From Salpingoeca rosetta (Eukaryota; Protista; Choanoflagellata), in NCBI GenBank assembly GCA_033442325.1, contig JAWQFM010000001.1:2564973-2628972 (forward strand): a stretch of 64,000 bases of DNA, given 5' to 3'. The notes under the pieces are model-generated. The model did not search any database and was not told the DNA's origin. It saw only the letters and a program-made list of their open reading frames with translations. Positions 1 to 64,000 of this stretch are shown piece after piece (position 1 is the stretch's first letter; every line of letters starts with the position of its first letter). The translations under genes and the position numbers were made by a program.

Positions 1-285
1 CCTTACAAATGCACAGTTGGTGTATTCTTTGTGCTGTTTGCCATGGTGTTGTCAGATGTGTTCTAAGTTGTACTCCAGTGCTCAGGAGTGTTGCTCTGGT
101 GACGGTTGCAACTTTGTTGCATTCTGTTGTTTCTGTGCCAGCATGACTTCCGCACATGTGTTTGCTTAGCCCGCCTGTGACCCCACCACCACCATCTCAC
201 ATCTTCTCATATGAACCCACCCTTCCCCTTCCCCTTCTCTCACATTTTCCCCTCTCACCTTTTCTCCTCGTGTCACCACGACCAG

Positions 286-2690
286 GTGTGAGCCCGCTGT
301 GCGACACGGTGAAGCCGGGCGAGACGCTTGCACTTTGGGTGCGTTACGTCAAGCCCAAGCGCGACGACGGCGTGTTGTTTGCAACGATTCGACGCTTGAT
401 CAGGGAGCAGCAGGCCAAGGAGGCCGCAGAGCGTGAGGCCGCAGCAGCAACAAGCGATGCGGTGAGCCCGTCCACATCCACGGCCAGCGATGCGAAGGCA
501 AGTGCAGGTGCCAAGCAAGGCAGCGGGAAACCGACGTCGAAGAAGCCGTCTGCTGACTCGACACGCACGGGCGTGTCTGCCAAGAGCGCGATATCCATTG
601 CCCCGTCAACCATGACCACATCGTCAACACAGCTGTCTGCGGAGACCCCCGACGACGCCCCACTCTCGCTTGTGGAGGTTGATCCGGCCATCCTCTCTGC
701 CGCGCTGCAAGAGGTGTACCCGCAGCGCATCCACCGGCAGCTCATTCCGTGCTACGTCAAGCCGCGCTCATCCTCGTCTTCGTCCTCGTCAGCGTCGAGC
801 AACACGGCCAACAATGGTGCTGATGGCGGTGCTGATGGCGGTGCTGACGGCAGCAGTCGCGGGCCCGCGGCCGTTGCCGTTGACACAACCGAGTGCTCGT
901 ATCTTGACGTTGAGGTGCCGGAGGTACCGCCTGTGCTGGCGGTCGTGTCGGACTATGGCAAGACGAAGCACGACTTTGGGCCCGTCTTCATTGGGGAGAA
1001 GGCGTACTACACGGTGGACGTGCTCAACATGTCGAGCGAGGTGGTGCACGTGAGCAGCAGCGTGCTGGACAGCTCTGGCGCATTTGCGACCGTCAAGGCC
1101 ATCCGCCCCATGCAGCCAGGCGCAGTGCAGCGCATTACAATTGCGTTTTGGCCGCAGGCTGCGCGCGCGTATTTCGAGCAGTTTGACATCTCATGCCGCC
1201 AGCAGACCATCAAGCTGCGGCTATTTGGGCAGGGCGTTGTGCCCACCTTAGAGGCGGTGCTGCCCAAACGCGAGACGCACTGCGAGTTGGTGTGTGCGGC
1301 CACGAGCCAGCCCGTGCCATCGGGGCCGTTCCTCATGTTCCACGATTGCATCAGTGGCGATCGTGTGCAGGCGAAGCTGCGGCTCCGCAACACATCCACG
1401 CTGCCGCTCTCCTTCACGCTCGCGTTTGCAAGCCAACAGGCCCGTGACAAGAACACTGTGGCCATCGCCAGCAGGCCGAACAAGAACGACGCGAGCAAGG
1501 GCGCAGCGGGCGTGCAGGAGGCGCCGACGGTTGCGTTTGATGCGCGTGTCGGCGCGGCGACGGTGGTGCGGCCACAGCGGCAGGAGTGGGACACGTGCAA
1601 CGTGAGTGGAACGCCGGCATTCTACTGTGAGCGGTACACGGGTCGCCTGGCGCCAACGGAGCACACGGACATTGCTGTGACGTTTGCGCCCGACCGCACC
1701 TCGCTCTTCTTCCGCGATGTGCTGCGTATCACGTACTCCAGCATGGTTGCGCCCATCTGTGTGGACGTGCGCGGGCGCGCGTGGAGTGCAGGCCCCTTCC
1801 TCATTGGCGGTGCATCGGCGGCGCTGCCCGCAGCAGACAACCTGCTCCTCCTCTCCCACTGCACTGGGGACGGGCTTGGCGATGCCGGTGATGGCAGCGG
1901 GGACGCAGCGGAGGTGAGTGGGAGCACAGGCGACGCTGGTGCCGAGGGCAAGGACGGCAACAGCGGTGGTGGTGGTGGCGGGAAGAAGAACAAGGGGCAG
2001 GTGAAGACGCTGCAGAGGCATGTGCCACTGCTGTACAGCTTGGCGGCGCACACAACGACAACGACGTCGGCGGGCAAGCCCGGGGATGGGAGTGGTGATG
2101 GCGACGGTGAAGGATCTGGGCCCATGTCTCGGGTGGTGTATGACAGCATTAGCACGACGCTGCTTGCCGGCATCCCTGTTGTGAGCGGCAACGCGGGGAA
2201 AAAGGTGACTGGCGAATGTGTTGTGCAGCCTTTAAGCGAGGAGGACCAGAGCAAAGGCTTCTCGCTGAGCGTGGTGAATCGTGCTTCGCTCGACAGCTCG
2301 CAACTCCTGCCGGTGGTGATCACATTCAAACCACTAACCAGCGATGATGAGAGTGACGGCGATGGTGAAGGTGATGGCGAAGATGGTGATGTGATGACAG
2401 CTGATGGCGAAGGGGCGACACGAGCGGGCGCTGATGGTGAAGAACAAGGCAAGTCTGACAGTGGTGGCCCTGGCGGCGAGCAACCAAAGCCTGCAGCAAC
2501 GTCACCCCGTGCGTCTCCCATGACGCCAACGCCACGCGGTGGTGCTGGGGAGCAAGAGGAGGAGGTAACGGCGCAGCGCAAGGACCTTGTGCCGGGCATG
2601 AAGCTCGTTGCTGCCACCTCGTTTGTTCTCAAATCGGGAGCACATGCCGTTCAGTATGACGTGAGCGTGCAAGTCACCGTGGTGGAGTAG
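286..2690 (+). CDS. CFAP74: Cilia- and flagella-associated protein 74 (ASH/Ig-like domains), terminal exon; 5' part lies upstream of the window
   Basis: Pyrimidine tract and ACCAG acceptor at 281-285, then a long ORF. The motifs HDFGPVFIG..VLN, LRLFGQGVVP, LRLRNTSTLPLSF and VTFAPDRTSLFFRDVL match the CFAP74 C-terminal half as I recall it. Confidence 0.8.
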
Positions 2691-2732
2691 CCATGGCGTC
2701 ATCAGTGTTTGCACGCGTATGTTGTTGTTTAA

Positions 2733-2733
2733 G

Positions 2734-2826
<93 letters not shown>
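2733..2826. repeat. (GTT)n microsatellite between convergent 3' ends
   Basis: Direct reading of the sequence. Confidence 0.95.
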
Positions 2827-2827
<1 letters not shown>

Positions 2828-3062
2828 GCCTGAGTGTATTGATCCGTGTACTTGCTTGTACACATGCCTCCAGGGAGCTGTGCTATTGTTGGTGTTAGAA
2901 TTCATTTGGGTGTGATCCTTCACCTTCTGTACATACAACACAGTACACCTGACACCAAACCGAGCCTGAAGAATCCACAAAGCAGGGCAAAAGCGAAGAG
3001 ACGGGAAGAGGAGGGGACGTAATGGAGAGGAATAACCGCCAGGGAGCAGCACAAGAGAGCCG

Positions 3063-3138
<76 letters not shown>

Positions 3139-3154
3139 CAGCGTGGCGAGCAAG

Positions 3155-4377
3155 TCAGTTGCCTGTCCGTGGGCCCTTCTCTGGGAGCTCTGGCTCGGGC
3201 ATGTCGTCGTGGGCGGCGTGCTGTTCATCCGGCAGGCGCCGCTGCGTGTGGAACCACTCGCTCTCAAACGCATCCCGGTCAACAGCAAGCCCGCTCGGGG
3301 GCACGTGCTCCACGTAGTCGCGCCCAATCTCGTCTGGCGCTGTGGCGATGGCGGTGGCAGTAAGGCTGGCGAGCTCATCTTGCACCACCTTCATGGCATC
3401 ATGACACGTCATGTCTGCAATGTCTGGTCGCACCCCGTGCAGTTCCGCCAACAACCTGCACGCACGCACAGCCGGCAGTGAGGTGACATGCGCGTGTACG
3501 TGCGCGCGTGTGTGATGTGATGTGTGTTTGTGGATGGCACCTGAGTGCGCGCGTGTGTGTGTTTGTGTGCGTGATGTGTGTGTTTGTTTGTGTTTGTTTG
3601 TGTGTGTGTGTGTGTGTGTGTGCGCACGCGCTCGATGGCACAAGTGTGTTTGTTTGTGTGTTGGTGCAGCGACATACTCTGCCTCATCGCGGATGCGCTG
3701 ATCGCGAACGAATCCGTGGGAGCTCAGCTGCGTCTGGGTATTGTCGAGTTCCCGCAAGGACGTGGTGTGCAGAGGTTGAAGAACGAGCATGATGTGAAGC
3801 TTGTCGTTTGACGCGACGTGCATGTTGGAAGGGAAAATGATACGAACAGGGTCACAGACACATGTGCGTAAACACACACACACACGCACACGTACACGCA
3901 CACACACGCGCATATCCACGCACGTCCACGCACACACGCACGCGCGCACATTTGCAGTGTGCCCAAACGTACAAACTTGAGCCAGGCCAAGGATCGGATG
4001 AGGGACTGGGTGCGATAGTTTGTGAGGCGCGCAGCATCATCATCAGCGCTCGTGGCGGCCAGCTACATCGCGCATGTTGTGATGAGGGATAGGGGTGAAT
4101 GAAAGGGTGATGCTGACGTGTACAAGACACACACCCACACATACACACGCACACATACACAAGCATGCGCACACAGGCGAGCGTGTAGCGAACTCACACG
4201 CGCATAGCATTTGGAGAGGAGGTGCCAATTACGGAAGTTGGTCTTCTGCGCCACAAGGCAGAGCTGGTACGCTCCAAGGGCATCTGCAGTGAACACGGAA
4301 TGTGCATATGTTCTTGAGAGGGGGTGCACATGAGCAAACAAGAACATGAAGCCTCTTCGCCTCATGAAGTGGGCCCC

Positions 4378-4456
<79 letters not shown>

Positions 4457-4457
4457 G

Positions 4458-4496
<39 letters not shown>

Positions 4497-4597
4497 ANNN
4501 NNNNNNNNNNNNNNNNNNNNNNNNNNNNNNNNNNNNNNNNNNNNNNNNNNNNNNNNNNNNNNNNNNNNNNNNNNNNNNNNNNNNNNNNNNNNNNNNN

Positions 4598-4648
<51 letters not shown>

Positions 4649-5093
4649 CATGCACCCGCCGTACCCTGTGTTTGGCTGCGGGGATGGCAATGTCAAGTCG
4701 CTTGAGGGCGAGGGCGGCGCGTGCTTCGGTCTCCGCCCACTCGCGCAGCTCTCCCTTCCCTGTGACGAGCGGCCTCAGCTCATCGCAGAGGGCAAGGGCC
4801 TGCTCGTAGTTCTCTCGCATCAGGGCCATGTTCGCCTTGCACAGCGACACCTTCTTGCGCTCATGGTAAGCGTGCTTGGCCAACGCTTCGTCCACATCGT
4901 CGAACCACAGGTGATCCAAGAACCGTGCCTTGAAGGACGTCGGTATGTCGCTACCCTCGCCCTTCTTACCCTTGTTGCCACCGCCATTGCTACTGTTGCT
5001 GTCTCCATCTGTTGCCCCGCCTTCCGCGACACCACTGCCATCGTCGTCGCTGCTGTCGTCAATCACCTCAAACAACACGTCCTCGTCCTCCAT
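3155..5093 (-). CDS. TPR-like helical protein, C8orf76-like; multi-exon, spans an N-gap
   Basis: ATG at 5093 (MEDEDVLFE). SFKARFLDHLWF...ENYEQALAL...ETEARAALALKR and FRNWHLLSKCY resemble C8orf76 (SYCAKLCEPQWF, NPWNWGKLAEAY). Last exon contains FESEWF and stops at 3155. Confidence 0.6.
4498..4597. other. Assembly gap (100 N)
   Basis: Run of N flanked by (CA)n. Confidence 1.
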
Positions 5094-5301
5094 TGCTTCC
5101 GTTGTCGCGTGTGTTGTGGTCCTTCCAAATTGCACGTGGCGTTGATGTTTGTGTTGCTGTTTGCCTTCGTGTACTTGCGCTTCGAATGAATGCCCACACA
5201 TGCAGAGATACACTTACATTACATACAGCTACAACAGCAACAACAACAACAACACACACACACAGCTCAGAGCGCCACTAACACAGAGCCGCGCTTGTGC
5301 G

Positions 5302-5430
5302 CTATTCGCGCCATGCAACATGGACGTCGTCTGTGCGGAAGCGCTGTGTAACCCACGTGTCCTCCAGTGGCGTCACGCCCCCGCTCCGGAACTGCTCCCA
5401 CCCGGCCTGATGCACACAGGCAAGCACGAG

Positions 5431-5469
<39 letters not shown>

Positions 5470-5961
5470 TACATACACACACACACACGCACACGCACAG
5501 CCAGTGGTGAACGTGAATGGTGCGTGTAGTCGACAGGAGATGGAATGCACACATATGCACACACACACACACACATCAACACACACAATGCGTCTCCTTG
5601 CATACCTGTGCAATCATGGCGCCGTTGTCGATGCAGAATCGCATGTCTGTGGCATACAACATTGCACCACGCTCCTTGGCCATCACCCCTGTTCATTGAC
5701 ACACATACACGTGCGCGCGTGTACGCAGTGTGGGTGAGCTCATCCACCTCCACAGCAACAGCGACAACGCGCAGTGTCTTGTAGCACACATCAACACACA
5801 TGCACATGCGCACACACATACACAAAAGTAGCGCACCCATCATCTCTTGGAGACGCTTGTTGCAGCCAACACCGCCAACAATCAGCACCTCCTGTGATCC
5901 ACAGTGCGCCATCGCACGCTCTGAACAGATACCGGTACAACGCATGCACACACGCACGCAC

Positions 5962-6016
<55 letters not shown>

Positions 6017-6558
6017 TTGACGGGAAAGCTAGGGCGTGAGGAAGAGTACGCACACGTATGTGACAGTGCGTGGAGCATGTGAGTTGAATGCATGTGTGGG
6101 TGGGTGGGGGGGGGAACATGGCCACCTGTGATTTCGACGAGCATGGCAAAGACGGTTTCCTGGAGAGAATAGCAAAGATCCGCAGCCGTGCACTCGCCCT
6201 TGGCAATCTGCACACACAATCACACACACACACACACATGAGCTGTAGTGATCGTGTCGTAGCGAACATGCAAGAACAGCAGCCTTTGCGCGCGCGCGTG
6301 TGTGTGGTGTCATTGCATATGCAGGTGGGGCGACGCATAGGGATGAACCTTCTTTCGTGCTGCCTTCTCTATGAACGAAAGAATGCCTGCAAGCAATCAA
6401 GACATTGAAAGTCAGCCATGCAGAGTGCCGTCCAACACCGCAACACGACAACGAAGCGTGGACGAAGAGCGAACGAGATGTCGATCACACACACATACAC
6501 ATGCGCGCATACACACGCACACACACACACGCACACGCACACACACTCACACACACAC

Positions 6559-6624
<66 letters not shown>

Positions 6625-7700
6625 GGTGTACCTGAGAAGGAGACGTCCATGCCCTTGACGACGTACGGCAGCTGGATAAACTTCTTGCCCTCCTTCGCCA
6701 ACTGCTCAATGTTGTACCCGGGGCTGGGATCGTTTGAAATCTGGTCCCATATCATCATGGCAATGATGGCGCGTGTGGTGAGCAATCGCAGCTGTCACGC
6801 GTGCACCGAGCACAAGCAAGTATGTGCTCAGCAGGCATCGAGAAAGAGAGGAGCGCGCACATACATACATTCACACACGAACCGAAGGTGCACACATGCA
6901 CACGTATATGCACACGTACGTGCAACCATGCACGCACCTTGAGGACACGCGCGAAGCGGTCAAGGCAGTTGCCAACTGCCATATCGATGGTCTCACCAAA
7001 GACACGATAGCACTGGCGGGAGTACGCAATGACCTGCGTGTTGCCACCGCTCACGTACAGCACTGTCGGGTTCTGTGCACCAGTGATTAACCTGCGCCAT
7101 TGTTGTTGCGATGAGTGCAAACCCAAGGATGTGAACGGCGAGGCAATGGGTGCCTGGAAGGCAAGTGGGTGGTCACACACACACAGCAACCGAAGGTGAC
7201 CGCACACACGTACACACACATACACACTTACACACATACACACATACACGCATGCACACATACACACATACACACACACGCGCGCGCGCGCAGGGCAGCC
7301 AGCACGGTTCATGAAAAGAGGGGGGGGGGAGTGCTCCGTTTCCTGCCACAACTCACCTGCCCATCTCAATATGGCCAACGCAGTGGTTGACGCCGACGAG
7401 GGGCTTGTTCCACAGCTGTGCCACGGTCCGAGCCACCACCGCCATTACCGTCAAGGGCGCAGCCATTCCTGTAAAGTGAAGGGGCCGAGAAAGATCAGGG
7501 TAATGACAAGGACCAGGGTCAAACAGAGCTAGCCTTGTGTTTCAGCCCAAAGAACCAACACGCGTGGAAACATGTGCATGGTGGCGGGGGTGACCCACCT
7601 GGCCCTTTTGTGAAGCAGATGCAATCCACATCTTGTGGTGTAATCTACACAGCATGACAGCATGACAAGCACGCAAAGGGCAACATGGATGAGTGAGACA

Positions 7701-7792
<92 letters not shown>

Positions 7793-7977
7793 ACTTGAGT
7801 TGCAGAGAAATTAACCTTTGCTTCCTCCAAAGCCCGTCGCAGAATGTCGAGGACTTTTGCTCTGTACGCATGCAAACACGTTGTTGTTGTTGTGAACGAA
7901 ATCTTGAGACGGACCGCATGAATTGCACGAAGCCATGCCAGTGCATGCAAATGCACCCGCATGCATGTGCACACACC

Positions 7978-8047
<70 letters not shown>

Positions 8048-8273
8048 TAGAAACGCACACTTACACCACACCCCCCCCCCCAACTCCCAAACACACACAC
8101 ACACACACATAAGCACATGTGTACCTGTGGTGCCGAGCAGTCTCGCTTGGCTGGAACCCTTCGCCTGGGGGTGTGATGTATGTGTCCCTCACATTCGACA
8201 GCACCTCACCATCCCGCACAATCCCAACACCCACCTTGTTTGCGCTGCCCTCAAACCCAACAGCGACCACCAT
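5302..8273 (-). CDS. OSGEP: tRNA N6-adenosine threonylcarbamoyltransferase, KEOPS catalytic subunit; ~11 exons
   Basis: Exons give [90 protein letters not shown] and QRFRTDDV, all with GT-AG junctions. Confidence 0.97.
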
Positions 8274-9012
8274 CGCTTCTGCTTGGTGTAGTACCGAAAA
8301 TTCACCTAAATCATCAGCTAATCCTCGGAATTCCTTGCTGGCTTGCACGTCATGTTTTGCCGCACAAGCACAAGAGGAAAAGGAGGACGCCAGCAAGCAA
8401 GCAAGCAAGCAAGCAAGCCACTCACTCAGCCAACACAACACAACACGCCACCCACTTTGGCTCTTGCTGCCTTGCCTTGCTTGCTGGCTTGTTGCTTCGT
8501 ACCCTCCTGCTCCTCCTCTTCCTCGTCCTCGCTCCAGCAGCTTGCTTGGTTCGTGTGGCCGGTCATTTGTCGCAACAAGCCATACTCATCTCCTGCGACA
8601 TCACATCACCAACCAGGTAGCGCATGTGCGTGCGTGTGTGCTCTGCTCTTCTTGTTGTTGCGTTCGTTCCACTCGGACAGCATTTTGGCGGGCAAGCAAG
8701 CAAAAGGGGTTCACTCTTGTTGCCCACAACAACAGCACCAGCCACAACAACAACACATCAACAAGACCATCGTGGGTGTGTGATCGTGCACATAACCCGA
8801 CACGCAGCACCATCACGAACAACATCATTTTGCCCGCCCTCACCGTTTGTTTTGGCTCCATCCCCCACCACCCCTTTCGTTCTACATCTTCCCCCCCCCC
8901 CCCACACACGCACGCAGCCTCTGCTTGTCCACCTCCCCACTTTGATGAACAGGCTACTCGAGCAATCATCGCAAAGCAAACAAACCACAGTCAGCGTATT
9001 CGTTCGCCTGCC

Positions 9013-11589
9013 ATGACGAGCGTCGACGATACACAGCGGCCCTTGGCCCTGCATCGCGTCGACGTGCAGCCGGTCCAGGTGGCAGAGGCACCACCAGGCC
9101 TTCGCCACCACCACCATCACCAGCACCACGATGATGATCATGATCATGATGGTGAGGATGAGGATGATGATGGCGACTACGGTGTTTACAGTCCCGACCG
9201 TGCACATGATCAAGCGTTGCGTGACGCTGGTGGATCAGCGGACACATTTGACAGCGCCTCTGTCTTCTCATTCTCAGACGAGTCTGTCCAGCTTCCAAAT
9301 CAGATTGACCGCTCCCTGTCTCCCTTTACATCCATCACGCCGCCGCTCCCTCGCATGCAAGCCTCTGCATTCCACAACCACCACCATCACACCACCCAAC
9401 AGCAGCACCAACAACAGGCATATCAACACCACAGAACTCGACACAGCAGCTTGAGAGAAAGCAGTTCGCAGCAAGAGGCGCAGCAGCATCAATCTCGGCA
9501 TCGTCGCTCCATGGGCCGCTCGTACTCTCACACCTCCTTCCAACCCATCAGCTACGACGTCGGAAGCGCGCAGCACCCACACCACCATCACCAGCAGCAG
9601 CCGCAGCAACAACACCACCACCACCACGCACTGCCAGCGACATATTCTGTGAGCCACGCTTCTTGGGCAGTGGCAGCTTCGCAGCCGGCTCGCGCCGCAA
9701 CCGCTGTAAGTCCCACAGCACCATCGCGGCCACAGTGGAGCGCATCAATCACAGCTGCGGCGGCGCGTCAACCCAGGGGGCGCACACCATCGGCACGCGG
9801 CCGCCCAACGACGGCAGCACATCAGCAGCAGCAGCACCAGCACCACCACCATCACCAGCATGGTGGTGCTTTGTGGATGACTGCGCCTGCGCACAGATAT
9901 GGCGAGGCAACCTCGAACGCAATGGATCTCTCCCAGACGTTCACGGCGTTGTCCATGGGCTCACACCATGCAGTGGACGATGATGGCCAGAGCGCAACGA
10001 GACCAACAATAACAACGAACACCGCCACAAACGACAGCGACAACAGCAACAGCCTTCATGGCAGTGGTCACGGCGTGGACACGACACGCGCGTGGTTGTC
10101 GCGCGCACCGCGTGATGATGTGGAGGCCTATGTGGCGCAGCTGCACCAACAGCTACAGGATGCCAACACGTCGCTGGCGCTGGCCCAAACAATGGGGCGC
10201 CCAACCTGCAGCACGTGCGAGCGGCAATACGGCGCAGACAACACGCCGTTCCTCATCCAGTGCCAGACGTGTCTGAACGAGACCGGACTTGGCGAGATCG
10301 CCACACCACACGGCCGCCACACATCCACCCGCCAGCACAGCTACGACAGCCACGACTCCCACCACCACCACCACCACCACCACGATCACCAACAGCAGCT
10401 ACACTCGCGTGCTCAGAGCCGTGAGCACCAGCAGCACCACCAGCACCAGCGCGGGGAGGGCGCGCATACATTTCAGCACCGTGGTGAGCCCGTGCTCCCG
10501 TCCGTGTGGCGTGGTGGCGTGGACGACAGCGGGTTTGTGGACGCCGGCACTGGTGACAGCGCTGCTGTTCCGCGTGGCGTTGCTCCTCCTCTTCCTCCAC
10601 CTCCTCGTGCGACTGCTGCTGATGATAATGGTGATGATGGTGAAGGTGTTGGTGCTTCTGTCGAGGATGAGCCGGCGGTTCGCGATGGCCGCCAGCGCCC
10701 GGCAACAACACCGCCCCGCATGCGCTCACGCTCGCGCACGACCTCCCATCGTCGGGACACGTGTGCAATCCACCCCTTACCGACCACCACCAGCAGCAGC
10801 AGCAGCAGCAGTAGCAGTCGTGGTACTGCCTACGGCGACGTTGGTGGCGGTGGCAGCAAGCAGCGAGGTGGCGCAAGCGTCCACCCGGACATGATCGTGG
10901 GCTGCGTGGTGCCGGATGCAGAGTTTATCAAGGCGGTCAAGAACGGCGTGGAGGACAGCGGTGACATGGTGCACCCGGACAATCTGTGCTGCCCCATCAC
11001 CTTTGACCTGTTTGTGGACCCCGTTGTTGCCAGTGATGGCATCACGTACGAGCGAGCGGCCATCGAGGCGTGGCTGCAAGACAACCGCATGTCGCCCCTC
11101 ACGCGCTGTCCCATGAGCCGCAACCTCTTCCCAAACGTGCTTGTGCGCAAGCTTGTCGGCGAGTACCGCGAGGCATTTGGCATACCGCCACCGACACCGC
11201 CCGCGCAGCACGCGGCGACAGACCTCGGCGACCTTGGCGATGGCGGGCGTGCTGCCAACGCCAACAACAGCGGCCGTGATGACGCCGATGGTGACGAGCC
11301 ACAGTACGCGGAGATGCTCGGGCTTTCCACAGGCGGCAGCGGCGGTGTGCACGGCGACTCGCGATCGCTGCAGCAGCTGATGGATCTCCTCTTCACCATT
11401 CAGCGCAGCGCCAACACGGGCACGGGGAGCGACACCTCGTCCGACCTTGGCCACCGCGGGGGCGAGGACGACGGCATGGGCGCGTGGGGCCAACAGGAGC
11501 AGCCGTCACGGCGTCGTATTCGCCACGCCTCTCGCCTCCGCCGCCGCTTCTCATCGCGTGTGGAGGGCGCGCAGTGCACCATCTCCTGA
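9013..11589 (+). CDS. Intronless U-box E3 ligase-like protein with His/Gln low-complexity N-terminus and C-terminal polybasic+CaaX motif
   Basis: GCC-ATG-A start at 9013. U-box: LCCPITFDLFVDPVVASDGITYERAAIEAWL...SPLTR...LFPNVLVRKLV. Ends RRRFSSRVEGAQCTIS*. Confidence 0.85.
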   Translation: MTSVDDTQRPLALHRVDVQPVQVAEAPPGLRHHHHHQHHDDDHDHDGEDEDDDGDYGVYSPDRAHDQALRDAGGSADTFDSASVFSFSDESVQLPNQIDRSLSPFTSITPPLPRMQASAFHNHHHHTTQQQHQQQAYQHHRTRHSSLRESSSQQEAQQHQSRHRRSMGRSYSHTSFQPISYDVGSAQHPHHHHQQQPQQQHHHHHALPATYSVSHASWAVAASQPARAATAVSPTAPSRPQWSASITAAAARQPRGRTPSARGRPTTAAHQQQQHQHHHHHQHGGALWMTAPAHRYGEATSNAMDLSQTFTALSMGSHHAVDDDGQSATRPTITTNTATNDSDNSNSLHGSGHGVDTTRAWLSRAPRDDVEAYVAQLHQQLQDANTSLALAQTMGRPTCSTCERQYGADNTPFLIQCQTCLNETGLGEIATPHGRHTSTRQHSYDSHDSHHHHHHHHDHQQQLHSRAQSREHQQHHQHQRGEGAHTFQHRGEPVLPSVWRGGVDDSGFVDAGTGDSAAVPRGVAPPLPPPPRATAADDNGDDGEGVGASVEDEPAVRDGRQRPATTPPRMRSRSRTTSHRRDTCAIHPLPTTTSSSSSSSSSRGTAYGDVGGGGSKQRGGASVHPDMIVGCVVPDAEFIKAVKNGVEDSGDMVHPDNLCCPITFDLFVDPVVASDGITYERAAIEAWLQDNRMSPLTRCPMSRNLFPNVLVRKLVGEYREAFGIPPPTPPAQHAATDLGDLGDGGRAANANNSGRDDADGDEPQYAEMLGLSTGGSGGVHGDSRSLQQLMDLLFTIQRSANTGTGSDTSSDLGHRGGEDDGMGAWGQQEQPSRRRIRHASRLRRRFSSRVEGAQCTIS

Positions 11590-11603
11590 GTTGGCGATGG
11601 TGA

Positions 11604-11707
<104 letters not shown>

Positions 11708-12307
11708 ATTATCGTATTAATCGTGAAGCACCCTGTCGTTGATTTTTAACCCATTTCTTTCTTGCTGTTTGGTTTGTTGTTACATTATCGCACGCCTGGC
11801 TGGCATGATGTTTAACTGATGCTTGTTTGTCCACAGTGCCTCGTTGTGTCATATGCCTTCTCTGTTTTCTTTCCTTCTTTCTTTCTTTTCTTTCTTTTTG
11901 TAACTTCTGGACTGCCTTTGACCTGCTTGCTTGCTTGCTTGTTCCTTGCTTCCTTTCCGTACTCGCCCCTGCCCCCACCCGTCCGAAAGAGGGCATCTGC
12001 TTTTCATTCCTAAGGAATAATGAATGACAGTGATGATTGTTTTGATGATATGATGTGACCTTCTTGTTTTTTTTTTTTTTTTTTTTTTTTTGCAGTACCG
12101 TGCGAGCAAGCAGTAAACGACACATTCGTATCAACAGCAGCAATAACCGGCATGCGGAGATCCCACAGCCGTGAGCCAGGCGGCTTTTCTGTTCGTAAGA
12201 CCATCATCATCATCATGAACAACGCAATGCACAAAAAGTCGGGGGTGTGGGTGTGTGGAGGGGGGAGGGGGTGCAAGGAGGAACGTCAGCACACGTTCAC
12301 AGCAACG

Positions 12308-15300
12308 TCAACACACGTTCACAGCCAGGTTCTCCTGCTCGCCGGCTTGTTGCCGCTTCAACATTGCAACTTCCTTGGACAGCTCATTCAGGCGCTGGAA
12401 TACGTGAGCAATGTTGATGATCATATGCAATCGTGAGGTGGTGCAAAGCAAACCAAGTGGGTGCGCATGGATTCATGTGGGACCGAAGGAAAGTTCACAG
12501 TCACTGCACACACACACACTCTCTCTCTCATTCACTCACTCACTCACTGCACACACACACTCTCTCACTCTCTCATTCACTCACTCACTCGCTCACTCAC
12601 TCACTGCACACACACACACAACGGACCATGCGCAGCTCGTTGTTCTCGGCGCGGATCTTGGCCATGTGCTTGAGCTTCTGGCGCGGGTTCTGGTGTCCAA
12701 CAAGACCGTCTCTCTCTTCCTCAAGCGCTTTGACTGCTTTCTTCAGCTGCGAATTTTCCTTGCGCAGGGTGAGGTTCTCCTTGCGCGCGCGATCAAGGCT
12801 CTCCTTCATGCCAAGCAGGTCCTTGTTCAGCTCCTGCGCACACACAAGCGACTCGGCAAGCTCAGACGCTTGCTCCTGTCACACACATACATGAAGGCCA
12901 AGACGTGAGTGGGATATGGCAGCACAGCAGAACACCGTCGGCCGCCACCAACACAGCTCATGTACTCGTGGACATTGTTGGTATTGTGGTGAACGACCAA
13001 ACTTTGCTTGCATGGACTCATCAAGAAGCACACACACACACACTGACACACACTGACACACACGCACACACACACACACACACACTGACACACACGCGCA
13101 CACACACACACACACACACTGACACGCACACACGCACACACACAAGGCGAGCGCATGTTTACCTTCACTTCGTCCTCCAGACGACGGCGATGGCTCTCCT
13201 TCATCGTCAGCTGCGACTTCACCTCCTCCAGCTCCTTCACCGCACGCGTGTGGTCCTCAGTCGTACGCTGCGCAGCGCGAACACTCGCTTCCAACCGCCT
13301 GTTCTCGGCCCGCGTCTCCTCGAGCTCCTCCACCATGCTGGCAGACTCGCTGGCGGTGCGCTTGGCGGCGTCAAGGTCGGCCCGCAGCTGCGACAGCTCG
13401 CTGTTCTTCTCCACGCGCGACGCCTCCGCGGCATCAAGCATCTCCAGATACTTCTTCTGCAAGCAGTTGAACACGTCATGGGTGAGGCGCGGAGAGACGG
13501 AACCGAAGACACAGACAGGGAGAAGATTGGGTGTCGCGTATGGACCCACGTGACTTGCACGCACCAATTATGTGTATTCTCATCCACACAAGCACACAGA
13601 CTGACAACACTGAAACGCACACACAAACACACAAACACAAACACACACATACACACGCTTGCACGCACCTCTTGTGTCTTGCTGGCTGCAAGTTGCTGCT
13701 GCAGCGACTGCACTTCCTGCTCGAGCGCCGTTGCATTCTCACGCGGCGCCTCCAATTGCTGCCAGAGACCACCAACCAATCATACAGAACCATGGAACCA
13801 TGGGCAACGTGAGCCCTTTGTTCAATCATTGTTAAACATAAGGACATGTGATGTGGAAAGTGGGTCACTCGCTTCTTTTCAGACACAACAGTCACGCCCA
13901 AAGCGAAACACCCAAACTCTCACACAAGCACTCTCGCGCAACCCATAACAAACCACACCGCACAGCCACAAGTGCACACCTGACGAAGGTCGGTGTTTGC
14001 TGCCTTGAGCTCATCGAGCGACTGCTCGAGCTGTGCAATGCGCTGGGCAGCGTCGTCCTCCTTCGCTGCCAGTACATCGCGTGCGCTCTGCAGTTGCGTC
14101 TCCAACTCCTGCACGCGCGCCTTTGATGCACGCAGTTCGTCCTTCACAAGCGTCGTTGTCTCCACAACCTCCGCCATCTGGTCTTTGTACTCGTCCTCAT
14201 TCTTCGCAATCACGCTCTCCGTGTGCTTCAGCAGCCGCTGCATAGGAACACGTGCACCACATGCGCAATTCACGAGGACAGAAGCCATGATGAGCATACT
14301 CGTTGCAGAGCTGTGCAGCCACGAACCACCGTGGCGGCAAGTTCAGCACAGCTGTCCCATGCGCTCACCAGCCGTGCTCCAAAGTTGGGCAATTTCTCAC
14401 ATGCGCAGGCACACAAGTTTACGAGCACACACACACACACACATACACACATACACGCACACGCACATTCAACATACTACAAGCCCACCTGGAATTCGGC
14501 CTGCTTGTCTGTGGCGAAGCCAAGCTCTGCTGTCAGGCGGTCCACCTCCTCCTTGCACTCCTTCAGCTCAGCAGTGAGCGACTCGTTGCTAGACTTGAGT
14601 TCCTGCGTACACGTGATCCACAGCGTGCAGCCGTCTGGTATGAGATGCGAGGGACGCCGCAGACTCGTGTGCATGTGCTCTTAAAACAGGCACATGCCCA
14701 CACAAGAACGCAATCACCAAACTCACACAATTACAAAACACACACACACACGCATACACAGAGCACAAGACACACGCATACACACACACACAGAGCACAA
14801 GGCACACACAACACAACGCAACACACCACAGCCCTTTATGTTCTGTGAAGCCACTGGTACCTTGAGTTGGTCAGTGGTTGTGCGCAGTTCGGCCACGATA
14901 GCCGCCTTCTCCTCAGCCATCCGAGCCTCCTTGCGTGCAAACCGGTCCTTGGCCTCGTTGAGCTCCTCACGGGTCGACTCCAGCGTGTCCTGCGCTTCAA
15001 TCTGTGCCGCAACAGACGCCTCAATTTGCTCAACCAGCTCCTGGTTCTTCTGCGACAGCTCCAGCATCTCTGACTTTTGGTCACTGCGTGCGGCAGTTGT
15101 TGTCATCGCGAGTGTTGACGAGATTGCATGGGTGAGGCAGCCCGTCAGCGAAGGAGTGCTGTTTGTGTGCATGTGGGATGATTGGTTCTGCATGCAGCAG
15201 CACACCTGTGCACACACGCAGCAGCTAGCAGCCAGATGAAAAACATGCCATGTGGCACACACGCGTTGTCCATGCTGCACACTGGCCATGTGTCTTACCT

Positions 15301-17058
15301 GTCGTCGTTGAGCTGCTGCTCATATTTGGCAACGGAGTCCTCCAGCTTGGCAATCGTCGCCTGCAGCGCTTCCTGTTCATGTGTCAGCGATGATGTCTTG
15401 GCCTTCTCATCACTCAGCTCCTGCACAAATCACACACGCGTACGATACAGTGTCAGCGTGTGACGGCCAAAGTTGCACTCACATACACGCGTTGCATGCA
15501 TCTCGCATGTAGCACTCGCCAGCGTACAGTCACGATTGTGCAAACGGAATTGCAACCACACCAATATTGATCAACAAACACACACACACAGAAATACACG
15601 CATGTGCAAGTGCATGCGCACCTGCGTAATGCGATCGAGCTCCTCTTGAACGAACTGAAGTTCGCCGTCAAGTGTGTCCCGCTCATCCTGTGATTGGTTT
15701 TGGTATTGGTCGCGTGCGTATGTGTGTGTGTATGCATAGCGTGAGTGAATGCTGATACGAGGGCTTCACGCACGAACGCAGCCGTGAAGAAACACCACTG
15801 GAACACAACCAACAGAGACTCAGACACCCATCAGCACACACGCACACGCACACATACACACATTCACACGCCCGGGTACACAGCCTTCCGATACCATGAG
15901 GTCTTGGTTGCTGGTGAGTGCAGCCTCGAGGTCGTGGCGAATGCTGACGAGCTGGCCAGCCTGGTCCGTGTTCTCCTTATCCAGCTCAGCCACCTTGCGC
16001 TGCGACTGGGCCAGCTCCTTTTGCATGGCCTGAGATCACAAACACAGGTGCGTAGGGAAGGGAAGGGAAGGGAAGGGAGTTTGGTTGTGAGTTCGCATGT
16101 GTGTGTGTGTGGATGGGTAGTGGCAGTTCGAGTGATTGCGAGCAAGCATTGCGACGATTGAGAGTGTGTTCGACGAAGGCGGCGCGAGGGTTTCCCAGGT
16201 AATAAAAACATGTTGTTGCAGCACTGCAAAACAGTACACCACTGAACAAACATGCGCGCACACCGGACCTCCTTCTCGGTTGTGAGCGCTGCAGCAGCGG
16301 CCTGCTGTTCCTGGAGAGAGGTCTGGAATTCCGTCGCCTTGTCTTGCATCTCCGATAGTAGACCATCCAGCCGCTGCTCGAGGGTGGCAATGGTGCTCTT
16401 CAGCTCCTCAGACGTCTCCGCGTGAGCAGTCTGTGTTGAACATTCAAACAGCAGAAACACACCATGCGTGGAGGAGGAGCAATTCGTGAATCAACAATGA
16501 TGACATAATAACACACAGGTGCCCGAACAACTCTATTGAGAATACACAAATGCTACGCTCAATTGCGAGACGGAAGTACCCGATCCGCACCCACAACAGA
16601 AGTGTACAAACGCGCCGACACGAACACGGCGTAGACATACAGGCATGGGAGCAAAACTACAACTCACAAACACATGGTCAACCCACCCCTCACACATACA
16701 CACACACGCGCGCGCACGCACACACAAAACAAACTACCTGCTCCATGGAGAGCTGGGAGGTGAGCTGCTCCTTGTCTTGGCGCAGCTGCCGGCTGGCACT
16801 CTCGAGAGAAGAAATCTGCTGAGTCAGCTCTTCCTGCACGGCCTGGCTGGACTTGACCTCGTGCACCAGAGCCTCCATCTTGCTGCGGAGGGAGGCAAGG
16901 TCGTTGATCTGCAGCGCACGCGCAAAGCCGGCAGTGGTGCATGACGTGAGGCATGGAAGTGTTTGGCACAATACACGCGCAGACTCTCAGTGAAACACGT
17001 GCACAGTCAGCGGGCACACGCACAAACACACGCACGCACACACACACACACACGCACG

Positions 17059-17089
<31 letters not shown>

Positions 17090-17916
17090 ACACACACGCA
17101 CACAGAGCAGCAGCAGCAGGGTTGCAGGCAAAGCTGACCTGTTCCGAGTCGGCAAAAGCCTTTGAGAGCTCCTGCAGCTGTTCATCGCGGGCCTGCGCCT
17201 CACGGGCAGCCGCCTTCATGCGCTCGGCCTCAAGCGCGCGCTCAAGCTCAGCTGTCGTCTTCTCTGCCGCACGCTTCGATGACGCAAGCTCCATCACCTT
17301 GCGTTGCGCATTCTCCTCAACCTAAAGGCGCACGCGTGCGCATGTGCGTGTGTGTGTTCAAGTGGGGAGGAAGGACGCAGAGAAAGCGAACATTGCGAAG
17401 GCGGTAAGTTGACAATTGATGTTGCAGATACATCCACAAAACTCACCACAGAGTGAACAGGCAAACCTGCTTGCATTGTGGTGAACGAGCTGTGCCAAAT
17501 CAAAGGCATCAACAATTCCACACGCACACGCACACGCACACACGCACGCACACGTGTCTATGCACGATGCCGGTGCAGCATGCAATCGCTCAAGCGTGTG
17601 TCTGTGCATGTGTGTGCATGTGTGTGCATGTGTCACATGATCACCATTGGCATTGAACCTGGGTGAGCTGGTCGCGTGTTTCCTTCAGCTCCTGCTGCAG
17701 ATCCGAGACTTGCTGCTTCAGTTCGCTCTCCACCTTGGTCTGGCGCGCAAGGTGCTTACCATCGCGCATACGTGGCGATATGCCCGGTGCAGGCGATGCA
17801 TTGGCGCTCGAAATCAGTTGGCCTGAAGGACGCGAAGCAACCATGCATGTCGAGTAGGAAGAAGGAATGGCATGAATAAACAAAGACATGAAGGAAAAGG
17901 CGGGGATTGTGCTTGG

Positions 17917-17999
<83 letters not shown>

Positions 18000-19505
18000 C
18001 ACACACGGACACACGGACACGCATACACACACGCAAAATCCCATTGCAAAGCGTAACCTTACACACATGTCACACGCACCGAGAGAAGCCGAGTCCTTGT
18101 TGTTGACGAGAAGGCGCTGCACAATCTCCTCCAGCTCCAGCATGCGCGTGCGCGTCTGCGCCAGGACGGCGTTGTCGTCATCGACCGGATATTGGGACCG
18201 CAGCGACCGCAGCTCAGCCTGAAGCGCCTTGTTCTTCGTCAGCAAGCGGGCTGCGTCGACGTTGACCTTAATCTCCTGCTCCAGCGCCTTGATCTCCTTG
18301 CGAAGGGCAGCCAGTTGCTCGTCTTCGTCCACAGATGCGCCCGCCCCGCGCTTCAGCTGCGACACCTCCGCCTCCCGAAACTTGTACCGCATCTTGAGTG
18401 CCTGCAGGGACCGCTGGTATGCGCTGAGCAGCTCCTGCGACTCCTGCAACCGCTCGGCAAGGTCCTCTTTCTCAGACTCGGAGCGCTTGTGCAGGTCGAT
18501 CATGGTGCACACGATGCGGCGAAGGTCGCCATCATCGTCGCCGTCCGTCTGCACCCCGGGCGGCAGCGCAGGCAGGGCCTGCATGTTGGCTGATGGATGG
18601 ATGGGTTGGTTGGTTGGTTGGTTGGTTGGTTGGTTGGTTGGTTGGTTGGTTGGTTGGTTAGTTTGCCAGTTGGTTGGTTGGGTGAATGAACAGGAATCAG
18701 TGACAACGCAACGCGTGCGAGGACAGCCACATGCACGCCTGCAATACAAGCAACTTACGTTGTGCGAGCAGGTCTCGAAGCCGCTTCACTTCCGCTTGCA
18801 GCTCCCGCACGTTGCCGACAAAGTCCTCGTTGCGCGCCGTCTTGTTCTTAATGAGCTTGGCGCGCTGAGCAAACTTGAGCGTAGACAGCGTCTCCCCAAA
18901 CGCCCTGGCAGTTGTAGACGTACAGGCAAGGTAGCACAGCAATGGCACAAATCAGAGTTGGGGTAAGGAAACAGCACGCAAGCAAAATCACTCAAACACA
19001 GTGTGAGTGACGTGAATGGTTGTGTGTGGTTGTCAGTGTTAACTGGCACCTCTGTTAATGAATTAAAACAAAACTAGACGTGACAAACAAACGCGCTTGC
19101 GTCCTGCGCAACACTCAATAAACACACACGCACACACGTGTGCAGGAAGGCATTCGTTAATGCATCGCACTCACTTTCGGGAAGGGTTGACGGCGGCAAG
19201 CAGATAGGTCTTGGTGTTGCCACCAAGCGAGTCGCGGAGGAGAAAAGTGAGCTTGGAGTCGCGATACGGCACATGGCGCTGCTTGCCGTTGGCAATGGAC
19301 ACGAGGGCGGTGATGACGTTGCCCAGCGTCGACAGCGACTTGTTGATCTGCCCTGCCTCGCGCAGACGCGTGCCGTCCGCCTGTGTGTCGCGCTGCCGCT
19401 CGGAGCCGGCAAGATCAATCAGGTTCAGCCGCGCCATCTTCACGTTGCGCAGCCCATCCCCGGTGGACTCCTGAAGGCGCACAGCGTGTGGATGTGCATA
19501 TGTGC

Positions 19506-19552
<47 letters not shown>

Positions 19553-21557
19553 GGGGTGTGTGATTTGGACGAGAGAGATGTGTGAGCTGCATAGTGCGTG
19601 TGTGAGCAGTAGATGCTGCACTGCACAAGAACACAAAAGGTATCTTCATTCAGCTTGACACATCAAGTGTTACACAGATTGCACGGGCCATGCATGACAG
19701 CTACGTACGATGCTCTTGATGGTCATGGTGAAAATAGCGTGACTGCGGCTGCTCTCGCGGTTCATGGACGTCTCTGCGGTGCGCCGGTTGCCGTTGCCAG
19801 CGTTCAGCACCTGGCACACATGGCAAGCACAACGAATGAGACGCGGGGCTGTGGCACATTGTATGTTGTGGTGGCGTCTCTTGCTTGCAGCAAAAGCGGC
19901 TCAGCTTAGAATTGCCCCATCAGCGTAAAGCAAACGGACAGCATGTGCGCACGGATACAGTGGGCGTTGTGCGGCAATGCAAGTGCATGGATACCTCATG
20001 AACTCTCACGTTCACACACCTACACTCTCACTGCAAAAGCACACACACACACACTGACACACACATGCAAACGCACACACAGACACACAGACACGCACCT
20101 CCATGGCTTCGCGTGGCGACTCTACAATGTGCTCTGTGACGTCTTCGATGTGCACACCGTTGCGCACATCCTCACGAAGATTCTTGCCCGTGCACGTGGC
20201 GTCAAGAAGGTCGTAGATGCGCTCGTTGTAAATCTCGGTGAAGGAGCAGCTGCAACTGAAGGACACATTGCCCTTCTGTATTCACAACACATACGCAAGT
20301 GTGCAACAAGATGGGGAGGGTCGATAGATGAACATTTTGTGGGTGTACGCATGAATATGAATGAGGGTGTGAGCTTGTATGAATGAGTGTGTGAGCATGT
20401 GTGAGCATGTGTGAATGAGTGTGAGTGTTTGAATGAGTGTGAGTGTGCAGTCTAAGTGTGACTGAGAAAGGCGTGTGGGCGCGGTTGTGGTGCACATGAG
20501 GCCGACACAGCACAAGCAACAGGTAATGCGCAATTGCTACAGCGGTGCGCGCGGTTACCTTCTGGCACTCGCGCTGGATCTGGCTGAAGAGGAATTCAAA
20601 AGCGCGGGGGATGATGCCGCGTTCCTCCTGCACAATGTCGTCGTTGTCGTCCTTTCTTCCCATCATGGTGAACGTTTTGCCACTCCCAGTTTGGCCGCTG
20701 CAGTGCAAGGGTTCAGATAACACAAGATGTTAACAGTGAGTTGGGGATGCATTCAGGGTGCGCAGCGACAACATTCTACGCCGCCATGCTACAAACAAGT
20801 GTCCATAAATGCTATGAAACGCAAGTACATTGACGCACAATAGTTAAGCACACACACACACACACACACGCACACACACATACAATATGCATGACAAGGA
20901 CATTGTTTCGCCAGGTTTGTCCACTACGTACTATGCAAAGATGGTTCCATTGTAGCCTTCCAAGCAGGACTCAATCACTCGCTTGGCCACTGTCTCAAAC
21001 ACTTTGTCCTGCCCAATCCAATACCAAGGCATGCGCATGTGCGCGCGCACAGGTGAGCAGCGGGAAGGCACAGCATAATAGAGCCGCGCACAGTTGGACG
21101 CTTGCTTGCTGATTTGCTTGCTCTCAACATCTGAGACCCGCAACTGAACCACATCTCGAGAGAAAACAGCGTAACACGTTCAAGTAGCGCTGCACACCTG
21201 AGTGGATTCCTCCGTGAGGACCTCGTCGAAGGTGAAGATGTTCTTGTTGCTCTCCAGTTTCACGGCTTTCTCGTCCACATAGTTCAGGCACTTGATGGTG
21301 TCGTTGTCGTTCACGCCAGAGCCCACCAGAGGACGCACACGCAGGATGACCTGGATGTTTTCCTCCTCCCTGTCATTGATGCCGTACACACACACACACG
21401 CACGCACACGAAGGTGTGCAAATTTCCACACTCATGCCATGAGAGTACGCTCAAGTCGCACGTCTGTCTTGAATCAAACAGGCGTCCATGCACGCATCGC
21501 TCACCACCCACCACCCTACGCCACGAGACCTACTCACTTCTCGCACTCGGTTGCCAT
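12308..21557 (-). CDS. KIF15: Kinesin-12 mitotic motor; many exons
   Basis: [11 protein letters not shown]-loop [14 protein letters not shown] switch [30 protein letters not shown] and [13 protein letters not shown], then long coiled coils. C-terminal HMMR-like [11 protein letters not shown]. Final exon RLNELSKE...NVC* stops at 12308. Confidence 0.9.
18604..18683. repeat. (GGTT)n intronic tetranucleotide repeat
   Basis: Direct reading of the sequence. Confidence 0.9.
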
Positions 21558-22113
21558 CTTCGCGGTGGGGATCAGAAACAAACTCCGCCCTTGTTGGTCG
21601 CTGTTTCTTTCAGACCCTTGGCTGTCGGTCGCCCGCGGCCTGCTTCACACGCTTGCGCTCGCTTCAGCAGTCCTGATGCTGAGATGCTGTGTGTTGGCTG
21701 TTGTGGTGGTGCTTGCTTGAATTCGCGGCAGCCGTTGCTTTGAAGATTTGGCGGCAGAGGATTTTGGGCGATTGTTGGAAGATACCGATAATAATCTGAG
21801 GCATTCGTTGGTCAGCCCCCTCGCCGCGAAAATTCAATTTTCCAGCAACCAGCACAAACAGCAGACACCACAGACCGCCACAACAGCGCGACTGTCACAA
21901 GCGACCACAGCAAACAAACAAGCAAGCAAGGACGTGTGCACGCGTGGTGCTGTGCTGAAGCATACAGATTGACGTGAGTGTGAGAGAGCGAGAGCGTGCG
22001 TGAATTGAGGGGGAGGCTTAGCTGGCTGATCTCGTTTGAAGGCAACCAAGCATCAACCAACACAGACGACAGCTTCCCATCAGCATCAACCAACTCGCAG
22101 CAAGAAAACGACT
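21558..22113. promoter_or_regulatory. Putative bidirectional KIF15/NDC80 promoter with CHR-like (TTTGAA) and E2F-like sites
   Basis: TTTGAA at 21739-21744 and 22035-22040, TTTGGCGG at 21747-21754, and CCGCGAAAATTCAA at 21824-21837, all between divergent ATGs. Confidence 0.55.
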
Positions 22114-25100
22114 ATGGCATACCGCGGAGCGCTGAGCCGCGTGAGCCTGAGCGAGGACAATGCACGTGCGGGGCGCAAGTCCATGGGTGGCCCCATCAAG
22201 AGGCAATCGCGTGGAGGGCGCAACAGCCTTGCACCCCAGAGCAAGCGCGAGAGCCTCGCCGGTCCCAAGGCCTCCTCTCGCAAGTCCATGGCAGGCCGGC
22301 CATCCACGGGCGGGCGGCCATCGACTGCAGGCCGCTACTCGATGGGTGGGCGCCAGAGCATGGGCGGCGCAAACAGCCGCCGCTCCAGCATGCACCGTCG
22401 ACCAGAGCCCCGCCCTCTGAGCGACAAAGGATACAAGCAGCAGAGCATCAAGGAGCTGATGGAGTTCCTGGTGTACAACCAGTTCCCAAAGGCCATTTCC
22501 GAGCAGCGCCTCAAGGGGCCCTCCACGCGCGAGTTTGTGGAGATTTTCCAGTTTGTGTATGAGCGCTTGGATCCTTGCTTCCCCTGGGCCAAGCTCAAGG
22601 CCGAGGATGAGATTCCAACCTTGCTCAAGGCCATCGGCTACCCGTTCTCCGTCAAGCCCAGCCTCATCATCTCCTGCGGCAGCCCCCACAACTGGCCAAA
22701 GCTTCTCGGCGCCCTTCGCTGGATGATCGAGCTCACAGACGTACGTGCGTGTGGGTGTGTGGGTGTGTGGGTGTGTGGGTGTGTGTGTGTGTGTTTGGAA
22801 GTGAGTGATGTGGAGGAGGACAAAGTGATTGCTTCGTGCGTGTGCGTGTGCGTGTGCGTGTGCGTGTGTGTGCGTGCGTGTGCGTGCATGTGTGGATGTG
22901 CAGAAAGGAGGAGTTCCTTCGTTCTGATTTTGTGCGCAAGTACGTGAGATGACTGCCTTTGGACGTGCTTCTGCTATGATGATACCGCCACGCTCATTGC
23001 ACTTCTGTCGCGTGCACACATTACCAACAGTTCTTGGAGGATCACAAGGACAACATTCTCCGCCTCCTCATCTCCCAAGCGCAGCTGCTGTCTGCTGACC
23101 GTGAGGGCGACTTCTTTGGCACCGCCGACAGCGAGGAAATGCTGGAGACACTGCAGTTTATCCTCGAAACAGCTGAGGTGAGTGTGGGGGGAATGCCACG
23201 TGTACTTCTGGGCACTAAATCAACAATGCACACCCATACACTCACACACGCATTCACACGCATTCACACGCACATGGGCTTGATTGCATTTCCCTCGCTC
23301 TCCACTCACACTCACCACCCCCACCACCCTCACACGGATGGCGTGAGCAGACCTTCCGGCAGCACGGCGAGGACGGGATGCTGCCATCGCTGGAGCCCGA
23401 GGCTGTGGAGGAGAAGCGCATGCAGGTGATTGAGGAGCGAGAGGCCCTCAAGGCAGAGAGCGAGCAGCTGCGCGCACAGCGCGATGAGCTTGAGTCTGCA
23501 AGCAGCAGGCTGCCCAAGCTGCGGCAGAAGAAGGCGGAGGTGGAGAGCGACTGCGAGCAGTTGACGCAGGAGCTTGCAAAGGGGCGGCAGAGCGAGGAAC
23601 GGTACGACAAGCGCATCGCAGAGTTGCAACAGTTTCTGGAAGCGCGCAAGGAGGAGCTCGCAAACGTTCAAGCTCGCAAGAGGAAACTGCAGGTGCGTGC
23701 GCGCGCGCGCGTGTGTGTGTCTGTGTCTGTGTGTGGCGTGTGTTGTGAGGGGATGTCAGGTGTACACGAATGGTCTGAATTGTGTGTGTGTGTGTGTGCG
23801 TGCGCTGTTTGTGTCGTGCGTTATTTCGTTGTGTATTGTATGTGTTGTGTCTCCTCCCAAAGTACCTTCAGATGTCGTGGACGGCCATGCATGCTTCACA
23901 AACGTCTGTCCTTCCCCTCACCGACACACCTTCAACGCCCACCGCCTGTCTTGATGTACGTGTGTGCAGGAGACGTGTGATGCGCAAGACATGCAGCGAG
24001 AGCAGTTTGAGCAAGTGCAGACGGAGCTTGCGCGCCTGAAGACGGATTTGAAGAGCACACGCTTCCAGATTCGCCAGCGCAAGGACGACGTGAAGGCAAA
24101 GCAGGACGCTGTTGCACAGAAGGAGCAGCAACTGATTGAGCTGCTCAACGACTACAACCACCTCGTCTGCGAGCTTGGTGTAAGAGGACAGACACACCTA
24201 CATACATTTGTCTTCTTGCGTGTATCCCGTGCATGTGTGGCTGTGTTGTGCTGCACTGTGCTGCTTGCCGTATTGCCCCCTCGGCCTGAATTGATTGATT
24301 GCACACTTCTCCATCCTCCCAATCATAATTCCCATACCTCATCGTCTGCCCCGTCTGTCATCTCGGTTAACTACCTCGCCCTCCGCTGTGCGTTCAGTTG
24401 ACGTCTGCCAACGCCAACAACCCCGTCAGCCGCGACTGCCGCCTCCGCGTTCAGACTACAGCCGACTCTGTCGACGAAATTCTCTCAGGTGCGTGTGTGT
24501 GTGTATGTATGTTCGCATCGTGAATCTCAGGAGGTGTGCGCGCTTGTCCTCGTTGTTGGTGTCGCATGTCACAATTCTGCTCTCTACCCACGCAAGGAGT
24601 GCTCCCATACTCCCAGCCTCACATTCCATTCTCGGACGTTTTATTCCACAGCGAATGTGAAGCGCGACATTGCGCCCGCCATCCAGGAGTTCCGTGGCCA
24701 GGTGCAGCAAAGCCTGCAGCAGGCCGGGCTGGAGCAGCAGCACGTGGCGCGGCAGTTGGCGGAGGTGCAGCAGCAAATTGATGCGAAGCGGGAGGAAATT
24801 GGCAGCCTCGAACAGCGCATTCAGGCCACCATGAAGCACTGCTCCAACGAGGAAGAGGTGCGGATATGAATGGTGGCGTTGCGCGTGGTGTGTTTGAGTG
24901 ATGATGGTATCAGCCGCGCCAGTTCCCTTGATGGTGTTGGCGATCTCTCTTGCTCGCCCTGCTCACACATACACGCACATATACATCACGCACGTGCACA
25001 CGCTGACTCGCGTACACATCACACTCTCCTACACTACACATGCATTGGTACTGACAATCATGCTCACACGGACACACACACACACACGCACACACGCACA

Positions 25101-25626
25101 CACGCACGCACACACACACACACGCACACACGCACGCACACGCACGCACACGCACGCACACGCACGCACAGCTGCTGAGGGAGGAACGCCAGCGCCACGA
25201 GTCGTCGCTCAAGTCGGAGCAGGGCGAAGCCAGCCGTCTGCGGGAAGAGGTGGACACCCTGCGGCATCAGAGCCAGGTGCAGCTTGAGCACGCCATGCGC
25301 CGATACCAGGAGCTCAAGGAGAGCTGTGCCCGTGAGGAAGAGCGCCTGAACAAGGTCATCTTCGAGGCCCTCACCGCCGTTGTGCACTACAAGGTATGGC
25401 AGCAAGACAGTGATGAAGGTGTTGCGGTGATAGTGTTGTACTGCTGTGGTTTCTGCAGGATGAACTCCATATGCACACGCGTGGAAAGAAGTGTCTGCTC
25501 CCGCTCACTCACCGAGTAATCTACAACTCTGTGTGTGTGTGTGCCTGCCTGCTGTGCAACAACTATCACATCCAGGAATACGTCACCAACGTGCTTGCCC
25601 AGATGCAAGCCCGGTACTGCCAATGA
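22114..25626 (+). CDS. NDC80: Kinetochore protein NDC80/HEC1
   Basis: Basic N-tail with RKSM repeats, then the CH domain EPRPLSDKGYKQQSIKELMEFL...LKAIGYPF...GSPHNWPKLLGALRWMIEL and coiled-coil exons. Last exon EYVTNVLAQMQARYCQ*. Confidence 0.95.
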
Positions 25627-25854
25627 TTGCGCCTCTTTTGGCAATTGATGTAGTCCATGCATGTTGTTGCTGCAGTCGTAGTTGGTGTTCTTCTTCTTCT
25701 TCTTCTTCTTGTTGCTTTGCAAGGGCCCAAGACATTGGTTCTCGCGTGATGATGATGGGTGATGAGTGATGATTGGTTGATGATGGTTTGGTCCCAGAAA
25801 CACGATCCGGTGAGGCTGTTGCTATTCTTCTGTTGATGCTGTGTGTGCTTGCGC

Positions 25855-25955
<101 letters not shown>

Positions 25956-26576
25956 GGAGGGTGGGTCCTCTTTTTTTTGGTTTCACGACACGTTGCTTGT
26001 TTGATCGATTGCATTGCTTGTACAGCACGTTGTTTCCTTTCTGCTGTTGTTTGTTCTGTGTGCACCTGCGCTGTTGTTGGTGGCTGCTTCTCTGCTACTG
26101 TGAGTGGCTTCGCCGTCCTTTTGTTCAACTTGTAATGACGTCCAATACATACAAGCAAGTCACGGTTCAGTAAGCGTTCAAAGTAAGCAAGAAGCAAGAC
26201 GTGGGAGAGACGTCAAGGAAGATAGATAGCAGAAGGAACGAAGGCGTCTTTCCAATAAGTTGGCACGCGGCCAACGTTTGTACACAGCAAAGGGCACATG
26301 GAGTGTGGAGCACTAAGATCAGTGGGATATAATGCGATAAGAGTGGTGGCTTCAAGCCGTTCAGCAGGCACGCAAGCAGGGCAAGAGGACATGACATGCT
26401 CAACGGGCGCAGAGTGCGGTAGGGTGCAAAGTTGACGATGCCTTGGTGTTGTGAGGGAACATTGCATGTACAACATGTGTGGTTATGACAAGGGCATGTA
26501 CAAGGGTGCAGATGCTCCGATGAAATGATAAAGCAGAGGCAGAGGGAGGTAGGGGAGAGAAGGGACGGCAGATCTG

Positions 26577-27727
26577 TCACGCACGCGCGCGTGTCATGCC
26601 AAACATGCTCTGCAGGGTTCGATGAACCGCTAAGCGCTGCCGTCCGTCGACCTTGCGCATGGCACCAAAGCTGAGCTCTGTGTAATGTGATGGGAGGAAG
26701 GAATGTGTGACATGTGGTTTGCAGCATAGAGCATTGAGTATGTGACGAGTCACAGCCCTGCAGCTGAGCAGGGGATCGTCGTACCTGTGTACTTGCGACG
26801 TTAACAAAGCACACGGCTGCGGGGACACACGCACACACACATACACACACACATACACACTCACTCACACACACACTCACTCACACACACACTCACTCAC
26901 ACACACACGCACATACGTGCACACGCATATGTACGTGCACACTCAGATATAGCAACGTCTGACGTACTTCGGCTTTTGGTTTCAAAGTGATAAAACTCGG
27001 GGATGACGGCCTGGCGCTCATCATCCCATGGCATGACCCACAGGAAACCAAACTTGTGCAGCCTCTCGTTTGAGACAACAACGTAGCGGTGATGAAGCCT
27101 GCCTTTCCCAGCTGCCTCCGTGTCAACGACAAGGCGCCAGCAGTGGTCTGTGGTGGATGTGTCGTGGAGCCGAGCGACCATCTTCCACGCCTCATCGCGA
27201 GCGGCTTGCAGCACAGACGCGCGCACGGGGGCTTTGGGACGCCAGCTTTGCAGGTCACCTGTACGGATGTGGATGACATCTGCAAAGCAATCCTTTGGCG
27301 CACCATCCTGCTCGCGTGTCACCGGTACGGAGGGCAGTGGCCTGCGCTTTCGGTTTTCGATGACGCTGGGCTTTGTGGTGGTGAGCATGATGCCGAGCAC
27401 ACGGCCAGTGCGCCGATCCTGCGAAAGCGGCAGGCAGTAGCGATAGCCGTCGCTGCGACGGTGGTCGCGCTTCTCATTTCCCACGGTGTTGTTGTGGAAG
27501 CCATCCCAGACAAACCTTCCAACGGCAGCTACACAGGACAAGCAAATGCAGCGCAACGCAACCCAGTCAAGCCCAACACGCAAACAGTCATAGCACAGGG
27601 CGCAGAGGAAAAGTGAGTTAGGGGCGAGGCGCCAAGGAGCAGGGGGGCAAGGTTCTAAGGTGGTTGAGCAGGAGTGGGCTGAACGCCATGGGTGCACGAC
27701 TGTACCTTGTTGACCAGGCGATGTCAT
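26577..27727 (-). CDS. Spliced protein with tandem PemK/MazF-like domains (~235 aa)
   Basis: Model exons 27727-27706, 27528-26968, 26816-26793 and 26677-26577 total 708 nt in frame, all GT-AG. Domain 1 is GRFVWDGFHNNTVGNEK..GYRYCLPLSQD..VLGIMLTT..GAPKDCFADVIHIRTGD. Domain 2 is EAAGKGRLHHRYVVVSNERLHKFGFLWVMP. The 3' exon structure is uncertain. Confidence 0.65.
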
Positions 27728-27901
27728 GGTGGTCGACGTCGATGTGACAATGACCAAGGGGAGTAGAGCGTACCAAATCAGTGGGAATGGGGAAGATGGG
27801 GTTGGTTGATTGTGTTAGGTCTCACTGCAAGTTGTCTTGCTTGCTGTTACTGTTGTTGCTGCTTGCTGTTGCTGCTTGCTGTTGCTGCTTGCTGCTGGTG
27901 C

Positions 27902-27933
<32 letters not shown>

Positions 27934-28474
27934 TGCTGCTGGTGGTGGTGGTGCTGCTGTTGGTGGTGTTGCTTGTGCATGTCAGACAAACGAGACGTAA
28001 ATAACGTTCACGCTTGCTTTTGGCGGGAACATGCACAAACAAGTGCACACAACATTTGGCGCGAGCATGTCTATGTCATCAAGACAAGGCGGTCGAATCG
28101 TCTGCCCGCTGAGACAAAACTTCCCGAGCTTCGCCACAGTTTTTGGAACACCCAGTTCCCGCACTACTGCCGAACGTAACGTGAGATGTGACTGCTTGCT
28201 TGCTTCTGCGCGCGCGCGTGTGTGTTTGTTTGTGTGTGTGCGTGGTTTATTGGGGAAAACTCGCTGAAATCTTACACTGTTCCCGGCGCTCAAAGGTGTG
28301 TACTTTGTTTGCGTTTCATTTGCTTGCTTGTTCGGGGTCGGTGGGCCTCATCAGTGACATGAATGAGCTCCATTACTTCGTCCCAGCGCAGAGCCACAGC
28401 ACGCGAGACATGACTGCTCCTAACACATACCGCACGCGACAATTCTTTTGCACCCGCAATTGGCAAACCATCCA

Positions 28475-28591
<117 letters not shown>

Positions 28592-28793
28592 CAGTTTGGA
28601 GTGTGTTACAGCAACGTACAGTAATATCAATGATCTTTATCGAGAGAAGAGACAGACAAAACACAATGTACAACGCAGCAGCCATGAAGGCACAAGCACA
28701 CAAGCACAGACACAGATGCACACCTAGGTACAGGGTGGACGGTGAGGGCCACCCATGGCAGAATCGAGGATGTTCAAGGCACACACTGCAGGC

Positions 28794-30845
28794 TTACAGG
28801 AGATCATTTCCTGGCTTGGGCTCCATGCTCTTTGGAACCAGTTTGATGTCATCAATGTCGCCAAACACGGGGTCAAAGTCGCCCTCGCAGAGCGTGCGCA
28901 GGTTGTAGAAGAAGGCGCGCTTCTGCTGAGCAGAGATGAACGGGTTGTTGCCGAGCGCCGTTGCACACAGCTGCGCAAAGTACTTGACGTTGGGTGCCGC
29001 CCCTTCAAACTGCTCCATCTCCTTGCTGAAGTCCGTGTGCTGGCGCATGCGCTCCTCAATCGGCAGCGCCGACAAGTCCATGCCCTATCCGGGTGTGAGT
29101 GTGTATGTGTGAGTGAGTGAGTGAGTGTGTGTGAGTGAGTGAGTGAGTGAGTGAGTGAGTGAGTGTGTGTGTGTGAGTGAGTGAGTGAGTGAGTGTGTGT
29201 GTGTGAGTGAGTGAGTGAGTGAGTGAGTGAGTGAGTGAGTGAGTGAGTGTGTGGGTGTGTGTNNNNNNNNNNNNNNNNNNNNNNNNNNNNNNNNNNNNNN
29301 NNNNNNNNNNNNNNNNNNNNNNNNNNNNNNNNNNNNNNNNNNNNNNNNNNNNNNNNNNNNNNCAGACCCGACTTACGTGTTCGATGGCGCCAATCTCGTT
29401 GTCCAGCGTCTTGGGACCAGGGAACGAGGACACAGCCATGGATTCCCTGTACGCAGTATTGAAACAGGTACAAGAACCAAGCGGTCACGTGAGCGCGAAG
29501 AAGGCTCAGGGCAATGCATGCACAGACGTGTGTGTGTGTGTGTGGGGGGGGGAGACAAACACACGCTTGCAAAACACTTACATCTGCACAGACAACAGAC
29601 AAAGCCCACCTACACACTCACGCACCTGCTATCGTGGTAATCTGAAACAGAGATGACGTTCTCTGATGTCGTTGAACCAAACCATGCTGTGTTGACCAAC
29701 AAGCACATGTGTGTGTGTGTGCGAAGGTGTGTGGGTTCGAAATGGTCCATCTCGTCAACCGTACGAGAGAAAACAAGTGCGAGTCAGGCATGCAGTGAAC
29801 GGACAAGTACACATACACAGACGGGCCCGCGTACACACGCACGCACGCACGTACGCACACACACACACTCACACTCACACACGCACGCACGCACGCACAC
29901 ACGCACACACACACACACGCACTCACACACTCACTCACACACACTCTGATAGCCACACAGGCACGTACATTGTTGGGAAGGCTTGACATTGGCGGACTGG
30001 CTGAGGATGGAGGCGACGGCCGGGGGCAGGCCTTCGTGCTGCTCTACCTTCTCGGACGAGACCTCGACGGAGGGCAGGCTGCGCGCGTTCTGGTCGCCAG
30101 CAGGTGCAGTTGTCGGGGCTGTTTCCTCCTTGTACTTTTCAAGCGCTTCCTTCAGCTCAGGGAACTCATGGGCCAGGTCACGCAAGAAGTGCTCGGGCGC
30201 AACTTCCTTCTCCAACGCAGCCAGCTGCTCCTGGGTGAGTGCCTTGCCAAGGTTGGGGAAGGTGCGTGGGCCGTACCTGAAGGCCGCGCGCACAGCCTCG
30301 CGCGTGGCCGGGTCAGAGATGAAGTCAAAGGATGGCGTGCGGCTCTCCCGCTCCTGTGCTGAGATGTAGCGGCGCCGCTGGTGACGCTTGCCACTTGCTG
30401 CCAGCTGTGTGGTGTCAGTGGCATTGGCCTTCGCGTTTGCCTCGGGGTGCTGGGACTTTCCTTGCTGCGCGTGGGTCGGAGTGGTGGTGGCAGTGTCCGT
30501 GCGTTGCTTTCGCGCTTTGCTCAGCACGCTATCCAGAAATGACGGTGTGGATGCGCTGACCGCAGAAGCAGAAGCAGAAGCAGAAGACGAAGGCGAAGAA
30601 GAAGAAGAAGAAGAAGAAGAAGAAGAAGAAGCGCTTGCCTCAGGTTTTGCAGAGGCAGTTGAGCCGGGTCCATGGCGGCGGCCCTTGTTGCTGCCATCCT
30701 TGTCATCTGCGCGATAGGATGTGTTTGTGGTGTGGAAGGCGCGTGTGCGGGAGGAAGCGAACAGCGCCTTGGTGGTAGTGCCTGCGCAGCTGTCAGCCTG
30801 CACAGCCGCCATCACAGCCGCTCGCCTCATGCTCGCCAGCATCAT
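28794..30845 (-). CDS. MRPS31: Mitochondrial ribosomal protein mS31-like
   Basis: Arg/Ala-rich presequence (MMLASMRRAAVM). LDNEIG and VKYFAQLCATALGNNPFISAQQKRAFF resemble MRPS31 ([29 protein letters not shown]). Four exons with consistent phases. Confidence 0.75.
29263..29362. other. Assembly gap (100 N), inside an MRPS31 intron
   Basis: Run of N. Confidence 1.
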
Positions 30846-30965
30846 CCTGTGTGTTGACTGGGGTTGGTTTGTTGGTGTGCGTGTGCTGGTGAATGTGGAC
30901 GATTTACTGATATCTTGGCAAACATTCCACACCTCTCACCTCGCCAACCAGCCAGTGAGTGGATG

Positions 30966-30996
<31 letters not shown>

Positions 30997-31122
30997 TGGA
31001 TGGTGTGTGTGTGTGTGTGTGTGTGTGTTTGTACTTATGTACTTGTGCGTGTGTGTGTATTTGTGCTTGTGCGTGTGTGTGTGTGTGGATGGTGTGTGTG
31101 TGTGTGTTTGTACTTATGTACT

Positions 31123-31153
<31 letters not shown>

Positions 31154-31353
31154 ACTTGTGTGTGTGTGTTTGTTCTTATGTTGTACTTATGTGCGTGTGT
31201 GTTTGCTGGCGAACTGTTCTCCTGGCTGAATCGTTTCCCGTGCCCTCTCCCTTTCCCTCAACTTGCACCACCCCCACTCACTGTACGCTCTGCCTGGGTC
31301 CGTGTATCTTGGCGGCAGCCCACGCACGCGTGCCTTGCGTCCCACTCGTCATC

Positions 31354-31660
31354 ATGTCCGGTATCGCTGATCCTTCCATCCGAATGGATTCGGAGTACTA
31401 CAAGAAGGCGACGAGCGTGGAGGAGATGAAGGAAACGTCCGCCGTCTTGAAGGCCGCTGCACGTCACATGGGCCAGGCATGCGCTGAGGTTTCCCTCGGC
31501 TACATGAGGTGGGGGTTTTTGGGGGAGGAAGCGGAAGGAGCGATGGGCCATTGTGTGTTTGTTCGCGCGTGTGTGTTCATGTGTGTGCGTGTGTGTTCAT
31601 GTGTGTGTGTGTGTTTGTGTGCTTGTGTGTTTTTCATACACAACGATGCTCTCGCGCTGT

Positions 31661-31697
<37 letters not shown>

Positions 31698-32361
31698 GCA
31701 CACACGCACGCACACACACACACATATTCATTGCCCCCATCTTCTGTCCCACTCGACCGCTTGTAATGTAGGTGCAAGAAGGCCAACAACGGTGACCCCA
31801 CCAAGTGCCTCGAACAGGGCGAGGCTGTGACCAAATGCGGCATTGAATTGTGAGTTTGAAGCCCACAGTCGCACCCATGTTCTTTTATTGGTAGCGCTGG
31901 TGTTGATGTAAATTCTTTCCTAGCGTGGTGTCTTGGGTCTTGCCTTGCATTTGCTATTCATGCACTGGGGCGTCCAAGCTGAAGACTACTCGTGGGTTTG
32001 ATGACGCCAGTTAATCCTCTTCTGCCACCTGCGTCCTCCTTCCTCTTCTCCTCTCTCTCCTTTCATTTGTCTCGCCTGTCAGCTTCAAGGCCCTGCGCAG
32101 CAACTGCGGTGCCGAGCTTGATGCGCAAGCAGAGTGCCTTGAGTCCAACAACCACACATTCTCCAAGTGCCGCAAGACGCAATCTGCACTTGACGAGTGT
32201 GTCTTTGAGAAGATGGTATGTCCTGCATGTAGAGTGCCTTTGTGCTTGTGCTTGTGTTTGTGCTTGTGCGTGTGTGCGTGTGTGCGTGTTTGTGTGCTTG
32301 TGTGGTTACCACGTCCTGTCCCTGCGCTGTATGTCTTCTTTGTGTCTGATCCCCGCGTCAA

Positions 32362-32420
<59 letters not shown>

Positions 32421-32505
32421 TTGCTTCCCTGTCCACCAGAACCTTGATGGGGCGTACAAGACGTACGACACAACGCGCGCGTCGAGCTCGTATGCGCAGG
32501 AGTGA
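31354..32505 (+). CDS. NDUFA8: Complex I accessory subunit NDUFA8 (four CX9C-type motifs)
   Basis: Exons 31354-31508, 31772-31849, 32083-32215 and 32440-32505 give TSAVLKAAARHMGQAC...YMRCK...DPTKCLEQGEAVTKC...FSKCRKTQSALDECVFEKM. Confidence 0.93.
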
Positions 32506-32932
32506 GGATAGTTGCTTGTTTTGCACCCACATGACCATAATCACAGCTGCTGCCACAACAAACGAGGAAGAAGAACAACACCTACAACAGAATAGCAACA
32601 ACTACCACAACTGCAGCAACAATGAACAAGTTTGTGCCGCTGCCTGGCCTTCCTTCCCTCGTTGTGGCTGTGTGTTGGAGGGTGCAGCAAGAGGAGGAAT
32701 AATGCGTGAAATGTGTGAGAAGCAGGTGTTGATGAGAGACGTGTGTGTGCGTGTGTGCGTGTGTGTGCGTGTGTTCATTCTGTGTGTTTGTGTTTGTCGT
32801 ACAATTCTCGCAAACCCGCATGCGCGTTTGTATGTGTGCCAGTGTGCTTTCGGAAGTAAAGCAGCAAGCGCACCCCCCCCCCACACACAGTGTGGTGTGT
32901 CACATATCAAACATGCCACACCGTGTCGTGAC

Positions 32933-33004
<72 letters not shown>
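32933..33004. repeat. (GAT)n microsatellite
   Basis: Direct reading of the sequence. Confidence 0.95.
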
Positions 33005-33217
33005 TCAGTTTACAATCGACATGTGTCATTGACGAATGAGCGAGGACACAAGACAAAGCAGGACGCAAGAACAAGCACAGGGGCACAGTGCACGACACAT
33101 GCACACGAATGTTGAAGAGACGCAGAACAACCGCACACAAACAACTGCAGCAACAGCAGCAACACCAGCACAAAACACGAACACAGCTGCAACAGCAACC
33201 ACCGCATGCTGCTCCGT

Positions 33218-33913
33218 TCAAGCATCTCCGGCACCTGCAAACGGAATGGTGGGAACAGCGACATCGCAGGGTCTGGCGTGAGCAATGGGCAGCACGACAA
33301 GCAGCATAGAACCGCGCAAAGCAGCAAGCAACCGCGCAAAGCAGGGATGGGCTGAGGTTGATCACACAACCGCAGCTTACCTTGATCCTGTGCATCACCA
33401 TCATCTTCACCATCACCTTCACCATCACCATCACCATCACCACCATCATCATCATCATCATCACCATCATCGCTGTAGCCGTCAGCATCGTCGTTCCCAT
33501 CACCACCACCATCCTGCGCGCTCAGGTCCATGTGGCTCTCGCGTTCCTCTTGAATCGCATCTGCGGTGGTGGTGGTGGTGGTGGTGGTGGTGGAGGAGGA
33601 GGAGGAGGAGGAGGAGGAGGAGGAGGAGGAGGAGGAGGAGGAGGAGAAGGAGGAGGAGGAGGAGGAGGAGGAGGAGGAGGAGGAGGAGGAGGAGGAGGAG
33701 GAGGNNNNNNNNNNNNNNNNNNNNNNNNNNNNNNNNNNNNNNNNNNNNNNNNNNNNNNNNNNNNNNNNNNNNNNNNNNNNNNNNNNNNNNNNNNNNNNNN
33801 NNNNGAGGAGGAGGAGGAGGAGGTGAAGGGGCGTGAGGGCAAATAAAGGAGGGCACACACACGTATAACAGGGTGATGTCGACGGCGGACAATAAGCAGG
33901 TACAAAGAGCAAT

Positions 33914-34007
<94 letters not shown>

Positions 34008-34764
34008 CACGCGACGCCCCAGCACCCGGCGTTGCATACCTGGGTTTGCGTGCTGGGCGTCCTGCGCAGCCTTGAGAAGGGCGTTCTTGAGGTCGCGCTT
34101 GTACAGATCGCCGGCCAGCTCCGCCGCCGCCTTGAACGTGTGGTACGCCTCCGTCCGCTGATTGTTTTGCTCTGCAGGGTGGGGGCGTGGTTGCATGTGG
34201 TGTGTGTATGTGTGTATGTGTGTATGTGTGTATGTGTGCATTTGGTGTGTGTGTATGTGTGTATGTGCGTGTGCGTGTATGCATGTGTGCATGTGTGCAT
34301 GTGTGTGTATGTGTGTTTGGGGAATTAACTCGTGAGCGCGACATCTTGTGCCCACAGGCTGCGCAAAAGTGACACATAGACAAAGACAAGCCTTCGACCA
34401 ATCCACGATAACAGCAAAGCAGCCACGACTGCCTGCCAGCACCTTGTGCCTGTGCCTTGAGGATGGTGAGGTAAAGGGTCCACTCCCTGCTCTCTGCGAG
34501 TTCAGCAGCATCGAGTCCCGCCAGCGCAGAGTCGAGGGCTTCGTTGACGTCGCCGAGCTCCAGGTAGCAGCGGCCAAGCTCGTGGTGCAGCCACGCCGCC
34601 GTCAGGTCCCCAATTTGCATCCCGGCCGCTTGCACCCACGCAGACGCAGCCTGCAGGTGACACAAGGCACGTTGCGCGCGCGTGGCGTGTGTAAGCAACG
34701 GAGGAGGGCTGATTTGGAAGCTCATTATGCACACTTCGACGGAGATACATCGTGCAACCGTCAG

Positions 34765-34862
<98 letters not shown>

Positions 34863-37814
34863 GGCCGTACCTCGCGCAGCTCGCCGATGATTGCGTTGCA
34901 GCGGGCAATCTGGCAGAGGGCGCGCATACGGTAGCGGTCCTCCACAGACACATCCAGGTCCTGGTGGGGTGACGGGAAGACGGGATGGATGTTTGGGGAG
35001 GTGTTGGGGTGAGTGATAGGCAATTTGGGGGAAGAGGCAAAGGAGGAAGAGGGGGGGGGGGTCGAGGTGACGTACAGAACGGCGCGATGGAACGGCAGCA
35101 GGTCAGTGTGAGCGATACACGTGCATTACACACGGCAGCAGCTGTGTATTCACAAGTCCAGGCGTTTGGCAGTGTGCTTCGACAACCCTCCTCCCTCCAC
35201 CCCAATCGGTGCACGGCTCACCATGGTGTGTTCCTTGAGGGCCTCCTGGTAGTTCTCCTTTGCATACAAGCTGGCGCCCTTCAGGCTGTGTGCAAGGCCG
35301 ACAATCTCACGCTCATCGCGCGTCTCTGGGGATTTGATCACGCGCAGCACGTCCTCGCACGCCTCAATGCACTTGTCCGGACGCATGCTCCGGTACGCTG
35401 CAGCCGACGGTGGGCGGTGGTGGCAGTGATGATGATGTGAATCAAGAAAGTGTGCAATTACACATAGTATGCAGTAATTTTGTGTTCTGCTGGCCACACG
35501 ATGTTGATACAATGCGCACAACAGAAGCAGCACCAACAAGAAGCAGCAACACACGAAGAACCAAACAACAACAGCACCAACAAGAAGCAGCAAACAACAA
35601 CAGCACCAATCTAGCACCAAACCAACTTCAACAACAGGCATACACCGAGCAAGCACCAATCAGCAATCACGGGGCGCCTACCCTGGAGGGCGCGTTCGAG
35701 GTCGGACTGCGCCTTTGTCTTTGCCTCCTGCGTGACGGGCCGCTTTTTGGGCTTCCCCGCCGTGGCCATGCGGCTTGTGCGGGTGCTGATGCGCCCCTTC
35801 TGCTCCTTACGCTCCTGCTCCCGCACGTAGATGGGCTTCTGCTGGCGCCAAAACTCGGTGCGCTTGTCGAGGTACTGCAGGCCCGAAGCCGCCAGCGTCT
35901 TGATGTCGCCGCCCTGACCCAGGCGCAGGCTCGGGTCGTTCACCAGCGACTGCACGCCACAGAGGTGGACAGAAAGGCCAAGTTAGGCAGCGGTGAGGTG
36001 AGAGTGAGAGTGAGTGAGTGAGAGTGAGTGAGAGTGAGTGAGTGAGTGAGAGAGTGAGTGAGAGAGTGAGTGAGAGAGTGAATGAGTGAGTGAATGAGTG
36101 AGTGAGTGAATGAGTGAGTGAGTGAGTGAGTGAGTGAGTGAGTGAGTGAGTGAGTGAGTGGGTGTGATATCGGTTGAGAGTCATCATGTCTCTTGCCGTT
36201 GTGCCAACATGACACCACCACCACCACCACCACCACCACTACCATCAATACACCACCAGCACTACCATCTTCAAGCACCGGCAGTGCATGCACCTCGAGG
36301 TAAGCGCGGTCAGCATAGAGCTCGCCAAGCAGCTGCTTGACGGTCTTGTCGTTGGTCTGCGGGCCAGGTCGTGCGCTGCGGTTACGGGCCGTGCCCTTGC
36401 GCCGCTGCCCACCAACGCGCTTCTTGCCCGCTGTTGCCTCCAGCCCTTGGTGGAACATCGTCAGGTCACCCTCTGTCGTCAGCGTGCACTTCTTCGTGCC
36501 TGCGTTAGCACGGTTATGCGTAGCCGTGATGGTGACAATCGGTCCCTCAGGTGAGCGCCAAATCACAATTGACGAAGCACACGTGCAAACGGTGCACGCA
36601 CAAACAAATAAACAAACAAACAAACAAACAAAAAAACAACACAAAATTCACGACACACGATCCAAGATACATAATACACGACATACACTCTACGTGCACA
36701 CAGAAGCAAACAGCAAAGCGCAGTGAACAAGCCCGATTCCACATGCACACGCACTTCCGATGGCGTTGTCGATGGCCTCCCGCGCCTTCTGAATGCCAAG
36801 CTTGAACTTCTTCATGTCGGGCCTCATCTGGGGGACACACACGTCCACAGCGCACATTATAACACATTGCAGAAGACCGGGTTGATGAGCAATTGTGATG
36901 TCGTCAATGATGTGGAATTTGTAGGTACTTCAAGCAAGCACAAACGTGTACGCGCACACAAACACGCACAGACACATGTACCTGGTTGCCAATGTGATAG
37001 AAGAGGAGCGCAAACTCAAAATCGCCCTTGAAGTAGAGCGCTTCCGCTTTGGCATAGATGCCCTGTGTGAAATTGGTGGCATGCAATACGCACGTGAGAT
37101 GCGCAGACAACAGGTGACCCGTCTCGCACCACAAACGCCAGCTCCAGCCGAGCCTAGATGCGAAACACAACTCAAAACAGGCATGGGCGACCAACACGAC
37201 CAAACCCAAAGCATGAGGTTGCTCTAACCGTAATGAGATCCTTGTCCATGTTAAGGGCAGACTCGGCATCTTGCAGCGCCTCATCGTGCTGGCCAATCTT
37301 CAGATAGCACCGTGATCTCATGCAGTAGCAGTGCTTGCCAATGTCATCCTGCAGCACACCGCCCACAGAGATTGCCTCCAAGGCCTGCCAACAAAGGGAG
37401 AAACACAACACAAACAGTCAGTGAAAGATATAAGGCAATCACACCAGGCCAACCATGTTGGATCTGTGGCTGTGCCTTTGCGTGGATACGTGTGCGTGTG
37501 CGGGCGTGTGCGGAGTTGGAAACGAAACGCATATCGGTGATAACCTCGTGCTGCCAATAACAGCGGGAACGATCAACCCTGTCGTCGAAACACAGACACA
37601 GACACACACACACACAGACACACACACACACAGACACACACACAGGCATACACAGACAGACACACACACACACAAACAAGCAAGCGCACAGCAGTTGCAG
37701 CACCTGTGTGTAGCACTCCACGGCCTGGGCATAGTTTGAGCCTTGCTCAAAGGTCTGCCCTTCTGCCATGAACTTGTTGTATTCCGCCATGCTCACTTCG
37801 CCTCCCTCCGCCAT
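33218..37814 (-). CDS. TTC25: Outer dynein arm docking complex TPR subunit TTC25/ODAD4
   Basis: [93 protein letters not shown] and [14 protein letters not shown], followed by an acidic tail. Confidence 0.93.
33565..33822. repeat. (GGT)n/(GGA)n tract interrupted by a 100-N gap (33705-33804)
   Basis: Direct reading; lies in a TTC25 intron. Confidence 0.9.
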
Positions 37815-38369
37815 GGTTGCGGTTGTGGTGGTGGTGTTGTTCTTGTGGTGGTTGTCTCTGCCTGCGTCTGCGTTTGCGTTCAGGTTCAACACATGCACAC
37901 AAGGATCACGGGTACGTGTTCGCACAGGGTGAAGCGTGAGAACGGGGAAAATACACGTCAGTTCGTGTGTGTGGGTGTGTATGTTGCAGCAAGGTGAGCG
38001 ACTGCTGTTGGTTGCAGTTACAAGCAGCAGAAGCAGCAGCAGCAGCAGCAGCATCATGGACTTCAACCGAGCGAGCCATCAGCACACCAACACACCAACA
38101 CACCAGCACACCACCAACAAAGCAGCAAAGGCTCTTCTCGCTCTCTCGCCTGCCTGCTTGTTGTCTTGGATGCTTGACGACGATTGTGCAGATCGTTGGT
38201 GAATATTATTACACAGTTTTCTACACTGCCTGGTCTCGCGCACGACACCACAAATCTACCAGCAACACAACTGCCACCGCAGCAGCAGCTCAACCGTCCA
38301 ACACACACCACACTCGCACACACCGCGTTCACATCGCACCAGCCAGCCAGCCGCACGAACAACAACATC

Positions 38370-38522
38370 ATGGGGAATGGCATGAGCGTGGATGTCCCTG
38401 GGGGAGGATCCGAGGGATATCAAGTGCTGAAGGTGCAGCCAAACTCCCCCGGTGCCTTGTCGGGACTTGAGCCGTTCTTCGACTACATCATCGCCATCAA
38501 CGACCAGCGCTTGGTGCGTGCC

Positions 38523-38555
<33 letters not shown>

Positions 38556-39321
38556 GTTTGTGTGTGTTGGAAGGGAGGGAGGTGGATACGTGGAAACAAG
38601 AAGACACGGAGTGGCCAGTGTGTTGTGGTTGGAATTTGGAATGTGCTGACGCTCGCTTGAACTGCCATCTGTGATCCACGCTGTCTCCCTGCCACACATA
38701 CATGCACACACGTATGTCCGCTCACACATGCACACATGCACACATGCATACATGCACACACGGACTGCCTTGTGTGATGGCAGACACACGGGGATGAGCT
38801 GAGGACGATTGCTGCAAAGAACGTTGGCCAGGCACTGCGCCTTCTTGTGTTCTCAAGCAAGGATCAATTTGTCAGAGGTGCGTGGATTCATCGTGACACG
38901 CGTCTTGCTGCTTTTCATGTCACAGCAGCCAGGCATGTGTTCATGCATGTGCACCGCGTGTGAGTGCGCGATCCATATTTGGCCCTGCCCTCATGAACGT
39001 GCTGTGCGCGCCTGCGTGCCGTGCCGTGCCGTGCTTGTGTTGGACAGAGGTTTCGCTCGTGCCTCGCGACAACTGGGGTGGCGATGGCTTGTTGGGCATC
39101 AGCGTGCGCTTCACCTCATTTGAAGGTGCCTGCGAGAACGTCTGGCACATCCTGGTAAGCACTGACTGGGTGTGCCTGGCACTGCGTGTGCTTTGCATTG
39201 TGTGTGGGCCTGCCTGCTTGCCTGCCTGCCGTGTGTGTGTGTGTCTGTGTGTGTGTGTGTGTGTCTGTGTGTGTGTGTGTGTGTCTGCCTGTCTGTCAGT
39301 CTGCCTGTCTGCCTGTCTGCC

Positions 39322-39388
<67 letters not shown>

Positions 39389-40675
39389 TGGTGTCCACGT
39401 GGGGGAATGGCTGGTCCTGGCCTCGGTTGAATGAGTGCTGGCTGGTTTGACGTTCTTAAACTGCGGTTCAACTGCCGCCTCTGCTGTGACTGCCACTGTC
39501 GCTCGGGCGACGCCAACGCAGGATGTGCAACCCGGCTCGCCGGCCGCCATGGCGCAGCTGCAGTCCAACACGGACTACGTCGTCTGCGCCGACCACCCGC
39601 TCGAGGACCGCGAAGACTTGTACGTGTGTGTCTGTGTCTGTATTTCTCTGTCTCTCTGTATCCGTGCATATGCGTGTGTGTGTGTGTGCCTGTGTGTGTG
39701 TGCCTGTGTTGTGTGTCTGTGCGCCTGTGTGTGTCTGTGTAATGACGAGGACGCATATGTGTGGGTCTGCTGCGTACGTTTGTGTGGATTGGAACCAGTC
39801 ACTACGCCTAACATCATGGTCACGTGCACCTACTTATTGTTTGCTCAGCTTCCACCTGATTCAAAGCCATGACCGCAAGCCGCTGCGCCTCTATGTCTAC
39901 AACTCGGACACAGACAGCTGCCGGGAGGTGGTCATCACACCAAACTCCCAATGGGGCGGCGAGGGCATGTGCGTTCAGATTCCTTGCTCGCTCCTTCGCT
40001 TGCTCGCTTGCTCGCTTGCTCACTCCTTTGCTTGTTCCGCTGCGGCTCATGTGTTCTTGGGGGAGGTGCATGCATTCTTGTGTGCATGCACGCTCAGTTG
40101 CGGATCGAGTGCTCTGTGACCGTGTGTTGCGTGTTTATCGCACTGGTGTGACCGCTCGGTGCGAGAGCATGTTCATTTACGCACACACATGTGCACGACT
40201 GACATACTGTGGCTGTTGCTGTAATTGCTCATAGGCTGGGCTGTGGCATTGGCTACGGCTACCTGCATCGCATTCCCGCCAAGCACGCACGCTCCACAGA
40301 GAACGTAGGCTTTCGCGTGCGCGTATATGTCCGTGCGTGCACGTGCGTGCGTGTGTGTATGTGTGAGCGAGAGGAGGGAGAGGGAGCGAGAGAGTACGTG
40401 TGTCTGTGTGCGTGTGTGTGTGCGCGCTCAGCAAACATACTGTCATTACCCACCACGAATAACCTCCACCATTCCCCAATGTTTAGACGGGAACAACACG
40501 CGCTGTGGCCGTGCCAGCCGTTCCAATGTCATTCAACAACGGTCAGTATATGTTTGACAAACTCGAGCGCTCTGCTTTGTGTCTGCATGCATCTTTTCTC
40601 TCTCTTGCACTTCGTTCTCCGCTTTCCGTCCACCCCCATCAAAGGTCGTGTCGCTCCCATACACGTGTGCAGCTC

Positions 40676-40736
<61 letters not shown>

Positions 40737-41199
40737 CTCTCTCTCTCTTGCTCTCTCATGCACGCACGCATTTTCGTTTGACAAACTTCGTTGGTGTTTG
40801 CAGATGCATTTACGTCCATCTCTCTGGCCACGGTTGCACCAACGACATACAACCAGATGCAGCAGCAGTCCCATCAGCAATTCCATCAGCAATTCCAGCA
40901 ACCACAGCACCACCAGCAACCACAGCAGCAACACCAACCACAGCAGCAACAAGGAAACGGTGCGGTGACCGTTGAAATGTCCGGGTCATCTGTCATGCCA
41001 CCCTCGCTCATGACAGCAGCCCCGCCATCGGTCACAGATACACGCGCCACCACAACCAGTCAGGCTGCACCACCGACCTTCACCACCGCCACGACGACCC
41101 CATATGCAGCGCCTGTGCCTGTCTCACCCACCACCACAACCACCACTGGCAGCAGCACAACCAGCGCCACAACAGCAATATCAGTTCCAATACCCACCC

Positions 41200-41258
<59 letters not shown>

Positions 41259-41778
41259 CGCGGTGTCCACCACATCAGGTATGACCATGCATCCTCACCC
41301 CACCATGCAGCAGCCACAACGGCAGGTGCAACAGCCACAGCAGCAAGCACAGCAGCACAGCGCACCGCCAATGCGTCAGTTCCAAGTGCCGGACGTGCGG
41401 TCCGGTGGCGTCTTCTCCGCTCCTGCGCACACGCGTGCACAAGCAACAGGGACAGCGGCGCCAACACTGTCGCCGTCGCTCGGCAACATGCCGCAGCTCG
41501 TGCCGGCAAAGCCTGCCCAAGTGGCGTGGTCTGGCAACGGAGGCACAAACGGCAGCAGCGCACCCGCGCCCACACTGCACCACCAGCTACAGGGCATGTC
41601 GCTTCACGCCGCCGCGCCAACAGCAGCAACAACAACAGCGCCGTCCGCAACTTCGTCTGGACACAGCGGCCGTGGTGTCTCCACCACATTCCGCTCGCTC
41701 GCTGACGATGGTCAGATGCAGCCTGCAAACATCACGCACTACACGTCTTCACAGCCGGCACCGCAGCCAAATGCTTGA
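38370..41778 (+). CDS. GORASP2: Golgi reassembly-stacking protein GRASP55/65 (two PDZ-like domains, Gln/Pro tail)
   Basis: [64 protein letters not shown] and [14 protein letters not shown]. The tail reading frame is ambiguous (stop at 41705 or 41778). Confidence 0.9.
39285..39387. repeat. (TCTG)n intronic repeat
   Basis: Direct reading of the sequence. Confidence 0.9.
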
Positions 41779-41885
41779 CGCGCGCGCGTGGCAAACATGT
41801 TCACCATGTTGTGTTGTTTCCCTTTGATCGCTTGCCTGCCCATGTAGCTTGTCAGCAGTGATGTGGAAGTGCTTGTTTGTGTATG

Positions 41886-41933
<48 letters not shown>

Positions 41934-42306
41934 TGTGTTTGTTTGTGCGAGGTTTGGGGCTGTTTCCGTCATGAGAGTGTTGTTGAATGCGTTACATCAC
42001 TTTTGCTTCATTGCGGTGCGTTTTCTGTTGTGTCTATGTCCGTTTAGCAGCAACGAGAGATGCAACCAATCCATAGCCACACACACGGGTGGAAGTGCAC
42101 GCGCACAATTGCAGACACGGCAAGGAAACAGTTGGGGTCGTGACATGCGAGCGACCAAACGCTAACAGCAACAACAGCACACACGTTGTTGTTGTGCCGG
42201 TGGCGAGAACAAGCGAGAAGCAAGCAGCCTGGCGGGAGAGGGGAGATGAGAAGAAAGCAACGCAGTCACGAAAGCACATGGTCAAGGTATCACGTTGGTT
42301 GGATGC

Positions 42307-42744
42307 TTATTTGGTCGAGTTCTCAGTCGCCATTCGCTTCAAATCGGCCACGTCTGTCTCCAGTGCTGCAACACGGCCATCCAGCCTGCACGCACACGTG
42401 CGAGGTATAGTTTGTTTGTGGGGTTGTGTTTAGTGTTGGGTGACGTGTACAAGGAGGACAAGGAGGGAAGGTGGGGGCCAAGACCAAACACAAGCAGGCC
42501 GCATCGGCAACCGCACAGCGTTAGACAGGACAGCACAGCACGCACAACACAAGCAAGCATCAACTCACGTTTTCAACGTGGATTGCAGCGAGGTGAAGCC
42601 AGTTTCCATCCTGTCTCCACCCACACACGACAAACAACAAGCGGCACCGAGAATCAGAGCAGGTCAAGGGTACGTGTGTATGCTTGTTGGCGGGGAGGAG
42701 AAGGTGGAGTGATTAACATTACAACAACCTACAAGGCGTGCAGG

Positions 42745-42781
<37 letters not shown>

Positions 42782-43115
42782 TACATGCACACACACACAC
42801 ACACACACAAATACATGCACATACGCACCCAGTTTGCAGCTTGAGCAGGAGATCTGTGAGCGCGGCCACGGACGCATCTGATGCCGTGTGGTCGTGGGCA
42901 GACGCCGACGTGGTGGTCGTGGTGTTCGTGGTGTTGGAGTTTGAAGTGGTGGTGGCATCTGGTGCTGGCTTTGCTGCCTCCTTTGCTGGAGGGCAGTGGG
43001 CGGACACCTGGTAGGAACGCGGAAGCAAGCACGTGAGGAACAATCGTAAGTGATGCAACAAGTAGATGTGAGTTGCTGAGTGGGATATCAAACATCACTG
43101 GGAAGCGCAGTTACG

Positions 43116-43160
<45 letters not shown>

Positions 43161-46100
43161 TATACATATACACACACATACACGCGCGCGCGTGCAGACG
43201 TACGGCGTTGACGATGGCGTCTGCATCGGCTGCAAAGTGGTCGTTGTCGAAGTGAAGATCACAGCACTCGCGACCCGCCATGAGCGTGTGCAGCCACCCA
43301 TCGGGCTCGTACCCCTCCTCCACCCGCACAAACACCACATCGCGGCGGAGGTGCTGCGCGTACTCGCTCTCGGATCGGCACGACGCGCTCTCCTTGAACT
43401 CGGCGCACACGCACATGACAACGACGGCGGCGCTTTCCACCGCGCGCGCCATTGCATTGAGTGTGTCACCGGAGGAGTCAGCAATGCCGAGGTGGCACAG
43501 AAATCCGCTCGTTTGCAAGTACTCAGCAAGGCGCGCAAGCCGTGGCCGCCTGTGGCAGTGCACATTTGTAGGTTTGCGTGGTGAGTCGTGCATGGGTGCG
43601 TGTTGCATGGGTGCAGGAGATGCGCGAGAGAGGAAGCAACGCGCACACATGTAAACGCACACACATAAACAGAGGGGTACAACACATGCGTGCGACGCGA
43701 TGTAGGACGGACCATTCTGCCGGACAGCAAATGAGCACGTGTCGGTCTTCTGTCTTCGTTTCGGCCTTGTCAGCACCCTGACTCGGGCCGGCCTGAACAC
43801 GTAGGTAGGGAAGGACGGTTTGCGCACAGATGCATGTGCGCGCGTGTGTGATAGAACAAGGGGACGGAATGTTGGGCCGAGAGAGAGTGTGTGTGTATGT
43901 GTGAGGGAATGAACAAGGAGTGATTGCGTGCGTGCGTGAGTTTTGAGGTGCCCTGTTGATGGTGAAGGATGTGAGCGACATGATGTGCTTGCACTCACAA
44001 GGCGTTGGTGGTGTTGGAACAGGGCGTGCTCCGCCAGCGTACGCGCCTAGATGCAAAAGCACGCAAATGTTGAGGAAGGTACAGAAACCGAAAGCAGGGA
44101 TGAGAGAAACGCGTTGGGGGAAGCGGGAAGATGCTAATAAGGGACATTTGGTGCACAAGAAATGCACACAAGTCAGTCACACTTCAAACACACGCACACA
44201 CACACGCACACACACACGCACACACACACACACACACGCACACACACACACGCACACACACACACAGAGTGGACGCACCTCCTTTGACGGCGAACGGGAG
44301 CGAATGTCCTCCAACAAGGCAACGAGATCCATGTCAAAGTCTGCTTCAAGGTTAAAGGCAAAGCTCATGTTGAGCAGCAGTTTTGCCGTGCATTCATCGA
44401 CGAGCGCGCCCTTGGCACCAACCTGCCACCAGTGGCATATGATCGTGCACATGCGCACGCGTCCGAAACACGCAAATGTGAGCCTTTCATCGTGAATCCA
44501 CAGCCCAGCACACACACACACACACACAAGAGCATGTAATTATCCACACGAACACACGTTCACGCACTCACACCCACATATGCACCTCAGCACGCACCCT
44601 GTATCCCTTGCAGGTGACATCGACGCATCCCGTGTCCTTGAGCAGTTGCTTGTTTGAGTCTGAGATTGAGAGTTTCGCCAAGCTCGGCAGGAGCAGCTCC
44701 TCCGTGTACACCGCGCCGTGGAACTGCTGCCCAGCGCGCGCATGCTGACCGTGGTGGTGGTGGTGGTGGTGGTGGTGACAGCGGTGGTAGTAACAGCGGT
44801 GGTGGTGGTGAGAAAACGCCGGTGATGTTGGCGGTAGTGTTGGTGGTGGTGGTGGTGGGGAAGGAGGGCTGGTGAGTGGTTGGATATATCAGTCAGTATG
44901 CTGGTGTGGGCCGTGTGCGTGGGTGTGCAGGAAGCAAAACGGCAGGACTGTGTGCGCAGCGCGGACACAATCATCTCTGTAACTTTGTTGTTACCTCGAG
45001 GCATTCTATCAAGATGCCAAACAAGCTTGTGTCGCCTTGCAGCAACGGATGGTTCTCAATGGTTCCAATCAGGTTGGCAAGCCCAAGCATGGCGTTGATT
45101 GGCTGGCGCTCGGGGTTCTGCGGGATCAAGACGCATGTTGGCGAAGGAAGAGGCGGTTGAATGTGAGGTGATGCAATGGTGTTTGCAAGACATGCACTCT
45201 GCATCGTAGAGGAACCACAATGATGGCACACGCATTCAAATCGTGCCACAACGCAAACACACACACACCGCGCTCACGCACCTTTGAGACCATGAGGTCG
45301 TGAAGAATCTCTGGAAGACCAAAATCGCAGAGGAACTGCACGTGTTTGCGGTCGGCGTGTGCACTGATGCAGCACAGCATGCCAACAAGCTTTCCTTTTA
45401 GCGAGTCGCCGTAGATGCGCTTACTGCTCAAAACACGACCAATAGCAGGCCAACAATGTGGATGTGAGAAACCATTACGATCATGCCACATGCAGCATGC
45501 GTGCGTCCTGTCTCACACGAACACACACACACACACACAACACACACAAACACACAAACACACACACACAACACACACACACACATACGACGCACTCAAA
45601 GTCGACGGAGTTGTAGATGGCGAGGATGCGGGGGAAGAAGTTGTTCTCGATAACGTAGTTTGCGGACGCGGGGCAGGCCGTGATGTTCCACGCAGCGTAC
45701 CCAGCCTGCACCACACAAAGCACGCCAAAGGCAACACGTACACACACAAGCGAGGCAAGAAGAAATGCATGCACATGTGGGTAAATATGTTATTCAAATG
45801 TGTGCACATATGTGCGTGCGAGTGTGTGCGCATGTATGTGTGCGTGTGTGTGTGTGCGTGGAAAGGGAGGCCTGGCAAGACAAGCGTGAGGGCGTAGCAG
45901 GTGAAGTGAGGTCACCAACGCCACTGGCACTCGATAGGAACAGAGTCCCGACGCACCGAGAGCTTCACGTCGTCCACGTCCTGTTCGAGGATGTCGAGGA
46001 GAACGCCAATGACGCCCTTTTCTGCCATCCGCTCCCGCCGCACACGCGCATCAGAACTGCTGTCACCGGCACCAATGTTCCGGATCAGCCCTGCGTGGCA

Positions 46101-47440
46101 TTTATGTGCGTGCGTGGGTGCGTGTGTGTATGTGTGTGAATACATGTGTGTATACGTGTGTGCATGTGTGTGTGTGTGTGAAAAACAACGCAAAGCAGGC
46201 ATATCAGTCATACGCACCACAAAACGAGCCGCACACGACACAGTCATTTGAACTGCACGCCCGACAACTCCGCCCCCTCCCCAAACAAATTGCCGCACCA
46301 CATGCGCGCTGGCGGATTTCTGTGGAGTGGTGCTCGAGTCCGCTCAGGATTGCGTCCATGCCGTGTTCAATGAAGTGATCCTTGCACGCGTGCACGGCGA
46401 TGGTGAGGTTGCGGGCAGTGTCGTACGCGTCCATCACAAGCGGCAGGTGGTCGCACGTCGACATGATCTCAATCAGCATGTCCGCAGCGCCTGCAGTTTG
46501 GTTGGTGGATGAGTTGTGGTGGTGGTGGTGGTGGTGGTGGTGGTGGTGGTGGTGGTGGTGTTCGGTGGTGGGGAGATGGTCGAGATAGCAGAAGGGCAGG
46601 CGTAAGCGTGTGAGCGTGTGAGCGTGTGAGCGTGCGAGCGTGTGATGCTGCGATTGTGGGGTTGAGATTGTGATAGTGGAGAGGGTGGATGTGAGTGACA
46701 GGATGAAACATGGCAGCATTGAGGACTCACCACCCTCGAAGAGGTACGGTGCCGGCTCTGCATGGCAGCATGTGGACGAAGCGATGTCAGTGTGAGGGGT
46801 CACACGTGCAGTGCGTTCGAGCCACAGGTACGCTTCGGCAAGACTTGTCACACTTACACACATGCGATTAAGTGCGTGCATTCTCGACACACAAATCCAC
46901 ACACGTGTTCATATGCAGTCACACGCAATCACATGAACGCACCTCCCATTGACATGCTTGTGAACGCTCTCATGAGAATTGCCTGCGCTTGTCTATCTGT
47001 GGAGTGCAGAAGGTAATCGAAGACCTGATAACGTGTGCATGTGTATGCGTGTGTGTGTGTGTTGTGCGTCAGTGTATGTGCGTGCGTGCGTGAGTGCATG
47101 GGCTCGAGGGGCGCAGTGCTGAAAGGTGCATAGAAGATTGATCGTGGTGGTGGTCGCGTGCTCGTGGTGATGGCACGAGAGCCACTGGCAACGCACCCCA
47201 GCAAGGTGCGGCGATCGAAGGACAGAGGAGTACCACTGGCAGCGCATCAGCTCGCCAATCACGCGGGCATACGTCCGCTGTCACAACACCATGTGTACAT
47301 GCACTCATGTGAGAAGGAAGGTGTTCTGGCACACACACAGCAAGCACAACGGATACAAGGAGGCGACGTTGCAGCTGCGAACAGGGCACATCCACACACA
47401 TGCGCATGCACACCAATAGATACACACAAACACACACACA

Positions 47441-47472
<32 letters not shown>

Positions 47473-47668
47473 CAACAAGGTCATACTCGCAAGTGCACAG
47501 ACCTGCTCGTCATCCTCCCTGCGCAAGAGCTTCACCGCCACTTCCAGCACTGGACAATGAAGCAAGAGAGGTCACGACAGCCGTGATGAGTGATTGGTGT
47601 TGCTACACATCACCACCGAGACGAATGCACACACACACACACACATACGCACACGTAAACACACAAAC

Positions 47669-47728
<60 letters not shown>

Positions 47729-48170
47729 CACACGTACATACGCACGCACGCACACACACACACACACTCTCTCTCTCCTTCATAAACAAGCAAGACCTTT
47801 GTCATTGTAGGGAGCCAGTGCGTGGCTCTTCATGGCTTCGAGTGTGCGGGAGAAAAGCAGGTGTGTCTCAGGGGTCCTGTGAAAGAAAGGTCAAGCAAGG
47901 GATGCTGTTGAGTGGCATACGAATGTAATGCAGTGGCGTTTGTGTTTGCTATGGGCAGGGCAAGGATGATCTTTCTCGTTGCGTGAGGACGTGTTCGTAC
48001 CAGCCTTCACCGATGTCCACGGTGGCCACGATGTCATCCAGTTCCTGCCCACAGCAATACACACGATCAGCAGCGCAGGTCAAATGGTGGGCGCAAGAAA
48101 AGACAGTCAAGTGGCGCTCAGTGAATGTGTGTGTGCGTGTGCGTGTGTGTGCGTGTGCGTGTGTGTGTGT

Positions 48171-48262
<92 letters not shown>

Positions 48263-48391
48263 CCTTCAAGGTTTCTGCTGCTACAAAATTGTGTGCGCAT
48301 CATAGACTAAGTGCGCACCGGCTGGTGCGCTTGTGCCTTTTTCTTTCGTCTCTCGCGTGCCAAGACGACAACACCGCCAAGATGGTGCGTC

Positions 48392-48427
<36 letters not shown>

Positions 48428-48527
48428 NNNNNNNNNNNNNNNNNNNNNNNNNNNNNNNNNNNNNNNNNNNNNNNNNNNNNNNNNNNNNNNNNNNNNNNNN
48501 NNNNNNNNNNNNNNNNNNNNNNNNNNN

Positions 48528-48586
<59 letters not shown>

Positions 48587-49456
48587 CTCACACACAGGCT
48601 CACACACACACATACAGGCTCACACAGAAACAATGTACACCACACAACGCAGCTACAGGCAACAACGTCGTACGTTGTTAATGGCTGTTACGTAGTCCCT
48701 GTTGATGCGTGCCAGGTGGAGCAATGCCCGGACAGCATTTCCCTGTTGGATCGCGCGCAATGAATGGTGTCAGTGGGGTGATGAGTGAGTACAACGAGGG
48801 GAGCGCGCACCCACCCACAATCGCGTGTGTGCATGTATGAGTGTGTCGCGTACGTGTGCTTTCTGTCCCTCTTTGGCTCTCTGTGCCGTGCGTGCAACAG
48901 CGTCGATCGCGACAAAAGGAAACGTCAGCCCACAAACACGCGCACACACGCACGCAAGTAACCTGAACAACATGTTGATAGCACACCTGTTGCTCTTCGT
49001 CTGCCAGGTAATGCACGATCTTGGGGATCACGCCTACGATCGCCGCAAGGGCGAGCCCATGAGTGAGTGAGTGTGTGTGTGTGTGTGTGTGAGTGAGTGT
49101 GTGAGTGAGTGTGTGAGTGAGTGTGTGTGTGTGTGTGAGTGAGTGAGTGAGTGTGTGTGTGAGTGTGTGAGTGTGTGAGTGTGTGTGTGAGTGAGTGAGT
49201 GTGTGTGTGTGTGAGTGTGTGTGTGTGTGTGAGTGAGTGAGTGTGTGGAACAAGGGATGTATCGATCCAGTGTGAGGTGAGAAGTGGTGAGGAACGCAGG
49301 TGTCTAAACCACACACACACACAACACACACACACACAACGCACCGAGCGCCAATGCTTCTCTTGTGTTGTCGTGGCGGACACGCTGTGGAAGCGCATGC
49401 CAGGCATCATCGCTCGGCAGCTCATTCAACACATCCTCCACACGCGCAAGCTCCAT
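42307..49456 (-). CDS. Armadillo-repeat protein with C-terminal TIR (TIR_2-type) domain and short coiled-coil tail
   Basis: ATG at 49456 ([10 protein letters not shown]). ARM-like exons include [40 protein letters not shown] and AAWNIT. TIR: HVLICC...[38 protein letters not shown]...YEPDGWL. Last exon [18 protein letters not shown]. Confidence 0.8.
48428..48527. other. Assembly gap (100 N)
   Basis: Run of N between (GT)n and (CA)n. Confidence 1.
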
Positions 49457-49700
49457 CCCGTGTTGTGGCTATCGTGGTTGTCAGCGCACACTCAAGTCCT
49501 TCCTCCCCTTCTTCGCTTCTTGCTTCTTGCTTGTTGTTGCTGCGTAGGTGAGCGGAAAAAAAAAAAGCAGCAGTGTGTGACGACAAAGAGGAGGACAGGA
49601 ACAGTGACACACCTCCACCTCGCAGATCACAACCTTGACTAGGATACAGTTTGCCTCTTCCCATGAGCACGCTTACCGCGTCACTCGTCCGCTGTGTGGG

Positions 49701-50482
49701 ATGTTGCTGCGTGTGCTGCGGCCTGTGACGTACCTTGGGTCGTCCCTGTTTGCCCTCGCCATCCTGGTCAAGAACGACCAAGCGCGCAAAGCGTCCAAAC
49801 CATTCCAGTACGCGTGCGTGTGTGTGCGTGTATGTGTGTGTGTGCATGTGTGTGTGTGTGTGTGTGTGCATGTGTGTGTATACATGTGTGTGTGTGCATG
49901 TGTGTGTATACGTGTGTGTGTGTGTGTGTATACGTGTGTGTGTGTGTGTGTTTGCCAAAGTGTCAGACATGCAACAATTGCTGTGCACTCATAATGCTCC
50001 TTCATGGCGCTCGCGCACTCTCTTGCCTACCCCCTCCCCCAATCTTTGCCTTGGCAGACTGTCGCAGGTGGTCGTACCCCCGAAAGATGTGGCGCATGTG
50101 CGGGAAGCAGCAGCCCGGCTGGTTGGTCGTTGATTCCACCAGTGTCTGACATATTTAGTAGGCCACAGCCTTGCTGCGTGCTGACCGCTTGCAGCCTCTC
50201 ACACACCCCACACTCTCTGTGCATGTGCACTTCACAGGGCATTCCACACACCCAGAACATCTTTGTCGTCTGCAGCCGCTCCCTCTCTGGTATGCGATGT
50301 GATGTGCGTGTGTATGCCTGCCTGCCTTCTTCATTTCCAGCTCACTGTCTCAGGGACACTTGCGCCACGCTTGCACTGCATCTGGCCCGAACGTAGAGCA
50401 AGCATACTCTCTCACCCACACCCACCCACCCACACCCACACCGACACACCCACCCCGACACGCACACACACACCCACACACA

Positions 50483-50553
<71 letters not shown>

Positions 50554-50788
50554 CACAACAACAACACAACACAACACAACACAACACACATAGGAGATGG
50601 CTGCGGACGTGGGGGCGGCGCGTGTGGGCCGGGATGTGTGCGAGGGCGGGCTTGAGTCGCTGCAGGCGCATGAGGACGCTGTAATTGCGGTGACAGGGAA
50701 CCCGCCGCTGTGGCCGTCGCCGACACACCCGCCGCTCAGGTGGCGACAGGCTGCGCTGCGCCGCATATTGAAGGAGTACGACGCATAA
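49701..50788 (+). CDS. Small multi-exon protein with a peptidase-M48/TMEM177-like C-terminus
   Basis: Exon 1 is [22 protein letters not shown].. (presequence plus hydrophobic stretch). The last exon is [33 protein letters not shown]. No HExxH found, and internal exon phases are unresolved. Confidence 0.45.
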
Positions 50789-50841
50789 CGTTGCTCTGTG
50801 TGTGCGTGTGTGTCTGTCTGTGTGTGTGTGTGTGTGTCTGT

Positions 50842-50873
<32 letters not shown>

Positions 50874-51547
50874 CTGTGCGTTCAAATATGTGCTCGTCTC
50901 TTCGCTCCTCCCTCCTCCTCTCCCTTGTCCCTCCTCCACTGCATTGATTGACCTGGCGTTCGTGTATTATGCCAGCTCTTGTTACCCACCCGCCTATGCT
51001 GTCTCGACTGAGTCGCCGTCGTGTGGTGCATCCCCTCCTGCCCCTTCATCGACTTGCATTTCAGTTTTTATTCTTTCAAACCCGAGTGTTCAAGCGAGAA
51101 AATCTGAAGACAAACACCACAATCACGCTAACAACCAGGCAAGCGCACGGTCCTGTGGCGGCGGCGGTGGCAAACACACGCACACGCACACTTGCACAGG
51201 GAACACATGCACAGCGAATACATGCACACGCACACGCACACAGAGGCAGCGAACAAACATCTGAACTTAGGAGAACAAAAGAGCGACGACCAAGCAGGGG
51301 CTCGTTGTGTGGAGCAAGACGGAGTGCAGGGGAGCACTGCCAGCGATGTACGTGTGCCAACACTCACGCCCATCACCGCACGCGCACACATGTGCATAAT
51401 GCAGCCATACCACGCATTCCCGCACCGCATATCACAACGCACACAAGCAAAGGCCGAGCCCAGACAGCACGCATTACCACCACAACCGAAAACAGTCGCA
51501 CGAACGAACAAAATGAGAAGCAAACTCGCAGCACCTGTCTCGCCTAA

Positions 51548-51851
51548 CTAGACGACAGCCACCTGTGCCTTTGGCTTGGATGGCCCTTCCTCAGCCACAG
51601 GCTGTGTGTCCTTGGGGAAGACCGGGTTGCCTGCGCCCTTGGCCACCTCTGCGTACTCCACATCCTCCGTCTCCATGTACTTGATCATTGTCCGCAGCTG
51701 GTCCCCTGCGCGCGAGATGGTCGCGTTGACAAGCTTTGGCGGAATCATGCCCCGTGGGTCCGTGTGCTGAATCTGCACCCACGTACGTGTGTGTCGGAGG
51801 AGGGGGGGGGGGGGATTGAGTGACCCGTCCAATACACGCACACGCACACAC

Positions 51852-51900
<49 letters not shown>

Positions 51901-54514
51901 CAGAGAGAGAGAGAGAGACAGAGAGAGAGAGGATCCACATACACACACACGCACGCACACACACACACACTCTCTCTCTCACTCTCACATTCACACAATA
52001 ATATACAATGACACACAACAACCGCTGTTGTACACTTCATGCAACGTGCAGCAGCGAAGAGCGTACGGAGGTGACGGTGGTGATGTGGGATCCATCCTCG
52101 GCCTTGCGGTAGGTGAAACGCGTGTAGCCAATGTTCACGCGCGCACGCACCGTCTTCTTCACCTGGAGCGGTGACACATGCGCGTGTTGCAGTGGGTGAG
52201 GTGGAGCAAGGGTTGTTGAGACACAGGCTGCTGATATGACATGACATGCCATGACATGACATGATAGGATTGTAGTGGAGGAGGCGGTAGTCGTCATCGT
52301 GCTATGGTGGTACTGGCGGTGGTGGTGCAAGTGTTCAGACTTTGGTTGCGAGCGGGTGGAGAACGGAAGTGGTGAGGAGGACGCGCTCCTCTGTGTTGGA
52401 CGGGTCCTCAACAGATCCTTCGCAGATGGTCCTGCACACACCACACAAACACGGCAATATCAACACGACCAAGCAGGCAAGCAGGCGGCGGCGGCGGCGG
52501 TGATGGTGGAAGGGGGGATTGAGTTGGGGAATTGAGTGTGTGGGTTGGGCGGAGTTGCTGCACCAAGCACACAACAGGTTACGCCTGTTGCACAGAGAGA
52601 CAGGAAGAGAGGGTGGATTCCAACATCGACACAGACACGGACACACAGACACGCAGACACGCAGACAGACGCACACACACACAGCCAGCCAGCCAGACAC
52701 AGACACACAGACACACACACAGCCAGCCAGACAGACACAGACACAGAGCCCGCGACTGACGTGAAAGCGACGACGTCGCGGTTGTCCATGACAGGGACGT
52801 TGTAGAGGACGTAGAGATACTCCGAGTTGTCGTCAATTGTCTCGAGCGTGTTGCACTTGAGCATGTCCGGCTGCGTCTTCTTCCACGCATCTGCACCATG
52901 ATATATATGGGCACGCAAGCAGCGTTAGCAGCATGAGCGCATGGGCGAGCAAAAAAAAAAAAACAAAACAACGCCAGCAAAGCTTGAGTAACGCTTCAGC
53001 ATGAACTATCCAACAAACCTACACACACACACACGCATAAATACACATACGCATAAATACACACACGCACATAAGCACACACACACGAGAAGTGAACGCA
53101 CCTTTGTCGTTGAAGACGTGAACAACCTGAACAAACCAGAGCAAAACAGATGAAAAGAAGTACCCACATGTGAAGACCAGCACAACAACTCAACCACAAC
53201 GGCGGCCACAAGCGCACCATCCAATCGACGGTTGGCATTCACACATCAGCAGCTCGCTGCACCGGCGCAACGCAAGGCAGTCCAAAGTACAATGAGCATG
53301 GTGGTTACAGCACCTTCGCGAGCGGGGCGCGGACGTCGTAGCTGGCGCGAACACACACGAGGTTGCTGTTGGCAAGCTTCTTCACGTCAATCGTCACGCC
53401 GTTCTTATCCACTTTGCGGATCCACGTGTCCTCAGGCTCCCTGGTTGCCATGATGGTGGTGGGAGGGAAGGGTAGCGTCGGTAATGGGAGTACAGAGGAC
53501 AACGGCAGGCGGTGAGATGCATGGATGACAACACGCTTGCAAGAAGTGGAAGCTTTGTGTTGGCGTGCACCAGCAGCACACGATGGAAGACACACAAACA
53601 TACACACACGCGCACGCACATACACACACACACATGCACACGCATATCTACGCAGACAGCGTCAACGCACTGCAGGAGAGGCTTGAGCTTCTCCAAGAGC
53701 TCCTGCTTGACGGCGACGGGATCTGTCATCGCACGCAACAGCAGGTGCGATGAGCGGACACAAGGAAGCAAACAAACAAACCGAAACAATCGTATGAGGG
53801 ACCGCGAGAACGACGGCGGACACGGCAAGTGCCGTGAGTGCTATCCACAAACATCACGGGCTACAGGGGATCAAGAGAGTGTCATGGTGTCCTTCTGCCT
53901 TACCTGGTTTTGGGGGATGCTCATCCGGGTTCTCGTCGATGCGCAGCTGTTGAGTGGTTTGGTTGGGGGGGTGTTGCACGTTATGAGTTTGTGCATTTGG
54001 AAACGAACGCAGGCACATGGCAAGGACCACGCAGCTCAGACCATCAAAACAACATCTCAAACACAAGAACGCACGTGTACAAACGTGAACGCATACGTGC
54101 GGACACGCGGCTAACAAGCATAAACGCACGCGCGCGCACACAAACACAAACACACACACATACACGCACACAAACAAACAAACACACAAACAAACACACA
54201 CAAACACACACACACATACACGCACACATACACGCACACAAACAAACAAACACACACACACAAACACACCAACAGCACACCTGTTGGAGTGTGAGGTGAC
54301 AGGTGTCGCATGTCCGCTGGGGACCTTCAAGGCCATATTGCGCAGGCAGCACATCCTTGTGGTGGCTGCACGTTTGGCAGAAGGTACGACCACAAGCGCG
54401 GCAGTGGTGCTTGCGACGCGTCATTGTGAACGACTTGCAGCAGGCATTGCACTCCTTGGCATGCTCCTCCCACACTGGTGGGTCGGTCTCTCCGCTCGTG
54501 TTCAGGTCAGACAT
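51548..54514 (-). CDS. FYVE-START lipid-transfer protein
   Basis: FYVE: VWEEHAKECNAC..RRKHHCRACGRTFC..QRTCDTC. START: WIRKVDKNGVTI, YNVPVMDNRDVV, SVLHPL..VRARV and HTDPRGMIPPKLVN. Stop at 51548. An upstream exon is possible (acceptor near 54548). Confidence 0.85.
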
Positions 54515-55065
54515 GGCTGTGGCTCTGTTTCCGGTGCTCTTGGTGTCCTGCAGACTGCGCATGTGTGAACAAAGGAGGAGGCGACAACAAAACACAAATT
54601 TGCAGACGTGACACATGACACACAAGGAACACGTGAGAGCGGTGAAGGTGAGTGCCAAAAAGGTGCGTGTGGGTGTGCATGTGTACGCGACGAGAGCAAA
54701 CAAGGCGAAGAGACCCTCGCCACTCCAACACATACACACGCGCACACATACAGTATGTATGCGCACACGACGACGATGATGAATCACATCCACATCACAG
54801 CATCACATCACAACAGCATCTCCTCATCTCATCACACGTCACGCCACCACCCACCAGCCAAACACAAACACACCACCAACACCACCTTGTTCTTCTCCAA
54901 ACAGCAGCTCGGATGTGGAATAATTGCGGTATCATTCCGCAACTATCGCACCACACAAACGCGCCGCCCACCACCACTGACAACGAACACCCCAGCCAGC
55001 AAACATCCAAATCCGTTTTGGTTGCACGCCTGGCTGCGATCTCTCAAGAAGTGACATTGCATGCG

Positions 55066-62945
<7,880 letters not shown>

Positions 62946-63533
62946 GTGACGCGAAGTGTGTGTGTGTGTGTGTGTGTCTGTGTGTGTGTCTGTGTGTGTG
63001 TGTGTGTGTGTCTGTGTGTGTCGATGTGTGTCTGTGTCTGTGTGTGTCTGTGTCTGTGTGTGTCTGTGTGTCTGTGTGTGTGATAGCCTCTGTGTGTGTG
63101 TGATAGCCTCTGTGTGTGTGTGTCTGTGTCTATGTGTGTGTTCGCCTCTGTGTGTGCGTATTGTAGCCTGTGTTGACTTGGCACATGTTAACACCTGATC
63201 AAGGCGTGGCTTTGAATGCAATGTGTTGAGCTGTTGCCATACTGCGAGCGGGCTTTATGCTACAGCATCGAAGTGCGCTCCCACCTTTTCACCTGTTACA
63301 ACCTGTTCCACCACTTCCGAAATGATGTGCACCGTACATTGAGTTTTAATACTTGTGTTTCAGAGGAAGCCATGGGGAGGTGGGCAGAGAGGGAGGCAAG
63401 CAAAGCACAGTGGGAGGAGGTTGGGAAACACTTTGGGAAACAGAGAGACACGTCTTTGATTATGTGAGGTCAATAGAATCATCGTTGCACACAGAGGTGT
63501 GTGAAGCATTGAGGATGGGAAGGTCAAGGTGGC

Positions 63534-63883
63534 TCAGAAGCGGCAACCGGAGGTGGGGATGATGTACCCGTCATGGTAAGGTGGAGACCATTGCACGAGG
63601 ACAAGCGAGGGGCCGTGCAGCTGCCCGTCAAAGGCATGCGGTTTGCCCTTTGGGATGAAGAAGCTGTCGCCTGGGTTCTGGGGCACCGGTTTGCCGTAGT
63701 CGACGTAGAACTGGCCGCCGCCGTGCAGCACGCGCTGCAGCGTGTCTCCAGGGTGATAATGGCAGAACTCTGTGCGGTTTGTGGCGAACATGTGGAAGGA
63801 GAAGTGCTCTGTCACCAACAGTGTGCGGTTTGCCGCGTGCACGGTTGGAGAAAGCTCTGCCAACAGCTTTTCGCCAATTGCAC
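63534..63883 (-). CDS. Cupin-domain protein, terminal exon; 5' part beyond the window
   Basis: CTGCAG acceptor after a CA tract. Cupin motif 1 HYHPGDTLQRVLHG and motif 2 PGDSFFIPKGKPHAF. Confidence 0.7.
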
Positions 63884-64000
63884 CTGCAGGTGTGCGTGTG
63901 TGTGTGTGTGGTGGGGGGGGGGGGGGTGAGTGGGCGAGTGAGTGTGCGTGTGTGCAAGTGCGTGTGTTTGTGTGAATGTGTGTGTTTGTGAGTGTGTGTG

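Follow-up and report, generated by a model that had tools for sequence, protein, structure and literature searches.

PTSG_00213 of Salpingoeca rosetta, a spliced gene for a putative tandem PemK/MazF-like protein

The window analyzed here is a stretch of 64,000 nucleotides from Salpingoeca rosetta, in which the gene PTSG_00213 lies on the minus strand and reads from an ATG at 27727 (start codon context CCACCATGA) to a TGA stop at 26577–26579. Two stranded RNA-seq runs of 2026 from the same organism (X21 and X22) were mapped on positions 26450–27800, together with a run of 2011. Coverage of this interval is restricted to one strand and contains exactly two joints, both GT..AG on the minus strand. 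The joint 27528/27706, which skips 177 nt, is carried by 13 reads in X21 and 60 in X22, and the joint 26677/26968, which skips 290 nt, by 30 and 48 reads in the two runs and also by one contig of the 2011 run; depth is near zero over intron 1 and low over intron 2. The CDS given by the stranded reads has three exons (22, 561, and 101 coding nt) and a length of 684 nt, encoding 227 aa, and its translation is identical at every residue to the database hypothetical protein PTSG_00213. A preliminary description of this DNA had proposed a GT-AG spliced gene at 26577–27727, and this span is exact, from stop codon to ATG. The junction check by RNA-seq that it called for yielded a spliced transcript with two GT-AG joints but not the third intron, and its model of four exons, 708 nt, and about 235 aa has to be replaced. 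All the peptide strings that it quoted are present in the translation and are contained in a single long ORF (26897–27757). PTSG_00213 is a real gene with three exons and constitutive transcription; its features are listed below.

From the ATG to beyond 27800, minus strand: 5'UTR, with RNA-seq depth continuing to 27800
27706..27727, minus strand: exon 1, coding part, 22 nt, from M1 to the first base of codon 8, supported by junction reads
27529..27705, minus strand: intron 1, 177 nt, GT..AG, phase 1, RNA-seq joint
26968..27528, minus strand: exon 2, 561 nt, residues 8–194, holding the entire N-domain and most of the C-domain; depth 15–130
26678..26967, minus strand: intron 2, 290 nt, GT..AG, phase 1, RNA-seq joint
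26577..26677, minus strand: exon 3, coding part, residues 195–227 and the TGA stop, with the C-terminal helix and the conserved ...MFG tail
26450..26576, continuing below 26450, minus strand: 3'UTR, depth 73–250, first mate on the plus strand only
27167..27523, minus strand: putative N-terminal PemK/MazF-like domain, about residues 10–128, from Atlas, hhalign, profile matches, and BLASTP
26580..27166, minus strand: putative C-terminal PemK/MazF-like domain, residues 129–227, split by intron 2, from Pfam (in a paralog), PDB profile matches, and hhalign
27440..27442, minus strand: codon of R37, aligned to the catalytic Arg29 of Escherichia coli MazF
27380..27382, minus strand: codon of T57 (LTTT motif), aligned to Thr52 of E. 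coli MazF

On the same strand, the 3'UTR and exon 3 (26450–26680) are covered two to four times as deeply as exon 2. This excess could arise from 3' bias, from a stable 3' fragment, or from a second transcript start within intron 2; no further junction was reported there by RNA-seq. At the other end, a long trinucleotide repeat, (GCT/GTT)n, closely precedes the start codon at 27830–27960 and probably lies inside the 5'UTR or the promoter, because reads still cover 27738–27800.

The gene has the appearance of its surroundings. The GC content of its CDS is 0.59 and the GC3 0.67, against 0.60 and 0.73 for the exon of NDC80, which adjoins it at 22036–22944 (Ndc80_HEC, E = 1.9e-37), as the preliminary description had it. 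For the MRPS31 proposed as a neighbor, a search with PF15433 returned no match anywhere, control genomes included. Intron 2, which interrupts the C-domain ahead of its last helix, carries imperfect (CA/GT)n repeats at about 26800–26920, a microsatellite typical of the S. rosetta genome, and it is to this intron that the earlier remark on GT repeats in the introns applies. The window also has four runs of exactly 100 N, which are scaffold gaps (4498–4597, 29263–29362, 33705–33804, and 48428–48527), one of them within the gene upstream of PTSG_00213. A type II toxin–antitoxin operon would have an adjacent, co-transcribed antitoxin gene of the MazE/PemI type; the transcript of PTSG_00213 is monocistronic and spliced, and the eight flanking ORFs scanned (22021–31827) gave no antitoxin-type Pfam match, in agreement with the earlier remark that no antitoxin is visible.

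PTSG_00213 belongs to a small family. A six-frame search with it over the whole 55.4-Mb genome of S. rosetta led to two more loci, one on contig 16 (45% identity, E = 4e-40) and one on contig 30 (33%, E = 4e-14); a weak fourth locus (L004, E = 0.13, one stop) was attributed to chance. The family is composed of three paralogs, PTSG_00213, PTSG_12402 (contig 16, L002), and PTSG_10565 (contig 30, L003). All three have a phase-1 intron at nearly the same position, shortly ahead of the first conserved strand, and a second one in the identical alignment column, ahead of the conserved C-terminal tail L..G....(K/Q)(R/S)M(F/L)G. Both introns are common to all three paralogs and are therefore older than the duplications. 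The deposited model of PTSG_10565 (229 aa) lacks the N-terminal strands conserved in the family, treats intron 2 as coding, and is probably mis-spliced, because it departs from the conserved family structure. An alternative model of 218 aa predicted from the sequence (L003:1331–2244, exons 1331–1352, 1481–2023, and 2153–2244) retains both family introns and the conserved tail. The first exon of PTSG_12402 encodes an 82-aa Cys- and Ser/Arg-rich N-terminal extension that is absent from the other two paralogs and may represent either a targeting sequence or an artefact of annotation.

These observations bear on the question of contamination. That PTSG_00213 is bacterial or phage DNA, or an intact toxin–antitoxin module misassembled into the genome, finds no support at the locus itself; the only thing that speaks for it is a separate bacterial-looking MazF fragment elsewhere in the assembly. 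The spliced reads exclude it for this locus, and the host-like GC and GC3 together with the adjacent NDC80 argue in the same direction, as do the host microsatellite within a spliceosomal intron confirmed by RNA-seq and the two intron-sharing paralogs on other contigs, so that the probability left to contamination is vanishingly small and the preliminary description was right to dismiss it. The fragment elsewhere (contig 22 of assembly G000, 986872–987006, plus strand; L005:1501–1635) is a canonical bacterial-type MazF N-terminus that matches PF02452, the Pfam family of MazF/PemK, with 34.9 bits, above the cut-off, over profile positions 1–44, and has an in-frame TGA. Its GC content is 42% against 55% in the flank, and it is bordered by an 888-nt run of N and, on the opposite side, by a host (CA)n repeat. 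Either a recent insertion of bacterial DNA, of which this would be a relic, or an assembly chimera could account for it.

The preliminary description had read the protein as two tandem MazF/PemK-like domains and had suggested that each half be compared with PF02452. This comparison came out negative: the gathering score of PF02452 is 23.1 bits, no member of the family reaches it, and neither PTSG_00213 nor its halves match the profile at E ≤ 10. PTSG_00213 has no Pfam match at all. The sole Pfam match of PTSG_12402 is nevertheless PF02452, in the C-half (E = 0.0017, 19 bits, below 23.1; profile positions 6–62), and a six-frame search with PF02452 gives 18 bits at the locus of this paralog. Predicted structures point to the same family. 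The ESM Atlas model of PTSG_00213 (pTM 0.75) has as its best structural neighbor a 238-aa cluster (TM 0.73/0.70 over 197 residues, positions 6–222), all members of which bear PF02452 and come mostly from tailed phages. The same cluster is matched by the Atlas model of PTSG_12402 (TM 0.56/0.67, residues 79–288). On these predicted models, the SH3-like barrel and C-terminal helix of the CcdB/MazF-type fold are present; being ESMFold predictions, the models are not independent of the language-model features considered below. AlphaFold2 models are too poor to judge the fold, whether from the single sequence (pLDDT 45.6) or from the three-paralog alignment (pLDDT 42.0), and for the single-sequence model, Foldseek against the PDB and an Atlas shape search returned noise only.

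For the C-half, the evidence comes from profiles. The profile of the C-half has only four matches in the PDB with E below 10, all of them MazF chains (6l29, 5hjz, 6kyt, and 6kys; E = 0.12–0.78), aligned from the first strand on. When it was compared by hhalign with a PemK profile (Neff 4.7) made from 35 diverse sequences of bacteria and viruses, P was 2.8e-4 and the score 27.0, a value attained by none of 150 shuffles (mean 10.2, sd 2.0). That the C-half is PemK/MazF-like is very likely.

For the N-half, queried as residues 8–130, several methods give the same answer. Its Atlas features score 0.92, with 175 of 256 in common, a kind of score that, according to the warning of the Atlas tool, arises by chance in a few percent of cases, and the top named matches are all PemK/MazF clusters; its part of the Atlas model resembles a 129-aa single-domain PF02452 cluster (TM 0.66/0.63). 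Against the same PemK profile, hhalign gives P = 0.0029, colinear over 95 columns, with a score of 22.3 that none of 150 column shuffles equals (mean 10.3, sd 2.2) and a reversed control at 8.3; a default run gives P = 0.032. In 121 Desulfobacterota genomes, the N-half profile had 44 weak matches, four of which fell inside true PemK genes, on the right strand and in register, in a search space of which PemK genes occupy only about one part in several thousand; the four genes form one 103-aa subfamily and hence amount statistically to roughly one event. Other small bacterial ORFs matched by the half-profiles, outside this group, are not PemK. Pairwise BLASTP of the N-half against one 103-aa PemK, a partner picked after the search, gives E = 6e-6 with 31% identity over 58 aa, and both share the motif (I/L)PS..v..r.QDG.P.DC......HI.T directly after ITTT/LTTT.

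On the strength of these matches, the N-half is also likely to be PemK/MazF-like. Another view would confine the PemK relationship to the C-half and take the N-half as an unrelated lineage-specific domain, leaving neither a tandem nor a pseudo-dimer. It draws on the facts that all HMMER-level PemK/MazF matches, in Pfam and in the PDB, concern the C-half, that the PDB matches of the N-half profile are spurious designed propellers, and that the default hhalign run is just P = 0.032. It is nonetheless very improbable, given that the N-half by itself retrieves PemK/MazF clusters as its top named Atlas matches, has a TM of 0.66 to single-domain PemK models, exceeds all shuffles, and matches true PemK genes in the right register. 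As a side observation, Atlas clusters annotated as DegT/DnrJ/EryC1 aminotransferases (300–536 aa) have a part that matches the PemK-like N-half (TM 0.73 by query), and in one of them, 40% of members bear PF02452, which suggests that PemK-like domains are fused to aminotransferases in Pseudomonadota.

Taken individually, the sequence statistics are all weak (P between 3e-4 and 3e-2), and the two halves have no detectable similarity to each other (hhalign, P = 0.11). A fast-evolving orphan family with a coincidental resemblance to PemK/MazF would be consistent with the lack of any match above curated thresholds, with AlphaFold models of low confidence, and with the chance-score warning of the Atlas tool, but it would have to explain why independent methods, applied to three different proteins and their parts, converge on this one family and on no other, and is quite improbable. 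The earlier claim of tandem MazF/PemK-like domains stands in the sense that several weak and concordant lines extend to both halves, while no half passes the Pfam threshold; two PemK/MazF-like domains in tandem are, in our judgment, probable in PTSG_00213.

Relatives beyond S. rosetta are hard to find. HMMER phmmer over about 1.84 billion representative proteins retrieved only PTSG_00213, one paralog, and two bacterial repeat proteins, which are spurious and have the word DGYRY in common with it, and a word-indexed profile search of 5.8 billion proteins retrieved only the three S. rosetta proteins. No relative was found by tblastn against phage records or by pattern scans of viral contigs and metagenome contigs, the broad PemK alignment being too diverse to serve the viral scan. 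The family profile gave noise only over 301 Acidobacteriota genomes, NCBIfam and PADLOC had no match for PTSG_00213, and PHROGs gave just two weak matches, to families of unknown function. As judged by sequence, the family is private to S. rosetta among the data sets searched.

The closest known proteins are the type II toxin endoribonucleases of PF02452, the bacterial MazF/PemK proteins such as Kid, ChpBK, and MazF-mt9. Each half of PTSG_00213 has a fitting length of about 100–120 aa and is colinear with their domain over its full extent, first strand and C-terminal helix included, and the N-half retains equivalents of Glu24, Arg29, and Thr52. In contrast to them, PTSG_00213 carries two domains in one chain instead of forming a homodimer, its sequence lies below the Pfam threshold, the Arg-Pro motif is Arg-Tyr/Phe in the S. 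rosetta proteins, and the second site is degenerate; moreover, the gene is eukaryotic, spliced, and monocistronic, without an adjoining MazE/PemI-type antitoxin gene. The best direct sequence match of the N-half is the 103-aa Desulfobacterota PemK subfamily (for example, L195:127–435, PF02452 63 bits), which has the ITTT/LTTT, followed by the QDG motif and the C-terminal helix. These are, however, single-domain bacterial proteins, the match spans only the second half of the domain, and a role as donor is not supported. The 238-aa cluster, mostly of tailed phages and compared by predicted shape only, is similar in length and shape over both halves of PTSG_00213, while no similarity could be detected at the level of sequence. 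It is possibly related to phrog_35650 ("MazF-like growth inhibitor," a 224-position profile), which matches nothing in the S. rosetta genome and, in 301 Pseudomonadota genomes, matches single domains only. CcdB, a gyrase poison with the SH3-like barrel fold of the same superfamily, lacks the RNase residues that the N-half retains, and no CcdB sequence or profile signal was seen in PTSG_00213.

The catalytic pair of E. coli MazF consists of Arg29 and Thr52. In alignments that are remote, so that the assignments are provisional, E26, R37, and T57 of the N-half correspond to Glu24, Arg29, and Thr52 of this enzyme, and all three residues are invariant in paralogs that are only 33–45% identical. 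In the C-half, a Gly stands where MazF has Glu24, an invariant Asp (D176) takes the place of Thr52, and PTSG_12402 has Thr instead of the Arg; the catalytic Arg and Thr are found, under the same provisional alignments, in the N-half and not in the C-half. Bacterial MazF acts as a homodimer, the interface of which forms the RNA groove. Because of this homodimeric state, the fused domains would most likely pack, by analogy, as a single-chain pseudo-dimer, which with an intact site in the N-domain and a degenerate one in the C-domain would be asymmetric and would have one active site. The likeliest activity would be that of a ribosome-independent endoribonuclease for single-stranded RNA working through this one site, because the N-domain retains the Glu, Arg, and Thr equivalents and the C-domain has lost them. 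By analogy with MazF, cleavage would proceed by attack of the 2'-OH and leave 2',3'-cyclic phosphate and 5'-OH ends.

In place of an operon-type antitoxin, which is lacking, such an enzyme would have to be controlled through its expression or localisation, through an unlinked inhibitor, or through a narrow substrate specificity. An unopposed MazF-type RNase that is steadily expressed should be harmful to the cell, which speaks for an activity that is low, narrow, or absent: given steady transcription without an adjacent antitoxin, it would be weak, of narrow specificity, confined to a compartment, restrained by an unlinked partner, or lost. The last of these leads to the main rival reading, in which the protein has kept the PemK/CcdB-type fold but is no nuclease, serving instead as a domesticated module that binds RNA or proteins, or poisoning or regulating some other target in the manner of CcdB. 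The CcdB/MazF superfamily includes a non-nuclease, CcdB itself. In addition to this precedent, the loss of the catalytic positions in the C-domain, the extreme divergence of the PTSG_00213 sequence from all bacterial PemK, and the steady expression without a nearby antitoxin are all compatible with a protein of this kind. Set against them is the invariance of E26, R37, and T57 in the N-domain at 33–45% identity, which fits selection on the MazF catalytic set, and the non-nuclease reading is considered rather unlikely.

As to origin, the family would most likely go back to a bacterial or phage PemK gene, possibly already tandem, that was transferred long ago and then gained introns, adopted the host composition, and was duplicated twice. 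An old horizontal acquisition fits the absence of the family from the other eukaryotic data sets searched together with its likeness to a prokaryotic and phage family; the searches found no donor lineage, and the sequences have diverged too far to be placed in a tree. The tandem may be older than the transfer, because the phage cluster has a similar length and predicted shape. On balance, we favor, with moderate confidence, the view that PTSG_00213 is a 227-aa cytosolic-type tandem PemK/MazF-like protein of the CcdB/MazF superfamily, a putative one-site RNase of likely transferred origin.

To our knowledge, MazF/PemK toxins are treated as an invention of prokaryotes and their plasmids and phages. 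A full-text literature search returned no paper linking MazF to choanoflagellates and none mentioning PTSG_00213, and the main text of a preprint that lists 703 candidate transfers in S. rosetta mentions neither this protein nor its family. A wider proposal, which is tentative and at present rather doubtful, is that choanoflagellates carry a domesticated family of single-chain MazF-type endoribonucleases, derived from a phage or bacterial tandem PemK, with one active and one degenerate site and with antitoxin-free control, possibly serving as a cell-autonomous RNA-cleaving switch in stress, antiviral, or antibacterial responses. If this were true, the family would be the first case of a natural MazF-like RNase at work in a eukaryote. 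A spliced, expressed, and triplicated tandem protein of this type, occurring in the unicellular organisms closest to animals, would extend the set of bacterial conflict-system domains that eukaryotes have adopted. It would give an example from nature of a MazF pseudo-dimer that is fused and asymmetric, would be one of the rare occurrences of this toxin fold of bacteria in an organism closely related to animals, and would raise the question of how such a nuclease stays harmless without an antitoxin, a question that is directly testable given that S. rosetta is genetically tractable.
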